Shown here piece by piece: positions 1-64,000 of a stretch of DNA of 64,000 bases. The stretch is from the sequence record PQ349265.1; one strand, 5' to 3'. A program made the translations under genes and the position numbers. Positions within the stretch are counted from its first letter, which is position 1. Each line of letters starts with the position of its first letter. This DNA is from Escherichia phage CJY920. Under the pieces are notes generated by a model, which had not been told where the DNA came from, ran no database searches, and was given only the letters and a program-made list of their open reading frames with translations.

Positions 1-695
1 AAATAGTTAAAATATTGATAGATATTAATAATAGCCATTAAATCTTCTGTGGAACGTGGAGTCAAATCCCATGTAAACACTTTAGTTCTATTCTCAGCAC
101 CACCATACATACTTCTGGCTGTCGTATAAATCTGTTCATTATTATCAGCCATTATACCTTGTGTTATACTTTCCAGTGCCCCAAATACTGCAGTTGAAGC
201 AATATTACTTAGCACACCAGTAGCAGTACCTCCGCCTCTGCTGATAAGACTTTCTTGAACATCATTAAATCTATGTGATGATGTATCAACATCGGATTTA
301 GATCTTGGTAAAAGAATATTTGCAACAGGTGCTTTACTTATTGTTCCTGAATTATTATCTGATATTAATCCATTTGACAGTTTTGATACTGTATTACTGA
401 TAGTGTTTCTGGCTGTACGTAAAATACTCGAAGATGAAGAAGAGTAGTTAGATCTCATCAATCTAAGACTTCCAGAATCCCTAGATGACATATTGTATGC
501 AGTAAATAATAATCCATTCTTATATAGATCTGTTACCTGGAAGTCCCCTGTAGTGTCATTACCACTAGCACGCCCAGTTGGAAACTGGGCAGTGTATGTT
601 TTAGTTGCTACTTCTGATTTAGTACTCTGTCCGGCTGAAATTTTCTCACCTGACTTTTTAATTAAATCAGCAGTTATTTCTTTAACAATTGCCAT
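1..695 (-). CDS. 48: baseplate tail-tube cap protein gp48, N-terminal part (ORF runs off the window start)
   Basis: Minus-strand ATG at 695, open to position 1; begins MAIVKEITADLIKKSGEKISAGQ; lies immediately downstream of gene 29 as in T4. Confidence 0.75.
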   Translation of the reverse strand, partial: MAIVKEITADLIKKSGEKISAGQSTKSEVATKTYTAQFPTGRASGNDTTGDFQVTDLYKNGLLFTAYNMSSRDSGSLRLMRSNYSSSSSSILRTARNTISNTVSKLSNGLISDNNSGTISKAPVANILLPRSKSDVDTSSHRFNDVQESLISRGGGTATGVLSNIASTAVFGALESITQGIMADNNEQIYTTARSMYGGAENRTKVFTWDLTPRSTEDLMAIINIYQYFNY

Positions 696-703
696 ATTAT
701 TCC

Positions 704-2476
704 TTAATTAACTCCAGTCGCATCAAATACACCAGGAGCAGTCGTGCTCGTAACAGGTGTCATATTATGAACGACAGTATTTTTCTTAATAACATTATTA
801 GTATTATTGATCGAAGGAGATACTTGTTGAACAGGAGCTTGCTGTGCTTTGTTCTTTTCTATTACCTGGACTTGTTTTGCTTCTGGCGATTTAGCAGAAG
901 TTTCAGGCTTGGCGTTAGGCTGATTTTTCTTGAGCTCTTGATAAGTAGCATCAATTTTAGAAAATCTAGCAGCAAGTTCCTTTTTAACTGCCGGTGAATT
1001 ATTTAAATCTGGGTCATCCATCCGTTTTTTAAGGTCTTCATAGGCAGCTTCAACTGATTTAACTGTTGAGTCTTTACTCATATCAGCCGAATCAGCATAT
1101 TTTTCAAAGCGAATCATCGCGGCGCGCGCTTCATTAGCCTTCATTAAAGCATTTTTTCTTTCTTCAGGTGAAAGTTGCTTTAATTTTTCTTCTTCTGCTG
1201 CACGTTCTTCGTCGGTAGTTAGTGCTTCTTTATTATCAACGCCACGAATCCAGTTAGATGCACGAGTTTTCCAGTTCGCAATTTTGTCTAGTCCTTCTGC
1301 TATTGGACCAAGGTCTCCATTCATTCGTTTATCTTGATAATTTGCAACTTTTTCCTGGTCTTCTTTATTGAGAGATGCTCCAGTAGAATTTTGGAAATTT
1401 TCTAGCGCTCTTCCTTCTACTTCATCAGCGGTATCCTTCATGCCAGGAATGACTCGAAGAATTGCAGCAGATAATTTAGCCATTCCAAGCTGAATAAGTT
1501 CTCCTAAATTATAAAGAACCTTTCCAAGCCCTTCTACAATAGCTACCGTCAAACCGCCCCAATCTCCCTCTTCCCAGAATTTTTTAATTTCATCAATAGA
1601 ACTAAAGATGCTCTGTAATAAAGGACCCCATGTTCCTGTTTCACTAGAGAATTTAGTAAAGTCTGTACTAAATAAATCCCATGCCTGCGAAAATTTATCT
1701 GACCAATATTTAAAGTGAACCATCAGCAGATCTATTCCAACAACAACAGCCAATATCATTGCAGTCATTTTAGCAGCTTCAATAGCAGCACTGACGGTGT
1801 ACTTAAATAGCATGCTTGATATTTTATCAGTAATTGAAATGGATTTTTTAAATCCAAAATCAACTGTCTTTGTTAATTTATCTAAAGCTTGAGATAATTT
1901 TAAGTTAAATGCGTCTTTTTTCTGTTTTTCTTCTGGCGATTCTTGTTTAGGTTCAACTGGCTGAGGGGTAGGGAAAAAATCAGCATCAGGATCATTATTA
2001 ACTGCTTCAGGAGCCGGTAATAAAGGACCCACAGATTCAGCTGTATCGTCCTCAACAACTTTAACAGGAATAGCGCTTTCAACCGTGGCTAAACTAGTTC
2101 CTGTTTGTTGAATTCCGGCTGTCTGGATTTTTTGCTCGAGTAAACTGGTTAATTTATCTAATTTGCTCCCGAGTGATTCACCGATTTCTTTATTAATATT
2201 GTTGCCAATTTCAACAGTTTCAGCAATTAACTCAGAACCAGCAGTAGTATCACTCACTGCACTTTCTACATTGTCAATTGCTCCAATTATTTCATTCGAT
2301 TTTTCTTCGACAGTTTGAGCAATTAATTCAGAAGCAGCTTGAGCATCATCCAATTTCGTAGATATATCGTTAAGTCCAGATAAAGTGTTAGAAGCGGATT
2401 TAGCCGCTTCCTGTGTTGGTTTATTATCTGAAATAACTTTTCTACGCATCGTTTGCATTTCTTGTGGCTTTTTCAT
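704..2476 (-). CDS. 29: tail length tape-measure / baseplate hub protein gp29
   Basis: 590-aa ORF with ATG start; length and position match T4 gp29; coiled-coil-rich sequence. Confidence 0.9.
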   Translation of the reverse strand: MKKPQEMQTMRRKVISDNKPTQEAAKSASNTLSGLNDISTKLDDAQAASELIAQTVEEKSNEIIGAIDNVESAVSDTTAGSELIAETVEIGNNINKEIGESLGSKLDKLTSLLEQKIQTAGIQQTGTSLATVESAIPVKVVEDDTAESVGPLLPAPEAVNNDPDADFFPTPQPVEPKQESPEEKQKKDAFNLKLSQALDKLTKTVDFGFKKSISITDKISSMLFKYTVSAAIEAAKMTAMILAVVVGIDLLMVHFKYWSDKFSQAWDLFSTDFTKFSSETGTWGPLLQSIFSSIDEIKKFWEEGDWGGLTVAIVEGLGKVLYNLGELIQLGMAKLSAAILRVIPGMKDTADEVEGRALENFQNSTGASLNKEDQEKVANYQDKRMNGDLGPIAEGLDKIANWKTRASNWIRGVDNKEALTTDEERAAEEEKLKQLSPEERKNALMKANEARAAMIRFEKYADSADMSKDSTVKSVEAAYEDLKKRMDDPDLNNSPAVKKELAARFSKIDATYQELKKNQPNAKPETSAKSPEAKQVQVIEKNKAQQAPVQQVSPSINNTNNVIKKNTVVHNMTPVTSTTAPGVFDATGVN

Positions 2477-3006
2477 TCAAATAATCCAATAATATTGCCA
2501 ATTCCGGTTATTGGACCATTAGGGCCAGGAATTGCTAAAGTTGTAAAAATATCATTTGCCCATTTTAAAACGAATGCTGGCATCTCAAGAAAATTAATTT
2601 CTTTAACTTCATCATTGACCTTAAGCAAGCATTTGGATAACATATCGCTCACAGTTAAAAATTGTTCAAATTTTCCAGGCGGTCTAAAATAAAATGTATT
2701 TCCTTGGTATTGAAATTCTAATCTTTGGCATACATAAACATCATTAATGTCATAAGTATAACCATCTATTTCTTTACGAGATTTAATCTTTCCATTAAAT
2801 TCCAATAAATGAATTGAAACGAAATCAACTTCTGCTGGTGATAAATTCGGACAAATAGAATCAATAAGAAGTTTTAAATTTTCATCAGGACCTTTAACAT
2901 CTTTTAAAATGTTATAATGTTTAAGACCCATTTTAGGAATAGAAACTTCTTTATTGCTTATTGGAAGAACTACTTTCTTCAGTGGTAGTATCAGATTTAA
3001 ATTCAT
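2473..3006 (-). CDS. 28: baseplate distal hub subunit gp28
   Basis: 177-aa ORF; T4 length and synteny (29-28-27-51). Confidence 0.85.
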
Positions 3007-4126
3007 TTTTAACCTTAACTGGGTCTATTGTTTCCAGTTTCGTTGCATTAGTGAACATATATAGATGAGTTACCGAATTATTATTGGATAATTCATGGAT
3101 GACTTCATCAACGTAAAATTCTGTTTTAAATTGGTTTTTACTATCATTAAAAATAATTTTAACGCCAGGAGTCAAGTTAAAATTACCGACAGTAGAACAT
3201 TTAGCATAACCATCGTATTGTGCCATAGTTTGAAGACGAATAGCTTCTTCATATCCATTCCTATAAGTCATTTCAGAATAAGCACCTGACCTTGATACTA
3301 CAATAGAGTTTTCTCCCTTTCCTGTAGTAATCATTGGCAATGAAGAATCTAAAAATGAATGCGCATAGATAGTAGCGTTTTTCATTGGGTCGCGTTTGTG
3401 AGGATTTGATTTAGTCAACCAAACGAAATCATATGCTAATGGATATTTTAATTCTTGGATGAATTGACCTATTAAAGATGGCTCACCGACAATCATTGGA
3501 TATGGTTCTTGATTTATCATCATATCATAGTCCATCATGTTAACTCCCATGATGTCTTGCCATACAAATACAAATTTGTCACTTCCTACAGCTAGAGCAA
3601 CTTCTCTGACATACGACAAATAGTTTTCAAATGTGCTAGTCCATGGAATATCAGGAACATAAGCATTTATAGCATTTATTGCTGGAGTTAATAACGTGCG
3701 ATCCTGATAAATGACACCAAGCATTTCCTTTATAGATTCACCTGCATCAGAGAAAAACGGTCTGCCAAATTTAAGATTTTCTATAGAATGAATAGTTCCC
3801 AATTCAATAGCAATGATGTTATCACCCTTTGAATCTACAGATACAGAAAAATGCTTACATCCATAAATTCGTGTTTTAACATTATTAATATCGTTTGCAT
3901 TAGCTACAGAAATCTGAATTATTTCATTTCCATCCATTTTTGTATGGATATTTTTAGAATCATAAAACTGCAGCATTCCTTCATTTCGGCCATAAAGAGA
4001 ATCCCGCATAGTTAATGTGGTAATAGTAGCAGCTAATTCAACAAATCTATTATTACTCCAAGAGTCGTAGCTATCAAATAATTTAACGCTGAGATTTGGA
4101 TATCCTGGGCGTTGCAACATACTCAT
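2951..4126 (-). CDS. 27: baseplate hub subunit gp27
   Basis: 391-aa ORF; T4 length and synteny. Confidence 0.9.
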
Positions 4127-4875
4127 TATTGTTTATCCTTCTCAATCAGTTTTAATACGAATCCGCGCTCGGCAGGAATCATTTTCATTATTGAATTTAA
4201 GCTATAATTACTTTTTACGAGTGTGTGATTAATTTGATAAAAAGTAAATATCTCATCTGGGTTAACTAATAGCTTAAACACATCTACTATATCAGTGTAT
4301 TTTTTTACATACTTATCACAGCAGGACATATGTAGAGTTAAATTAATAGGATTCATTGCATCGAGAATTTTTTCTAATGTTTCTATCTCGATGGCGTCAA
4401 CGAGTTCTATTTGACTTGATTCGCTAATTTCCTTCCAATCATACCAAGTTTCATCTACTTGAACAGAATGAATATTTTCAGTAATCATCTTTGCTTTATT
4501 TTCATAAAACTCAGAAGGAAACTTTAATTTAATTTTAACATTAGCTACATCAAAAACAGGTTCCTTTAATTCTTTTTGATATATTTCAAATGGAACTGTC
4601 TTTTCTTTTTTACATTTTGGACATACAAATGTGACCGGTACTTTAGTTTTACCTATTGACCCTACAAATACCTGCAAAAATATAAATGGTTGCCAAGTCT
4701 TCGGATAATCTCCAAAATAATCGGCAATTAAATCAGCAATTATTTCTTTTTGTTCTTGTGGTGACCGATGTTCTATATCGTTTCGAACTAACAAAAAATC
4801 TCGATAATCTTCTACCGTAAATGGTTTAAAACGATGAACACCATCTGGTAATTTACAACGAATAATGTTTGCCAT
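4126..4875 (-). CDS. 51: baseplate hub assembly catalyst gp51
   Basis: 249-aa ORF with ATG start; T4 length and synteny. Confidence 0.8.
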
Positions 4876-4893
4876 AGATGCTCCTTTTATTCT

Positions 4894-4904
4894 ATTTATA
4901 AATA
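4894..4904. promoter_or_regulatory. divergent late promoters: TATTTATAAATA carries TATAAATA on both strands (genes 51 and 26)
   Basis: tatttata at 4894-4901 (minus-strand TATAAATA, about 20 nt upstream of gene 51 ATG) and tataaata at 4897-4904 (plus, about 22 nt upstream of gene 26 ATG). Confidence 0.5.
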
Positions 4905-4925
4905 TGATAAATAAAGGAGCTAAAT

Positions 4926-5552
4926 ATGTATGAATACAAATTTGATGTGAGAGTTGGTTCTAAAATAATCAACTGTCGCGCATTTACTCTTAAAGAATAT
5001 CTAGAACTTATTACTGCTAAAAAGAACGGTTCAGTAGAAGAGATCGTTAAAAAGCTAATTAAAGACTGTACAAATGCAAAAGATTTAAACCGCCAAGAAT
5101 CAGAACTACTGCTGATTCATTTATGGGCGCATTCTCTTGGAGAAGTTAATCACGAAAACTCCTGGAAGTGCACCTGTGGAACTGAAATATCAACCCATAT
5201 AAATCTATTACATACACAAATAGATGCACCAGAAGACCTCTGGTATACACTGGGTGACATTAAAATTAAGTTCCATTACCCTAAAATTTTTGATGATAAA
5301 AACATAGCCCACATGATAGTATCATGCATAGAAACGATTCATGCTAACGGGGAAAGCATTCCAGTTGAAGACTTAAATGAAAAGGAACTAGAAGATTTAT
5401 ATTCTATCATCACAGAGTCAGATATTGTAGCTATAAAAGATATGCTTTTAAAACCTACCGTTTATTTGGCTGTTCCAATTAAGTGTCCAGAGTGTGGAAA
5501 AACCCATGCTCACGTAATAAGAGGCCTCAAAGAGTTCTTTGAGTTACTATAA
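4926..5552 (+). CDS. 26: baseplate hub subunit gp26
   Basis: 208-aa ORF; RBS aaggag upstream of ATG; T4 length and synteny. Confidence 0.8.
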
Positions 5553-5950
5553 TGGCAAATATTAATAAGCTTTATTCTGATATTGACCCGGAAATGAAAA
5601 TGGATTGGAACAAAGATGTTTCCAGATCACTTGGATTAAGGTCAATTAAAAACAGTCTTTTGGGAATTATTACAACAAGAAAAGGTTCAAGACCGTTTGA
5701 CCCTGAATTTGGATGTGATTTATCAGACCAGCTTTTTGAAAATATGACTCCTCTTACTGCTGACACAGTTGAGCGCAATATTGAAAGCGCAGTAAGAAAC
5801 TATGAGCCACGTATTGATAAATTATCAGTTAATGTGATACCAGTTTATGATGATTATACTCTGATAGTAGAAATACGCTTTTCGGTCATCGATAACCCTG
5901 ATGATATTGAGCAGATAAAACTGCAACTGGCTTCCAGTAATAGGGTATAA
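5552..5950 (+). CDS. 25: baseplate wedge subunit gp25 (gpW/lysozyme-like fold family)
   Basis: 132-aa ORF; ATGA-type overlap with gene 26 stop; T4 length and synteny. Confidence 0.85.
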   Translation: MANINKLYSDIDPEMKMDWNKDVSRSLGLRSIKNSLLGIITTRKGSRPFDPEFGCDLSDQLFENMTPLTADTVERNIESAVRNYEPRIDKLSVNVIPVYDDYTLIVEIRFSVIDNPDDIEQIKLQLASSNRV

Positions 5951-5976
5951 TGCTTCACGTTAAAACGTGGTATAAT
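5951..5976 (+). promoter_or_regulatory. MotA-dependent middle promoter candidate upstream of uvsY
   Basis: MotA-box-like taaTGCTTCA at 5948-5957, 13 nt spacer, TATAAT at 5971-5976; uvsY ATG at 6017. Confidence 0.45.
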
Positions 5977-6016
5977 GAATCTAAGTCCATCCAATAACAA
6001 TTGAATAGAGAACAAT

Positions 6017-6430
6017 ATGAGATTAGAAGATCTTCAAGAAGAATTGAAGAAAGATGTGTTTATAGATTCGACTAAATTACAGTATGAAGCAGCTAATAAT
6101 GTGATGTTATATAGTAAATGGCTTAATAAGCATTCAAGTATTAAAAAGGAAATGCTTAGAATTGACGCACAGAAAAAAGTTGCTCTTAAAGCTAGATTAG
6201 ACTACTACTCGGGACGAGGAGATGGTGATGAATTTAGTATGGACCGTTACGAGAAATCAGAAATGAAGACAGTTCTATCAGCTGATAAGGATGTTTTAAA
6301 GGTTGATACCTCGTTACAGTATTGGGGAATTTTATTAGATTTCTGTAGCGGAGCTCTTGATGCTATTAAATCACGCGGATTTGCTATTAAGCATATTCAA
6401 GACATGCGAGCATTTGAGGCTGGAAAATAA
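6017..6430 (+). CDS. uvsY: recombination mediator protein UvsY
   Basis: 137-aa ORF; sequence matches the UvsY I recall; T4 length. Confidence 0.85.
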   Translation: MRLEDLQEELKKDVFIDSTKLQYEAANNVMLYSKWLNKHSSIKKEMLRIDAQKKVALKARLDYYSGRGDGDEFSMDRYEKSEMKTVLSADKDVLKVDTSLQYWGILLDFCSGALDAIKSRGFAIKHIQDMRAFEAGK

Positions 6431-6654
6431 TGAGATATAGCATTGATGATGCTTTTAATTATGAAGAAGAATTCGAAACGGAAATTCAATTCTTAATGAA
6501 AAAGTATAATCTCAAGCGTCAGGATATTCGTATCCTGGCCGACCATCCATGCGGTGAAGATGTACTTTATATTAAAGGAAAATTTGCCGGATATCTTGAT
6601 GAATATTTTTATTCTAAAGATATGGGCATTGATATGCATATGAGAGTTGTATAA
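6430..6654 (+). CDS. hypothetical protein (uvsY.-1 position)
   Basis: 74-aa ORF, ATGA overlap with uvsY stop. Confidence 0.6.
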   Translation: MRYSIDDAFNYEEEFETEIQFLMKKYNLKRQDIRILADHPCGEDVLYIKGKFAGYLDEYFYSKDMGIDMHMRVV

Positions 6655-6657
6655 ATA
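6650..6657 (+). promoter_or_regulatory. late promoter TATAAATA
   Basis: Exact tataaata about 34 nt upstream of the 6691 ATG. Confidence 0.45.
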
Positions 6658-6690
6658 GATATAGATATATATAATTCAGAGGAGACAATC

Positions 6691-6858
6691 ATGTCAGATA
6701 AGATTTGTGTTGTCTGTAAAACTCCAATCGATTCTGCATTGGTTGTTGAAACAGACAAAGGTCCTGTACATCCTGGGCCTTGTTATAATTACATTAAAGA
6801 ACTACCAGTTTCAGAAAGTTCGGAAGAACAATTAAATGAAACACAACTTTTGCTATAG
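6691..6858 (+). CDS. small CxxC protein (uvsY.-2 position)
   Basis: 55-aa ORF not in the track; GAGGAG RBS 7 nt upstream of ATG 6691; MSDKICVVCKTPID; preceded by a late-promoter motif. Confidence 0.5.
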   Translation: MSDKICVVCKTPIDSALVVETDKGPVHPGPCYNYIKELPVSESSEEQLNETQLLL

Positions 6859-6879
6859 TGTGACCTTTAGTCTATAGTT

Positions 6880-6912
6880 TTGGCCCTTCCTTTTTGGTTG
6901 GGCCTTTTTTAA
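6880..6912. terminator. GC hairpin plus T-run between convergent uvsY.-2 and uvsW.1
   Basis: ggccc(6882-6886)...gggcc(6900-6904) followed by tttttt. Confidence 0.4.
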
Positions 6913-6913
6913 T

Positions 6914-7144
6914 TTAAAAGCTTTCTTCTACTTCATCGTCTGAATCTTCTAATTCAGCTCTTTTTCCTGCCAAAGCATCTCTCACAGAGATGTCATCAGT
7001 ATCTTTTAATTCAGTTTCTTTAACTCTTTTCTTATAATAAGCTTCAAGTTCTTCTAAACCTTCTAATGTTTGACAAGAGGCAATTTTACCCATAAATTCA
7101 TCAATAGAAGCTTCATAAAGAAATTGTTTAAATCCTAGTAACAT
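6914..7144 (-). CDS. uvsW.1: UvsW.1 small protein
   Basis: Track ORF starts with TTG at 7156; first ATG gives 76 aa (MLLGFKQ...); acidic C-terminus; T4 synteny. Confidence 0.6.
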   Translation of the reverse strand: MLLGFKQFLYEASIDEFMGKIASCQTLEGLEELEAYYKKRVKETELKDTDDISVRDALAGKRAELEDSDDEVEESF

Positions 7145-7169
7145 CTTTTTCTCCAAAGGGCCGAAGCCC

Positions 7170-8681
7170 TTATAAATTAACTGTTTTCATTACGTAATTA
7201 AATTTTTCATCTGCGTAGCGCTGAATACGATCAATGCCGTGTTTTAAAAGATAGTTCAAATGAACGTATTTCTTTTTCGTATTAGCAGATTTTGGTCTAA
7301 CGCCCGCGTCATCTATGAGGTCCCAGACCGTTGCGATTGTTTTAGAACCATGCTTACGTAATACACGACCGATTGTTTGTAATACAATGATTTTTGATTT
7401 AACGCCGTGCGCTAAAACAACATGATGCAGATTTTTAACTGAAATACCAGTAGAAAATACACCATAACTCGCTACTATAATTATTCCTTTACCGTTTTCA
7501 GCTAAGGTTTTCATTACGTTGCGGGTTTCGGTATCAACTTCCCCTGATACGTAATAAACTTTATCGTATTCATTTTTAATTAAATCGAAAATAGCTTTAC
7601 CGTGTGATACGTGTTTAAACATGACAAAAGCGTTTTCATCTTTTTGCGCAAGCTTAATAGCTAATTTAGCGATCCATTTATTTCTTTTACTGAGCCCAGT
7701 AATAATTTTTATTTCTTCTTGGTAAGTTTTTCCCTTTAATTTAGTAGTGAACTCATCGGGATAGCGAAGAAAAATACTATTAATTTTTAGCTCAGTTACT
7801 TGTCCATCTTCCATTAATTTAGAAGTCGTTACTGGCTTAAATATTTCACCAAACATTCCAACATACTGCATGATATTAGCTTTGCCATCACGTAATGAAC
7901 CAGACAAACCGAATTTGAACATGCAGTTATTTAAACCTGATATGATAGATGAAATACTTTTTCCTGTAGCAAGATGGCATTCATCATTCATCATCATTCC
8001 AAACTGTGAGAACCATTCTTTTGGTTGTTTTACTACAGTTTGCCATGTACCAACAACGACTGGCGCATCATTTTTATATTTATCATCTTTTGATGCTCCG
8101 CCACCGATTTTCTTTATCATTGCATGACTGAATAAACGATAGTCAACGAAGTCATCAGCCATCTGAGTTGTCAGAGCAGTTGTTGGAACAATGATAAGAA
8201 TTTTACCTTCATAATTTTCCAAATAATATCGCGCAAGCAAAGCTTGAATTAAAGATTTACCAGCAGATGTTGGAAGATTAAGAATTCTACGACGATTAAC
8301 TAATCCTTCGAACACTGCATCTTTTTGATACCAGTGTGGTTCAATTCTTTTATTTCCTGAATAGATTTCTAATTTAGAAAGCCATTCATCAAAATCTTTT
8401 CTTGATAATTCTTCTTTTTCATTAATTTGTGGGTCAATCCAGGCTTTATAACCAAAGTTATCACAGAACTTTTTAATTTGCCCGACTAAGCCGAATGGAA
8501 GAAGACGATTATAATCTAAAAGACGGATTCGTCCATCCCAGTTGCCATATCTGAAGCGAGGATTAAACCTATATCCATCAGCTTCAAAGCTAAAGAAATC
8601 ACGGAGTTCATGAAATGTACTTTCTTCACAATCAATTCTCACGTGACTAAAATCATAAAAATGTACTTTAATGTCAGTCAT
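7170..8681 (-). CDS. uvsW: UvsW RNA-DNA / DNA helicase (SF2)
   Basis: 503-aa ORF; Walker A PTSAGKS and DExH-like MNDECH motifs; T4 length and position. Confidence 0.9.
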   Translation of the reverse strand: MTDIKVHFYDFSHVRIDCEESTFHELRDFFSFEADGYRFNPRFRYGNWDGRIRLLDYNRLLPFGLVGQIKKFCDNFGYKAWIDPQINEKEELSRKDFDEWLSKLEIYSGNKRIEPHWYQKDAVFEGLVNRRRILNLPTSAGKSLIQALLARYYLENYEGKILIIVPTTALTTQMADDFVDYRLFSHAMIKKIGGGASKDDKYKNDAPVVVGTWQTVVKQPKEWFSQFGMMMNDECHLATGKSISSIISGLNNCMFKFGLSGSLRDGKANIMQYVGMFGEIFKPVTTSKLMEDGQVTELKINSIFLRYPDEFTTKLKGKTYQEEIKIITGLSKRNKWIAKLAIKLAQKDENAFVMFKHVSHGKAIFDLIKNEYDKVYYVSGEVDTETRNVMKTLAENGKGIIIVASYGVFSTGISVKNLHHVVLAHGVKSKIIVLQTIGRVLRKHGSKTIATVWDLIDDAGVRPKSANTKKKYVHLNYLLKHGIDRIQRYADEKFNYVMKTVNL

Positions 8682-8710
8682 GTCTAAATACCATGTAATA
8701 AATATATCTA

Positions 8711-8718
8711 TATTTATA
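8711..8718 (-). promoter_or_regulatory. late promoter TATAAATA (minus strand) upstream of uvsW
   Basis: tatttata on plus strand at 8711-8718, 30 nt upstream of the uvsW ATG (8681). Confidence 0.45.
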
Positions 8719-8731
8719 CTGAGGAAATATT

Positions 8732-9412
8732 ATGATAGATAAAGATTATATTGCAGAGCTGAAGGCTCTTGATGATAATAAAGAAGCTAAGGCTAAATTA
8801 GCTGAATATGCTGAACAGTTTGGTATAAAGGTCAAAAAGAATAAATCTTTTGATAATATCGTTAATGATATTGAAGAAGCCCTCCAGAAGCTCGCTAGTG
8901 AACCTATGCCAGAGACTGATGGGTTATCTATTAAAGACTTAATCAATGCTGCTGATGCCGCAGAGGGGTTAAAATATGACGATGAAGAAGTCAATCCAGA
9001 AGCAGCACTTCTGATTGATTCTCCGGTTAAATCTGATATTAAAATTGAAGTAGTAGAAACGGATAAAATTCCCGAAAATACAGATGTTTTGATTGAAGAT
9101 ACTCCTTTTGTTGAAGAAAAATTTGAACAGGCTGTAGCTGAGATTATTGAATCTGAAAAGCCGTCTGTATTTACTCTTCCGGAAAACTTTAGTCCGAATC
9201 TTCAGCTGATTGGAAAAAATCCAGGATTCTGCACTGTTCCTTGGTGGATTTATCAATGGATAGCTGAAACTCCGGATTGGAAATCTCACCCAACTAGTTT
9301 TGAACACGCGTCGGCACACCAAACTTTATTTAGCTTAATTTACTACATTAACCGTGACGGATCAGTTCTAATTCGTGAAACACGCAATTCTTCTTTCGTA
9401 ACATTAAAATAA
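8732..9412 (+). CDS. inh: Inh, inhibitor of prohead protease gp21
   Basis: 226-aa ORF; T4 length and position next to hoc. Confidence 0.7.
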   Translation: MIDKDYIAELKALDDNKEAKAKLAEYAEQFGIKVKKNKSFDNIVNDIEEALQKLASEPMPETDGLSIKDLINAADAAEGLKYDDEEVNPEAALLIDSPVKSDIKIEVVETDKIPENTDVLIEDTPFVEEKFEQAVAEIIESEKPSVFTLPENFSPNLQLIGKNPGFCTVPWWIYQWIAETPDWKSHPTSFEHASAHQTLFSLIYYINRDGSVLIRETRNSSFVTLK

Positions 9413-9421
9413 GGATAACTT

Positions 9422-10552
9422 ATGACTTTTACAGTTGATATAACTCCTAAAACACCTACTGGAGTTATAGATCAGACTCAGCAGTTTACTGCTACACCCA
9501 GTGGTCAAACTGGAGATGGACCTATTACATATGTTTGGACTGTAGACGGTGCTCAACAGGAAGAAACGTCAGCAACTTTTAATTATGTATTAAAAGGACC
9601 TGCCGGTCAAAAGACTATTAAAGTAGTTGCAACAAATCAAGTTGCCGATAGTAGTCCCGAAACAGCTGAAATTAGTACAACTATCACAGTTCAAAATAAG
9701 ACACAAACAACTACTTTAGCCGTAACTCCTGCTAGTCCTGCTGCTGGAGTAATTGGAACTCCTGTTGAATTTACCGCTGCCTTAGCTTCTCAACCATCAG
9801 GTGCATCTGCTACGTATCAGTGGCATGTAGATGGTTCTCCTGTGAGCGAAGCAACTAGTGCTACATTCAATTACACTCCTACTACAAGCGGAGTTAAAAA
9901 AATTAAGTGTGTAGCTCAAGTAACAGCGACAGATTATGATGCACTAAGCGTTACTTCTAATGAAGTATCACTGACTGTTAATAAGAAGACAATGAATCCA
10001 CAGGTTACATTGACTCCTCCTTCTATTAATGTTCAGCAAGATGCTTCGGCTACATTTACTGCTAACGTTACGGATGCTCCGGAAGAAGCGCAAATTACGT
10101 ATTCATGGAAGAAAGATTCTTCTCCTGTAGAAGGGTCAACTAATGTATACACCGTTGATACATCATCTGTTGGAAGTCAAACTATTGAAGTTACTGCAAC
10201 TGTTACTGCCACTGATTATGATAGCAAAACTATTACAGCAGAAGGCCAAGTTCAGGTAACTGATAAAGTTGCTCCGGAACCAGAAGGTGAATTACCTTAT
10301 GTTCATCCTCTTCCACATCATAGCTCAGCTTATATCTGGTGCGGTTGGTGGGTTATGGATGAAATCCAAAAAATGACTGAAGAAGGTAAAGATTGGAAAA
10401 CTGAAGATCCAGATAGTAAATACTACCTGCATCGTTACACTCTTCAGAAGATGATGAAAGACTATCCAGAAGTTGATGTTCAAGAATCACGTAATGGATA
10501 CATCATTCATAAAACTGCTTTAGAAACTGGTATCATCTATACCTATCCATAA
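9422..10552 (+). CDS. hoc: Hoc, highly immunogenic outer capsid protein (tandem Ig-like domains)
   Basis: 376-aa ORF; T/S/V-rich repeated beta-type modules; T4 length. Confidence 0.85.
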   Translation: MTFTVDITPKTPTGVIDQTQQFTATPSGQTGDGPITYVWTVDGAQQEETSATFNYVLKGPAGQKTIKVVATNQVADSSPETAEISTTITVQNKTQTTTLAVTPASPAAGVIGTPVEFTAALASQPSGASATYQWHVDGSPVSEATSATFNYTPTTSGVKKIKCVAQVTATDYDALSVTSNEVSLTVNKKTMNPQVTLTPPSINVQQDASATFTANVTDAPEEAQITYSWKKDSSPVEGSTNVYTVDTSSVGSQTIEVTATVTATDYDSKTITAEGQVQVTDKVAPEPEGELPYVHPLPHHSSAYIWCGWWVMDEIQKMTEEGKDWKTEDPDSKYYLHRYTLQKMMKDYPEVDVQESRNGYIIHKTALETGIIYTYP

Positions 10553-10555
10553 TCT

Positions 10556-10584
10556 CAGGGGCTTCGGCCCCTTTCTTCATTTTG
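10556..10584 (+). terminator. rho-independent terminator after hoc
   Basis: ggggcttcggcccc (10558-10571) followed by tttcttcatttt. Confidence 0.6.
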
Positions 10585-10640
10585 AAAGCACACAAAACAC
10601 AATCAGAAAACGATGTATATAATGGCACCAACTCGATAAC

Positions 10641-10856
10641 ATGAGATTGATTATGAGAACTGAGGTTGTGGTGTTTACTCTTCATGAGTCTGGAAAGTCA
10701 TTCATTGAAATTGCTCGTGAATTGAACTTACAGGCGAAAGAAGTGGCTGTATTATGGGCTCGAGCTATGACTGCTAAGAATAAATTTGAGACTCGAGAAA
10801 AAGTTGTCTATAGAAAAAGACATATTAATAAGAAGGTGAAAAATGGAACAGTATGA
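10641..10856 (+). CDS. hypothetical protein, possible helix-turn-helix
   Basis: 71-aa ORF; SGKSFIEIARELNLQAKEVAVLWARA resembles an HTH; occupies the slot between hoc and rnlB. Confidence 0.4.
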   Translation: MRLIMRTEVVVFTLHESGKSFIEIARELNLQAKEVAVLWARAMTAKNKFETREKVVYRKRHINKKVKNGTV

Positions 10857-11121
10857 TCTTTATGAAAATGAATCTTTTGCTAATCAATTACGCGAAAAAG
10901 CACTTAAAAGCAAACAGTTTAAGCTAGAGTGTTTTATTAAAGATTTTTCGGAACTTGCTAATAAAGCAGCTGAACAAGGTAAAACATATTTTAGTTATTA
11001 TTGCACTGCTCGCGATAAATTGATTACTGAAGAAATTGGTGATTGGCTGAGAAAAGAAGGATTTAGCTTTAAAGTCAATAGTGACCAGCGTGATGGTGAT
11101 TGGTTAGAAATTACATTTTGA
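10843..11121 (+). CDS. hypothetical protein
   Basis: 92-aa ORF with ATG, overlapping the previous stop. Confidence 0.45.
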   Translation: MEQYDLYENESFANQLREKALKSKQFKLECFIKDFSELANKAAEQGKTYFSYYCTARDKLITEEIGDWLRKEGFSFKVNSDQRDGDWLEITF

Positions 11122-11130
11122 GGATTAATT

Positions 11131-12135
11131 ATGTTTAAAAAGTATAGCAGTCTTGAAAATCATTACAATTCTAAATTCATTGAAAAACTTTACAGTTTAG
11201 GATTGACTGGCGGCGAATGGGTAGCTCGTGAAAAGATTCATGGCACAAATTTCTCACTAATTATTGAACGCGATAAAGCAACTTGTGCTAAACGTACTAG
11301 ACCGATTCTTCCTGCTGAAGATTTCTTTGGGTATGAAATTATTCTAAAGAATTACGCTGATTCCATTAAAGCAGTACAAGATATTATGGAAACTTCGGCA
11401 GTTGTATCTTATCAAGTCTTCGGCGAATTCGCTGGACCTGGCATTCAGAAGAATGTCGATTATGGTGATAAAGATTTTTATGTATTTGACATTATTGTTA
11501 CTACAGAAAGTGGTGATGTGACTTATGTCGATGATTATATGATGGAATCATTCTGTAATACATTCAAATTTAAAATGGCTCCACTTTTGGGTCGTGGTAA
11601 ATTTGAAGAACTTATTAAATTGCCAAATGATTTAGATTCTGTCGTCCAGGATTATAATTTTACAGTAGACCATGCTGGATTAGTTGATGCAAATAAATGC
11701 GTTTGGAATGCCGAAGCAAAAGGCGAAGTATTTACTGCTGAAGGATATGTATTGAAACCTTGTTATCCTTCTTGGATGCCTAACGGAAATCGTGTAGCTA
11801 TTAAATGCAAGAACTCTAAATTTAGTGAAAAGAAAAAGTCTGATAAGCCTATTAAAGCTAAAGTTGAGCTGTCAGAAGCTGATAATAAATTGTTGGGAAT
11901 TTTAGCTTGCTACGTTACACTGAACCGAGTAAATAACGTTATTTCTAAAATTGGTGAAATTGGTCCAAAAGATTTTGGAAAGGTGATGGGACTAACTGTT
12001 CAAGATATTTTGGAAGAAACTTCTCGTGAAGGTATTACTCTAACTCAAGCGGATAATCCTTCTTTGGTTAAAAAGGAATTAGTTAAAATGGTACAAGATG
12101 TACTTCGTCCGGCTTGGATTGAATTGGTAAGTTAA
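11131..12135 (+). CDS. rnlB: RNA ligase 2 (RnlB)
   Basis: 334-aa ORF; nucleotidyltransferase motif I EKIHGTN (lysine adenylation site); T4 length. Confidence 0.85.
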
Positions 12136-12141
12136 ATAAAA

Positions 12142-12159
12142 AGGGACCGAAAGGTCCCT
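12142..12159. terminator. bidirectional hairpin terminator between rnlB and gene 24
   Basis: agggaccgaaaggtccct followed by ttgtttt. Confidence 0.6.
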
Positions 12160-12164
12160 TTGTT

Positions 12165-13448
12165 TTATTCATCAACGATAATTTTTGGTAATTTAACACC
12201 TAATAAAACAGACAAATCTGAACGACCCGCCATTTTATCCATGTCTCCACCATCAATTATTCTTGCTTCTTTTTCATCTTTTGCTACAGTGTAAGGATTT
12301 GCAGATAAAGCATATCTAACCAATAAACCGATAGATGGTTGTAAGCTTTCTGGATCAACTACAACTTTAAATGCACCTACATGTTCAGGGTCATCTAAGT
12401 CAAGACCTTCTGTATACGGAGCATAGAAAATTGATCCAACAATTTCTTTTTCGCCAATATTTTCTACCACGCCAACGATTACATAATCTAATGGGCTGTT
12501 AGTATCGCAATAAAGCGGTAAACCATTAGCTAAGAACCCGTAGGCATTTTGTGAAAGATATTTATCATCTTCTGGTTTATGTTTTAACCAACCTGATGCA
12601 GCAAGAATCGCAGCGGCACGAGCTGAAGCAACACAGAACGTTGCTGTATAAGTTGATTCTTTTTGGATATGTGAAACCATTTCACATACCATTCGGTATA
12701 ATGAACGACCAGCTTCAGGTGCAGATGCATAACTCAAATCAATGAAACCGGTATCAGTAATTCCTGTAACTTTATAGCGTTTTGATACTGTAATCAAAGA
12801 CTGTAAAATATCTTTATTGATTTCATCCGCCATTTCAGTTGCAAGCAAATCTTCCAGGAAATTAGGAGCATCGAATCCATTTGCTTCTAAATCTTGTGCT
12901 AATTCAACTGTGATGCCAGTTTTAAGTTTACGAGATTTAACTGCGGTTTGCCATTTATTAATCTGGAATCTAGCATCAGCAATTTCGCTATCAGAGCTTT
13001 CAAATTTGCTTGTTACCGCAGCATCAGAAAATAGACGAACCTTTAAAAGAACAATTGCAATCTGAAGAGCTAATTCTAAATCACTTTCTTCAATGGTAGC
13101 AAATGGTGTATCTTCTAATACTTTATAAACGATATTATTATATTTGAATAAATCGCCTTTATTGAGAGTTAATTTAGACTCTTCTGTTAATTCTGTGATT
13201 TGTTCTCGGTCTACGTATCCAGCTTCGCCAGCGTAAGTAGCACCAGTTTTAAATGTAAATTCGTTATCTGGGTTAAGGTATTTGATACCATAAAAAGCAG
13301 CAACAGGTTGATTAGTTCTTTGCGTTGCTACAATGTCAGAATATATTAATTTAGTTGTAGCGCGAGTCAAAGCAACGAGATTTGGGCGACCGATTGAGTT
13401 GCTATTCGTTGTGGTTGATTCGCGCAGAAGTTCGTTGATTTTAGCCAT
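12165..13448 (-). CDS. 24: head vertex protein gp24
   Basis: 427-aa ORF; paralog-like similarity to gp23; T4 length and synteny. Confidence 0.9.
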   Translation of the reverse strand: MAKINELLRESTTTNSNSIGRPNLVALTRATTKLIYSDIVATQRTNQPVAAFYGIKYLNPDNEFTFKTGATYAGEAGYVDREQITELTEESKLTLNKGDLFKYNNIVYKVLEDTPFATIEESDLELALQIAIVLLKVRLFSDAAVTSKFESSDSEIADARFQINKWQTAVKSRKLKTGITVELAQDLEANGFDAPNFLEDLLATEMADEINKDILQSLITVSKRYKVTGITDTGFIDLSYASAPEAGRSLYRMVCEMVSHIQKESTYTATFCVASARAAAILAASGWLKHKPEDDKYLSQNAYGFLANGLPLYCDTNSPLDYVIVGVVENIGEKEIVGSIFYAPYTEGLDLDDPEHVGAFKVVVDPESLQPSIGLLVRYALSANPYTVAKDEKEARIIDGGDMDKMAGRSDLSVLLGVKLPKIIVDE

Positions 13449-13475
13449 TGTATTTTCCTTGTTGAAATATAATAC

Positions 13476-13483
13476 TATTTATA
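13476..13483 (-). promoter_or_regulatory. late promoter TATAAATA for gene 24
   Basis: tatttata on plus strand, 28 nt upstream of the gene 24 ATG. Confidence 0.5.
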
Positions 13484-13508
13484 AAGTTATTTACAAGACC
13501 AAAGTAAT

Positions 13509-14210
13509 ATGATATTATATTCATATACAAATGGAGTGGTGTTTAAAATGAAATATTTAATATATCAAATTACTAATATCATCAATGGAAAAATTTACAT
13601 CGGAGCTCATGCTACTCTTGACGAAAACGATGGTTATATGGGTTCTGGCGTAAACATCAAAAAATCCATCAAAAAATATGGTATTCATAACTTTAAAAAA
13701 GAAATTCTTTATTCTTTCTCCTCATCTGAGGAGATGTATAAAATGGAAGCTTTACTAGTCAATGAGGAATTCGTTATGAGAACTGATACTTATAATGCTG
13801 CTATTGGTGGTAGAGGAAATCCAGTTATAGTTCATTTGCAAGATCCTTCATATCGTAATATGTTATCAATGCGAACAAAAGAAGGAATGACTGCGGAAGT
13901 TAAACGAAAAATATCAAAGGCAAAAACAGGCGTTAAGCAATCTGATGAAACTATCGCGAAGCGAGTTAAAGGGCGCAATGAATATTATAAAACACATGTT
14001 CATCCACGAAAAAATAAACCTATATCGATTTCACATCGTAAAGCTATTTCTGAAAAACTTAGCGGTATTAAAAAATTTATTCCAATATGTATAAAGGGTG
14101 TCAAATTTGATAATCCTGATTACGCAGCGGAGCATTTTAAAGTTAGTCCTAAAACTATTCGCAATTGGATAAATGCGGATGATATGCCTGATTGCTATCG
14201 TATAAAATAG
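13509..14210 (+). CDS. segD: GIY-YIG homing endonuclease (Seg-like; T4 segD position)
   Basis: GIY-YIG core YLIYQITNIINGKIYIGAH..GYMGSG, NUMOD-like repeats and a C-terminal HTH-like tail; the more likely start is ATG 13548 (GGAG upstream), giving 220 aa. Confidence 0.75.
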   Translation: MILYSYTNGVVFKMKYLIYQITNIINGKIYIGAHATLDENDGYMGSGVNIKKSIKKYGIHNFKKEILYSFSSSEEMYKMEALLVNEEFVMRTDTYNAAIGGRGNPVIVHLQDPSYRNMLSMRTKEGMTAEVKRKISKAKTGVKQSDETIAKRVKGRNEYYKTHVHPRKNKPISISHRKAISEKLSGIKKFIPICIKGVKFDNPDYAAEHFKVSPKTIRNWINADDMPDCYRIK

Positions 14211-14212
14211 AA

Positions 14213-14230
14213 AAAGGGAACCCGAAGGTT
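14213..14230. terminator. bidirectional hairpin terminator between the seg gene and gene 23
   Basis: gggaacccgaaggttccc. Confidence 0.55.
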
Positions 14231-14259
14231 CCCTAAAATTGTGCTTCTATCGTTAGAGA

Positions 14260-15825
14260 TTAGATACCTTTAACATATACACGTCTAAAGTAAGCGTTTT
14301 TACCAAGGCTATTCAGAATAGAAGGCATACCGCTCTGGATGCGAGAAGCCGGAGCCTGAGCAGCGGATTCTGCAAATGGGTTGATACCGATACCGTAACG
14401 AGTTTTGAATCCCATTACTGGTTGGAAGTTCTTCGGATCGGAACCACGCAGCGGAGTCAGAGCTACATATGGAGCATAGTAAATACCAGCATCCATTTCG
14501 TTCGGACCTTTATAACCTACAGTGAAATAATCCTGTTTAGCATACTGGTCGATATATACACGGTATTTACCACCCAGAACACCAGCAAATACTGACTTGG
14601 TAGTATCAGTGTTAAAGCCGGTAGCCAGACCCTGTGCAGCATAAGAAATGCCAGTATCAACTGAAGCCAGAACGTTAACTACGTTACGGGAAGCGATAAT
14701 GAAGTTACCTTCACCACGACCGGTCTGACGAGCAATTTCAACTGCTTCTTTGTCAATCTGGAACAACAGAGCTTTAAAGGATTCACCCGCCCAGCGAGCA
14801 CCACGAATATCAATCGGATCCTGGAAGTCAAATACACCAGCTTTAGAACCTGGAGTCAGGGTCATACCAGATTTACCAACCTGAGCTGAGTAGTTAATCC
14901 AATCAACAACTTCACGGTTGATTTCCAGCATGATTTCGGTAGCCAGAATACCAGACAGTTCAGCATCAGCATCCATACCGTGAACAGCGCGGAGGTCTTG
15001 TGCTAATTCGATAGAGTAAGCAGCTTTCAGCTGGCGAGATTTAGCTTCGATAACTTGTTTATCGATACGGAAGCCCATTTCATTCCATGGGTTATCGGTA
15101 GAACCGTTGAAACCTTCCTGAAGTTCAGCGATAGAAGTAGCCATACCTTCAGCGATTTCTACCAATGCACCAGCTTCCATTTGTTTCTTAATTTCAGCAT
15201 CTAATTTAGCTGCATCAGTTGCGCTTGCACTAATTGTTACTTGAGCAGAAGCCTGCAGATACACAGTACCAGTGTCCTGGAAGAAGTGAGTATAGATATC
15301 ACCTACTGTGGTTTCTGTGCTAGCAGCCAGAGCCGGGAATTTCTTAGCAGCACCCTGACCAGAGAACATTGCATCTGGGCCATACATTGGGTGGAATGCT
15401 TCTTTAGCACCGGAAGCGATTGGGTCTTTACCATATACTGCGCGCAGTGCGAATACCTGGCCAGTCGGGCTGTTCATCGGCTGAACACCGCAAATATCGA
15501 AAGCAATCAGGTTAGGAATAGCACGACGTACCATACCCATAACAGCTGGGCCAATCTGAGTTACTGCGCCAGAAGTCTGACCAGCAGCGATGTTAGTAGC
15601 ATTGTAACCGTGGTCACCACCGATTTCAGCTTCTGTTAAGAAAGAACCGAACGCCTGAGCGATTTTTTCGTCTTTGTACTCTGGAGCTGTCTGGAAATCT
15701 TTTTCCTGGTTTTCAAAGATTTTAGCGATAATCGCTTGTTTGCTATTAGCAATTTCCGGTAAACCTTCACCTTCCAGTAATGGCTTCCATTTGTTCAAAA
15801 GTTCAGCTTTAGTTTTGATAGTCAT
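14260..15825 (-). CDS. 23: major capsid protein gp23
   Basis: 521-aa ORF; sequence is recognisably T4-type gp23; strongly biased codon usage typical of a highly expressed late gene. Confidence 0.95.
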   Translation of the reverse strand: MTIKTKAELLNKWKPLLEGEGLPEIANSKQAIIAKIFENQEKDFQTAPEYKDEKIAQAFGSFLTEAEIGGDHGYNATNIAAGQTSGAVTQIGPAVMGMVRRAIPNLIAFDICGVQPMNSPTGQVFALRAVYGKDPIASGAKEAFHPMYGPDAMFSGQGAAKKFPALAASTETTVGDIYTHFFQDTGTVYLQASAQVTISASATDAAKLDAEIKKQMEAGALVEIAEGMATSIAELQEGFNGSTDNPWNEMGFRIDKQVIEAKSRQLKAAYSIELAQDLRAVHGMDADAELSGILATEIMLEINREVVDWINYSAQVGKSGMTLTPGSKAGVFDFQDPIDIRGARWAGESFKALLFQIDKEAVEIARQTGRGEGNFIIASRNVVNVLASVDTGISYAAQGLATGFNTDTTKSVFAGVLGGKYRVYIDQYAKQDYFTVGYKGPNEMDAGIYYAPYVALTPLRGSDPKNFQPVMGFKTRYGIGINPFAESAAQAPASRIQSGMPSILNSLGKNAYFRRVYVKGI

Positions 15826-15843
15826 TTGTGTTAACCTTTAAAA

Positions 15844-16653
15844 TTAGAAACGAGATGCGACTTTCGCATATACACTTACAATATCTTCTGCACCAGGTGC
15901 AGCTTTATCTTCTACAGCTTCAGTGACGAAATTCAGTCCGGCTGCTTCAGTATCAGGAGTATTTATACCCTCAGTAATAGTGCTTTCATCTTTATTAGAC
16001 TTCTTCACCATTTCTACGATGGCACTCAATTTACTTGAGAATTCATCTGAATAATCCATACCTTCGACCAGAGCAGAGACTTTTTCTTTTTGAGACTCAG
16101 TCAGATCTTTAGTACTTTCGCTCAATGCCACTTCACGCTGCACATAATTGATATATGCGTCACGCTTATTGAGTTCTTCGAACAGACGAGCTGATTCTTC
16201 TTTATGTTCTTGCAGCTCTTCTTCCATTTCAGCTACAACATCAACTGATTCTTCTGGAACAACAACGTTGTGTTCAACAAAGAGCTCTTTTAATCCACCA
16301 AGCATGGATTCAAACAGTTCGGCTTTGATGCCTTTATCAACTGCTAATTTATTTTCGGCGAGCCATTCTTTCGCAAGATGGTCGATGAATTTAGAAGCTT
16401 GCTCAGCGATTTTCTTCTCAGCTTTTTCTTCGGCTTCTTCTTTATTTTTTTCTACTTCTTCTTCTGCTTTTTCAGCAATTTTAGCGATATGAGATTCAGC
16501 TAATTTAACGGCGTGCTGCTTGACGGTAGCTTCGAATACAGTGCCGAAAGTTTCTTTTGCTTCCGGAGAAATATTAACTGATTCGAAAATACTATCAAGA
16601 GCAACGGAAGCATCAATTTTTTGCGCTTCAGCAATCAGTTGTTCTTTAAGCAT
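15844..16653 (-). CDS. 22: prohead core scaffold protein gp22
   Basis: 269-aa ORF, acidic coiled-coil; T4 length and synteny. Confidence 0.85.
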   Translation of the reverse strand: MLKEQLIAEAQKIDASVALDSIFESVNISPEAKETFGTVFEATVKQHAVKLAESHIAKIAEKAEEEVEKNKEEAEEKAEKKIAEQASKFIDHLAKEWLAENKLAVDKGIKAELFESMLGGLKELFVEHNVVVPEESVDVVAEMEEELQEHKEESARLFEELNKRDAYINYVQREVALSESTKDLTESQKEKVSALVEGMDYSDEFSSKLSAIVEMVKKSNKDESTITEGINTPDTEAAGLNFVTEAVEDKAAPGAEDIVSVYAKVASRF

Positions 16654-16680
16654 TTTGTAGTCCTGTTGTTTAGATAATAA

Positions 16681-16688
16681 TATTTATA
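16681..16688 (-). promoter_or_regulatory. late promoter TATAAATA for gene 22
   Basis: tatttata on plus strand, 28 nt upstream of the gene 22 ATG. Confidence 0.5.
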
Positions 16689-17322
16689 ACGCTTTTTTCA
16701 TGGCCTCTGCGAGAGCCATATAGGCGTCATCGGCACTTGTATCGGCTTCCGCCGTCTGTGATTCGGTAATTTCCTTAGGAGTTACCCATGCATCTGGAGC
16801 ACTTGGACCCCATACTGCATCAACACCTACAGTTAATTTAAATCCTTCGTTTACGATACGATAACCTTTATTTGTGTCAGTCAATGAACCTAATCCACGA
16901 GAAGAAACTCCTGGAATCCATCCGGCACGAATATTAGCTGCTAATTTATCTCCAGGACCATGGTCACCTTCAATAACACGAGCTCGTCCGTATACGTCAT
17001 TTCCTTTCCACCACATATCTTCTATAATGATAGCGGCTTGCATCGGGTCAACATTAGCGCGTGGAGGATGATTTAATTCTCCGAGAGCTTGTTTAGTTAA
17101 AACTTGCTCATTGATATAGTCTTTTACCGCTTTTTCTAATATGCGTTTTGGATAAAGACGTTTATTTCTATTGACGACTTCCGCTTGCATGAATATTCCT
17201 TCGATGTATAAACCAGGTTTTAAACCTAGGTCTTTTCCATCGTGAGATTCAAGCATTGGCACGCCATCAATAATTTCGCCAGGTTGACCCCAAGTTTCAA
17301 TTAGTAATTGGGGTTCATTCAT
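16684..17322 (-). CDS. 21: prohead core protease gp21
   Basis: 212-aa ORF; T4 length and synteny. Confidence 0.9.
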   Translation of the reverse strand: MNEPQLLIETWGQPGEIIDGVPMLESHDGKDLGLKPGLYIEGIFMQAEVVNRNKRLYPKRILEKAVKDYINEQVLTKQALGELNHPPRANVDPMQAAIIIEDMWWKGNDVYGRARVIEGDHGPGDKLAANIRAGWIPGVSSRGLGSLTDTNKGYRIVNEGFKLTVGVDAVWGPSAPDAWVTPKEITESQTAEADTSADDAYMALAEAMKKAL

Positions 17323-17747
17323 TAGCTTAATCCTAATGCTTTACGGCGTTTAAGAGCTTTTTTACGCTTACGCTGAGCACGAGATTGACCTGCTGGATTG
17401 GCAATCTTCGTTTTGGTAGCTTTGCGAGCAATTTGTCTACGTTTTGCTTTAGACAGCCCAGTGGTTTGAAATGCATTACGTTCGCGCGTTTTGCGGTCTT
17501 TAGTACGTGTAATTTCACCACGAGCTGAAACATGCTTAACAATGAATTCATTTAACGGCATATTTTCATTAATAGAAGCTAATGCAACTGCTAAATCAGT
17601 TTCATCATCAAGCATATTCTCGACAATTGTATTTATATCGTCTTTATTTAAAGCAGAAGACAATTCGTCAAAGCGACCCTGTGCTTCAGGAATAAGTGCT
17701 TCGACATTCTCGAGAACTAATTCATGAGTTTCAGGGATCAGAAGCAT
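17322..17747 (-). CDS. 68: prohead core protein gp68
   Basis: 141-aa ORF with basic C-terminus; T4 length and synteny. Confidence 0.75.
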
Positions 17748-17988
17748 TATTCATCATCCTCGTCTTCGTCATCTTCGTCAGAGTCTTTGTCTTTTTTGTC
17801 GTCTTTATCATCACTATCTTCGTCATCATCCTCGTCTTCAGGTTCTTCACCTTCGATTAAGAAATTACGAGCGATAGCGATTTTTTCTTCTTTAATTAAA
17901 TCAATCGTTCTTGCAGCCATGGCTTCAGCAAATAATTTACGAGCGGCTACGAGGTCGTTTGATTTAATAGCTTCAATTAAACCTTCCA

Positions 17989-17989
<1 letters not shown>
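17747..17989 (-). CDS. 67: prohead core protein gp67 (acidic Asp/Glu tract)
   Basis: 80-aa ORF ending in a poly-D/E run; T4 length and synteny. Confidence 0.75.
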
Positions 17990-19614
<1,625 letters not shown>

Positions 19615-19646
19615 TTAAGCAGGATGGGGATTTCTCCCCATTCATT

Positions 19647-20138
19647 TTATTCCCAATAATCGAGAGCGAGAGTTACTTCAAAGGTTTGGATTTCATTGTT
19701 TGAATCCCAATCTAATTGAAGTTCACCCACGTTAGTAGGCCACAAGCCTTTAATTTCGACTTCTTTTGTTACAGTTTTAGCGTCACGAGCATATTGGCGA
19801 ACAACAGCGCTCTTTTTATATTCTGCTGGTTTTCCACCAGTAATTTCGTTCCCTTGCCCAGCAGCAATGCTTTGCCAATCAACAAACTTCTGGCGAGCAT
19901 CATGTGCTTCATCGTTCATTACTGTAATAGTCCAGTCATCGAATGTACGATCGCCTGCTACGTTAATTTTACGGTTCATAAATCCGACTGGAATTTTTTC
20001 TACAATACCAGCTGGTAAAGCAGTGGCTTTACATTGAAACGTAAAATTTTGTCCAAGATAAGAAATTTCTACTTGGAATAAGTTAGGTCGAGCAAAATCA
20101 CCAGATTCAAACGCTCGTGTTACATCATCTACAAACAT
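19647..20138 (-). CDS. 19: tail tube protein gp19
   Basis: 163-aa ORF; T4 length and synteny. Confidence 0.9.
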   Translation of the reverse strand: MFVDDVTRAFESGDFARPNLFQVEISYLGQNFTFQCKATALPAGIVEKIPVGFMNRKINVAGDRTFDDWTITVMNDEAHDARQKFVDWQSIAAGQGNEITGGKPAEYKKSAVVRQYARDAKTVTKEVEIKGLWPTNVGELQLDWDSNNEIQTFEVTLALDYWE

Positions 20139-20152
20139 ATTAGCCTCTGTAG

Positions 20153-20219
20153 TATTTATATCCCTATGTTTAACCTAGGGCATATAGAATTAAAGAATTA
20201 AGGATATAGTGTATTTATA
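20153..20219 (-). promoter_or_regulatory. two late promoters (TATAAATA) upstream of gene 19
   Basis: tatttata at 20153-20160 and 20212-20219 on plus strand, in the spacer between gene 19 and the HNH ORF. Confidence 0.45.
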
Positions 20220-20245
20220 TGGCCTGCCGAAACAGGCCTTTAGAA

Positions 20246-20737
20246 TCATTCTAGTAAATCCCAAAGATCTACGCTATTTCTTTTTGACTTTTCTCGGTTA
20301 GATTCCCAAGTGATTATTTCTAAATTTTTTACGCTTGCTATAATTTCCGGCGGAATTAAATTATCAAATCCATATTTGATAGATACTTTATGATCGAGTT
20401 GGTAAGCACCTTCTACACCGCACACTCCTATTTTATCAGCATTCGGCCATTTTGACCAAATTTTTCTTATTTTAGCTGACTTAGTTATAGAATGAACTCT
20501 ACTAGCATATAATGCAAACTCTTTTCTTTTACCAGTCCATCGAGGATGTTTATCGCCTCTTTGCCATGGTCTGCTTATTCCGGATTGAACTTCCGAATTT
20601 TTAATAGCAACTTGTTTAATACTACATTTTCTACATGCATGTGTGGGTGTTCTATTTAAAAGCTGAATGCTTCTACTAAATTTAATACCGCACAAATCAC
20701 ATTTAGCGTCAACTATTTTATTACTATTCTTTGGCAT
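20246..20737 (-). CDS. HNH homing-endonuclease-like protein inserted between genes 18 and 19
   Basis: 163-aa ORF; N-terminal CxxC...CxxC zinc ribbon; HNH core QLDHKVSIKYGFDN...NLEIITWESNREK; T4 has no gene at this junction as far as I recall. Confidence 0.8.
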   Translation of the reverse strand: MPKNSNKIVDAKCDLCGIKFSRSIQLLNRTPTHACRKCSIKQVAIKNSEVQSGISRPWQRGDKHPRWTGKRKEFALYASRVHSITKSAKIRKIWSKWPNADKIGVCGVEGAYQLDHKVSIKYGFDNLIPPEIIASVKNLEIITWESNREKSKRNSVDLWDLLE

Positions 20738-20867
20738 TAATTCTATTGGAACAGATACTGTATCATGTTATGATACTTTATATCCTAGAATTGTCGACCA
20801 CATTTTTGAATGATTTCTTGGTTTTATTGTAACAAACTTAGAAATAATCACTTGTTTCCTCGAGAAT

Positions 20868-20881
20868 AGGGGCCGAAGCCC
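20868..20881 (-). terminator. GC hairpin downstream of gene 18
   Basis: ggggccgaagcccc just 3-prime of the gene 18 stop on the minus strand. Confidence 0.45.
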
Positions 20882-20890
20882 CACAATCAA

Positions 20891-22870
20891 TTAACCTGCA
20901 AGACCAGTTAACTCATCGAAATCTGCGCCAGTAGCAGTTGCGACGAAATTAAGTTGGATATAATTTATACTACGAGCCGGTTGGATGTAGAATGTTGCAA
21001 CAAACTCATTTCTATCAATTACTGACGGAGTGTTATTTGTTGTATCGCAAACTACACGATATTCATAAATTCCACCGAGAGCTTTAATTCCCTGTAAGTA
21101 TTGGGCAGTTTCTGTGCGGAATGATGAACGAGTAAACGCGTTGTTTAATTCGAATAAACGATATTTTGAACTACGTCCGATATTCGTTTTCAACATATTA
21201 AACAGACGACGAACGTTAATACGATCAAATGGAGAAGGAACAGAAGTAGCTGTTTTATCACCATACAATACGTAACCATCACCACCTGTACCGGTTACCG
21301 GGTTGATAGCTTCTTGATATAAACGGTCGCGCTGAGCCTGGCGAGTTTCAATAGCAAGTTTAATAACGTTAAGAATCTGGCCGCGATTATAACCAGCTGG
21401 AGACATCCAAGTCTGAGAAACGTTATCAGTTCTTGCGCATAAACCTGCAATATCAGCTGCTAATGGAACCCAGCGATTTACATCATTATATTTGTCATAC
21501 TGATATTTGTAGTTACCATCAATTGCTGCATAGGTTGAACTGATATTAAAGTTATTATCAGTGTATGAACCTGCTGCAGTTCTCCAATTGACTAAGTTAT
21601 CAACAGCACGAGTTACAGGAATTCCAACTACAGTTTCACGCGGTGGTGAGCACAATACTAAGCAATCTTGGCGAGCATCCCCAATTGAAACGACGTGTTT
21701 TTGGACAGTAGATGCTGTTTCTAAAGATTCACCGGCACAAGAACCCGCAATAAACAACTGAACGTCAACAGATTCACGGTCAGCAAAGAAGTCCCAGGCT
21801 TCCATCAAATCTCCTGCTGTTACTTCAGCATTTGATGATAATCCACCAGACAGAGTTAAAATTCCAGAGAAGCCTTCTGGCCAGTTTTGCGCAGTTGCAA
21901 AAATATATTCTGAACCACCTTTTGCGAAAAAGTCATCAATATAGATGTTGCTATCGTAAATATCTTTTTCACCACGCTTTGTTGAAAGAACAACGCTTTG
22001 AACAATAGCATCATTACGACGAACTATAATAGCGTATTGTGAATCAGTTTGTGGTCCATATCCAAACACTGCTTTGGCAGTAGATGCGCGTGTTCCGCCA
22101 CCTGGATAAATTGGGAGTAATGCAGAAGCTCCTTTTGCGTAGTCAGCTTTAGATACAATTTCGATTTCAATTTTATCGCCTAACTCGCCTGGATAAAGAG
22201 CTACTACTCCTGGAATTCCATATTTTTCGAGATTTGCTTGAAATTCAACCGCTGTCACAGCAGCTTCAGCATTTTCAATTTCAGCTAATAAAATACCGGA
22301 ATCAGTAATAATTTTTCCAAGAGTTATTACTGCAGCTAAACCAGAGGAAGACGAAGAAATTTCCGCGGTCCAGTTAGAACCTAATGCTGGATATTCACCG
22401 ACTTCTTTCGCTTTAGCGATAATTTTTGCGGTAGGAATATTAATTTTCTTAATTTTTCCATCAGCATCTACTTCGGTAATTTTACCCTCTGTTTCAACAT
22501 TTTCTGAAACATACTTAACCGTGATTTTATCTCCAACCGCGTAGTTACTACCTGGGGCTGAAATAGTGTATTCAATATTACCAGCAATCGGAGATGAGTT
22601 TTTAGCGGTATCTCTATCGACAGCACGCACAACTCGCAAATCATTTCCATATTGTAAGAAATTCATTGCAGACATAAAATAATCAGCAGTTTCAGCTGTA
22701 GGTTGACCAAAAGTATTAACTAAATCTACTTCATTTGTAACCTGTTTAATCTGAAAAGCAGGACCCCACTGGAATTTACCGGCCAAAGCTGCTGTACCAG
22801 TAGAGTTATTAACAACGGTGCTTTGAACCGTAGTTTCTTTGAGCTCAATGCCCGGAGATAATAAAGTCAT
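20891..22870 (-). CDS. 18: tail sheath protein gp18
   Basis: 659-aa ORF; T4 length and synteny. Confidence 0.95.
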   Translation of the reverse strand: MTLLSPGIELKETTVQSTVVNNSTGTAALAGKFQWGPAFQIKQVTNEVDLVNTFGQPTAETADYFMSAMNFLQYGNDLRVVRAVDRDTAKNSSPIAGNIEYTISAPGSNYAVGDKITVKYVSENVETEGKITEVDADGKIKKINIPTAKIIAKAKEVGEYPALGSNWTAEISSSSSGLAAVITLGKIITDSGILLAEIENAEAAVTAVEFQANLEKYGIPGVVALYPGELGDKIEIEIVSKADYAKGASALLPIYPGGGTRASTAKAVFGYGPQTDSQYAIIVRRNDAIVQSVVLSTKRGEKDIYDSNIYIDDFFAKGGSEYIFATAQNWPEGFSGILTLSGGLSSNAEVTAGDLMEAWDFFADRESVDVQLFIAGSCAGESLETASTVQKHVVSIGDARQDCLVLCSPPRETVVGIPVTRAVDNLVNWRTAAGSYTDNNFNISSTYAAIDGNYKYQYDKYNDVNRWVPLAADIAGLCARTDNVSQTWMSPAGYNRGQILNVIKLAIETRQAQRDRLYQEAINPVTGTGGDGYVLYGDKTATSVPSPFDRINVRRLFNMLKTNIGRSSKYRLFELNNAFTRSSFRTETAQYLQGIKALGGIYEYRVVCDTTNNTPSVIDRNEFVATFYIQPARSINYIQLNFVATATGADFDELTGLAG

Positions 22871-22898
22871 TTTTAATCCTCTTTAATATGCTTTAATA

Positions 22899-27059
<4,161 letters not shown>

Positions 27060-27100
27060 GATTTCTCCTAATCTGGGCTTTAATTAGTTTATAATATTTA

Positions 27101-29612
<2,512 letters not shown>

Positions 29613-29625
29613 TTAAAAATCCTTT

Positions 29626-29641
29626 GGGGCCTTGCGGCCCC
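29626..29641 (-). terminator. GC hairpin between wac and gene 13
   Basis: ggggccttgcggcccc. Confidence 0.4.
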
Positions 29642-29644
29642 ATG

Positions 29645-31102
29645 TTATGCTGGTGATAAAAAGGTAGAAAGTAGTACCCATTCGCCGTCTTTACGAACGT
29701 AAGCTTGGCCATCTTTTGGAGCTTCAGGGATATAACCTGCTTCCTGTAAAGTCTGAACATCCCCCTGTAATGAAGATACATTACTTTTAATACTACGCAT
29801 TTCTTGATTAATAGAAGAAATGTTAGTTTCATTAGCTTTTATTGAATTAGTTAATCCGCGCTCTTCTACCGTTGAACCATTTGGATTTGTGCCGCTTACT
29901 AGTTTATTTAGTGCAACAACTTGGCCTTTAATTCCAGTAGTGTTATTACCAATTTCAACTTGTAAGTTTTGAACATCATTGTTCAGTCTATTAACTGAAG
30001 TTTCAACAGTTGAAACCCTATTTAAAAGAGACCCAGGAGGAGAAGGCTGACCTCCACTAGAATCAGTTCCAACGATTTGGTTTAGCCATGAAACGTTTGC
30101 TCGTAGTCCAGATGAAGTGTTTTCACCAACAATTCCATTTAAAAACTCAATTGATGTTGTATTATCTTTAATTCTACCTTTAATACTAGAAGGAATATCA
30201 TCTGAGCCAATTGACGTTTCAATGACAGTCAATCGTTGTTTAATACCTCCGCTTTTATTTAGTTCATCATTTAAAGCTGAAACTTCTCGTGTATTAGTGT
30301 TAACATCTGTGATTATTGAAGTATTTCCTGGATATCCAATAGAAGTTTTGATAGATTTAATTTCGGAATTAAGATTAATCTGCGATTGATCTAAATTATG
30401 AACACGTGAATATATGCTTTCACTGAATGAAGATGGTCTTTGTCCAAGTTCTTGTCTAAGATTTCCGACTTCAATTGTCAGTGAACCTACATCAGATTCA
30501 ATAAATTTTTCTTCCAAATCACTTAGACGTATTCCTTGGGAAGTTATAGCATCTGTATTATTAATGATGCGGTGCTTCATCCCCGTGCTGCTATTTCCTA
30601 CAACAGGAAGACCATTAATGTCTTGTCCAGCATATTGTCCTAATTCCCTTTTAATCCATAACAAATCATTTCTAATCGTTCTATAAACTGAATTTGCTTG
30701 CGAATTGAATGGACCAATATCAGAAAGAATATTATCAACCGTAGTATTTGTGCCATTTAATATATCAGTATGTTCATTCGTGAGTGTCTTTAAATTTGAT
30801 ATATCATTTTTATTAACACTGATCTGTGATAGCGCTTCTATATCTCCTGATACATCTAAAATGCCTTGAATGGTTTTAATATCTTCCTGAGATGTTTCAA
30901 TGGCAGTTTTAAGAATTCCTACATTTTCATCGAGAACCTCGACATTTTTAAACACGGAAACAGTTGGTCTATTCATTGACCCATCGCTTCCATACTTAGT
31001 ACTAGCTCCTAGTATTTCTTCACCGTTTTTAATCCATGAAATACGTTCCTGGCCTTCGCCAGGAACGCTATCAACAAAAGGTAACTCTTTTAATTCAATC
31101 AT
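29645..31102 (-). CDS. wac: fibritin (whisker antigen control, Wac) with C-terminal foldon
   Basis: 485-aa coiled-coil ORF ending [27 protein letters not shown] (foldon trimerisation domain). Confidence 0.9.
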
Positions 31103-31111
31103 TTGTAATCC

Positions 31112-32668
31112 TTAGTAATGAATTTTAATAATATAGTTTAATGATATATTCCATGGTCTAGTTTCATAACCAATTAATCCTTCACGGTTTAACGTGCCAA
31201 ACGAGTCACGAGCACCACCCATTTCAAATCCGTCGTTAGTAAAGAACAAATGGTTGTCCCAGTCGGCGCTTCTACCATTGCCTAAATATCCACTGCCATT
31301 AGATGCGCCAAACGGTGCATAACCTCTGTTATTTCCATTTTCCCCCCAGGCACCAACATGTTTATGGTATGACATTTGTTGTGCCTGAACACCACCAACA
31401 TGCATTCCGTCACATCCTACACCAAGTCTATCCTTCCCGTAACCATCTTGTCCTCGTTGATTTAAAATATGACCTCCTGTGCCAGCTCCTCTGACGAAAA
31501 GACCTCGCATATCAGGAATGCCAGGGTTATTCCAATCACCACCAAATCTTGTTCCAACTGTGTTTCTATAATCAGGATATTGATCTCCTGACACGGTTCC
31601 GCCGTGGCACATAATCCAACCCGGAGGTGCTGAATCACCCGCAAACATCATAATAGTTCCAACTGGAACCCTTTCGGACGCATATCTTTCAGTGGCAACA
31701 GGTTGATCGCCATTTTTCCACATACCGCCGCGTGACCAAATTCCATTTGCTGTAAGATGGTCTAAATTTAAAGAACCATTAATAGTTTGTCCACCACGAG
31801 TATTAATTACATCTGCGTTCCATGCTAATGCTCCAGAGCTATCACCTTCAGGGGCAATACCGGCTTGCGTCGTTAATTTAACTACTCCACGCATAGAACC
31901 AGTAGCTCCTCGACCATTTAGTGTTTCGCCCGTTACTGCAACATCTCCCAAATTACTGTTAATTTCCGATTGTGTTCCTAAACGTATAACACCCTTATAT
32001 TCTTGTGTTGCAACAGAATTCATAAAGGTATACGGAGAAATTGCATATCCTTCGCGGAGAGTTCCTTGACGAGTTTGCGCAACAGTAGATAATTGAACTA
32101 CACCTCTCACAGATTCTGATGCAGTATCTTCGGAAGGAGCTATTTGTGAAATTAATTTTATTGCAAGTTTTTGTGTTTTTAATGGAGTCATTGCCGTAGT
32201 ATCATCAACGCCAGCTAAAGCTGCAGGTGTAGATGATATTTTAATAACCCCGTTTGATGACTCAGACGAATATCTATTTTGGAACACATCGTCAGTGTGG
32301 TATTTCAGTTTTTGCGGCGTTATTGATGAATTATTATCTGAGCCTTCTAATGTTTCTTCATTTGTTGAATAACGCGTTAAACCATATTTAGTTTCAGTAG
32401 CATTTGGATATAGTAATCTTGTTGCTAATGTAGCTGGCGTAACGATTTTAGAATTATTAGTTCCATCTAAAACTTCTTGCTCTGACGCAATCATTGCTAT
32501 TCCTTTAACTTCCATAGTTGCATCAGGAATACCATTTACGCCGATATTACTTATTTTTGATAATGCAGACTGCACTGTCGTGACAGTGTCAGGAAAATTC
32601 GATCCTACTGGATCGAATTTAACATATTTTGATTCATTTGATACGTGCTGATATGTATTGTTACTCAT
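31112..32668 (-). CDS. 12: short tail fibre protein gp12
   Basis: 518-aa ORF; T4 synteny. Confidence 0.9.
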
Positions 32669-33324
32669 GCTATTCTCTCAAAATAATAAAATACCGTAGG
32701 TTGTGTGTGACTATCTAGCGTGACAGTTTGCGCACCTAATAATTGCCAAGTTCCGTATCCAGGTTTAGAAGGAGAAATTATTTCTTGTTTGAAAGTAATT
32801 CCTTTATCAGAGTATTGTTCTAAGATATGTTCTTGGTTATCTAAATACTTAACTTGTATTTTATTTCCTATGGTAGGATGGTCTTCAAATGAATCAATTG
32901 CAATAAATTTTGCAACCATTTCCTGCAGAGCTGTTCTAACGGCACTGGTAAATTCGATTGAAGTCATTCCGTTAGTAGCTTTAACAGGAATGCCAAACAT
33001 GTTAACAATAACTGGGTCACCTGGTTTGGCTGAAGTATCATTGACAGTTCCTTCAAATGACCAATAGTCTGTTTGCTGCACGCCAGTAGGAGATACACCG
33101 CTTATATTAACTAATACAGCTCCAACTTGTTGCTCTGCCATATTTCTAACATCATTGATAGCAGATTCTACATTTGGGTCATAAAAACCTTTTGCTATTT
33201 GTGAAATTGTTACAGCACCTACTGGCTGATTATTCATAACCGAAATATCATTTTTCTTAGTTCTAAAACCAAGAAAATCTGCTAAGCGGGAAATAACTCC
33301 CGCTTTATTATTAAGTAAACTCAT
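32665..33324 (-). CDS. 11: baseplate wedge / short-tail-fibre attachment protein gp11
   Basis: Track ORF starts at TTG 33342; ATG 33324 gives 219 aa (MSLLNNKAG...), the T4 length; TAATG overlap with the gene 10 stop. Confidence 0.9.
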
Positions 33325-35129
33325 TATGCAATCCTTATCCAACGGTATACAGTAATAGACGGTTGAATATTACTAATATTAGCAGGAGGAGTATGTGAAG
33401 AGTTTGTTGTTGCGTAGTCTTCACGGTATTTTGTATATATAGGACCAGTTTCATCTGGGTCATATTGGCAACCTCCAATAATAACTGATCCGTTTTCGTC
33501 TTCAATTAAAACTCTTTCATCGGTTTTAGTCGCAGGAAGATTTGCATTCTCAAGTGTTACTGATGTTGTTCCAACTGTTCCACCGGCAGTATGTGAAGGA
33601 TTTCCGCTAAAATCTAAATCATTATTGTTTAAAGCAAAGTTTGGATCCGTAACATCATCATTCCATCCTACTAAAACTTGTCCTTTACCAAATAATTTCC
33701 ATGAACCAAACCCCATATAAGTCACCGGATTATTTGGGTTTATAGCATTTTCATAAATTGAACCAACAGGATAAATGCTGTCGAAAATAGATGATATTGA
33801 ATTATACATTCTAGTATAAGAATCAACTTTTTCAACATTTGGCCAACCGATTTTATCAAAATCTGTTAAGGCTACATCACCAGTAACTTCGGTAGATGAT
33901 CCTTTGCTAACATAACGGTCATCCGTTAATTCAATAATGTCATCTTTTTCTAAAAGAGTTCCTAAATCATTATTGAACCACGTTATAACGATTATATCAC
34001 CTGATTCAAATTTTCTATCAAATAAAAGACTGGTAGGTTTTCCATCTTCATATTCTATAGAATAATCTGTGTTTGATTCTTTCCATTCGCCACCAAGAGA
34101 TATACAACCTTCTCGCGTATCTGAACTAGCGCCTTCACACAAAAACAGAGGATATCCAGCGGTTCCAGCCTGCTGCTGTAAAATTCCATTAAAACGAACC
34201 TCAAGAGAATTAGGATTAATGGGTTCACCAGGAATTAATCCAAATGCAGAAAATGGAATTGATTTCATCGCCGATAAATCAGTAACATAAATGCTTCCTT
34301 CTAAAGAAGTCTTTGATGTTAGTTTTGAATCTAGTACTTTTATTTGGCGTCTTGTATATGAACTTCTCCATTGTGATACACCATCCATAAATGTTTCAAT
34401 TTGAACGGTGTCACCAATATTACAAGGCTGTCTTAATCGAATATTAAATCCATCAAGAGGAACTAATTCGCCTTCATTTTCGCCCGGAGAGCCAAAGTCA
34501 CTATTTTCGCTAAATACATCACCGTAATACAATTCGTTACCACGATGTTTTACTCTGATGTTATTGACATTATAACTAGTTCCATTGAAAACATCTAAAA
34601 AGTCTGTTTGCCCTTGAACTTCGACTAAAAATTCTTTGCGAGCTACATTACTAATATCTGAACTAATAATTTTGTCAATTTGTTTATTTTTGACATATTC
34701 CCAACGTCCTGGAGCGCAATAAACGAGCTCTAAATCACTAAATTGAATATTAATTTCAACTGACGATGACGACCCTTTAATTGTATCTCCGGAAGCAGCT
34801 ACTAAAGTAACTGGATTGATGTTCCATGTAGCGAATACGTCTCTAGCTCTAATTACCTTGTTGTAATCATTAACAGTTCCTTTAGGAAGTTGTAGAGTTA
34901 CTCTTCCAGAAGAGGTATTAATAGCGTATGATTTTCCCCATTCTGCCGTTAGTGTTTGTCCAGATGAAGCATCATAAGTTTTCCAGGCACCGGCTGAATA
35001 TGGAACATCTCCATCACCAAGTTCATAATAAAGTTCATCAAAGTTTTCATTTATTTTTATACCACCTTTACGCAGGTAGTCACCGGTACCATCATCAACA
35101 ACATTACCGATATTAATATTTTGTTTCAT
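33324..35129 (-). CDS. 10: baseplate wedge subunit and tail pin gp10
   Basis: 601-aa ORF; T4 synteny. Confidence 0.9.
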
Positions 35130-35995
35130 TATTGAGCCACCCCGATTTTCTGCGTAGCGATAACTTTAACTGCTGCTCTCATACCGACAGTTGAAGAACT
35201 TATAGTCGCCGTTACATAATTTTCTTTAATACTAAATGCAATATTAGCGATTTCGTCTTCTTCGGTTTCATTCCCAACCCGCATGACAGCATATTCAGAA
35301 GAAATGACCGTTGAATTAACAGTATCTACAAGAATATTTATTTCTGCTGTTTTAATTTTTCTTCCATCTACCGATTGGCAAGTAACTAACAATTTAGCCA
35401 TGTTATATTCAGTACGATGAAATAATGGAATGTCAACTGATCCGGATGTAGAAATATTCCATGTACCTTCAGCCGGTGATTCCTTTTGGCCAAACATACT
35501 TTCAATAGAATAATTCCAAACTGACGTAGAATTATCAGATGAAATACAACGTAAAGTAACTTTACTATATGGGCTAGTTACTACCAAATTACCTGAAACA
35601 CCTTTAATTGAATCAATCGCTTGAATCGTTAAAGGATTGGTAACTGATATAGATCCATTTGAGTTAATAAATTCAACGCAATCACCAAGTTCGCCTCTTT
35701 CAATGATAACTTTAACACCTACAGCAGAGGTATCAATATCATGTCTAGTACCAACTTTCACCGGAGTTGCGTACTCTGTGATAGAATGCTTTTGATAATA
35801 TCCAGTAGCATGGATAATTTGGCCGTCAGCACCAGTACCATTTGCTACTGCCATTTTACGCTGATCGCCAAACGCGTTATAAATTGCATTAAAATCACTA
35901 TTAATTTTATTACCACCGTCGAATAAGATATCACCAGTAGAAGCGTTACCAATTTCGCCGGTATCAATCAATTTCTTTGGTTCTTGAATGAACAT
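35129..35995 (-). CDS. 9: baseplate wedge / long-tail-fibre socket protein gp9
   Basis: 288-aa ORF; T4 length and synteny. Confidence 0.9.
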   Translation of the reverse strand: MFIQEPKKLIDTGEIGNASTGDILFDGGNKINSDFNAIYNAFGDQRKMAVANGTGADGQIIHATGYYQKHSITEYATPVKVGTRHDIDTSAVGVKVIIERGELGDCVEFINSNGSISVTNPLTIQAIDSIKGVSGNLVVTSPYSKVTLRCISSDNSTSVWNYSIESMFGQKESPAEGTWNISTSGSVDIPLFHRTEYNMAKLLVTCQSVDGRKIKTAEINILVDTVNSTVISSEYAVMRVGNETEEDEIANIAFSIKENYVTATISSSTVGMRAAVKVIATQKIGVAQ

Positions 35996-36019
35996 AGCGG
36001 TTTCCTTATGAGTTTATAG

Positions 36020-36053
36020 TATTTATAAAGAAAAAGGGAGCCCATGGGCTCCC
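36020..36053 (-). promoter_or_regulatory. gene 8 terminator hairpin followed by late promoter TATAAATA for gene 9
   Basis: gggagcccatgggctccc (36036-36053) then a T-run on the minus strand; tatttata at 36020-36027, 25 nt upstream of the gene 9 ATG. Confidence 0.5.
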
Positions 36054-36058
36054 TTAAT

Positions 36059-37063
36059 TTAAAATGTAAACAGAATATTGATTTCTTCCGTTTGATCCAT
36101 TGCCATAATAATAGGTGGCCTATTTTCCATATAAATCATTTCGCCCGAATGCCTCATTAAATCTTCCGGATCATAGTAATCCTTTTCAGCTTTAACGTTT
36201 GGGTCATTTGGATGAACTTTAGCTTCAAGAGGATTCGTGATTATCGATATTTGTCTAAATCCTTTATTTCCTGGCAATGCAGCTTCAGGAAAATAAACTG
36301 AATCTAAGTATGCTTTAAAACGAATAGTATTTGCCTTAACCCGGTAAATTAATCCAAAATCATCTTGCTGCCAAGTGAGGTTATCTTCATACCCCCATCT
36401 AGTCGGATCTTCTTTTAATTCCTCAGGCCAAGGAACCACGATATATTCATTCGTGCATCTGTTTATAGATACATCAGGCGGAATCTCAAAAAGATATTCC
36501 CATACATACCCGTCTCCAGGTTCGATTGTTCCTTCCGCGTCTCCTCGACCTTCAGGAGGAGTCATTGACCTAACAGAAGGAGTCCATTTTCCACCTAACT
36601 TAAGGCATTCATCCTTATTAGTTAAAGACTCAATTGAACACATTCCGGTATCAGGAACATCTAAACAACGATATACTAACCAGCCTGCGCCTGATTCGGT
36701 AGCGTTGTAAGGAGCTGAGTTACACACTACAATATCGTTAATTCTAAATGTGTATGGATCCGGATATCTAGTATCTCCCCAATCACGACGAGGAATAACT
36801 GCATCAAGCATAGATGGAAGAACCTTCACGGTTCCCATCATATGAGTCCACATGTCAGTTACACCTAACACAGAATCAGTGGGATAAGGTGGGGCAAATC
36901 CCACCTCATTTTCGTTTGATGACCACGGTTCTGATCTTCCAAATGTAATAAAGATAGTGTTTTTATCCGGACCACTTCCAATTGAATTATAAAAATTCAA
37001 CATTTTTTCTGTTCTAAATTTTGAAGTAACTATCGCACGATAGATAACACTTGAATCATTCAT
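36059..37063 (-). CDS. 8: baseplate wedge subunit gp8
   Basis: 334-aa ORF; T4 length and synteny. Confidence 0.9.
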   Translation of the reverse strand: MNDSSVIYRAIVTSKFRTEKMLNFYNSIGSGPDKNTIFITFGRSEPWSSNENEVGFAPPYPTDSVLGVTDMWTHMMGTVKVLPSMLDAVIPRRDWGDTRYPDPYTFRINDIVVCNSAPYNATESGAGWLVYRCLDVPDTGMCSIESLTNKDECLKLGGKWTPSVRSMTPPEGRGDAEGTIEPGDGYVWEYLFEIPPDVSINRCTNEYIVVPWPEELKEDPTRWGYEDNLTWQQDDFGLIYRVKANTIRFKAYLDSVYFPEAALPGNKGFRQISIITNPLEAKVHPNDPNVKAEKDYYDPEDLMRHSGEMIYMENRPPIIMAMDQTEEINILFTF

Positions 37064-40000
37064 CTATTTTAACCTGTGTTGGATTTTCAGGGTCTCTTGG
37101 ATTTCCTATATTATCTTTTAGACGTTTATTAACTAAATCCCTAAATTGTGCAAATGTTGTTCCAGATGCATCAAATAGAGGACTCATTAATTTACGTCGT
37201 TCAGAAGGCAATTGACCTTGAAATATTGAATTATTATTTTCAGCATTATAGTCATCAGGAAGAGGATATTCTACGCCAGCCATTGGGCCAGGTTCATAAA
37301 TTGCTTCGCCTGTTACTGAATCATGCTCAATTTCACCGGTTGGAGTCAATTTAGCTACTCTATCAGCGTATTCAGTAGGCAATCCAGAATCCCATTTATA
37401 GTTTTTGTATTTATTAATTATAGTCTCTGTATGTTTAAGAGTTAAACCAACATTAATAAACATTGTTAAAAGAGTAATTGCTATAAATCCAAATCCTACT
37501 GGATGAACAAAACGAATAACGTCAGATTTCCAGCGGGAAGAAGGTAAATTGGATTTAATTTTCATTACATAATATGATCGACTTCTATTAATATAGTCTA
37601 TATTATTTTGAAGCAAATCTTTTCCTTTAACCCCACGAATAATTTCGCCTTCAAAACTAGGGAGTCTTTCTGCTTTAACTTCTTGACCGGCAATCAATCT
37701 TCCCAAAAGATTATGAATAGTTACGGTCCACTGCAATTTACCATTAGAATAGCTTCTTTCTATATAAGTAACATTACATCTTCCTGTAGCTGTATAAATC
37801 GTTTGTCCTACTAAGTCTTCAGTCAAAGAATCAGATTGAATGATTATATCATATTCAGTACCAGCCCCAGATTCAATTTCAATTTCAACTTCTTCATTAT
37901 AAAGAACTTTAAAAAGAAATTTGTATGATGCTTCAATTCCTTTAGTAGAATAAAAATCATAGCTGCGTGATTCGAAAAATCTTGCAACAGCATCGCGTTT
38001 GTCAGCATTCAAATAAATGTTTCTTTTATATATCTCTGACCACAAATATTCCCATGCATGCTCTTCTCGTGGATATTTGTTACGAATTAAATTTCGTAAA
38101 TTGTTATACTGAGTTCCATATCCATCAGAAAGATACTGAATATATGCTTCGCAAAATGCCTCAAAATTCGAATCCTGTAACAAATAAGAATCAGGCATCA
38201 TTGTGCCAATCAATGGTCTTAAATCAGGGTCAGCTAATCCACGCTCTTCTTCAGGCGACCAAGGAGTTTCATGCTCTTGGTTTTGTAAAAATGCTTTTAA
38301 AAATACTTCAGTTGGCTTCCAAATAATTTCTACAGCGTCTCTAACACGATAGTTAAAATCATAATAAGAAATTATTTCACCGGAGGCTTTATAGAAAAGC
38401 ATCCCAGATGCATATTTTTTAAATCCAGTGAATTTAACATTTGGCATTACTATAGTACAATCGCCATCATCCCAGTATTCATGAACTAATCTATCTGGTG
38501 ATGTTTCAGGAATGTTTTCTATAACTTTAGTATATTTTAAATCAGCATAAACTACTACAACCCTATCAGAGTTGTTTATCCAACAACGTGTGTTAGATTT
38601 TTTAGACCAGTTAAAGAATGGTTCAGCGTAGTATTTCATCGGCTGAGGAGTAAAAGTTTCCCAATCAGACTTTTCATCTGCTATAAATGCCATCATATGA
38701 TAATGCTTATCAGCTAACCATTCACGAGGAAATTCATATTTAACAGCACCGATTAACTGATATTTTGCTGCAGTTTCAGGGTCATTAACAACATTATCAC
38801 TTAAAAATTTAAAATTACTCGATGATAGAGAAACTAATTTACCATCAGTTGACATATTCGCATATCCAGGTTGAATACGTCTTCTTTCTTCTTCAGTGTT
38901 GCCAAAAACTCTTTTCCATGTTTTTGTGTCATGATTTAAAACATATATTCCTTTATCAACAGAATCAATTATTTTTGATGTTCTAGGATTAGCATTTAAT
39001 GTTTCAACTTCACCAATAATAAGAGCAAAAACTTTATCACCGACAGAATCCATTTTATAGCATACTGCTTTAGGATTTCCGGTTATAGTCATAGTATCAG
39101 GTTCAAAAAGCCTTTCCGAATATGTCGGAGATAATGGATCAGAATCTATAGGTGCATTACTCGTTTTTATGTATCTAACTTTGTCTCTGGCGACAACGTA
39201 AATGTAATCATCGGTGCAAGTAATAGCTTCTGCAATGCGATATACATTCGCTGGCAAAGTTGCGTAAGTGGCAAAAATTTCTACATCAAATCCTAAATGT
39301 AATTGGTCGCCAAGTTTAGCGAATGTTATATCCTGAGAACTAAATCTGACATCATCAGCTGACCATCTAACATCAGTAGATTTGCGGCCGTAGAAAATCT
39401 TGTCGTATCCTAGAACGTATGTTGTGTTCGCAGATTGGTAATATACAGTCTTAGATAAAGGATATCCTACACGGTCATTGAAGAGCTTTACAGCTTTCCA
39501 GGTTTGACCTTTATCATTGGATACTTTAACTACAGGTTGATAACGCTCAAAAAGATATAGAATCCCTTCTGATTCCATCAAATAAACTCGATTAATATCC
39601 TTACATACTTGCTGAATAGAACCTTGTATTTCATGATACTCATTTTCACCAATAATAAAATTGCTTATTGATGAAACGTCAACATATGACGGGCTGAATT
39701 GAAATGATTCATTCATCAATGCAGCCATTATAGTGTCATTATTAAAATTAACATAATCAGAATTATTAAGAGTAAATTTTTCCTGAATGAATTTATTAGC
39801 TAATTGCATTTCAATCATGTTTTGAAATGTATAAGCGTTTGTAGCAAAAGTTTCAAACTCTTCGGTATAAATCCAATCAGACTGCTCAAAATCCTGTGCA
39901 GCTGTAGCTACTCTAATAATGTACGATGTCAATGGATTAGCATTATCAAAAAAGAAGCTGTTATTTGCAGTATATCCTAAGTTAATCCATCGGTATTGAT

Positions 40001-40154
40001 TGCTCGGGAGATTTTCCCCCGAGTTTGTTTTTGTCTCAGCGATTTCTACAAAATAGTAGAAATTAGCACCAACGTCATCCCAGCGTACTTGCACCTGATT
40101 TGCGGATAACTTGGAAATTCTGAGACTAGTGACTGAAGGTGCTTTTACTGTCAT
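37056..40154 (-). CDS. 7: baseplate wedge initiator gp7
   Basis: 1032-aa ORF; T4 length and synteny. Confidence 0.9.
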   Translation of the reverse strand: MTVKAPSVTSLRISKLSANQVQVRWDDVGANFYYFVEIAETKTNSGENLPSNQYRWINLGYTANNSFFFDNANPLTSYIIRVATAAQDFEQSDWIYTEEFETFATNAYTFQNMIEMQLANKFIQEKFTLNNSDYVNFNNDTIMAALMNESFQFSPSYVDVSSISNFIIGENEYHEIQGSIQQVCKDINRVYLMESEGILYLFERYQPVVKVSNDKGQTWKAVKLFNDRVGYPLSKTVYYQSANTTYVLGYDKIFYGRKSTDVRWSADDVRFSSQDITFAKLGDQLHLGFDVEIFATYATLPANVYRIAEAITCTDDYIYVVARDKVRYIKTSNAPIDSDPLSPTYSERLFEPDTMTITGNPKAVCYKMDSVGDKVFALIIGEVETLNANPRTSKIIDSVDKGIYVLNHDTKTWKRVFGNTEEERRRIQPGYANMSTDGKLVSLSSSNFKFLSDNVVNDPETAAKYQLIGAVKYEFPREWLADKHYHMMAFIADEKSDWETFTPQPMKYYAEPFFNWSKKSNTRCWINNSDRVVVVYADLKYTKVIENIPETSPDRLVHEYWDDGDCTIVMPNVKFTGFKKYASGMLFYKASGEIISYYDFNYRVRDAVEIIWKPTEVFLKAFLQNQEHETPWSPEEERGLADPDLRPLIGTMMPDSYLLQDSNFEAFCEAYIQYLSDGYGTQYNNLRNLIRNKYPREEHAWEYLWSEIYKRNIYLNADKRDAVARFFESRSYDFYSTKGIEASYKFLFKVLYNEEVEIEIESGAGTEYDIIIQSDSLTEDLVGQTIYTATGRCNVTYIERSYSNGKLQWTVTIHNLLGRLIAGQEVKAERLPSFEGEIIRGVKGKDLLQNNIDYINRSRSYYVMKIKSNLPSSRWKSDVIRFVHPVGFGFIAITLLTMFINVGLTLKHTETIINKYKNYKWDSGLPTEYADRVAKLTPTGEIEHDSVTGEAIYEPGPMAGVEYPLPDDYNAENNNSIFQGQLPSERRKLMSPLFDASGTTFAQFRDLVNKRLKDNIGNPRDPENPTQVKIDE

Positions 40155-42133
40155 TGTGATATAGGCTCCAAATCGATAGTTAAGTATTGTGGACGTAAAT
40201 CATTTTCAAATACAATCAGTGAACCATCGCGTGTGAAAATAACATCGTCTATTGGATCAGAATATAGCTCAATAGTCTGAACCTCAAATTTATCGGATGT
40301 TAAATTAATTTTAGCGATATTCCAATAAATCATGTCAGCTGGATAATTTATTTCACCGATAACGTAGTATTTGTCGCGTCCATCGGAACTTGCTAATTTA
40401 TTAAAATCATTGCCTGTATATGGCTGAATGTTTTCATTTTCTGTAACATCACCCGAAGCAAATGGACCAATAATAACTTTGCCAATTCCTTTAGAATCTC
40501 TGTCTGTTGATACTATACGAACGTCGTATAGTATATCTTCTTCTAAACCAGTATCAGGATTTACAACCTTTCGTCCAGAATTAAATGAAAACGTATTAGA
40601 TTCCATAGAACGGTCTTTTATTTGATTATTGTATTTAATACCTGCTTCAGGCGTTTTATAGAAGTTTTGTACTTCACGAACAATTTGAATTGTCGCTGAT
40701 GAGCCAATGATAGAATGATCTGCATCATCTACATATGTCAACATCTTAGATTTAGCGAAAGATGAGTTAAAAATTTCTACATCTTCGGTATAATAACGAT
40801 CAATTTTATCAATTATTTGACCTTCGAGCCACTGTTCGGATTCTTGCAGCTTATTTAAAGCATATGTGACTTTTAAATTAGTCTTAATAAAAAGGTAATT
40901 AGGAGAAATAATTGATGGTGTAATAGGAGCTAAATTATAGTCTTTGAGATAATTTTTAATATCTTCACGCTGTACAGTAGTTAAATACAGACCTGATTTA
41001 GGTTTAGCAGCAATAAATGCATAACCGGGTTTTGTAGAATCAGTGAAAGTTTGAACTGCTTGAATAATAGAACCAAATCTCTCTGAAACGAATGTATCAT
41101 AATCAGTCGCAGTTACGCAGCGTTGTTGGGTTTCGCGTTTAATAGTACCCAATTCGCGAATACGCTCAATATCTTCTGGGTCACCGCCGCCATCTGCTCC
41201 AACGAAATCTGGGTCGTCGTTTGGATTTTCATTAATATTGATGACAGTTATATTTGTTAATGTATCTGCGTATGAAAATCCGACTGCGCCATTCGCATCT
41301 GCACCGTTAGTACTGATGTACTCAATAACAATCGTAGAGTTCTGGGTAGGTTTAAGACCTCCAATGTAATTAGCGGTCAATGCTCCTTCTGCCGCATTAA
41401 CAGAAATCTCACCTTCACCAAAATAAAATTCAGTATTTCCATCAATAGTTTCACGCATGTAGTAAATTGTTGATGTAGAACCAGCATGAACCATTGACTT
41501 TCTTGTCCAGTTAATCCATTCTGCTCCATCAACGTACAGTTTAACTTGGTTTCTATCTATATTTTTGTCATAAATGATAATCGGTGTTAATTTATCATAA
41601 ATGATTTCAGTTCTTACTATACGTCCCTGGGCTAATTTTAAACGCGGAAAATATTGGTTATTTTTATCACGAATAGCAATAACATCTTCGGTAGAAACGA
41701 AGTTATATGGATTAACAGAAGTATCCTTTGCATATGCTAAAAAGCGAGTTCCGCGAGGAATAGTAATGTAATTCCTATTCAATGCGTCGGTGCATGTTAA
41801 CATAATTTCGGTCTGCGCAGCGGATTTTGAAGTAGGTAAATATCCGTTATCTTGCGCAGCTTGAACAACTGAACTTCGTAAGTTAGCAGTACGCATAAAG
41901 CTTTCATACAAGGCAGCATTACCAAACTGCTGAATGTACAACGTATTATAAGCTAAAAGGTCACACAGAACGTTTAATCTTGAACCTTCAAAATCATAAT
42001 CCAAAAATTCATTTTGGCCATTAAGCCATTCAATGAGGTTTTGTTTTATTTCAGCAAATGTACCCCCGACGAATATCTCGGGAATAGCATTTGCTGTTCG
42101 TGTTAATTGATAATTTACAGGGGTATTTGCCAT
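40151..42133 (-). CDS. 6: baseplate wedge subunit gp6
   Basis: 660-aa ORF; T4 length and synteny. Confidence 0.9.
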   Translation of the reverse strand: MANTPVNYQLTRTANAIPEIFVGGTFAEIKQNLIEWLNGQNEFLDYDFEGSRLNVLCDLLAYNTLYIQQFGNAALYESFMRTANLRSSVVQAAQDNGYLPTSKSAAQTEIMLTCTDALNRNYITIPRGTRFLAYAKDTSVNPYNFVSTEDVIAIRDKNNQYFPRLKLAQGRIVRTEIIYDKLTPIIIYDKNIDRNQVKLYVDGAEWINWTRKSMVHAGSTSTIYYMRETIDGNTEFYFGEGEISVNAAEGALTANYIGGLKPTQNSTIVIEYISTNGADANGAVGFSYADTLTNITVININENPNDDPDFVGADGGGDPEDIERIRELGTIKRETQQRCVTATDYDTFVSERFGSIIQAVQTFTDSTKPGYAFIAAKPKSGLYLTTVQREDIKNYLKDYNLAPITPSIISPNYLFIKTNLKVTYALNKLQESEQWLEGQIIDKIDRYYTEDVEIFNSSFAKSKMLTYVDDADHSIIGSSATIQIVREVQNFYKTPEAGIKYNNQIKDRSMESNTFSFNSGRKVVNPDTGLEEDILYDVRIVSTDRDSKGIGKVIIGPFASGDVTENENIQPYTGNDFNKLASSDGRDKYYVIGEINYPADMIYWNIAKINLTSDKFEVQTIELYSDPIDDVIFTRDGSLIVFENDLRPQYLTIDLEPISQ

Positions 42134-42141
42134 TTTAAATC

Positions 42142-42435
42142 CTATTTAATGAATACTTTAGATGATGCCTGAGCCACAGTATCACCGCATGATATTGGAT
42201 CAGCCATTTGAACAGCTTTCTTTCCATTGACATATACCTTAGAAGTTCTAGGTTGTGTCACTCCGCCATGTGTTTCATATGGCTTTTTAATTTCTGTATG
42301 TTCTGTAATTGGATCACCTGCTACGAGAACAGCAATTCCTCCAGTGAATACTTTACTTTGTGTAGCATTCACAACTGTTGGAGGCCATACTTCATGGCCA
42401 GCAGTAACACACTTATCATAACTTAATCCTGACAT
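42142..42435 (-). CDS. 5.4: PAAR-repeat spike-tip protein gp5.4
   Basis: 97-aa ORF; Gly/His-rich PAAR-like sequence; T4 length. Confidence 0.8.
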
Positions 42436-43013
42436 TTATAATACCCCGCTTTAACTCGCCCCTTTAAGGTACTATAATTTATATTAAGAGCTTTAGCTGC
42501 GATTTTAATACTTTTATATAAAACGCCGTTGATAATAATAGATTTAGCATTAGGGGCTATTTTGCCATACATTGGGTTATTGGCGCCGCACATCTTCGGA
42601 GTTTTACCTCTAGGCCCTCTAGGCCCTCTTTTTCTAGACGATTTAATGCTAATTTTCAATCTAGTTTCACGCGAATGAGATTTACCGTAAAATCCATTTT
42701 TAACACCCGCTGTGCTATGTTTTGGGAAGCCACCGATACCACCTAGTTTCATATTATAAGTTTTCTCAGATTTAACAAATTCCTCTGTGACTATTTCTGC
42801 CTCTGCGTCATACATAGCTTTTTCAGATTCAAAGAATTTTATAATATGCTTATAAAAATTATCTATGCCATATTTTTTAATGGCATTTTTAATGGCAACG
42901 CCAGAACCCATATACCCATCATCCAAATTTGAAGTTTTATGGACACCTACATAAATTTTTCCCGTTGTTTTATTAGTTATTGAATACAAATAAAAATATT
43001 TATGGCCTCTCAT
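42423..43013 (-). CDS. GIY-YIG homing endonuclease (Seg-like)
   Basis: 196-aa ORF; [20 protein letters not shown]...GYMGSG core; NUMOD3-like NGFYGKSHS and GANNPMYGK; C-terminal HTH-like tail. Confidence 0.8.
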
Positions 43014-43518
43014 ACACGTAGCTTCTCAATTTATTAGCCCAACGACTCCAATTTCCAACTATAGTTTTTGTATAATTTTTAACAAGAGTTTTTCTTATTG
43101 GAGCTGGAGGATTCGTTGGTTCAGTAGTATCAGAAGATGACCTAGAATTACTGCCAGAACCTCCAGATTCACTTTGTTCTTGGTAGTCATATATTAATGT
43201 TACTTCGTAAGTGAATGTCTTCTGGAGGTTTTGAGGAGCTTTCCATAGATATAACTGAGTATTAGAATCAGTTGGAAGGTCTTCCCATGAAGCAGCAGTT
43301 TTAAATTCATTATCTAAACGATATTTCAACGCGTCATTTCCAAATCCAAACACAGATTCATACGTTCCATATAAACGATTTTCTTCTACTAAAACCCCAG
43401 GAGTTTCTTCGTAACTAGTTATATTTATAGATACTAACGTTTCACCTGTTTCTAATTGAGCGGTAAAGGTGACGTCGATAGAAGAACCTTCCATGGATTC
43501 TCCTAAATCAGCGCTCAT
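43000..43518 (-). CDS. hypothetical protein (gene 5.1 position)
   Basis: Track ORF starts at TTG 43536; ATG 43518 gives 172 aa; Ser/Gly-rich linker. Confidence 0.5.
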   Translation of the reverse strand: MSADLGESMEGSSIDVTFTAQLETGETLVSINITSYEETPGVLVEENRLYGTYESVFGFGNDALKYRLDNEFKTAASWEDLPTDSNTQLYLWKAPQNLQKTFTYEVTLIYDYQEQSESGGSGSNSRSSSDTTEPTNPPAPIRKTLVKNYTKTIVGNWSRWANKLRSYVYERP

Positions 43519-43528
43519 TGGAAGTATA

Positions 43529-44395
43529 TTAGCCAATTGTTGAATTCTCTAATGATGTAAATTTATAATCACATTTTTTCAACGCTTTTAAAATTGCGTT
43601 ATAACTTACATCCGGGAGGTCGTGTTCAATTGCTTTTTCTCTAAACCATTTGTATTTCTGTGGATGTGGTTTTCCCAAATCCTCCCAAAGTTTTTTGACT
43701 TTTTCTATACTAATCCAAGGTTCAACTGATCTTAGTTTTTTATTTCTAGCATCTAATCTCGATTTTCTTATCAAAGGATCATTCCATGATTGTTTCGTTC
43801 CTTCTATTTTTCCTGGATGATTGATTAATTTGTTTCTATATTCATCGGATTTCCATAAAGATTTAACGGTATTAGAAATACGAATTTTTAATGTTGGATC
43901 ATTTTCAAAAGCAGTTTTCATCGCATTACTCATTTTCTTTCGATATTCTGGTGATGCGCATCTTTCTTTGTTTATTTTAGATATTTTCTCTGAAAATTCT
44001 TTAGTTGACGTTGATTTAGCTAATGCCTTCAATTGAGCTTTCCTATATTCAGGATTAGACCACATTCTCTTCAAATCTTCGGATGAAAAACCATCACCGC
44101 CGGATTTTATATTGGTACATAGAATGTCAGATGATTTATATTTCGAAATCCAATACCTTTCTCTTAAATTAAGAATTTCATAAGTAGAAACAAATTCAAT
44201 TATTTCAAAATCTATTTTATAACCAGGTTTATTGCGTATCTTTTTAATATAATCACCGGAACCTATATACTTGTCATTTTCTAAATCAAAATATCTAGAT
44301 TCATGTTTACCAATATAAACACGTACTAATCCTTTTGGATTAGTAACGGTTGTTTTATATATGTATCTAAATTGAACAGTGTTAGATTTTTTCAT
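43529..44395 (-). CDS. GIY-YIG-type homing endonuclease with repeated W-x-x-P/D-E-Y-R modules
   Basis: 288-aa ORF; FRYIYKTT...VRVYIGKHE core; three repeats WSNPEYRKAQ / SPEYRKKM / KSDEYRNKL also seen in segB. Confidence 0.7.
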   Translation of the reverse strand: MKKSNTVQFRYIYKTTVTNPKGLVRVYIGKHESRYFDLENDKYIGSGDYIKKIRNKPGYKIDFEIIEFVSTYEILNLRERYWISKYKSSDILCTNIKSGGDGFSSEDLKRMWSNPEYRKAQLKALAKSTSTKEFSEKISKINKERCASPEYRKKMSNAMKTAFENDPTLKIRISNTVKSLWKSDEYRNKLINHPGKIEGTKQSWNDPLIRKSRLDARNKKLRSVEPWISIEKVKKLWEDLGKPHPQKYKWFREKAIEHDLPDVSYNAILKALKKCDYKFTSLENSTIG

Positions 44396-44413
44396 AATTC
44401 ACCTCTGAATTAT

Positions 44414-46144
44414 TTATAAACCTACGTCTATACGGCTACCATCAATTGTGTATTGACCAGATGAAATAGAACTCATAGATGCCATTTTTTCTGTCCAATC
44501 GCCACCAACGTCCCAGTCAACTGTCCCAGCAACTTTCCAAGAAAGATTTCCATTTACTGTATTAGTCTGATTTCCTTCAACTAAAGTGGTAGCATCCCCT
44601 TTAACTGTAATGTCAGCATTACCTTCAACTACAATAGTAACATTACCTTTGACTAGGATAGTTCCATTACCTTCAACCGTCTTAGTTTCATCGCCACGTA
44701 CAAATATTGTATTGCTTCCATCTATTTGGTGGAGACGATTATCCATGTTGTAATAAATTTCTGATCCACCGACGTTAGTCTTTTTATCGCCAGCTACCAA
44801 AAAATTACCATCAGCATTTGTTATATCATACAAATTATCAACAGTTTTTCTTGTTCTTCTTCCTGACGGTGATACTTCTTCATAAGTTCCAGTTGGATGA
44901 ACTAATCTATATCGTTCTTGCCCAGGGGTATCATCAAATTCTTGGATATGTCCGCTTTCAGTTTCCATTGTATGCACATAAGGATATTCACCTTTATATG
45001 AAGAAACTGGTTCTTTGAATAAAATTCTCGAGTCATTTGGAATAGGAGGGTCAGCAGGGTCAGAAGATTTAGCTACAGTAGCAGCCATTGCTGACAAAGA
45101 CCTAGCTGGTGTTTTAACTTCAATACCGTATGATTCCAAATTACCCGTAAGAATAATCATGGTAACACGGGATGCACGGCCTTTTGTTTGTTGATACCAC
45201 AATGAATCACGACCAGCTTTATATGCTTTTTCCCAATCTCCGGCTAACATAGCTGTTAACATTGTGCTAAATTTAGCTACACCGCCAACACCCATCTGAA
45301 ATGCCATATTTTCTAATGCCATTTGACGAGAACGATTAACTGCTTGCCAAACTGGGCCAACTTTAGAATGTGATTTAATGTCACGTTGCATATCAGCCAA
45401 ATCGCGTTCAAATAAAGTTACCGCTTCTTCCATTGTAATAGAACCTGGATTTCCGGTAATTTCACGACCAACTTGTTTTGATAAAACTTTATTAATTTGG
45501 TTCATATCACGAACTGGCTGCTTCATGATAAGATGACCAATACCAATTGTCGGATATCCTTCTGTATCCCAATAAACTTTTAGTCTTAATCCTTCATCAC
45601 GGCGAAGCATTTCAGCCATTGACATATTTGGATTATCATCAGTTGGAATTTCTGATAGCGGTCTATCATCGGGATTTATCGCAGTGTCTAGATTGCTATC
45701 TTGGATAATATTAGAAGACGAATCATATCCTACTTCTCCGCCTTGGTTTAATACGTTAGTATCATTTCCTAAACGTCTAGGATACTGTCCGGTTGGGTCA
45801 GAAAATCCTTCAAGTCTATTCGGTTTTTCGCGAACTATTCCACCATACGTGCCAAGGACAATTCCGTTAGTTTTCCATTTGTCTAAAAAATGACCATAAA
45901 CTCTAGTTCCTTCTACCGGTCCAGTAACAGAACCTCCAATTCCAGACATTGCTGCAGAAGTTATAGGTTGAATAACTGACATCCATGGTAATTTTTCAGT
46001 TGGAATACCCATTACATCACCTTGTGCTCTTTGAGGTGGATGCAAACCAACCACACGAACACGAACACGACCTAATTTTAATGGGTCCATTCTATCTTCA
46101 ACAACACCAACAAACCAGTTGAGGTTATTACTTATCATTTCCAT
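44414..46144 (-). CDS. 5: baseplate hub subunit and tail lysozyme gp5
   Basis: 576-aa ORF; central lysozyme domain followed by a beta-helix VxGxxxxx repeat region; T4 synteny. Confidence 0.9.
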   Translation of the reverse strand: MEMISNNLNWFVGVVEDRMDPLKLGRVRVRVVGLHPPQRAQGDVMGIPTEKLPWMSVIQPITSAAMSGIGGSVTGPVEGTRVYGHFLDKWKTNGIVLGTYGGIVREKPNRLEGFSDPTGQYPRRLGNDTNVLNQGGEVGYDSSSNIIQDSNLDTAINPDDRPLSEIPTDDNPNMSMAEMLRRDEGLRLKVYWDTEGYPTIGIGHLIMKQPVRDMNQINKVLSKQVGREITGNPGSITMEEAVTLFERDLADMQRDIKSHSKVGPVWQAVNRSRQMALENMAFQMGVGGVAKFSTMLTAMLAGDWEKAYKAGRDSLWYQQTKGRASRVTMIILTGNLESYGIEVKTPARSLSAMAATVAKSSDPADPPIPNDSRILFKEPVSSYKGEYPYVHTMETESGHIQEFDDTPGQERYRLVHPTGTYEEVSPSGRRTRKTVDNLYDITNADGNFLVAGDKKTNVGGSEIYYNMDNRLHQIDGSNTIFVRGDETKTVEGNGTILVKGNVTIVVEGNADITVKGDATTLVEGNQTNTVNGNLSWKVAGTVDWDVGGDWTEKMASMSSISSGQYTIDGSRIDVGL

Positions 46145-46718
46145 AAGATTTCTCCATTATACGTATAAGGTCGTTCATAAATGAATTGATGTCTGATTTT
46201 GCTATTATTTTTATTTGACGAAGTTTTTCATTTTCAAGAACAGCCGATTCATACGTATCGACCGCAGCAAGTGCTCCTTCGTATTGAGGATATTTTCTAG
46301 CTTTATCGCCTTTATCATACCAAACATACGGATTATCATCGTATGATATTAAATTATAAAATTTTTCACCGTTCTCATTCACATGATACACTATTTGGTC
46401 TCCACCTATGTTTTTGTATTTTTGTATAGATGCTTGATAAGCAGCTTCTTGTGAAGTAATCCATCCATAATACGGATCATAATTATCATTACACATCAAT
46501 AAAACCCAATACAACTGCGGATTTCCATATATAGCATTTGCTAATTCTTCCGGGCGTGGTGAACCTTTAATATAATAAGTACGTAAGCGATATCCCGCAA
46601 GAGCGCGTTTGAAATAGTCTTTATAGTTTCTAAAAATATCTGTCATAGGAATAGTCGGCGCGTTTTTATTCACCGTTTTGGCCGCATATTCAATCGGATC
46701 AAAAAATGTAAAGAGCAT
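46128..46718 (-). CDS. 53: baseplate wedge subunit gp53
   Basis: 196-aa ORF; T4 length and synteny. Confidence 0.85.
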   Translation of the reverse strand: MLFTFFDPIEYAAKTVNKNAPTIPMTDIFRNYKDYFKRALAGYRLRTYYIKGSPRPEELANAIYGNPQLYWVLLMCNDNYDPYYGWITSQEAAYQASIQKYKNIGGDQIVYHVNENGEKFYNLISYDDNPYVWYDKGDKARKYPQYEGALAAVDTYESAVLENEKLRQIKIIAKSDINSFMNDLIRIMEKSYGNDK

Positions 46719-46731
46719 GGGCCCTCCTGTT

Positions 46732-46754
46732 TATAAATATATTATCTATTTATA
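46732..46754. promoter_or_regulatory. divergent late promoters for gene 4 (plus) and gene 53 (minus)
   Basis: tataaata at 46732-46739 (plus, 27 nt before the gene 4 ATG) and tatttata at 46747-46754 (minus-strand TATAAATA, 29 nt before the gene 53 ATG). Confidence 0.5.
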
Positions 46755-46765
46755 AGGAGAATCCA

Positions 46766-47218
46766 ATGGCATATTCTGGAAAATGGGTTCCTAAAAATAT
46801 ATCAAAATATAGAGGTGACCCTAAAAAAATTACGTATAGATCAAATTGGGAAAAATTCTTTTTTGAATGGTTAGATAAAAATCCAGAAATTATTGCATGG
46901 GGTAGTGAAACAGCAGTAATTCCTTATTTTTGTAATGCAGAAGGGAAAAAACGTAGATACTTCATGGATATTTGGATGAAAGATTCTTCTGGACAAGAAT
47001 TTTTTATTGAAATAAAGCCTAAAAAAGAAACACAACCACCAATTAAACCAGCACATCTAACAACTGCAGCGAAGAAAAGATTTATGAATGAAATTTATAC
47101 ATATTCAGTTAATACTGACAAATGGAAAGCAGCTCAAGCTTTAGCTGAAAAGCGTGGAATAAAATTTAGAATTTTAACAGAAGATGGATTACGAGCTCTT
47201 GGCTTTAAGGGGGCATAA
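46766..47218 (+). CDS. 4: head completion protein gp4
   Basis: 150-aa ORF; T4 length and synteny. Confidence 0.85.
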
Positions 47219-48045
47219 TGGCTATTTTTCAAATAATTAATGAAAGCACTCCCCAAGTTCCAAAGGTTAAGCAATCATTAAACGAAAAGAAATGGATTCA
47301 GATAGGTCTTGAATACAAAAAGGCCAAAGCAAAAGGAATGTCAGGAAAGCAATTTGCTGAAGAAAGAGGAATCAAATATTCTACGTTTACTTCAGCAATG
47401 TCAAAATATGCTTCAGGAATTAAAACAGCCGAAAAGATTCAAAATCTTGAATCAAAACCAATGAATAAACTCAATAAGCAAGAAAGACAACTGCTTATGA
47501 TAAATTCATTCAGACAAACATTGCGTGATAAAATTCGTAATGAAGGCGCAGCAATTAATAATAAAACCAGAAAGTGGTTTGCTGAAACTATTAAACAGGT
47601 AAAAGGACATAAAGTTGTTCGCCCGCAGCCGGGACGAATATATGCTTTTGCTTACGATGCTAAACACAAGGAAACTCTTCCTTATTGGGATAAATTTCCT
47701 TTGATAATTTACCTCGGTTTAGGTAAACATAATTTAATGTATGGATTGAACTTGCACTATATTCCACCTAAAGCTCGTCAACAGTTTTTAGAAGAGCTTT
47801 TAAAGCAATATTCAAATACACCTACTATTACTAATAAAACGAAATTAAAAATTGATTGGAGTCAAGTGAAAGGATTTAGGGGTGCAGACCAAATGATTAA
47901 GGCATATATACCCGGTAATATTATGGGTAGCCTTGTTGAAATCGCCCCGAAAGACTGGGCGAACGTTGTATTAATGCCACTCCAAAGCTTCTACTCCAAA
48001 GGAAAACGTTTCTCTGCAAACAAAGTTTGGAGCAATGTACGATGA
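47218..48045 (+). CDS. 2: DNA end protector protein gp2
   Basis: 275-aa ORF; T4 synteny. Confidence 0.85.
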
Positions 48046-48701
48046 ATTATGAAAAAATTTATAATTCACTAATTGATAGGGCTCGCAATAGAGCCCTTAT
48101 TGGATATAAAGAAAGACATCATATTATTCCGAAATGTTTAGGCGGTAGTAATGATGCTTCTAACTTGGTTGATTTAACTCCAGAAGAGCATTATGTTGCA
48201 CATCAGCTATTAGTAAAAATACACCCAAATTCTTTAAAATTATCTTATGCAGCCATAAAAATGACGGTTTCAACTAAATATGTTAGGAGAAATAATAAAG
48301 TTTATGGTTGGTTAAAAAGAAAACATGCAAATAATATTTCAAATACACAAACTGGACGAAAATATTATAATAATGGTAAAAGATGTATAAAATTGCATGA
48401 TGGAGATATAATTCCTGAGGGATTTATTTTAGGAAGAGGATGGAGTCCGACACAAGGCACAACTCATTCTAGAAAAAATGATACATTTAAAAACAAAAAG
48501 CTTCAATCTGCTTTAGCTAATAAACGGTGGGAAAAAGAAAAGAAAATAATGTTAGATAACTTTGGAGTTAGCACTATTGATGAAGCAAAGAAAATTGTTC
48601 TTGATTTTAAATCAACTTGTCATCCAAGATATTGGCGAAAGCCAACTTTAGAAAAATTTCCATTTATGACTTCTGCTCGTTTAAGAAGTCTAATAAATTA
48701 A
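48042..48701 (+). CDS. HNH homing endonuclease (Mob-like) inserted between genes 2 and 3
   Basis: Track ORF starts at TTG 48027; ATG 48042 (ATGA overlap with gene 2 stop) gives 219 aa; [38 protein letters not shown] core. Confidence 0.8.
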
Positions 48702-48807
48702 TTCTATTATCTTCCATTCTTTTCTATTGTTTGTTCTAATTGGAATTGAATGGAAGGGACTTAGACCCATTATACCACCAACATTTATAAAGCATTATGA
48801 GGAATAT

Positions 48808-49338
48808 ATGTCGCAAGAACTACAACAAATTTTTAACCAAGCAAATACAACTAACTTTGTAGTATCAATACCGCATAGTAATACTACATCTGCTTTTACT
48901 TTAAATGCTCAGTCAGTTCCTATTCCAGGAATTAGGATACCTGTTACTGATACCGTGACTGGGCCGTTTGGACTAGGCCGAGCACAGCGTCCAGGAGTTA
49001 CATTTGAGTACGACCCACTCATTGTGAGATTTATAGTTGATGAAGAGCTTAAGTCGTGGATAGGAATGTATGAATGGATGCTAGGAACTAGTAACTATCT
49101 TACAGGCGAAAATACTGCCCAAAAAACAGGTCCTGAATACATTACGCTTTACATTTTAGATAATAGTAAAACTGAAATCGTGATGTCAATAAATTTTTAT
49201 AAGCCTTGGGTTTCTGACCTGTCTGAAGTAGAATTTAGCTACACGGAAGATTCAGACCCGGCTTTAGTATGTACTGCAACGATTCCTTACACCTATTTTC
49301 AAGTAGAAAAAGATGGAAAAATTATAGCAGAAGTTTAA
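48808..49338 (+). CDS. 3: tail completion / tail tube terminator protein gp3
   Basis: Track ORF starts at TTG 48727; ATG 48808 with GAGGA RBS gives 176 aa (T4 length). Confidence 0.85.
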   Translation: MSQELQQIFNQANTTNFVVSIPHSNTTSAFTLNAQSVPIPGIRIPVTDTVTGPFGLGRAQRPGVTFEYDPLIVRFIVDEELKSWIGMYEWMLGTSNYLTGENTAQKTGPEYITLYILDNSKTEIVMSINFYKPWVSDLSEVEFSYTEDSDPALVCTATIPYTYFQVEKDGKIIAEV

Positions 49339-49387
49339 TGCTTCAGTTTCATGTGTTATAATCTTAACTAAATTTGAGGAGAAACAC

Positions 49388-50112
49388 ATGAAACTAATCT
49401 TTTTAAGCGGTGTAAAGCGTAGTGGAAAAGATACTACCGCAGATTTTATCATGGAAAATTATTCTGCAGTTAAATATCAACTTGCTGGTCCTATTAAAGA
49501 TGCATTGGCTTATGCATGGGGCGTATTCGCAGCAAACACTGACTATCCTTGCTTAACTCGTAAAGAGTTTGAAGGAATTGACTATGATCGTGAGACTAAT
49601 TTGAATCTGACTAAATTAGAAGTAATTACGATTATGGAACAAGCATTTTGCTATCTTAATAGTAAAAGCCCAATTAAAGGCGTGTTTGTTTTTGATGACG
49701 AAGGAAAAGAATCAGTTACTTTCGTAGCATTTAACAAGATTGCTGACGTTATAAATAATATTGAAGATCAATGGTCAGTCCGTCGTCTGATGCAAGCCCT
49801 AGGTACGGATTTGATTGTTAATAACTTCGACCGCATGTATTGGGTAAAATTATTTGCTTTAGATTATCTTGATAAATTTAACTCAGGTTATGATTATTAT
49901 ATCGTTCCTGATACTCGTCAAGATCATGAAATGGATGCGGCTAGGGCGATGGGTGCTACAGTAATTCATGTAGTTCGTCCTGGTCAAAAATCCAATGATA
50001 CTCATATTACAGAAGCTGGATTGCCAATTCGTGATGGCGATTTAGTAATTACAAACGATGGTTCTCTTGAAGAACTTTTTTCTAAAATTAAAAATACACT
50101 AAAGGTACTATA

Positions 50113-50113
<1 letters not shown>
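49388..50113 (+). CDS. 1: deoxynucleoside monophosphate kinase gp1
   Basis: 241-aa ORF; P-loop GVKRSGKDT near the N-terminus; T4 length. Confidence 0.9.
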
Positions 50114-50810
<697 letters not shown>

Positions 50811-50814
50811 TTTC

Positions 50815-50855
50815 ACAAAGTTGTTTACACGTTGATGAGGTAGTGATACTATTAT
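50815..50855 (+). promoter_or_regulatory. T4-type early promoter upstream of ipI
   Basis: GTTTAC at 50823-50828, 17 nt spacer, TACTAT -10; preceded by tttcacaaagtt motif. Confidence 0.5.
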
Positions 50856-50882
50856 CTCATCAAAATTAATTAGGAAAATAAA

Positions 50883-51170
50883 ATGAAAACTTTCAAAGAA
50901 TTTACTTCTACAACTACCCCGGTTTCTACTATTACTGAAGCTACTCTTACTTCTGAAGTTATTAAAGCAAATAAAGGACGAGAAGGTAAACCAATGATTA
51001 GTTTGGTTGATGGCGAAGAAATCAAAGGTACTGTTTACCTAGGTGATGGGTGGTCTGCTAAAAAGGATGGTGCTACAATCATTATCTCTCCTGCTGAAGA
51101 AACTGCGTTGTTTAAAGCTAAACACATTTCTGCGGCACATCTCAAGATTATTGCTAAAAATCTTTTGTAA
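50883..51170 (+). CDS. ipI: internal protein I (IpI-like) with capsid-targeting leader
   Basis: 95-aa ORF; N-terminal MKTFKEF... with an ITE-A motif consistent with gp21 cleavage (L/I-x-E). Confidence 0.7.
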   Translation: MKTFKEFTSTTTPVSTITEATLTSEVIKANKGREGKPMISLVDGEEIKGTVYLGDGWSAKKDGATIIISPAEETALFKAKHISAAHLKIIAKNLL

Positions 51171-51179
51171 TAAATATTT

Positions 51180-51222
51180 CACAAAGTTGTTTACATAGGG
51201 TTTTAGTTGTGATACTATTACC
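51180..51222 (+). promoter_or_regulatory. T4-type early promoter
   Basis: GTTTAC at 51188-51193 with downstream gatactat -10; same upstream motif tttcacaaagtt. Confidence 0.45.
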
Positions 51223-51246
51223 CTATCAACTACCGAGGAGAATAAA

Positions 51247-51432
51247 ATGAAACGTTGTGAATTAATTCGAAATGTTGCTATTGCAATTTCTGCTTCCGCT
51301 TTTAGTTTTTCAATGTTTGTTGGATTTATATGCGGATTATTGACTACAGCAGAAAATGTGTTTTCACTTGTAGTAGCATTTTTAATTGGTTTAATTGCTA
51401 TCGTTATGGATAAAATTTCTAAAGGTGAATAG
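51247..51432 (+). CDS. small membrane protein
   Basis: 61-aa ORF; two hydrophobic segments; GAGGAG RBS. Confidence 0.5.
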   Translation: MKRCELIRNVAIAISASAFSFSMFVGFICGLLTTAENVFSLVVAFLIGLIAIVMDKISKGE

Positions 51433-51433
51433 A

Positions 51434-51817
51434 ATGTATAAAGTGTACGCAGATTATCAGGCTAATCCATCTAAAAAGCCGAATTGTCAAATAGGATGGG
51501 CTCATGATACTTTGCTTGAAGCAGTAGATGCTGCTCAAAAATTAGGATATAAATATGTAGAGATTGTTCAACTACCATCAGGAACAGTTATTACTCTTGA
51601 AGAGTTCAATAATATTAAACCGAACTTTTTACTTTTTGCGGGTGATAATTATTATCCTCGTGGTGGATATTCTGATTTAATCGCGAAAGCCGCTACTGAA
51701 GATGAACTTCGTAATATTATCAAAGAAAATGAAAATAAACCGATGTATGGTTCTAATCGTTTTGACTGGTGGCAAATTGTAAATGCCCATACTCATACTA
51801 TTGTTGATGAAGGCTGA
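51434..51817 (+). CDS. hypothetical protein
   Basis: Track ORF starts upstream at 51395; ATG 51434 with AGGTGA RBS gives 127 aa. Confidence 0.5.
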   Translation: MYKVYADYQANPSKKPNCQIGWAHDTLLEAVDAAQKLGYKYVEIVQLPSGTVITLEEFNNIKPNFLLFAGDNYYPRGGYSDLIAKAATEDELRNIIKENENKPMYGSNRFDWWQIVNAHTHTIVDEG

Positions 51818-51819
51818 TA

Positions 51820-52107
51820 ATGATTCTTTATGCTAAAGTATCGTCCGTTGAAAATGGATATAAATATGATCAAGATGCGGCTAAAGCCTTGATTAATGAT
51901 TATGGCATTTTAACATGTTTTGAAGTTGAAAAGGTTTACATTGACCGTTCATCTTCTCAAGTTAAATTAGTAAAGGAAGACCGTAAATTTAATACAGTAA
52001 ATTTTGATTTCTTTATTGAAACAGAAAAAGGTCCTCTTGAATATGATATTTTCAAGAATCCTTTGAGTCTTGAATGCATCGTAAACATGTATTATCATAA
52101 ATGGTAA
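51820..52107 (+). CDS. hypothetical protein
   Basis: 95-aa ORF with ATG. Confidence 0.5.
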   Translation: MILYAKVSSVENGYKYDQDAAKALINDYGILTCFEVEKVYIDRSSSQVKLVKEDRKFNTVNFDFFIETEKGPLEYDIFKNPLSLECIVNMYYHKW

Positions 52108-52204
52108 ATATGCTTTAAGAATTATTTGTTATTATTAACTCATATCGCACTGATTAATACCCTCTATCATCAAGGGTTCTTGCTTGAGAGCCTTTGTTAA
52201 TAAT

Positions 52205-52277
52205 TGGGAATTAGCCAAGTTGGTAAGGCATAGCACTTTGACTGCTAGATGCAAAGGTTCAAGTCCTTTATTCCCAG
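52205..52277 (+). tRNA. tRNA-Gln (anticodon TTG)
   Basis: Acceptor tgggaat/attccca; anticodon stem tagca/tgcta with loop ctTTGac; T-loop ttcaagt. Confidence 0.8.
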
Positions 52278-52278
52278 C

Positions 52279-52362
52279 GCGAGAATGGCCAAATTGGTAA
52301 AGGCACAGCACTTAAAATGCTGCGGAATGATTTCCTTGTGGGTTCGAGTCCCACTTCTCGTA
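52279..52362 (+). tRNA. tRNA-Leu (anticodon TAA), long variable arm
   Basis: Acceptor gcgagaa/ttctcgt; anticodon stem cagca/tgctg with loop ctTAAaa; T-loop ttcgagt; CCA encoded at 52363-52365. Confidence 0.8.
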
Positions 52363-52370
52363 CCAAATTT

Positions 52371-52442
<72 letters not shown>

Positions 52443-52454
52443 AAATTTAATTTA

Positions 52455-52527
52455 CTCCGTGTAGCTCAGTAGGTAGAGCACCTCACTTGTAATGAGGACG
52501 TCGGCGGTTCGATTCCGTCAATCAGCA
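52455..52527 (+). tRNA. tRNA-Thr-like (anticodon TGT) with non-complementary 5-prime acceptor strand; possible hybrid or pseudogene
   Basis: Canonical D, anticodon (cctca/ctTGTaa/tgagg) and T arms, but 5-prime ctccgtg cannot pair with 3-prime aatcagc. Confidence 0.5.
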
Positions 52528-52533
52528 TATCAA

Positions 52534-52607
52534 GGCCCTGTAGCTCAACGGTTAGCAGCAGTCCCCTCATAAGGGAAAGGTTACCAGTTCGAATCTGGTC
52601 TGGGTCA
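52534..52607 (+). tRNA. tRNA with CAT anticodon (Ile-2/Met type; T4 tRNA-Ile position)
   Basis: Acceptor ggccctg/ctgggtc (one U-U mismatch); anticodon loop ctCATaa; T arm accag-ttcgaat-ctggt; D stem imperfect. Confidence 0.6.
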
Positions 52608-52648
52608 TATTTTGAGAACATAAATACTCTTAGAAATAGGAGATATTT

Positions 52649-53215
52649 ATGTTCCATTACACTTATAAAATAACAAATAAAATTAATAATAAAATTTATA
52701 TTGGTGTGCATTCTACCGAAAATTTAGATGATGGATATATGGGTTCTGGTAAATTATTAAAAAGAGCCCAAGATAAGTATGGTATAGAAAATTTTTCTAA
52801 AGAAATATTAGAGTATTTTGATGATAAAGAATCTATGCTTGAAGCCGAGAAAAATATTGTCACAGAAGAGTTTTTAAATAGATCAGATGTGTATAATTTA
52901 AAACTTGGCGGTGAAGGTGGATGGGACCATTTAAATATTCCTGGGATGCTAAACCGGAAGAAAGATGCTAGCTTAAAAGGAGCTAAATCGTTTAAGTCAC
53001 GGTTTGAAAATGATATTTTACTTCAAGAAAAATATCGTAAAATTGGTTCAAATGTATTTAAACGTTTGTGGTCAACTCCTGAATATAGGGAAAAATTTTT
53101 AAATAATAGCAGATTTTTAAATAAGCATCATACTCCTGAAACTATTAATAAAATGAAAGAAATTCACGCTAAAATAATCACCAGAAAGGAGAAAAGAATT
53201 CCCAATTTGGTATGA
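52649..53215 (+). CDS. segB: GIY-YIG homing endonuclease SegB-like (188 aa; apparent C-terminal continuation in another frame at 53212-53313)
   Basis: YTYKITNKINNKIYIGVH...GYMGSG core; WSTPEYREKF repeat; lies inside the tRNA cluster as T4 segB does. Confidence 0.75.
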   Translation: MFHYTYKITNKINNKIYIGVHSTENLDDGYMGSGKLLKRAQDKYGIENFSKEILEYFDDKESMLEAEKNIVTEEFLNRSDVYNLKLGGEGGWDHLNIPGMLNRKKDASLKGAKSFKSRFENDILLQEKYRKIGSNVFKRLWSTPEYREKFLNNSRFLNKHHTPETINKMKEIHAKIITRKEKRIPNLV

Positions 53216-53313
53216 TGTGGATTCATTCATTAGATGAAAAAGTTTCTAAACGTATTAAGAAAACTGACCCAATTCCAGAAGGATGGTTTAAAGATCGAAA
53301 AATGAAATTTTAA
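53212..53313 (+). CDS. 33-codon ORF, likely frameshifted C-terminal tail of segB
   Basis: ATG overlaps the segB stop (gtATGAtg); MMWIHSLDEKVSKRIKKTDPIPEGWFKDRKMKF; 188+33 = 221 aa, the length I recall for T4 SegB. Confidence 0.35.
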   Translation: MMWIHSLDEKVSKRIKKTDPIPEGWFKDRKMKF

Positions 53314-53316
53314 TTA

Positions 53317-53390
<74 letters not shown>

Positions 53391-53393
53391 CCA

Positions 53394-53710
53394 AACAAGA
53401 AACCGGGTCGCTACCGGTAAGTCGTCGGACTGATGTTCCCTGGGTAAGGAATTGTGTTAATAAATCTTTATGATTTGTTGATGCCCTCTTACATCACAGC
53501 AGAAACGGCGCACAGAATTATCGATTCGAGGAAATATCTTTGCCGTAAGCCGAGTAGCGTTTTTGACGGAACGTTCGGATATGGTCGAGATATGGGCCTT
53601 TTAAAAATATTGAGTAGCGTCAACTACTTAATAACCGGGTTCGAATCCCGGCGTTTCGTACAAACACTTGCCTTAGCAGGTGGAACCCCGACAAGGTTGC
53701 CGCAAGGCTT
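53394..53710 (+). ncRNA. candidate small stable RNA region with tRNA-like elements (position of T4 rnaC/rnaD-type RNAs)
   Basis: No credible ORF; tRNA-like T-arm ccgggttcgaatcccgg at about 53633-53649; several hairpins; ends at a strong terminator. Confidence 0.35.
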
Positions 53711-53738
53711 AGCCCCGACCAAAAGGTTGGGGCTTTTT
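53711..53738 (+). terminator. rho-independent terminator
   Basis: agcccc-gaccaaaaggtt-ggggct followed by ttttt. Confidence 0.6.
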
Positions 53739-53851
53739 GGTATCTAGGCCTTTCTGGACCTCTCTAGGCATCATTTAGTTTCTACCCTTTATAATCCTTT
53801 AATTGCCCCTCCCTGCCCTAGAATTCCCTAAAACTTTTTAAAAAATTTTTC

Positions 53852-53892
53852 ACAAAACTGTTTACATCCCTGTTCTTCCATGGTACTATACA
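53852..53892 (+). promoter_or_regulatory. T4-type early promoter
   Basis: GTTTAC at 53860-53865, 18 nt spacer, TACTAT at 53884-53889. Confidence 0.5.
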
Positions 53893-53932
53893 ACTATCAA
53901 CTACTGATACAGAAAACAACTTGGAGAATAAA

Positions 53933-54196
53933 ATGGATAATTACGGCGAACTGTTCAACTTCTTTATGAAATGTGTTTCAGAAGATTTCGGTCGTACTGT
54001 GAATGATATTAAAGTTATCGGTCCTGACCATCCGATGTTTGAAACTTACGCAGTAATGGGTAATGAAGACGGCCAGTGGTATACTGTAAAAGTTGTGATT
54101 AATATGTTCACAGCAGAAGGTTATGTTAAACTGTCTTCTAAAGTTTACCACGATAACGACGAAATCGCAGAAGAATATTTCAATAATATGAAATAA
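53933..54196 (+). CDS. hypothetical early protein
   Basis: Track ORF starts at TTG 53921; ATG 53933 with GGAG RBS gives 87 aa. Confidence 0.5.
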   Translation: MDNYGELFNFFMKCVSEDFGRTVNDIKVIGPDHPMFETYAVMGNEDGQWYTVKVVINMFTAEGYVKLSSKVYHDNDEIAEEYFNNMK

Positions 54197-54230
54197 GTTT
54201 ACACAGGCTCATGATTGAGATATTATGAGC
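54190..54230 (+). promoter_or_regulatory. T4-type early promoter
   Basis: GTTTAC at 54197-54202, 18 nt spacer, TATTAT at 54221-54226. Confidence 0.5.
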
Positions 54231-54251
54231 CTATAACTTGAGGAGAACATA

Positions 54252-54650
54252 ATGAATATTGAAGATAAAGAAATGCGAGAGTTATATAATTCATTAACAC
54301 CCGAACAACAAAAAGCTGCCAAAGAATTAGAGAAAGCTCTTAGTTTAAGCTTGACAAAAACTGATTGGGCCGCCGTGTATGAAGAAAAAATGAGATCGGA
54401 AAATGAAGCTGTCGAGAGAAATGAATGGATTGTAGACACCAAGATTAGTTCTGATGGATGCTCTGTTGAAGTGTCGGCCGTAATTAAAGGTACTCATGGC
54501 GAAAAATCATGGGGTTGGCATAATGAGGCAAACAAATATATTGTTCTCTCAACGTCAAAAACTTATGGTCAAAAGGTTCCTGTATCCAAAGCTATTATTA
54601 AGCAAGCTCAATGGGAAGCCAATGAAATTTGCCTCGCAAAAATGAAATAA
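54252..54650 (+). CDS. hypothetical early protein
   Basis: 132-aa ORF; GAGGAG RBS. Confidence 0.55.
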   Translation: MNIEDKEMRELYNSLTPEQQKAAKELEKALSLSLTKTDWAAVYEEKMRSENEAVERNEWIVDTKISSDGCSVEVSAVIKGTHGEKSWGWHNEANKYIVLSTSKTYGQKVPVSKAIIKQAQWEANEICLAKMK

Positions 54651-54690
54651 AATGTTTACATCCCTCAAATAACAGGGTATAATACTCTCA
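54645..54690 (+). promoter_or_regulatory. T4-type early promoter
   Basis: GTTTAC at 54654-54659, 18 nt spacer, TATAAT at 54678-54683. Confidence 0.55.
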
Positions 54691-54725
54691 TGGATTTTAA
54701 ATCTTAATTAACCTAAGGAAATACT

Positions 54726-55319
54726 ATGAACACACTGAAGAAAATTGTTGAGTTTATTCGCACTAAACTTGGTTCTGCTATGGCTAAAAATTTATCTGTT
54801 GAAGAACAGTATACTGCCGCAGCAGCAAAACTGCTTGATAAAATTAAAGATCTAAAAACTGCTTCTGTTAAATCTATTAATGAAGAAAAACGTATTCGTG
54901 AACTTGTTATTGAAAAGAATAAACAGGCTGAATCAAAAGAGCGTGAAATTCGCAAGCTTCTTTCTGAAGGTCAAGATGTAACAATGCATGCTAAACTCGG
55001 TTTGCTATATCGTCGAACAGCTGAACAGTTGACTACTAAAGCTGATGGTTATGCTGAAATGCGAATTGAAATCGCCAAGAAAGTAGTTGAGTTAGATGAT
55101 GCTCGTCAAGAACTTGCAGTTAAATTGGAATATATCCGTGAAACTCGAGCAGCGAATGCACTTGGAATTAGTACTGCCGATGATGTAGTTGAAATTGCAG
55201 CACTGACTAAGGTTGATATTGAAGATACTCTTGCCCGAGTTGAAACCTTTAACGGTAATATTTCCGGGGTTGAAACTACCTCTGCCGATGTTCAGGAATA
55301 CATTAATTCTCTGAAATAA
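54726..55319 (+). CDS. coiled-coil protein, possibly PspA/IM30-like
   Basis: 197-aa ORF; long heptad-like charged helices; family assignment is tentative. Confidence 0.4.
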
Positions 55320-55321
55320 TG

Positions 55322-55339
55322 ATAAGGGGCTTCGGCCCC
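55322..55339 (+). terminator. GC hairpin with UUCG loop
   Basis: aaggggcttcggcccctt directly after the stop at 55319; no clear T-run. Confidence 0.4.
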
Positions 55340-55360
55340 TTATACTTGGAGTAAATAGGA

Positions 55361-55975
55361 ATGAAAATGAAAATGCAAAGTGATTTCAATTCAATGTTTG
55401 AAGAGTTCCAAAGACAGGTTGATGTTCCAGACCAATTACTAAATGCTCTTAAACGTATGGCAGAAGGGCGTAATTATTATTGGGGTTCTTCATATGAAAC
55501 TGATGAAAGTCTTTCTGGAAGATTTTCCAGAGGTAAAAAGTCTTTAATACGTCCTGGAATACTTATTAACAGTATTGAATCAATTCATTCATTGACGTGT
55601 GATTTTGATGTTGAATTTACTGATTTCATTTCTCCTGAATGGTCAGTTTGTTATTTAAACGACGATTTTGATTATCTCGGTGTTTATAGTTTAAGCGACG
55701 CATGGTTTAAACGTAATTTACAAAAGTCAAATTTATTTTATATTGATACTACGGTAAAATTTCAGGGAAAGAAATATTTCTTTACTCTTATAGTTGATTC
55801 TGAAACGAAGCATGAAAATAAACGTATTCTTAGTAAAAGAAATATCTTGAATATTGTTGATGATCTTTTTGATAAATTAGTGGAAAATCCTAATTTTGAA
55901 AGTGATTTATTACTAGAAAAATTTGTTAAGGAATGTAGAGAATATGTCAAAGCCATCACTATACCTTCCAAGTAA
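55361..55975 (+). CDS. hypothetical early protein
   Basis: 204-aa ORF with ATG. Confidence 0.5.
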   Translation: MKMKMQSDFNSMFEEFQRQVDVPDQLLNALKRMAEGRNYYWGSSYETDESLSGRFSRGKKSLIRPGILINSIESIHSLTCDFDVEFTDFISPEWSVCYLNDDFDYLGVYSLSDAWFKRNLQKSNLFYIDTTVKFQGKKYFFTLIVDSETKHENKRILSKRNILNIVDDLFDKLVENPNFESDLLLEKFVKECREYVKAITIPSK

Positions 55976-56336
55976 ACCTTTGAAGTATGAATTAAAGCGC
56001 CAGCTAATTCCTACTGATGTATTAATAGGTCCTGTTATACTCATATCATTTGTAATTCTATTGATTATTGGAGGTGTTTTAGATGTTATGACTGATATTG
56101 ATTCTGGCGAAATACTTGTGTTAATGCTAATTCTTCCATTAATAGTTCCACTTTTATTAGTACCTGTAAATTGGGTAGGATACTGGTATCAAGGAAGGCA
56201 TTATCGTAAACGCGTACGTGATTGGAAAGCACAGTGTAAAAAGATTAAAAAGGAACATCAGCTTAAACTTGCTGCGTATGAATTTGATGAAATTATGAAA
56301 TTTGTTAAGGAATCACGATGCAAAAGCCAAAACTAA
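55944..56336 (+). CDS. membrane protein (two TM helices)
   Basis: Track ORF starts at TTG 55923; ATG 55944 gives 130 aa; hydrophobic stretches VLIGPVILISFVILLIIGGVL and ILVLMLILPLIVPLLLVPV. Confidence 0.5.
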   Translation: MSKPSLYLPSKPLKYELKRQLIPTDVLIGPVILISFVILLIIGGVLDVMTDIDSGEILVLMLILPLIVPLLLVPVNWVGYWYQGRHYRKRVRDWKAQCKKIKKEHQLKLAAYEFDEIMKFVKESRCKSQN

Positions 56337-56497
56337 ATAAAGTCAAATATTCGCTTCCTGAGTCATTTTTAATTTTTGCTGTGGCGTTGGCTGCAGCTCT
56401 TGCGGGTAGTCTTTTTGGATTATTAATTGACTGTCTTATTTTAAACATCGACGGCACAGTAAATATAATAGAAGTTTGGAGTGAACCGCTATACTAA
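56318..56497 (+). CDS. small membrane protein
   Basis: 59-aa ORF below the track cutoff; MQKPKLNKVKYSLPESFLIFAVALAAALAGSLFGLLIDCLIL... Confidence 0.35.
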   Translation: MQKPKLNKVKYSLPESFLIFAVALAAALAGSLFGLLIDCLILNIDGTVNIIEVWSEPLY

Positions 56498-56528
56498 AAT
56501 TATTTCATTATTTTCATTCTTTGGTACC

Positions 56529-56678
56529 ATGCTATATTTTCATTATGATAATTTTAAAATAAATTGGCAAAGAAAAAAGGATTACAAAATACAATTAAAA
56601 GAATATAATAGCTACATGTCTTATATTGAAAATGAATCAATGAAAGAGTTTGTGAGTGATTGCAGGAAAATCAAATGA
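56529..56678 (+). CDS. small protein ending ...CRKIK (start uncertain; GTG at 56481 or ATG at 56529)
   Basis: Track ORF uses GTG 56481; hydrophobic N-terminus; paralogous C-terminus to the ORF at 56973-57164. Confidence 0.3.
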   Translation: MLYFHYDNFKINWQRKKDYKIQLKEYNSYMSYIENESMKEFVSDCRKIK

Positions 56679-57016
56679 TTTTAAAAACTCGCTGGTATGA
56701 TTTAGATGACGGGGATGATGGCATTTCAGTTGATAGAGTTGACTGGAATGGCTGTTCCGAAGATATGAAAAATTTGCTGATTAGGGAGTTTAGAATGGGA
56801 TATCAACCAGTTAAGCCATCTACTGCAACAGATGATAAATTCGTGTGTATTTATAATGGTCGCGCTAAGTTAACGAACGCTGATTGGTTCACAGATAAGA
56901 TTATGATTCTGTGGTATATTATTAGTCTTCCTGTGACATCATTCGTATTTTACTTTTTTTATAAAAAATCCAATGGACAGAATAGGAGATTGGATTCTTT
57001 TAACCATACTTGTTAA
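56675..57016 (+). CDS. hypothetical protein with C-terminal TM segment
   Basis: Track ORF starts at TTG 56660; ATG 56675 (ATGA overlap) gives 113 aa. Confidence 0.45.
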   Translation: MILKTRWYDLDDGDDGISVDRVDWNGCSEDMKNLLIREFRMGYQPVKPSTATDDKFVCIYNGRAKLTNADWFTDKIMILWYIISLPVTSFVFYFFYKKSNGQNRRLDSFNHTC

Positions 57017-57164
57017 TATTTTTACAGCAGCAGTACTATCAGGAATATGGTGCGTGTTCATTGAAATGCCATGGCGTTTACGCAGACAGCAAAAGATTTA
57101 TGATGAAAAGAAATATACTCAAAATTTAAATAACTTTATCACTGAATGCAGGAAATTAAAATGA
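56973..57164 (+). CDS. small membrane protein ending ...CRKLK
   Basis: 63-aa ORF with ATG; hydrophobic N-terminal half. Confidence 0.45.
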   Translation: MDRIGDWILLTILVNIFTAAVLSGIWCVFIEMPWRLRRQQKIYDEKKYTQNLNNFITECRKLK

Positions 57165-57601
57165 AAACATTATCAGCTGGTATTATCTTCATGACAGAAG
57201 ATAAAGATTTATTTATGGGTCGGGTTACTGGTTCTCGTAAGCCTGGAATGATGGCCCATCGCTGGGATATTCCAAAGGGTCGTGTAGAAAGTTCTGATTT
57301 AAGCGCACTAGATGCAGCACGAAGAGAATGTTTAGAAGAGACTGGTTTTAGCAATTATAATCCAGACCTTCTAGAAGACCTAGGTGTATTTAAATATTCT
57401 AGTAATAAAGACTTACAGTTATTTTATTATACGATTCCAGTAGAGCATGAGATGTTTAGAAATTGCCATTGCGAGTCTTATTTTGAAAATAAAGATGGCG
57501 TTATGATTCCAGAGATGGATGCTTTTGCTCTTATTCCTCGTACTCAGTGGCAATATGTGATGGGTCCTTCACTTTACCGAATAATGAACAGCCTCTTTTA
57601 A
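57146..57601 (+). CDS. nudE: Nudix hydrolase NudE (e.1)
   Basis: Nudix box GRVESSDLSALDAARRECLEETG; 151 aa from ATG 57146 (alternative ATG 57161 with AGGA RBS). Confidence 0.8.
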   Translation: MQEIKMKTLSAGIIFMTEDKDLFMGRVTGSRKPGMMAHRWDIPKGRVESSDLSALDAARRECLEETGFSNYNPDLLEDLGVFKYSSNKDLQLFYYTIPVEHEMFRNCHCESYFENKDGVMIPEMDAFALIPRTQWQYVMGPSLYRIMNSLF

Positions 57602-58129
<528 letters not shown>

Positions 58130-58132
<3 letters not shown>

Positions 58133-58170
58133 AGTTGTTTACTTTCTCCTAGAACTGTGATAGTATATTC
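58130..58170 (+). promoter_or_regulatory. T4-type early promoter upstream of the ipII-like gene
   Basis: GTTTAC at 58137-58142, 18 nt spacer, TAGTAT at 58161-58166. Confidence 0.45.
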
Positions 58171-58203
58171 ATAGTTACTAATTAAAATATTTAAAGGAAA
58201 CAT

Positions 58204-58506
58204 ATGAAAACATATCAAGAATTTATTACTGAAGCTCGAGTGAGTGCAGGTAAATTAGAATCCGCTATAAATAAAAAGGCCCATTCATTTCATGATTTGT
58301 CCGATAAAGACCGTAAGAAACTTATAAGCCTTTATATTGACAAAGAGCGTATTCTCGCTCTTCCTGGCGCTAATGAAGGTAAACAGGCCAAGCCTTTGAA
58401 TGCTGTCGAAAAGAAAATTGATAACTTTGCTTCTAAATTCGGTATGTCTATGGATGACCTTCAGCAAGCGGCTATCGAAGCAGCTAAAGTAATTAAAGGT
58501 AAATAA
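58204..58506 (+). CDS. ipII: internal protein (IpII-like) with capsid-targeting leader
   Basis: 100-aa ORF; N-terminal MKTYQEFITEA (CTS with ITE-A cleavage motif); basic. Confidence 0.65.
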   Translation: MKTYQEFITEARVSAGKLESAINKKAHSFHDLSDKDRKKLISLYIDKERILALPGANEGKQAKPLNAVEKKIDNFASKFGMSMDDLQQAAIEAAKVIKGK

Positions 58507-58682
58507 CATGGGAACAACCTGGACCTCATGATTCTATGAGGGATTCCCGCCAACCTGTAATAAGGTCGAGCCCAAGTGCGGTAATGGGTAAATACAGAAA
58601 TGGACAATTCATGCGCCATGGAATGGCCCAAATTTAGAGAGAATAAAATGAGAACATTTTTAACTGGTCCTTATCTATCCTG

Positions 58683-59186
58683 ATGAATGCTTTTACACAC
58701 CATTCTGATGCTAGAGTAGAAGAAATTTGTAAAAACGATTATATCCCACCATTTGAAGACTTACTCAAGCAGTATTGCACACTTCGATTAGATGGTGGCA
58801 GACAATCCGGTAAATCAACTGCTGTGACTAACTTTGCTGCTAATTGGCTGTATGATGGTGGAACAGTTATTGTTCTTTCTAATACTTCAGCTTACGCTAA
58901 AATTTCTGCAGGCCACATTAAAAAAGAATTTTCTCGTTATTCTGGCGATGATATTCGATTCCGCTTATTTACCGATTCTGTCCGTAGTTTTATCGGTAAT
59001 AAAGGAAGCAAGTTCAGAGGTTTATCGCTTTCGCGGATTTTGTATATAATCGATGAGCCTGTTAAATCTCCTGATATGGATAAAATTTACGATATTCATA
59101 TTGAAACTGTGCACCACTGTTGCAATAGTAAATGCTGCATTGGTGGTATTACTCGTCCACAGTTTTTCATAATCGGAATGCAATGA
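58683..59186 (+). CDS. P-loop NTPase-like protein
   Basis: 167-aa ORF; Walker A GGRQSGKST and Walker B-like ILYIIDEP; weak RBS. Confidence 0.45.
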   Translation: MNAFTHHSDARVEEICKNDYIPPFEDLLKQYCTLRLDGGRQSGKSTAVTNFAANWLYDGGTVIVLSNTSAYAKISAGHIKKEFSRYSGDDIRFRLFTDSVRSFIGNKGSKFRGLSLSRILYIIDEPVKSPDMDKIYDIHIETVHHCCNSKCCIGGITRPQFFIIGMQ

Positions 59187-59512
59187 TGACAGACACGCAA
59201 CTTTTCGAATATCTTTATTTTTCGCCAAAAACTATTAAAAATAAATTGGTGAATCATTTTGAAATTTTGGCAAATAACAACGTCTTGAGCGAATTTTATC
59301 CTAAGCAATACAAATTACAAAAAGGCGTATTCAAAGGATGCAGAGTTTTGTGCACTGCTCCTAATGCAAGATTAATGAATAAAATTCCATATTTTACCAT
59401 GGAATTTATTGATGGGCCTTTTAAAGGACTAATTACCCAAAGTTTAATGGCATATGATTCTGAGCCATTTTTAATTAAAGAGCAATCTTGGATAAATTTA
59501 TTTTCTAATTGA
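59183..59512 (+). CDS. hypothetical protein
   Basis: Track ORF starts at 59132; ATGA overlap with the previous stop at 59183 gives 109 aa. Confidence 0.45.
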
Positions 59513-59520
59513 GAGGTTAT

Positions 59521-59884
59521 ATGAAAGCATATCAAATTCTTGAAGGCACGCATAAAGGTACTATTTATTTTGAAGACGGTATTCAAGCACGAATTATTGT
59601 CCTCTAAAACTTTTAAAGAGGACTCTTTTGTAGACCCAGAAATTTTCTATGGTTTGCATGCCCGTGAAATTGAAATTGAAACACAGCCTACAGTTAAAAT
59701 TGAGGGTGGTCAACACCTGAACGTTAACGTTCTGCGTCGTGAAACTCTGGAAGATGCAGTTAAGCATCCGGAAAAATATCCGCAGCTGACCATCCGTGTA
59801 TCCGGTTATGCAGTTCGCTTTAACTCTCTGACTCCGGAACAGCAGCGCGACGTTATCGCTCGTACCTTTACTGAGAGTCTGTAA
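59521..59884 (+). CDS. autonomous glycyl-radical cofactor (GrcA/YfiD-like), reading frame interrupted by an apparent 1-nt frameshift near 59600
   Basis: C-terminal [60 protein letters not shown] has the glycyl-radical motif RVSGYAV; ATG-initiated frame (59521-59607) stops after ...GIQARIIVL while the main frame (from 59540) has no ATG. Confidence 0.65.
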
Positions 59885-60060
59885 TGGCAAAGATAATTAT
59901 TGAAGGTTCTAAAGATGTGCTAAATGCTTTCGCCGAGTGGTTTAGTAATTCAGGCGAACAGCAATTTAATGAAGCATGGAACATGGGTGATATTAGTGGA
60001 ATTTATCCTACGACAGAAATTTCTGTTAGGGATATGGCATTCATGAACCTATTCGTTTAG
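59884..60060 (+). CDS. hypothetical small protein
   Basis: 58-aa ORF below the track cutoff; TAATG overlap with the preceding stop. Confidence 0.4.
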   Translation: MAKIIIEGSKDVLNAFAEWFSNSGEQQFNEAWNMGDISGIYPTTEISVRDMAFMNLFV

Positions 60061-60096
60061 TTGAATATGATTTAGGTACTGGTGAGGAAGTAAAAT

Positions 60097-60363
60097 ATGA
60101 TTGAAGATATTAAGGGTTATAAGCCACATACTGAAGAGAAAATCGGTAAAGTGAATGCTATCAAAGATGCTGAAGTTCGTTTAGGACTTATCTTTGATGC
60201 TTTATATGATGAATTCTGGGAAGCACTAGATAATTGTGAAGACTGTGAATTCGCGAAGAATTATGCTGAAAGTCTTGATCAGTTAACTATTGCTAAAACG
60301 AAACTCAAAGAAGCCAGTATGTGGGCTTGTCGTGCTGTGTTCCAACCAGAGGAAAAATATTAA
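60097..60363 (+). CDS. hypothetical protein
   Basis: 88-aa ORF; GAGGAAG RBS. Confidence 0.5.
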
Positions 60364-60641
60364 TGGCCCAATTAAGCGCAGGGTTTGGTTATGAGTATTA
60401 TACTGCCCCTCGTCGTGTATCTGTTGCTCCTAAGAAAATTCAAAGTCTTGATGACTTCCAGGAAGTAGTCCGTAAAGCTTTCCAGGACTATGCACGTTAT
60501 CTTAAAGAAGATTCGCAGGACTGTCTCGAAGAAGATGAAATTGCTTACTATGAGCAGCGTCTTGAACAGCTCAAAAACCTACATGAGGTTCGTGCAGAAG
60601 TTTCAAAGTCTATGAATAAATTGATTAGATTTAAAGAATAA
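60363..60641 (+). CDS. hypothetical protein
   Basis: Track ORF starts at 60321; TAATG overlap start at 60363 gives 92 aa. Confidence 0.45.
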
Positions 60642-60680
60642 CTGTTTACTTTTCCTCTTGACTGTGGTATAATTTTTCTA
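60636..60680 (+). promoter_or_regulatory. T4-type early promoter upstream of the regB-like gene
   Basis: GTTTAC at 60644-60649, 18 nt spacer, TATAAT at 60668-60673. Confidence 0.55.
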
Positions 60681-60700
60681 TCAGTTAAGAGGAGAATAAC

Positions 60701-61162
60701 ATGACTATCAACACAGAAGTTTTTATCCGTCGAAATAAGCTCCGTCGTCACTTTGAGTCGGAGTTTCGTCAAATTAACAATGAGATTCGTGAGGCATCAA
60801 AAGCAGCAGGAGTCTCATCGTTTCATCTAAAATATTCTCAGCATCTTCTTGATCGTGCAATTCAGCGGGAGATTGATGAGACATATGTTTTTGAATTATT
60901 CCACAAAATAAAAGACCATGTTTTAGAAGTTAATGAATTCCTGAGTATGCCTCCGCGTCATGACATTGACGAGGATTTTATTGATGGGGTTGAATATCGT
61001 CCTGGACGTTTAGAAATCACAGATGGAAATCTTTGGCTTGGATTTACAGTTTGTAAACCTAATGCGAAGTTCAAAGACCCGTCACTTCAGTGTAGGATGG
61101 CAATTATCAACAGTCGTCGTTTACCAGGAAAGGCTTCTAAAGCAGTAATTAAAACTCAATGA
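60701..61162 (+). CDS. regB: RegB-like site-specific endoribonuclease
   Basis: 153-aa ORF (the T4 RegB length as I recall); position upstream of vs/tk-region genes; AGAGGAG RBS. Confidence 0.55.
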   Translation: MTINTEVFIRRNKLRRHFESEFRQINNEIREASKAAGVSSFHLKYSQHLLDRAIQREIDETYVFELFHKIKDHVLEVNEFLSMPPRHDIDEDFIDGVEYRPGRLEITDGNLWLGFTVCKPNAKFKDPSLQCRMAIINSRRLPGKASKAVIKTQ

Positions 61163-61169
61163 GGTAAGC

Positions 61170-61715
61170 ATGAGAAAAGCACTACTCGCTGGTCTATTGG
61201 CCATTTCAATGATGGCACATAGCTCCGAGCATACTTTCAGTAATGTCCAACTCGATAACATGCGTTACGCGTATCAATTCGGGGAACAATTTTCCAAGGA
61301 TGGAAAATATAAAACACATAAAAATATCCACAAGAGCGGATTAGGTCATATAATGGCTGCTATTTTATGGCAAGAAAGCTCTGCCGGAGTTAATTTAAAA
61401 TCTAAACCAAAGCATCATGCCTACGGAATGTTCCAAAACTATTTGCCGACCATGCGTGCAAGAGTTAAGGAACTTGGTTATAATATGACTGATGCTGAAA
61501 TAAAAAGAATGTTGAATAAACGGTCCAATTCAGCTTCCTGGGCGTACATTGAACTTTCTTATTGGTTAAATATACATAAGGGAGATATAAGAAAGGCAAT
61601 ATCCTCTTATAATTCGGGATGGAATGTTAAAGCAGGTTCTAAATATGCTTCTGAAGTCCTAGAAAAGGCTAACTACCTTAAAAATAATAAACTGTTGGAA
61701 ATAGTAAATGACTAA
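61170..61715 (+). CDS. secreted lytic-transglycosylase-like (SLT-domain) protein
   Basis: Signal peptide MRKALLAGLLAISMMAHS; SLT motifs ILWQESSAG (catalytic Glu-Ser), AYGMFQ and SSYNSGWN. Confidence 0.55.
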   Translation: MRKALLAGLLAISMMAHSSEHTFSNVQLDNMRYAYQFGEQFSKDGKYKTHKNIHKSGLGHIMAAILWQESSAGVNLKSKPKHHAYGMFQNYLPTMRARVKELGYNMTDAEIKRMLNKRSNSASWAYIELSYWLNIHKGDIRKAISSYNSGWNVKAGSKYASEVLEKANYLKNNKLLEIVND

Positions 61716-62049
61716 AATTTTGGTTTTATGTATAGGATTAATTTCATTTTCTGCGTTAGCAAATACATCATATACTGAAATTAGAGAGTATGTAAACCGT
61801 ACTGCCGCGGATTATTGCGGGAAAAATAAAGCATGCCAAGCTGAATTTGCGCAGAAATTAATATATGCATATAAAGACGGAGAAAGAGATAAATCAAGCA
61901 GATACAAGAACGATACTTTATTAAAACGATATGCTAAAAAGTGGAATACCTTAGAATGTTCAGTTGCGGAGGAGAAAGATAAAGCCGCTTGTCATTCAAT
62001 GGTTGACCGTTTGGTAGATTCTTATAATCGAGGATTGAGCACTAGATGA
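61708..62049 (+). CDS. small secreted protein with four Cys
   Basis: Sec-type signal peptide MTKILVLCIGLISFSALA with AxA-like cleavage site; 113 aa. Confidence 0.5.
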   Translation: MTKILVLCIGLISFSALANTSYTEIREYVNRTAADYCGKNKACQAEFAQKLIYAYKDGERDKSSRYKNDTLLKRYAKKWNTLECSVAEEKDKAACHSMVDRLVDSYNRGLSTR

Positions 62050-62513
62050 TTGTAAAATATATCAAGGGCGATATTGTCGCCCTTTTCACTGAAGGTAAAA
62101 ATATTGCGCATGGATGCAATTGTTTTCATACTATGGGTTCAGGCGTAGCGGGTCAATTAACCAAAGCTTTCCCTAAAATTTTGGAAGCTGATAAATTACA
62201 GACTGAATGGGGTAATGTAACTAAACTCGGTTCTTACTCAGTCTATGAAAAATACTTTAGGACTCATAAAGCGTATTGCTTCAACCTTTATACTCAATTT
62301 CAACCAGGGCCAAATTTTGAGTATTCCGCTTTAATGAATTGTATGTTAGAATTAAATGAGTTTGGTGAAAATAAACTGATTAAACCTACAATCTATATGC
62401 CTAGGATTGGTGCAGGCATAGGTAAAGGGAACTGGGATATTATTGAGGGGATTTTAGATACATATTCCTCTAAATTAGAAATTGTGATTGTTGATTGGGA
62501 ACCGTTATTATGA
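62046..62513 (+). CDS. macro-domain (ADP-ribose binding/processing) protein
   Basis: GDIVALFTEGKNIAHGCNCFHTMGSGVAGQL and PRIGAGIGKG resemble macro-domain signature regions; 155 aa. Confidence 0.55.
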   Translation: MIVKYIKGDIVALFTEGKNIAHGCNCFHTMGSGVAGQLTKAFPKILEADKLQTEWGNVTKLGSYSVYEKYFRTHKAYCFNLYTQFQPGPNFEYSALMNCMLELNEFGENKLIKPTIYMPRIGAGIGKGNWDIIEGILDTYSSKLEIVIVDWEPLL

Positions 62514-62722
62514 ATATACATTATCCACATCCATATGACCCAAAGAATAAGGTAGTAATTATTCGTCAATGGGAACGCATTTGCCGTACTAAATGTCCAA
62601 TTAATAGTCCGCATGATGTAGATAAAGACTACATTGGAACATTCGTTGAATATACCTTTATTGATAAGAAAGGTCGTAAACAGCATGTAGAAGAATACTG
62701 CTTAAAGGTTACATGGTTATGA
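62510..62722 (+). CDS. hypothetical small protein
   Basis: ATGA overlap start; 70 aa; Cys/His-containing. Confidence 0.4.
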   Translation: MNIHYPHPYDPKNKVVIIRQWERICRTKCPINSPHDVDKDYIGTFVEYTFIDKKGRKQHVEEYCLKVTWL

Positions 62723-62925
62723 GCCAAACTAGTATTCTTAAAAATGCCCATTGTGAAAAGTGTAAATGGCCAGTTGTTTTTGCTTTATGCAACGATGAAA
62801 TGGCTTGTGATTTCGATTATTGGTGCTATTGTTCTAATAAAGGATGCATCAATCATAAAGGTGAAGGATTTTATTCGGGATTTTATCCTTATCCAGATTT
62901 CGTTAAAGAAGGTAAACCGAAATGA
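62719..62925 (+). CDS. hypothetical Cys-rich small protein
   Basis: ATGA overlap start (track alternative 62713); CEKCKW...CDFDYWCYCSNKGC. Confidence 0.4.
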   Translation: MSQTSILKNAHCEKCKWPVVFALCNDEMACDFDYWCYCSNKGCINHKGEGFYSGFYPYPDFVKEGKPK

Positions 62926-63095
62926 ATAGTTTTGAGTTACAGTATGAAGTGTTACGTGAGCTTGATAATTTAATTGAACTCGCTGTCAATAAAGGTTTTG
63001 CCATTGGAATTGGTCAAAAAGATACTGATCATTTAACTATGGAAATATTTAAGCAAAAACGAATTATTTTAAAACTTCTGGAAATTAATATATGA
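62922..63095 (+). CDS. hypothetical small protein
   Basis: 57-aa ORF below the track cutoff; ATGA overlap at both ends. Confidence 0.35.
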   Translation: MNSFELQYEVLRELDNLIELAVNKGFAIGIGQKDTDHLTMEIFKQKRIILKLLEINI

Positions 63096-63277
63096 GTCTG
63101 AGCAAAGAACAAAAAGATAAATTGTTTGAGCTTATCCATGAACTTCTAGATGAGCATACAGAAGCAAACACCTTTTATGATGAATACGGCCCGCTATCTC
63201 CCGAACAGCAGGAAGAATTTGCTGATCGGTTTGATAAGAAAGAAAATGAATTAATAGCTTATGTGAATACGCTTTAA
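63092..63277 (+). CDS. hypothetical acidic small protein
   Basis: 61-aa ORF with ATGA overlap. Confidence 0.4.
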   Translation: MSLSKEQKDKLFELIHELLDEHTEANTFYDEYGPLSPEQQEEFADRFDKKENELIAYVNTL

Positions 63278-63286
63278 GAAGGTGAT

Positions 63287-63868
63287 ATGGCGAGTTTAAT
63301 TTTTACTTATGCAGCAATGAATGCTGGAAAATCTGCTTCTCTTTTGACTGCTGCACATAATTATAAAGAACGTGGAATGAGTGTATTAGTTCTTAAGCCT
63401 GCTATTGATACTCGCGATTCTGTCTGTGAAGTCGTTTCTCGCATTGGAATTAAGCAGGAAGCGAATATTATTACAGATGATATGGATATTTTTGAGTTCT
63501 ATAAATGGGCTGAAGCACAAAAAGATATTCATTGTGTATTTGTAGATGAAGCTCAGTTTTTAAAAACTGAACAGGTGCATCAATTAAGTCGAATTGTTGA
63601 TACATATAATGTTCCTGTTATGGCTTATGGTCTAAGGACTGATTTCGCCGGAAAATTATTTGAAGGTTCTAAAGAACTTTTGGCGATTGCAGATAAACTT
63701 ATTGAACTAAAGGCAGTTTGTCATTGTGGTAAAAAAGCTATTATGACAGCTCGATTAATGGAAGATGGAACACCAGTTAAAGAAGGTAATCAAATCTGTA
63801 TTGGTGATGAAATTTATGTTTCTTTGTGTAGAAAACATTGGAACGAATTAACTAAAAAGCTCGGTTAG
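63287..63868 (+). CDS. tk: thymidine kinase
   Basis: 193-aa ORF; P-loop AMNAGKSAS; C-terminal Cys pairs typical of TK1-type kinases. Confidence 0.9.
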   Translation: MASLIFTYAAMNAGKSASLLTAAHNYKERGMSVLVLKPAIDTRDSVCEVVSRIGIKQEANIITDDMDIFEFYKWAEAQKDIHCVFVDEAQFLKTEQVHQLSRIVDTYNVPVMAYGLRTDFAGKLFEGSKELLAIADKLIELKAVCHCGKKAIMTARLMEDGTPVKEGNQICIGDEIYVSLCRKHWNELTKKLG

Positions 63869-63910
63869 TGCAAAAGTTATAAATAGGTTTATCTAACTAA
63901 AGGGGTATAT

Positions 63911-64000
63911 ATGCTACAATTAACTGAAAAGCAACTTCGCAATCTTACTGTTCTTCAATTAGATGAAATTCGTAGGGAAGTTGGAAATATCATTTCAGCT
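63911..64000 (+). CDS. ORF start (runs off the window end)
   Basis: ATG at 63911 after a GGGG-containing RBS; open to the window end. Confidence 0.3.

What the first reader, a model, noticed from the sequence alone, without database searches (positions are those of the whole stretch)
61170..62049. Adjacent early genes encode two exported proteins: an SLT-type lytic-transglycosylase-like enzyme and a small Cys-containing periplasmic protein
The 61170 ORF has a typical signal peptide and three SLT-domain signature regions (WQESS with the catalytic Glu, AYGMFQ, SSYNSGWN). The overlapping next ORF (61708) also has a Sec signal peptide (AxA site) and four cysteines. A periplasmic murein-cleaving enzyme paired with a small periplasmic partner, expressed from the early region downstream of a regB-like gene, is not part of the known lysis cassette (e, t, rI). 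It could remodel the wall, act in superinfection exclusion, or be an enzyme/inhibitor pair.
Basis: partly seen in the sequence, partly recalled or inferred. Interest (0 to 1): 0.55.

Follow-up and report, generated by a model that had tools for sequence, protein, structure and literature searches.

The report
T4 vs.1–vs exported gene pair
The two ORFs are the known phage T4 early genes vs.1 (a secreted cell-wall-cutting enzyme of the lytic-transglycosylase type) and vs (textbook "valyl-tRNA synthetase modifier"), and vs looks like a secreted, disulfide-bonded partner of vs.1, which is hard to reconcile with its annotated cytoplasmic role.

Summary
The window is a Tequatrovirus (98.5% identical to T4-like phages). 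ORF 61170-61715 is T4 vs.1 and ORF 61708-62049 is T4 vs.

vs.1 is a divergent SLT/GH23 enzyme:
- Pfam SLT scores above its gathering cut-off, and 23 of 24 homologs also hit.
- Glu69, G-M-F-Q and Y-N-x-G are invariant.
- A signal-peptide-like N-terminus occurs in 24 of 24 homologs.
- The SLT similarity was already published (Nolan 2006).

Its family nevertheless has these features:
- A signal peptide in 41 of 42 members, replaced by a canonical lipobox (LSGC) in one clade.
- Four invariant mature cysteines.
- A position directly after vs.1 (gap -8 to +3 nt) in 53 of 59 loci, including Acinetobacter phages that lack regB.

Published transposon data show that vs and vs.1 share a roughly 10-fold fitness cost, and that vs is T4's most depleted gene in minimal medium.

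The most likely reading is an early, exported two-protein periplasmic module: a lytic transglycosylase plus a small regulator or partner. Export, enzyme activity, binding and the relation to ValRS are all untested. The genes are known. The pairing and the localisation conflict are, as far as I could find, not described.

The parts
60645..60673 (+). Sigma-70-type promoter-like site (TTTACT-17-TATAAT, with TG) upstream of regB. It probably drives regB-vs.1-vs-tk.4.
   Evidence: This is a consensus match only: 12 sites were found in the region against 13.2 expected by chance.
60701..61162 (+). regB endoribonuclease gene, the conserved upstream neighbour of vs.1.
   Evidence: Pfam REGB_T4, E = 4.4e-67. 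Adjacent upstream of vs.1 in 48 of 59 loci.
61170..61715 (+). vs.1: a 181-aa precursor of an exported SLT/GH23-fold lytic-transglycosylase-like enzyme. The mature protein would be about 163 aa, 18.8 kDa, pI 9.65.
61170..61223 (+). Predicted Sec signal peptide of Vs.1 (residues 1-18, cleavage AHS|SE).
   Evidence: Heuristic n/h/c-region test positive in 24 of 24 homologs, although the sequence itself is poorly conserved.
61374..61376 (+). Codon of Glu69 (WQES), the predicted catalytic acid.
   Evidence: Invariant in 24 homologs of 40-99% identity.
61419..61436 (+). SLT motif II (AYGMFQ, residues 84-89).
   Evidence: A84, G86, F88 and Q89 are invariant.
61605..61619 (+). SLT motif III (S-Y-N-S-G, residues 146-150).
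   Evidence: Y147, N148 and G150 are invariant.
61708..61715 (+). 8-nt overlap (ATGACTAA) between the vs.1 stop and the vs start, giving translational coupling.
   Evidence: The gap is -8 to +3 nt in 53 of 59 loci.
61708..62049 (+). vs: a 113-aa precursor of a small four-helix protein with four conserved cysteines. It is annotated 'valyl-tRNA synthetase modifier'. The mature protein would be about 95 aa, 11.0 kDa.
   Evidence: Equals T4 vs at 96-98% identity. phrog_1256, E = 6.5e-40. AlphaFold2 gives four helices at pLDDT 75.
61708..61761 (+). Predicted Sec signal peptide of Vs (residues 1-18, cleavage ALA|NT).
   Evidence: Heuristic positive in 41 of 42 non-redundant family members. A lipobox (LSGC) replaces it in one clade. 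The only length difference from T4 Vs (113 against 115 aa) lies here.
61816..61836 (+). Cys37-x5-Cys43 (CGKNKAC) at the turn between helix 1 and helix 2. This is a putative disulfide.
   Evidence: Both cysteines are invariant in 22 diverse homologs. The disulfide itself is inferred.
61957..61992 (+). Cys84-x10-Cys95 spanning the turn between helix 3 and helix 4. This is a putative second disulfide.
   Evidence: All 42 family members have this Cys pair, spaced x8 or x10. The disulfide itself is inferred.
62046..62513 (+). tk.4 macro-domain gene (context only). Its start overlaps the vs stop (ATGA).
   Evidence: Pfam Macro, E = 2e-6. Named AdfM, an anti-DarTG2 factor, in bioRxiv 10.1101/2025.11.20.689424. 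Adjacent to vs in only 27 of 59 loci.

Best explanation
The two ORFs are the T4-type early genes vs.1 and vs. They most likely form one exported, two-protein periplasmic module.

(1) regB-vs.1-vs are transcribed early from the promoter upstream of regB. vs is translated by coupling to vs.1 through the 8-nt overlap.

(2) Both precursors are exported by Sec and processed by signal peptidase I. In one clade Vs is instead made as a lipoprotein.

(3) Mature Vs.1 is a basic protein of about 19 kDa with a single catalytic Glu and the GH23/SLT fold. It would cleave MurNAc-GlcNAc bonds of the host sacculus as a lytic transglycosylase. The action would be local or limited, not bulk lysis.

(4) Mature Vs is a four-helix protein of about 11 kDa, stapled by two disulfides formed in the periplasm. 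It would act on or with Vs.1, most likely by binding and restraining or targeting it. The pair would thereby tune wall integrity or remodelling in the infected cell. This would explain why loss of either gene is costly, and why loss of vs is worst in minimal medium.

What is shown and what is inferred. Gene identity, fold, motif conservation, signal-peptide-like N-termini, cysteine conservation, coupling and synteny are shown here. Early expression and the fitness costs come from published data. Export, disulfides, enzymatic activity, the Vs-Vs.1 interaction and its sign (inhibitor or activator) are inferred.
For: Identity.

Vs.1 as an SLT/GH23 enzyme:
- Pfam SLT above its cut-off, and 23 of 24 homologs hit, best E = 1.3e-7.
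- The top ~30 Foldseek matches are almost all lysozyme-like enzymes (lytic transglycosylases, lysozymes, GH23/GH19 chitinases), at probability up to 1.0.
- E69, G86, F88, Q89, Y147, N148 and G150 are invariant.

Export:
- Signal-peptide heuristic positive in 24 of 24 Vs.1 and 41 of 42 Vs-like proteins.
- A canonical lipobox (LSGC) in four Vs orthologs.
- Four invariant mature cysteines lie at the helix-hairpin turns.
- Indels among close relatives are confined to the signal peptide.
- Full-length N-terminally His-tagged Vs is insoluble in the E. coli cytoplasm (PMC8076793).

Pairing:
- A Vs homolog lies directly after vs.1 in 53 of 59 loci, against 48 for regB and 27 for tk.4.
- The pairing persists in Acinetobacter phages that lack regB and tk.4.
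- The divergent forms belong to one family (hhalign probability 99.0%, E = 5e-18).

Expression: both genes give early RNA and a detected protein.

Fitness (HIDEN-SEQ supplement):
- Insertion read means in LB are 26.6 for vs and 22.6 for vs.1, against 178.6 for regB, 289.6 for tk.4 and 652 for vs.3.
- M9 against LB: log2 fold change -2.19 for vs (q = 0) and -0.87 for vs.1 (p = 0.0055).
- On clinical strain CFE299: -1.20 for vs.1 (q = 0.015).
Against: - Classical biochemistry assigns vs to a roughly 10-kDa factor that binds cytoplasmic valyl-tRNA synthetase (Muller & Marchin 1975 and 1977, as cited in PMC8076793). The 10-kDa size, and my recollection of genetic evidence for an in vivo link with valS(ts), are from memory and were not verified here.
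- No signal-peptide predictor, export data, activity data or interaction data were available.
- The sequence link of Vs.1 to SLT is weak: a profile search against PDB sequences was not significant.
- Vs has no detectable similarity to any known lysozyme or transglycosylase inhibitor.
- regB-vs.1 adjacency is almost as conserved as vs.1-vs, so synteny alone is not proof of a functional link.
- Transposon insertions in vs.1 may simply be polar on vs.
- More distant secreted Vs.1-like proteins (Ackermannviridae, Felixounavirus, Chrysonvirus) have no adjacent Vs, so the enzyme does not strictly need Vs.
- The M9 phenotype of vs is equally compatible with a translation-related role.
Confidence: 0.45

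Rival explanations
1. The annotation is right. Vs is a cytoplasmic protein that binds and modifies host valyl-tRNA synthetase. Its hydrophobic N-terminus is not a working export signal, or only part of the pool is exported. Its position next to vs.1 is ordinary conserved synteny in a tightly packed early operon. Vs.1 would then be an independent exported SLT-like enzyme.
For: - The annotation 'valyl tRNA synthetase modifier' appears in the T4 reference and in hundreds of records.
- Biochemical papers are cited in PMC8076793.
- A vs knockout impairs plaques specifically on M9 glucose, where translation and amino-acid supply are limiting.
- regB-vs.1 adjacency is nearly as conserved as vs.1-vs.
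- Vs.1-like proteins exist without Vs in other phage families.
Against: - The signal-peptide character is conserved in 41 of 42 family members while the sequence there drifts.
- One clade has a canonical lipobox, and lipoproteins are extracytoplasmic.
- Four invariant cysteines sit at the hairpin turns of a small helical protein. This is typical of oxidised periplasmic proteins, not cytoplasmic ones.
- The family's pI ranges from 4.3 to 9.05, so there is no conserved charge surface.
- The mature size of 11.0 kDa fits the remembered 10-kDa factor better than the 12.9-kDa precursor. If so, the signal peptide would have been cleaved and the protein would have passed through Sec (the factor size is from memory).
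- I could not find or check the evidence that tied the genetic vs locus to this particular ORF.
Confidence: 0.3
2. Both proteins are exported but act independently. Vs.1 would be an accessory wall-remodelling or superinfection-related enzyme. Vs would have a different periplasmic or envelope target, for example sensing or protecting the envelope, with no direct Vs-Vs.1 contact.
For: - The export signals are as above.
- T4 already has independent exported early or periplasmic factors, namely Spackle and RI (PMC8385771, listed).
- In Klebsiella phage KM3 the Vs-like gene lies 1.2 kb from the vs.1-like gene.
- The M9 effect is stronger for vs than for vs.1.
Against: - The adjacency is directly coupled in 53 of 59 loci across deep divergence, and persists where the flanking genes change.
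- The two genes show similar baseline fitness costs.
Confidence: 0.15
3. Vs.1 is a back-up or accessory endolysin (signal- or SAR-type) that contributes to final lysis. Vs would be its antidote until lysis.
For: - The lysozyme-like fold with an N-terminal export signal.
- PHROG hits to endolysin-type families at weak E-values.
Against: - The genes are expressed early, not late.
- Established T4 genetics (from memory): e-defective T4 does not lyse, so Vs.1 cannot supply bulk lytic activity.
- Both genes are dispensable in LB.
Confidence: 0.07

Closest known systems
Family 1 (SLT/GH23) lytic transglycosylases: E. coli Slt70, MltC, MltE (EmtA), Pseudomonas MltF and Slt, and the specialised small EtgA of type III secretion
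   Same: - The Pfam SLT match.
- A single conserved Glu in an E-S motif, plus G-x-x-Q and Y-N-x-G motifs.
- The predicted periplasmic location.
   Different: - Sequence identity is very low, 13-20%.
- It is a stand-alone domain of about 163 aa with an extra N-terminal helical segment.
- It is encoded by a lytic phage as an early, non-structural, non-lysis gene.
- Its activity has never been shown.
T4 Spackle (sp) and the gp5 tail lysozyme: a small Sec-exported T4 protein that inhibits a phage muramidase in the periplasm
   Same: Conceptually this is the nearest precedent. Spackle is a small, early, signal-peptide-bearing, cysteine-containing periplasmic protein of the same phage that controls a cell-wall-cleaving enzyme (annotation; its mechanism is from memory).
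   Different: - There is no homology: hhalign probability is 1.2%.
- Spackle is acidic (pI 4.6) whereas T4 Vs is basic (pI 9.05).
- sp is not adjacent to gene 5.
- Vs-Vs.1 binding is only inferred.
Proteinaceous lysozyme and transglycosylase inhibitors or immunity proteins (Ivy, PliG, Tsi3 for Tse3)
   Same: - These are small periplasmic proteins, often disulfide-bonded or lipoproteins, and often encoded next to or acting on GH23-type enzymes.
- PliG-lysozyme and Tse3-Tsi3 complexes appear among the structural neighbours of Vs.1 (ranks 7 and 14).
   Different: - No functional data exist.
T4 Vs as described in the literature (tau factor, valyl-tRNA synthetase modifier; Pfam PF26829, phrog_1256)
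   Same: It is the same gene and family by sequence.
   Different: The described role is cytoplasmic. The family's conserved signal peptide or lipobox, its four cysteines and its coupling to an exported enzyme all point to the periplasm.

Membership tests
SLT domain / GH23 family-1 lytic transglycosylases (Pfam PF01464) | Profile match at or above Pfam's gathering score | tested here: met
   23.4 bits against a cut-off of 21.3, E = 4.8e-5. 23 of 24 homologs match at E <= 0.01, best 1.3e-7. The margin is thin. A family profile against PDB sequences was not significant.
SLT domain / GH23 family-1 lytic transglycosylases (Pfam PF01464) | Lysozyme-like, mainly helical, two-lobe fold | tested here: met
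   [not shown]
SLT domain / GH23 family-1 lytic transglycosylases (Pfam PF01464) | Catalytic Glu in an E-S motif, plus motifs G-[LM]-x-Q and A/S-Y-N-x-G | tested here: met
   E69, G86, F88, Q89, Y147, N148 and G150 are invariant, and S70 nearly so (90% or more), in 24 homologs of 40-99% identity. The same motifs are visible in 30%-identical relatives from Ackermannviridae and Felixounavirus.
SLT domain / GH23 family-1 lytic transglycosylases (Pfam PF01464) | Non-hydrolytic cleavage of peptidoglycan giving 1,6-anhydro-MurNAc ends | not testable with these tools
   This needs purified mature protein and muropeptide LC-MS.
Sec-exported proteins with a signal peptidase I or II signal | Positively charged n-region, hydrophobic h-region of 7-15 residues, small residues at -3/-1 (or a lipobox), conserved in character across homologs | tested here: met
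   A home-made heuristic was positive in 24 of 24 Vs.1 and 41 of 42 Vs-like proteins. A lipobox (LSGC) occurs in four. Only 3 of 65 window ORFs pass a similar filter. SignalP and LipoP were not available.
Sec-exported proteins with a signal peptidase I or II signal | Actual translocation and cleavage | not testable with these tools
   This needs fractionation, reporter fusions or N-terminal mass spectrometry.
T4 Vs family (PF26829, phrog_1256, 'valyl-tRNA synthetase modifier') | Sequence membership | tested here: met
   96-98% identity to T4 Vs. phrog_1256, E = 6.5e-40. All homologs carry a precomputed PF26829 hit.
T4 Vs family (PF26829, phrog_1256, 'valyl-tRNA synthetase modifier') | Binds host valyl-tRNA synthetase in the cytoplasm of the infected cell | not testable with these tools
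   Only citations were available. The sequence features found here, namely the export signal, the lipobox clade and the four conserved cysteines, argue against a cytoplasmic site but do not test binding.
Periplasmic lysozyme / lytic-transglycosylase inhibitors (Spackle, Ivy, PliC/MliC, PliG, Tsi3) | Homology or shared fold with a known inhibitor | tested here: not met
   [not shown]
Periplasmic lysozyme / lytic-transglycosylase inhibitors (Spackle, Ivy, PliC/MliC, PliG, Tsi3) | Binds and inhibits its cognate enzyme | not testable with these tools
No complex prediction or assay was possible.

The most novel reading that the evidence does not exclude
T4 Vs is not, in the living infected cell, a cytoplasmic modifier of valyl-tRNA synthetase. 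It is a Sec-exported, disulfide-bonded periplasmic protein, a lipoprotein in some phages, that partners with the Vs.1 lytic transglycosylase. The 50-year-old 'ValRS modification' would then be a post-lysis association of the basic mature protein with ValRS, or at most a moonlighting activity. The minimal-medium requirement for vs would reflect envelope physiology, not translation.
Probability: 0.3. Interest if true: 0.75.

Novelty: new member of a known kind. Interest (0 to 1): 0.5.

Why it matters
T4 is the reference phage, and vs is one of its few 'named' early genes. Its biological role has never been explained.

A 2025 transposon screen found vs to be T4's strongest conditionally essential gene in minimal medium and read this through the ValRS annotation. 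If Vs is really a periplasmic partner of an exported lytic transglycosylase, three things follow:
- That phenotype needs a different explanation.
- Hundreds of genome annotations are misleading.
- T4-like phages gain a conserved early wall-remodelling module, alongside Spackle, Imm and RI, whose purpose is open. Candidates are envelope stability during infection, lysis inhibition and superinfection.

If the annotation is right after all, a conserved signal peptide and lipobox on a cytoplasmic factor would itself need explaining.

Tried and rejected
- Single-sequence and family-profile searches of Vs.1 against PDB sequences found nothing significant. Only fold comparison and Pfam link it to SLT.
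- Vs had no sequence match in PDB, and only chance-level hits in Pfam (Cauli_AT, E = 0.07) and NCBIfam (a Hok hit on the signal peptide, E = 0.16).
- An exhaustive profile search of 1.84 billion representatives found only 8 relatives of Vs, all of similar small size or fragments (45-119 aa).
- Vs as a Spackle homolog was rejected (hhalign probability 1.2%).
- A charge-complementarity argument for or against a Vs-Vs.1 complex was dropped. The Vs family's pI ranges from 4.3 to 9.05.
- The promoter and terminator scan was at chance level and adds little.
- I could not trace how the genetic vs locus was assigned to this ORF. Miller 2003 and Muller & Marchin 1975 are not held, and literature searches found nothing on it.
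- No paper in the library describes Vs as exported or links it to Vs.1.
- An endolysin role for Vs.1 is considered unlikely because of its early timing and the classical e-mutant phenotype.
Full report
**1. What is at the coordinates**

The window is a T4-like phage. Bases 60600-62600 are 98.5% identical to Escherichia phage Pu-Krd-SF4, and 638 phage records hold at least 80% of this stretch. Gene order matches the T4 reference: regB, vs.1, vs, tk.4, tk.3, tk.2, tk.1, tk.

- ORF 61170-61715 (181 aa) is T4 vs.1, annotated 'hypothetical protein'.
- ORF 61708-62049 (113 aa) is T4 vs, annotated 'valyl tRNA synthetase modifier'. It is 96-98% identical to T4 Vs. The only length difference is a 2-residue indel in the N-terminal hydrophobic segment.
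- The two ORFs overlap by 8 nt (ATGACTAA). The vs stop overlaps the tk.4 start (ATGA).

One correction: Vs has five cysteines, one in the signal peptide and four in the mature part.

**2. Vs.1 is a divergent SLT/GH23 enzyme. This is confirmed but not new.**

- Pfam SLT scores 23.4 bits against a gathering score of 21.3. 23 of 24 homologs (40-99% identity) also match, best E = 1.3e-7.
- An AlphaFold2 model built from the family alignment has pLDDT 87.
- The top ~30 Foldseek matches in the PDB are almost all lysozyme-like enzymes: lytic transglycosylases, g-type and other lysozymes, and GH23 and GH19 chitinases. Probability is up to 1.0 and TM-score about 0.5.
- Glu69 (WQES), G86/F88/Q89 and Y147/N148/G150 are invariant. 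The only other invariant acidic residue is E128. A single-Glu lytic transglycosylase is therefore more likely than a two-carboxylate lysozyme. This last step is inference.
- Plain sequence searches against PDB find nothing, so the relationship is remote.

The SLT similarity of vs.1 was reported in 2006. That paper found Pfam SLT at E = 0.012-0.74 in 6 of 6 T4-like genomes and cited earlier PSI-BLAST matches in the T4 genome paper (PMC1524935). Some records already call the protein 'transglycosylase SLT domain containing protein'.

By tblastn the family occurs in 2084 phage records. As well as T4-like phages, these include Ackermannviridae, Felixounavirus and Chrysonvirus.

**3. Both proteins look exported**

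No signal-peptide predictor was available, so I used an n/h/c-region heuristic. It is positive for 24 of 24 Vs.1 homologs and 41 of 42 non-redundant Vs-like proteins. A similar filter passes only 3 of 65 ORFs in the window, and two of those are these ORFs.

Sequence in this segment drifts while its character is kept. That is the usual behaviour of signal peptides.

In one clade, which on matching contig lengths includes Cronobacter phage Pet-CM3-4, the Vs ortholog starts MKKLFVLLVVFALSGC|K. This is a canonical lipobox. Lipoproteins are extracytoplasmic by definition.

The four mature cysteines of Vs are conserved across the whole family. In the AlphaFold2 model (four helices, pLDDT 75) they sit at the helix 1/helix 2 turn (C-x5-C) and the helix 3/helix 4 turn (C-x10-C). 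Two hairpin-stapling disulfides are the natural reading, but this is inferred.

Full-length N-terminally His-tagged T4 Vs was insoluble when made in the E. coli cytoplasm (PMC8076793). This fits weakly.

Vs.1 is uniformly basic (pI 9.2-9.9), as wall-binding enzymes tend to be. The pI of Vs varies from 4.3 to 9.05.

**4. vs.1 and vs are a conserved, coupled pair**

A single-sequence search finds few Vs relatives (6 clusters; 8 among 1.84 billion representatives). I therefore surveyed the gene downstream of vs.1 in 50 IMG/VR loci plus annotated phages.

- In almost every case the next ORF starts within -8 to +3 nt of the vs.1 stop. It is 99-122 aa long, has a signal peptide, and shows the same four-Cys pattern with a C-terminal Y-x-x-G-L motif.
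- The 'T4-type' and 'short-type' forms are one family (hhalign probability 99.0%, E = 5e-18). A profile search shows that Pfam PF26829 and existing annotations already cover both, including Acinetobacter phages 133, Acj9 and ZZ1.
- Across 59 loci with a vs.1 homolog, Vs is directly adjacent in 53 and nearby in one. regB is adjacent upstream in 48, and tk.4 is adjacent downstream in only 27.
- The pair persists in Acinetobacter phages where regB and tk.4 are absent from the neighbourhood.

Exceptions:
- Aeromonas phage AS-gz has an unrelated 75-aa ORF and then a lipoprotein-like 146-aa ORF in that position.
- Klebsiella phage KM3 has its Vs-like gene 1.2 kb away.
- The distant Vs.1-like proteins of Ackermannviridae, Felixounavirus and Chrysonvirus have no adjacent Vs.

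Many loci are close relatives and the whole early region is syntenic. The counts therefore overstate independent support.

**5. Published functional data**

Both genes give early RNA, and both proteins are detected by proteomics (PMC9697503 supplement).

The HIDEN-SEQ transposon study (bioRxiv 10.1101/2025.11.20.689424) classes both genes as non-essential in LB. Its data still show a shared cost:

| Gene | Mean insertion reads in LB |
|---|---|
| vs | 26.6 |
| vs.1 | 22.6 |
| regB | 178.6 |
| tk.4 | 289.6 |
| vs.3 | 652 |

- In M9 glucose, vs is the most depleted T4 gene (log2 fold change -2.19, q = 0). A vs knockout plaques poorly on M9.
- vs.1 moves the same way but more weakly (-0.87, p = 0.0055, q = 0.155).
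- On clinical strain CFE299, vs.1 is significantly depleted (-1.20, q = 0.015) and vs similarly but not significantly (-1.04).

The authors read the M9 effect through the ValRS annotation. The data fit a shared pathway. They fit equally well polarity of vs.1 insertions on the coupled vs gene.

**6. The conflict**

The annotated role of Vs is binding to cytoplasmic valyl-tRNA synthetase (Muller & Marchin 1975 and 1977, as cited). A conserved export signal, a lipobox clade, four conserved cysteines and coupling to an exported enzyme are not what one expects of a cytoplasmic factor.

The mature protein would be 95 aa and 11.0 kDa, against 12.9 kDa for the precursor. From memory, the purified factor was about 10 kDa. 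That size fits a processed, and hence exported, protein better.

I could not retrieve the papers that tied the genetic vs locus to this ORF. I therefore cannot say whether the ORF assignment rests on protein sequence or only on map position.

Three possibilities remain:
- The ORF is mis-assigned.
- Mature Vs meets ValRS only after cell breakage.
- Vs is dual-located.

Genetic evidence for an in vivo link with valS(ts) strains, also from memory and not checked, argues for some real connection.

**7. Mechanism proposed**

I propose an early, Sec-exported periplasmic module. Vs.1 makes limited lytic-transglycosylase cuts in the sacculus. Vs, a disulfide-stapled four-helix protein, binds and restrains or targets it. 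The nearest precedents are Spackle with gp5 lysozyme, Ivy with MltB, and Tsi3 with Tse3.

Vs is homologous to none of these. If the role holds, Vs would be a new fold for that job.

Because e-defective T4 does not lyse (established T4 genetics, from memory), Vs.1 cannot be a bulk lysin. My estimates are:

| Claim | Probability |
|---|---|
| Both proteins are exported | about 0.8 |
| They work together | about 0.5 |
| The full model | about 0.45 |

**8. Verdict**

The genes and the SLT similarity are already known, so the finding as written is mostly re-discovery. Two things appear undescribed in the literature I could search: the conserved pairing, and the strong sequence case that the 'valyl-tRNA synthetase modifier' is an exported protein. 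Both are cheap to test and bear on a fresh, unexplained phenotype. Interest is moderate (0.5).

Noticed in passing
window 62046-62513: tk.4 encodes a macro-domain protein (Pfam Macro, E = 2e-6). A 2025 preprint names it AdfM, an anti-DarTG2 counter-defence factor. Many records still call it 'phosphatase'.
   Followed up: partly
phage records H10, H32, H45, H61; UniRef names of P0008 and P0038: Vs.1 homologs are repeatedly mislabelled 'endoribonuclease RegB' or 'site-specific RNA endonuclease'. The error was apparently propagated from the neighbouring regB gene. 'valyl-tRNA synthetase' (the enzyme, not the modifier) is likewise used for vs in many records.
   Followed up: no
window 62064-62084: A perfect 8-bp hairpin (AAGGGCGA-TATTG-TCGCCCTT) lies just inside the 5' end of tk.4, 15 nt after the vs stop. 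The scan scored it as terminator-like only on the minus strand. It could affect tk.4 translation or mRNA stability.
   Followed up: no
L006 2821-3246 and 3246-3545 (Acinetobacter phage AC4): The two ORFs after the vs.1-vs pair also start with signal-peptide-like or transmembrane-like segments (MKLKAALLSLLLVSPFAAA..., MKKMVLIASSLILLGAGIYY...). That makes four consecutive genes for exported proteins.
   Followed up: no
L005 2599-3357 (Aeromonas phage AS-gz): Vs is missing here. Between vs.1 and the macro-domain gene lie an unrelated 75-aa ORF and a 146-aa ORF with a lipoprotein-like start (MKKTIAALFALSVYGC). This may be a non-homologous replacement.
   Followed up: no
window 59540-59884: The vs.6 ORF carries the C-terminal glycyl-radical motif ([12 protein letters not shown]) of GrcA/YfiD-type spare-part proteins, as noted in the T4 annotation and in Nolan 2006.
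   Followed up: no
window 58683-59186: A 167-aa ORF with a P-loop-like GGRQSGKST motif lies in the vs.8 position. It is shorter than T4 vs.8 (219 aa), so this locus varies among close relatives.
   Followed up: no
L057 1953-2570, L058 2001-2549, L060 1980-2504: The secreted Vs.1-like proteins of Ackermannviridae, Felixounavirus and Chrysonvirus phages carry their own 2-4 cysteines, including a C-terminal Cys, and have no Vs neighbour. T4-type Vs.1 has no cysteines. Stabilisation may be built in there and supplied in trans by Vs in T4-like phages. This is speculation.
   Followed up: no
HIDEN-SEQ supplement, Data S9: On clinical E. coli strain CFE299, T4 pseT is strongly required (log2 fold change -5.27), and rnh and rpbA are also depleted. 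vs.1 is among the 11 significant genes in that comparison.
   Followed up: no

Follow-up and report, generated by a model that had tools for sequence, protein, structure and literature searches.

The tk.4 (adfM) gene of Escherichia phage CJY920 encodes a predicted Gln-type macrodomain protein that probably counteracts DarT2 modification of phage DNA

The stretch of DNA analysed here, called the window in what follows, comprises 64,000 nucleotides of Escherichia phage CJY920 (sequence record PQ349265.1), a member of Tequatrovirus, and contains the gene order regB-vs.1-vs-tk.4-tk.3...tk. The tk.4 product is a single-domain macrodomain protein of 155 aa according to both the ORF listing and an AlphaFold2 model, and the main features of the region are collected in Table 1. 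Comparison with Tk.4 of T4 (ORF 60.5, X04567) revealed 98.7% identity (153 of 155 residues), the sole differences being T15A and N57D, both at non-conserved positions. The Tequatrovirus gene to which the window ORF corresponds is tk.4, whose present name adfM stands for anti-DarT factor, macrodomain. The ORF is a genuine gene and not a chance one, because it matches PHROG 335 (E 2e-65), scores above the Pfam Macro gathering score, gives tblastn matches in 2750 phage records and, among the 8 nucleotide differences from the T4 gene, has 6 in unchanged codons. Members of the family were found by tblastn in phages including those of Vibrio, Pseudomonas and Acinetobacter, and they are also present in bacteria. 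The T4 record already carries the ORF under the label ORF 60.5, and many GenBank records already name the gene product as a macro-domain protein or a phosphatase, the latter being also the label of PHROG 335.

Table 1. Coordinates of tk.4 and of the features around and within it (nucleotide positions of the window; residues of Tk.4).
Feature	Position	Residues	Strand	Remarks
Shine-Dalgarno GAGGA	62030..62034		+	11 nt before ATG, within the 3' end of vs; read from sequence
tk.4/adfM coding sequence	62046..62513		+	ATG at 62046 to TGA at 62511-62513; 155 aa plus stop; ORF listing
ATGA overlap, tk.4 start / vs stop	62046..62049		+	Sequence and ORF ends; vs at 61708-62049
GDIV motif		aa 8-11	+	Sequence
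Loop 1, putative ADP-ribose-binding signature HGCNCFHTMGSGVAG	62109..62153	aa 22-36	+	H22-G-C-N25-C-F-H-T-M-G-S-G33-V-A35-G; alignment with reference enzymes
N80-L-Y82-T83-Q84 motif	62283..62297		+	Q84 at the position of TARG1 K84, DarG K80 and SCO6735 Gln85
Loop 2, putative diphosphate-binding signature P119-R-I121-G-A-G124-I-G-K-G-N-W130	62400..62435		+	Aligns with PRIGCGL of TARG1, BT1257 and SCO6735; PRIGAGIGKG at aa 119-128, nt 62400-62429
ATGA overlap, tk.4 stop / tk.3 start	62510..62513		+	Sequence; same arrangement in the T4 record
tk.3	62510-62722		+	70 aa; PHROG 2008 match over full length
tk	63287-63868			193 aa; downstream of tk.4

The location of tk.4 between vs and tk.3/tk is annotated alike in dozens of Tequatrovirus records. 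In T4 as in the window, tk.4 has the same length, follows vs and precedes tk.3 with ATGA overlaps, whereas the interval from tk.4 to tk in the window exceeds that of T4 by about 196 nt. A preliminary description of this DNA, made from the sequence alone, had placed the gene upstream of tk and coupled to its neighbours by ATGA overlaps; the location is right, the overlaps are real at both ends, and coupling through them was a correct reading. Translation of tk.4 would thus be coupled to that of vs and tk.3, and its expression would come from an early-region transcription unit shared with regB, vs.1, vs, tk.3 and tk. The counterpart region of T4 is on record under the name '58.3 to 65.5 kb early region'; there, an rRNA-binding site is marked at the place equivalent to the GAGGA of the window. 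A promoter scan of positions 59500-64000 gave fewer sigma-70-like sites than shuffled sequences (14 vs 17.1) and, as a consequence, no promoter is claimed for tk.4 itself. Codons 7-13 (62064-62084) contain a GC-rich hairpin that resembles a terminator on the minus strand; it was treated as chance because the 76-nt stretch of mRNA around it did not fold better than shuffled sequences (z -1.13).

At the protein level, residues 22-132 of Tk.4 aligned with positions 2-113 of the 118 of the Pfam Macro profile (PF01661), with a score of 28.1 bits (gathering threshold 22). The AlphaFold2 model had a pLDDT of 95.8 and a pTM of 0.91, and a Foldseek search of the PDB with it retrieved TARG1 (2.5e-10), Poa1p (1.2e-9), DarG (1.2e-7) and BT1257 (1.4e-7). 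All of the top 50 matches were macrodomains, with TM up to 0.81, except six designed serine hydrolases (OSH55 variants). The modelled structure of Tk.4 is a three-layer alpha/beta/alpha macro fold. The motifs GDIV, HGCNCFHTMGSGVAG and PRIGAGIGKG, from which a macro domain had been proposed in the preliminary description, are all in the ORF, and the profile score and the structure prediction uphold that identity. In addition, the loops of the macro superfamily (loop-1 Asn and GxG; loop-2 G-x-G-[IL]) are present, with N25, G33, A35, I121 and G124 aligning with TARG1, DarG and SCO6735. Among 80 homologues, with identity down to 34%, G23, N25, G33 and A35 of loop 1 show no variation, and conservation of H22, C24, C26 and M30 is 90% or more; Y82 and Q84 are also invariant, N80 and T83 occur in 79 of the 80, and loop 2 has P119, I121, G124 and W130 invariant. 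Sequence and model together identify Tk.4 as a member of the macro domain superfamily and a predicted ADP-ribose binder.

The best Foldseek match, human TARG1/OARD1 (PDB 4J5R/4J5S; TM 0.74-0.82), is of similar size and has a GD...AH...MGxGIA...MPRIGxG framework resembling that of Tk.4, but it has the catalytic dyad K84/D125 where Tk.4 has Q84 and G126. The macrodomain of DarG (T. aquaticus 5M31/5M3E, M. tuberculosis 5M3I) likewise has the fold of Tk.4 (Foldseek 1.2e-7 to 2.5e-7) and the loop-1 Asn, N25 of Tk.4 being aligned with N22 of DarG and N27 of SCO6735. The equivalence of Q84 to TARG1 K84, DarG K80 and SCO6735 Q85 was given by MAFFT and HMM alignments, which concur.

The biological role of this gene has been addressed in T4 by a preprint of November 2025 (bioRxiv 10.1101/2025.11.20.689424), whose genetics were obtained on that phage and not on CJY920. 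In a transposon screen (HIDEN-SEQ), tk.4 was the single hit on E. coli expressing DarTG2: its insertions were depleted specifically when DarTG2 was present, a conditionally essential behaviour. A clean tk.4 knockout made T4 sensitive to DarTG2, and the gene was renamed adfM; in the wording of the same preprint, ADP-ribose removal from DNA 'seems likely'. The gene and its anti-DarTG2 role were already published, the role in 2025. The proposal of the preliminary description that the protein could reverse the ADP-ribose marks of host defence agrees with these data. We consider the biological role of tk.4 settled by T4 genetics and infer the enzymology of the T4 protein.

A second phage protein called AdfM, gp104 of PhiKZ, is an orphan macrodomain which defeats DarTG2; biochemical work has demonstrated that it takes DarT2 marks off DNA (Cell Rep 2026, PMC13309987). 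DarG, PhiKZ gp104 and Tk.4 have a common biological target, the DarT2 modification. However, DarG and PhiKZ gp104 carry an FPTK...W motif whose Lys (K80/K78) is catalytic, the T-K motif of DarG being defined in a review (PMC8120803), whereas Tk.4 has Gln. Tk.4 and PhiKZ gp104 were 20% identical (E 0.003), and the DarG HMMs of NCBIfam (cut-off 250) and PADLOC gave 29.8 and 35.3 bits to Tk.4 against 137.8 and 132.9 to PhiKZ gp104. An Adpp orthologue, a protein discussed below, scored on these models the same as Tk.4. Moreover, DarG has a C-terminal DarT-binding domain, which is lacking in the 155-aa single domain of Tk.4. As judged from these sequence features, Tk.4 is not a DarG-type (Lys-type) macrodomain. 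T4 Tk.4 and PhiKZ gp104, although both called AdfM, are assigned to different macrodomain subclasses because of the Lys versus Gln difference, the low identity, the DarG HMM scores and the DarT-binding domain missing from Tk.4. No DarT2 homologue and no second macrodomain was found within the 64-kb window.

The residues at the putative active site of Tk.4 are those of the Gln-type ALC1-like macrodomains, represented by SCO6735 from Streptomyces coelicolor (PDB 5E3B) and the closely homologous BT1257 (2FG1). SCO6735 is also a stand-alone protein of about 150 aa with the loop-1 Asn and with Gln where TARG1 and DarG have their catalytic Lys (N25/Q84 in Tk.4, N27/Q85 in SCO6735). BT1257, which shares the Gln at this Lys-equivalent position, headed the PDB sequence matches of Tk.4 (3e-9; with the family profile, 5.8e-19). 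SCO6735 cleaves the thymidine-linked ADP-ribose (dT-ADPr) made by DarT and rescues E. coli from DarT, and its inactivation by Q85A/E and N27S indicates that Gln85 and Asn27 are essential. The absence of the DarG/TARG1 catalytic Lys had been considered as an argument against DNA de-ADP-ribosylation by Tk.4, and it was dropped because SCO6735, with Gln at that place, needs this Gln and cleaves dT-ADPr efficiently. There are also differences: SCO6735 and Tk.4 are only about 21% identical; SCO6735 has a longer, basic and mobile loop (K89, K94) that clamps DNA and is lacking in Tk.4, whose own loop (Q84-FQPGPNFE) is about 5 residues shorter and devoid of Lys or Arg; the pI is 6.3 for Tk.4 and 9.9 for the SCO6735 fragment; and Val25 of SCO6735 corresponds to the invariant Gly23 of the Tk.4 family.

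All these data can be brought together in the following scheme. DarT2, once released from the DarTG2 of the host, ADP-ribosylates thymidines in single-stranded phage DNA and blocks replication. The ADP-ribose moiety most likely sits in the cleft formed by loops 1 and 2 of Tk.4, and the protein most likely hydrolyses the bond between ribose C1'' and thymine, giving free ADP-ribose and normal DNA. For catalysis the scheme follows SCO6735 (Gln type): Asn25 would hold the invariant Gln84, and Gln84 would position the distal ribose for a water-mediated cleavage with no Lys of the DarG/TARG1 type. We give a probability of about three in four to this explanation as a whole, that is, that tk.4/adfM encodes a protein which hydrolyses the ADP-ribosyl-thymidine made by DarT2 on phage DNA in a Gln/Asn-dependent manner. 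T4 genetics and the SCO6735 precedent suggest that the T4-type protein itself is a DNA ADP-ribosylglycohydrolase, and the conserved residues point to a Gln-type mechanism. In its favour we counted the invariant N25 and Q84, the macro fold, the synteny with T4, the DarTG2 genetics and the precedents of SCO6735 and PhiKZ gp104. Against it we counted that the closest characterised relative is Adpp, which is no DNA hydrolase, that the similarity to DarG is weak, that Tk.4 has the short Lys-free loop after Q84 and the low pI already mentioned, and that the DarTG2 genetics stand in a preprint and concern T4, not CJY920. A further point against it was that no DarT2 homologue was found within 4 kb of family members at the best 80 bacterial loci (phmmer E<=1). 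On the same result, the possibility that the bacterial family members at these 80 loci are Gln-type DarG proteins with a DarT partner was rejected. Around the bacterial family members lay lineage-specific housekeeping genes; NadV-like genes occurred at 4 loci and Nudix-like genes also at 4.

The relationship with Adpp raises the question of whether Tk.4 could be mainly a phosphatase for ADP-ribose-1''-phosphate, like Adpp and Poa1p, with a soluble NAD+-derived metabolite as its substrate, for example one from RES-type NAD+ phosphorolysis or RNA 2'-phosphate removal; the DarTG2 phenotype would then reflect a side reaction or arise indirectly. Adpp of Vibrio phage Gary (KNV71_gp137) is the nearest biochemically characterised relative of Tk.4 (34% identity, E 7e-23), and the HMM of the Tk.4 family gave it 112.7 bits, against 37-68 bits for DarG, TARG1, SCO6735 and BT1257. 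Both proteins fall into PHROG 335 and share the signatures H-x-C-N-C, A-D, N-x-Y-x-Q and G-G-[DN]-W. Yeast Poa1p (PDB 6LFQ/6LFR) was the second Foldseek match of Tk.4 (TM 0.80; phmmer 2e-6), and its loop-1 His H23, whose role is taken from the title of the PDB entry of the H23A structure, aligns with H22 of Tk.4; the role of Poa1p S30 is likewise taken solely from PDB entry titles. Additionally, homologues of Tk.4 adjoin RNA-repair genes in KVP40 and in one T4-like MAG contig, and a few bacterial homologues adjoin NadV- or Nudix-like genes.

Adpp is the NARP1-associated ADPR-1''-phosphate phosphatase and, as proposed for Tk.4, a phage counter-defence protein acting on the C1'' substituent of ADP-ribose. 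However, its proven substrate is a soluble metabolite and not DNA, and it has a 7-residue insertion after the conserved Gln with respect to Tk.4. It acts within an Adps-Adpp-Namat operon and lies between Adps and Namat in Gary and Brizo, whereas tk.4 lies between vs and tk.3. No Adps or Namat homologue was found in the window (best tblastn E 0.24), so that dephosphorylation of ADPR-1P would have no downstream pathway there. The T4 screen, which was unbiased, tied tk.4 specifically to DarTG2, a system that modifies DNA and does not make ADPR-1P. Furthermore, both reactions cleave the C1'' substituent of the ribose, so a phosphatase activity would be compatible with activity on DNA. As a main function, the phosphatase is in our opinion improbable.

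The hydrolysis of DarT2 marks by Tk.4 must also be weighed against protection mainly without catalysis, in which Tk.4 would bind and inhibit DarT2 or shield the ADP-ribosylated DNA. In favour of such a mode of action, inhibition of DarT in vitro is known for three catalytically dead variants, namely DarG K80A, TARG1 K84A and, most strongly, SCO6735 Q85A. Nevertheless, the residues invariant in the family are those of the ADP-ribose pocket and of the catalytic position (N25, G33, Q84, G124, W130), and the pocket residues are kept in hundreds of bacterial homologues without a DarT neighbour (best 80 loci checked), which fits an enzyme better than a toxin-specific binder. Since, besides, Tk.4 does not have the DarT-binding domain of DarG, we regard protection of this kind as very unlikely.

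The preliminary description had also considered that the protein might act on the phage's own modifications. Tk.4 would then erase or read the marks (or RNAylation) of Alt, ModA and ModB, or ADP-ribose on RNA, and tune host takeover. It is established that tk.4 co-occurs with Alt, ModA and ModB in T-even phages, and the Alt/Mod enzymes target arginine. The substrates of TARG1-class macrodomains can be of several kinds, nucleic-acid ends among them, and macrodomains of MacroD/TARG1 type act on acidic-residue esters, OAADPr and nucleic-acid ends, but the removal of arginine-linked ADP-ribose is assigned to DraG/ARH-type hydrolases and not to macrodomains (PMC8120803). Depletion of tk.4 insertions was tied specifically to DarTG2 (bioRxiv 10.1101/2025.11.20.689424), and the family also occurs in the many other phages and the bacteria mentioned above. 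The erasure or reading of Alt, ModA or ModB marks thus found no support, and we give this reading a next to negligible probability.

With respect to what was published before, this analysis adds that Tk.4 is of the Gln type, that its nearest characterised relative is Adpp and that the AdfM of PhiKZ is a separate, DarG-like protein of the Lys type. The selection of tk.4 by a reading of the letters only serves as a positive control for such an approach, as a real phage counter-defence gene was picked out. The remaining point is mechanistic and concerns a T4-type protein without the Lys of DarG, with the Gln of SCO6735 and with an ADPR-1''P phosphatase as its nearest relative. A wider reading, which we put forward tentatively and hold to be possible although rather doubtful, is that the AdfM of T4 type is a broad-spectrum 'C1''-eraser' and not a captured DarG, belonging to a clade of Gln-type macrodomains, common in bacteria too as stand-alone proteins lacking a DarT alongside, that was also the source of phage Adpp, and maybe acting on several ADP-ribose substrates. 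If this were true, T4-type AdfM might strip DarT2 marks from DNA and also dephosphorylate ADPR-1''P, or act on further ADP-ribose conjugates, ADP-ribosylated RNA for instance, one gene thus acting against several NAD+-based defences, and T4 Tk.4 and PhiKZ gp104 would represent two independent recruitments of different macrodomain subclasses against DarTG2.

The ORF at 62046–62513 is a real gene, since its product, Tk.4, matched PHROG 335 (E 2e-65), tblastn recovered relatives in 2750 phage records and, from a total of eight nucleotide differences with respect to T4, six were in unchanged codons. The reading frame with its three motifs, the ATGA overlaps at both ends and the location upstream of tk on the same strand were all found as the preliminary description had put them. 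Gene order on this strand is regB, vs.1, vs, tk.4, tk.3, three more small ORFs and tk. Megablast with 60700–63900 gave 472 phage records at a query coverage of at least 80%, the top matches being Escherichia Tequatrovirus genomes (98.5% identical). The protein was 98.7% identical to ORF 60.5 of X04567 (T4 '58.3 to 65.5 kb early region'), T15A and N57D, both at non-conserved positions, being the sole differences from T4 Tk.4, and by this sequence comparison the gene is T4 tk.4, that is, adfM. GenBank orthologues are already labelled 'macro domain protein', 'phosphatase' or 'Poa1p-like family protein'.

Features of the tk.4 region and of gene e
Feature	Position	Strand	Remarks
lysozyme gene e	57638-58132		58683-59186 ORF in region after e
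regB	60701-61162	+	153 aa
vs.1	61170-61715	+	
vs	61708-62049	+	
Shine-Dalgarno GAGGA	11 nt upstream of tk.4 ATG	+	read from sequence
ATGA overlap, vs stop/tk.4 start	62046-62049	+	
tk.4	62046-62513	+	ATG to TGA, 155 codons
GDIV motif	Tk.4 residues 8-11		present in translation
HGCNCFHTMGSGVAG motif	Tk.4 residues 22-36		present in translation
PRIGAGIGKG motif	Tk.4 residues 119-128		present in translation
ATGA overlap, tk.4 stop/tk.3 start	62510-62513	+	
tk.3	62510-62722	+	70 aa
small ORF, tk.4-tk interval	62713-62925	+	70 aa, Cys-rich product
small ORF, tk.4-tk interval	62922-63095	+	57 aa
small ORF, tk.4-tk interval	63092-63277	+	61 aa
tk	63287-63868	+	193 aa

The four small + strand ORFs between tk.4 and tk (62510–63277), each matching a PHROG of unknown function, were joined by short overlaps (ATGA at 62922 and 63092); in T4 the corresponding interval is shorter by about 196 nt and contains three ORFs (70, 61 and 62 aa). 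Inside codons 7–13 of tk.4 there is a perfect 8-bp GC-rich inverted repeat (62064–62084; AAGGGCGA TATTG TCGCCCTT), which a scan picked out as resembling a minus-strand terminator; its 76-nt mRNA context was no more stable than shuffles (z −1.13). Upstream, a 114-aa ORF (59540–59884, +) matched PHROG 1209 (unknown function) and also a PHROG profile of 760 positions, at the C-terminal end of the latter; its product presumably ends in a sequence like the glycyl-radical signature known from 'spare part' proteins of the GrcA/YfiD type. A 167-aa ORF (58683–59186, +) with a P-loop-like GGRQSGKST matched PHROG 1488 (unknown function) and, weakly, a terminase large-subunit ATPase profile (3e-6). From the ORF listing alone, no denV-like product was recognised among the ORFs listed after e.

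Tk.4 scored 28.1 bits against Pfam Macro (PF01661; gathering score 22), and its AlphaFold2 model, obtained with an 80-sequence alignment as input, was confident (mean pLDDT 95.8, pTM 0.91). Foldseek comparison of this model with the PDB retrieved TARG1 (2.5e-10), Poa1p (1.2e-9, TM 0.80), T. aquaticus DarG (1.2e-7), BT1257 (1.4e-7) and M. tuberculosis DarG (2.4e-7), followed by viral macrodomains. Both the Pfam and the Foldseek results thus point to a macro fold, as had been proposed from the motifs.

The suggestion that a phage macrodomain could reverse ADP-ribose marks of host defence was also correct, and already published. In T4 transposon-insertion sequencing, tk.4 was the single significantly depleted gene on E. 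coli expressing DarTG2, a defence whose toxin DarT2 ADP-ribosylates thymidines in DNA, and a clean T4 tk.4 knockout became DarTG2-sensitive (bioRxiv 10.1101/2025.11.20.689424, November 2025). The anti-defence role of tk.4 is therefore known for T4. The same preprint gave the gene its new name, adfM (anti-DarT factor Macrodomain), and its authors reason by analogy with the macrodomain antitoxin DarG that an enzymatic stripping of ADP-ribose from DNA 'seems likely' (bioRxiv 10.1101/2025.11.20.689424). Besides this preprint, tk.4 and ADP-ribosylation appeared together only in two comparative-genomics papers in the literature searched.

Action on the marks of Alt, ModA and ModB, also contemplated initially, found no support. 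The target of Alt and Mod is arginine. Removal of Arg-linked ADP-ribose is attributed to DraG/ARH-type enzymes, the substrates of MacroD/TARG1-type macrodomains being acidic-residue esters, OAADPr and nucleic-acid ends (PMC8120803).

The name AdfM is also borne by PhiKZ gp104, biochemically shown to strip DarT2-made ADP-ribose from a TNTC oligonucleotide (PMC13309987). This protein has an FPTK..W motif, matched M. tuberculosis DarG (phmmer 9.4e-25) and, judged by sequence, is a true DarG-type macrodomain, with 137.8 and 132.9 bits on the NCBIfam and PADLOC DarG models, whereas Tk.4 gave 29.8 and 35.3 bits, respectively, and shared 20% identity with gp104 (E 0.003). In addition, Tk.4 has no Lys at the DarG/TARG1 catalytic position. 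MAFFT and HMM alignments agreed in placing its Q84 (N-L-Y-T-Q motif) opposite DarG K80 and K84 of TARG1, the sequence of the latter having been verified against the PDB. Across 80 family members, with identities as low as 34%, residues G23, N25, G33, A35, D49, Y82, Q84, P119, I121, G124 and W130 did not vary.

The missing Lys is no argument against DNA de-ADP-ribosylation, since SCO6735, a stand-alone macrodomain of Streptomyces coelicolor with Gln85 at that position, efficiently cleaves DarT-made thymidine-ADP-ribose and rescues E. coli from DarT (PMC9411070). It is inactivated by Q85A/E and also by N27S, which unlocks Gln85, and this Gln sets SCO6735/ALC1 homologues apart from TARG1/DarG (PMC9411070). 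The top PDB sequence match of Tk.4, BT1257, is a close SCO6735 homologue (3.9e-51). Because N25, N80 and Q84 of Tk.4 align with SCO6735 N27, N81 and Q85 in the Tk.4-family HMM, Tk.4 is classed as a Gln-type macrodomain. AdfM accordingly names members of two macrodomain subclasses, the Gln-type, Adpp/SCO6735-like Tk.4 and the Lys-type, DarG-like gp104. We consider, with a probability of about three in four, that Tk.4 is a hydrolase of the Gln type clearing DarT2-made ADP-ribose from thymidines of phage DNA, for which a water-mediated cleavage, as in SCO6735, of the bond between ribose and thymine would be the most economical mechanism. However, in place of the basic DNA-clamping loop of SCO6735, Tk.4 has after Q84 a loop about five residues shorter and without Lys, and its pI is 6.3, not basic, against 9.9 for the SCO6735 fragment.

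The main alternative is that Tk.4 acts as an ADPR-1''-phosphate phosphatase like Adpp, a Poa1p-like macrodomain of the Adps-Adpp-Namat (NARP1-AP) operon of Vibrio phage Gary, which converts ADPR-1''-phosphate to ADPR and thereby defeats the RES-type defence aRES (bioRxiv 10.64898/2026.01.28.702374). We recovered Gary Adpp (KNV71_gp137) and its Brizo orthologue within their operons. The closest characterised relative of Tk.4 is indeed Gary Adpp, not a DNA hydrolase (34% identity, E 7e-23), with which it has in common the HxCNC, AD, NxYxQ and GG[DN]W signatures. Gary Adpp reached 112.7 bits when scored with the Tk.4-family HMM, above every other reference (BT1257, 67.7; TARG1, 60.8; SCO6735, 55.5; DarG macrodomains, 49–55; PhiKZ gp104, 37.1). 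However, no Adps or Namat homologue was found in the 64-kb window, so that such a phosphatase would here be devoid of its pathway partners, and the T4 screen implicates DarTG2, which modifies DNA. A dual activity of Tk.4, on ADP-ribosylated DNA and ADPR-1''-phosphate, is plausible because both reactions take off the substituent of ribose C1''.

Tk.4 relatives are widespread in bacteria, being encoded in at least 521 stretches of GTDB representative genomes. In the best 80 of these, the family gene was a stand-alone ORF, mostly of 150–175 aa, with no DarT2 homologue within 4 kb and no conserved partner, its neighbours being lineage-specific housekeeping genes; NadV-like and Nudix-like neighbours appeared at four loci each. 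Several 'bacterial MAG' contigs with the closest homologues resembled T4-like phage DNA, for instance the retrieved stretches L004/L006 (Rnl1, Dda-like helicase, spanin, PNKP and dCMP deaminase) and three loci with a vs.1-like neighbour, so some of these matches are phage sequence binned into MAGs. In the retrieved phage stretches, the family gene had genes of RNA repair or NAD salvage as neighbours. In KVP40 (4001–4513) it immediately followed pseT, with rnlA nearby; in a T4-like MAG contig (1927–2397) it was preceded by an Rnl1-like gene, with PNKP in its vicinity; in Vibrio phage Brizo (3504–3977) Adps and Namat stood on either side of it, with flanking RNA ligase genes. It is possible, though less likely than not, that Tk.4 is an eraser with several substrates and was recruited separately from DarG. 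The data fit a Tk.4 clade that is an old, general ADP-ribose-processing group on which phages have drawn, and not a captured DarG antitoxin.
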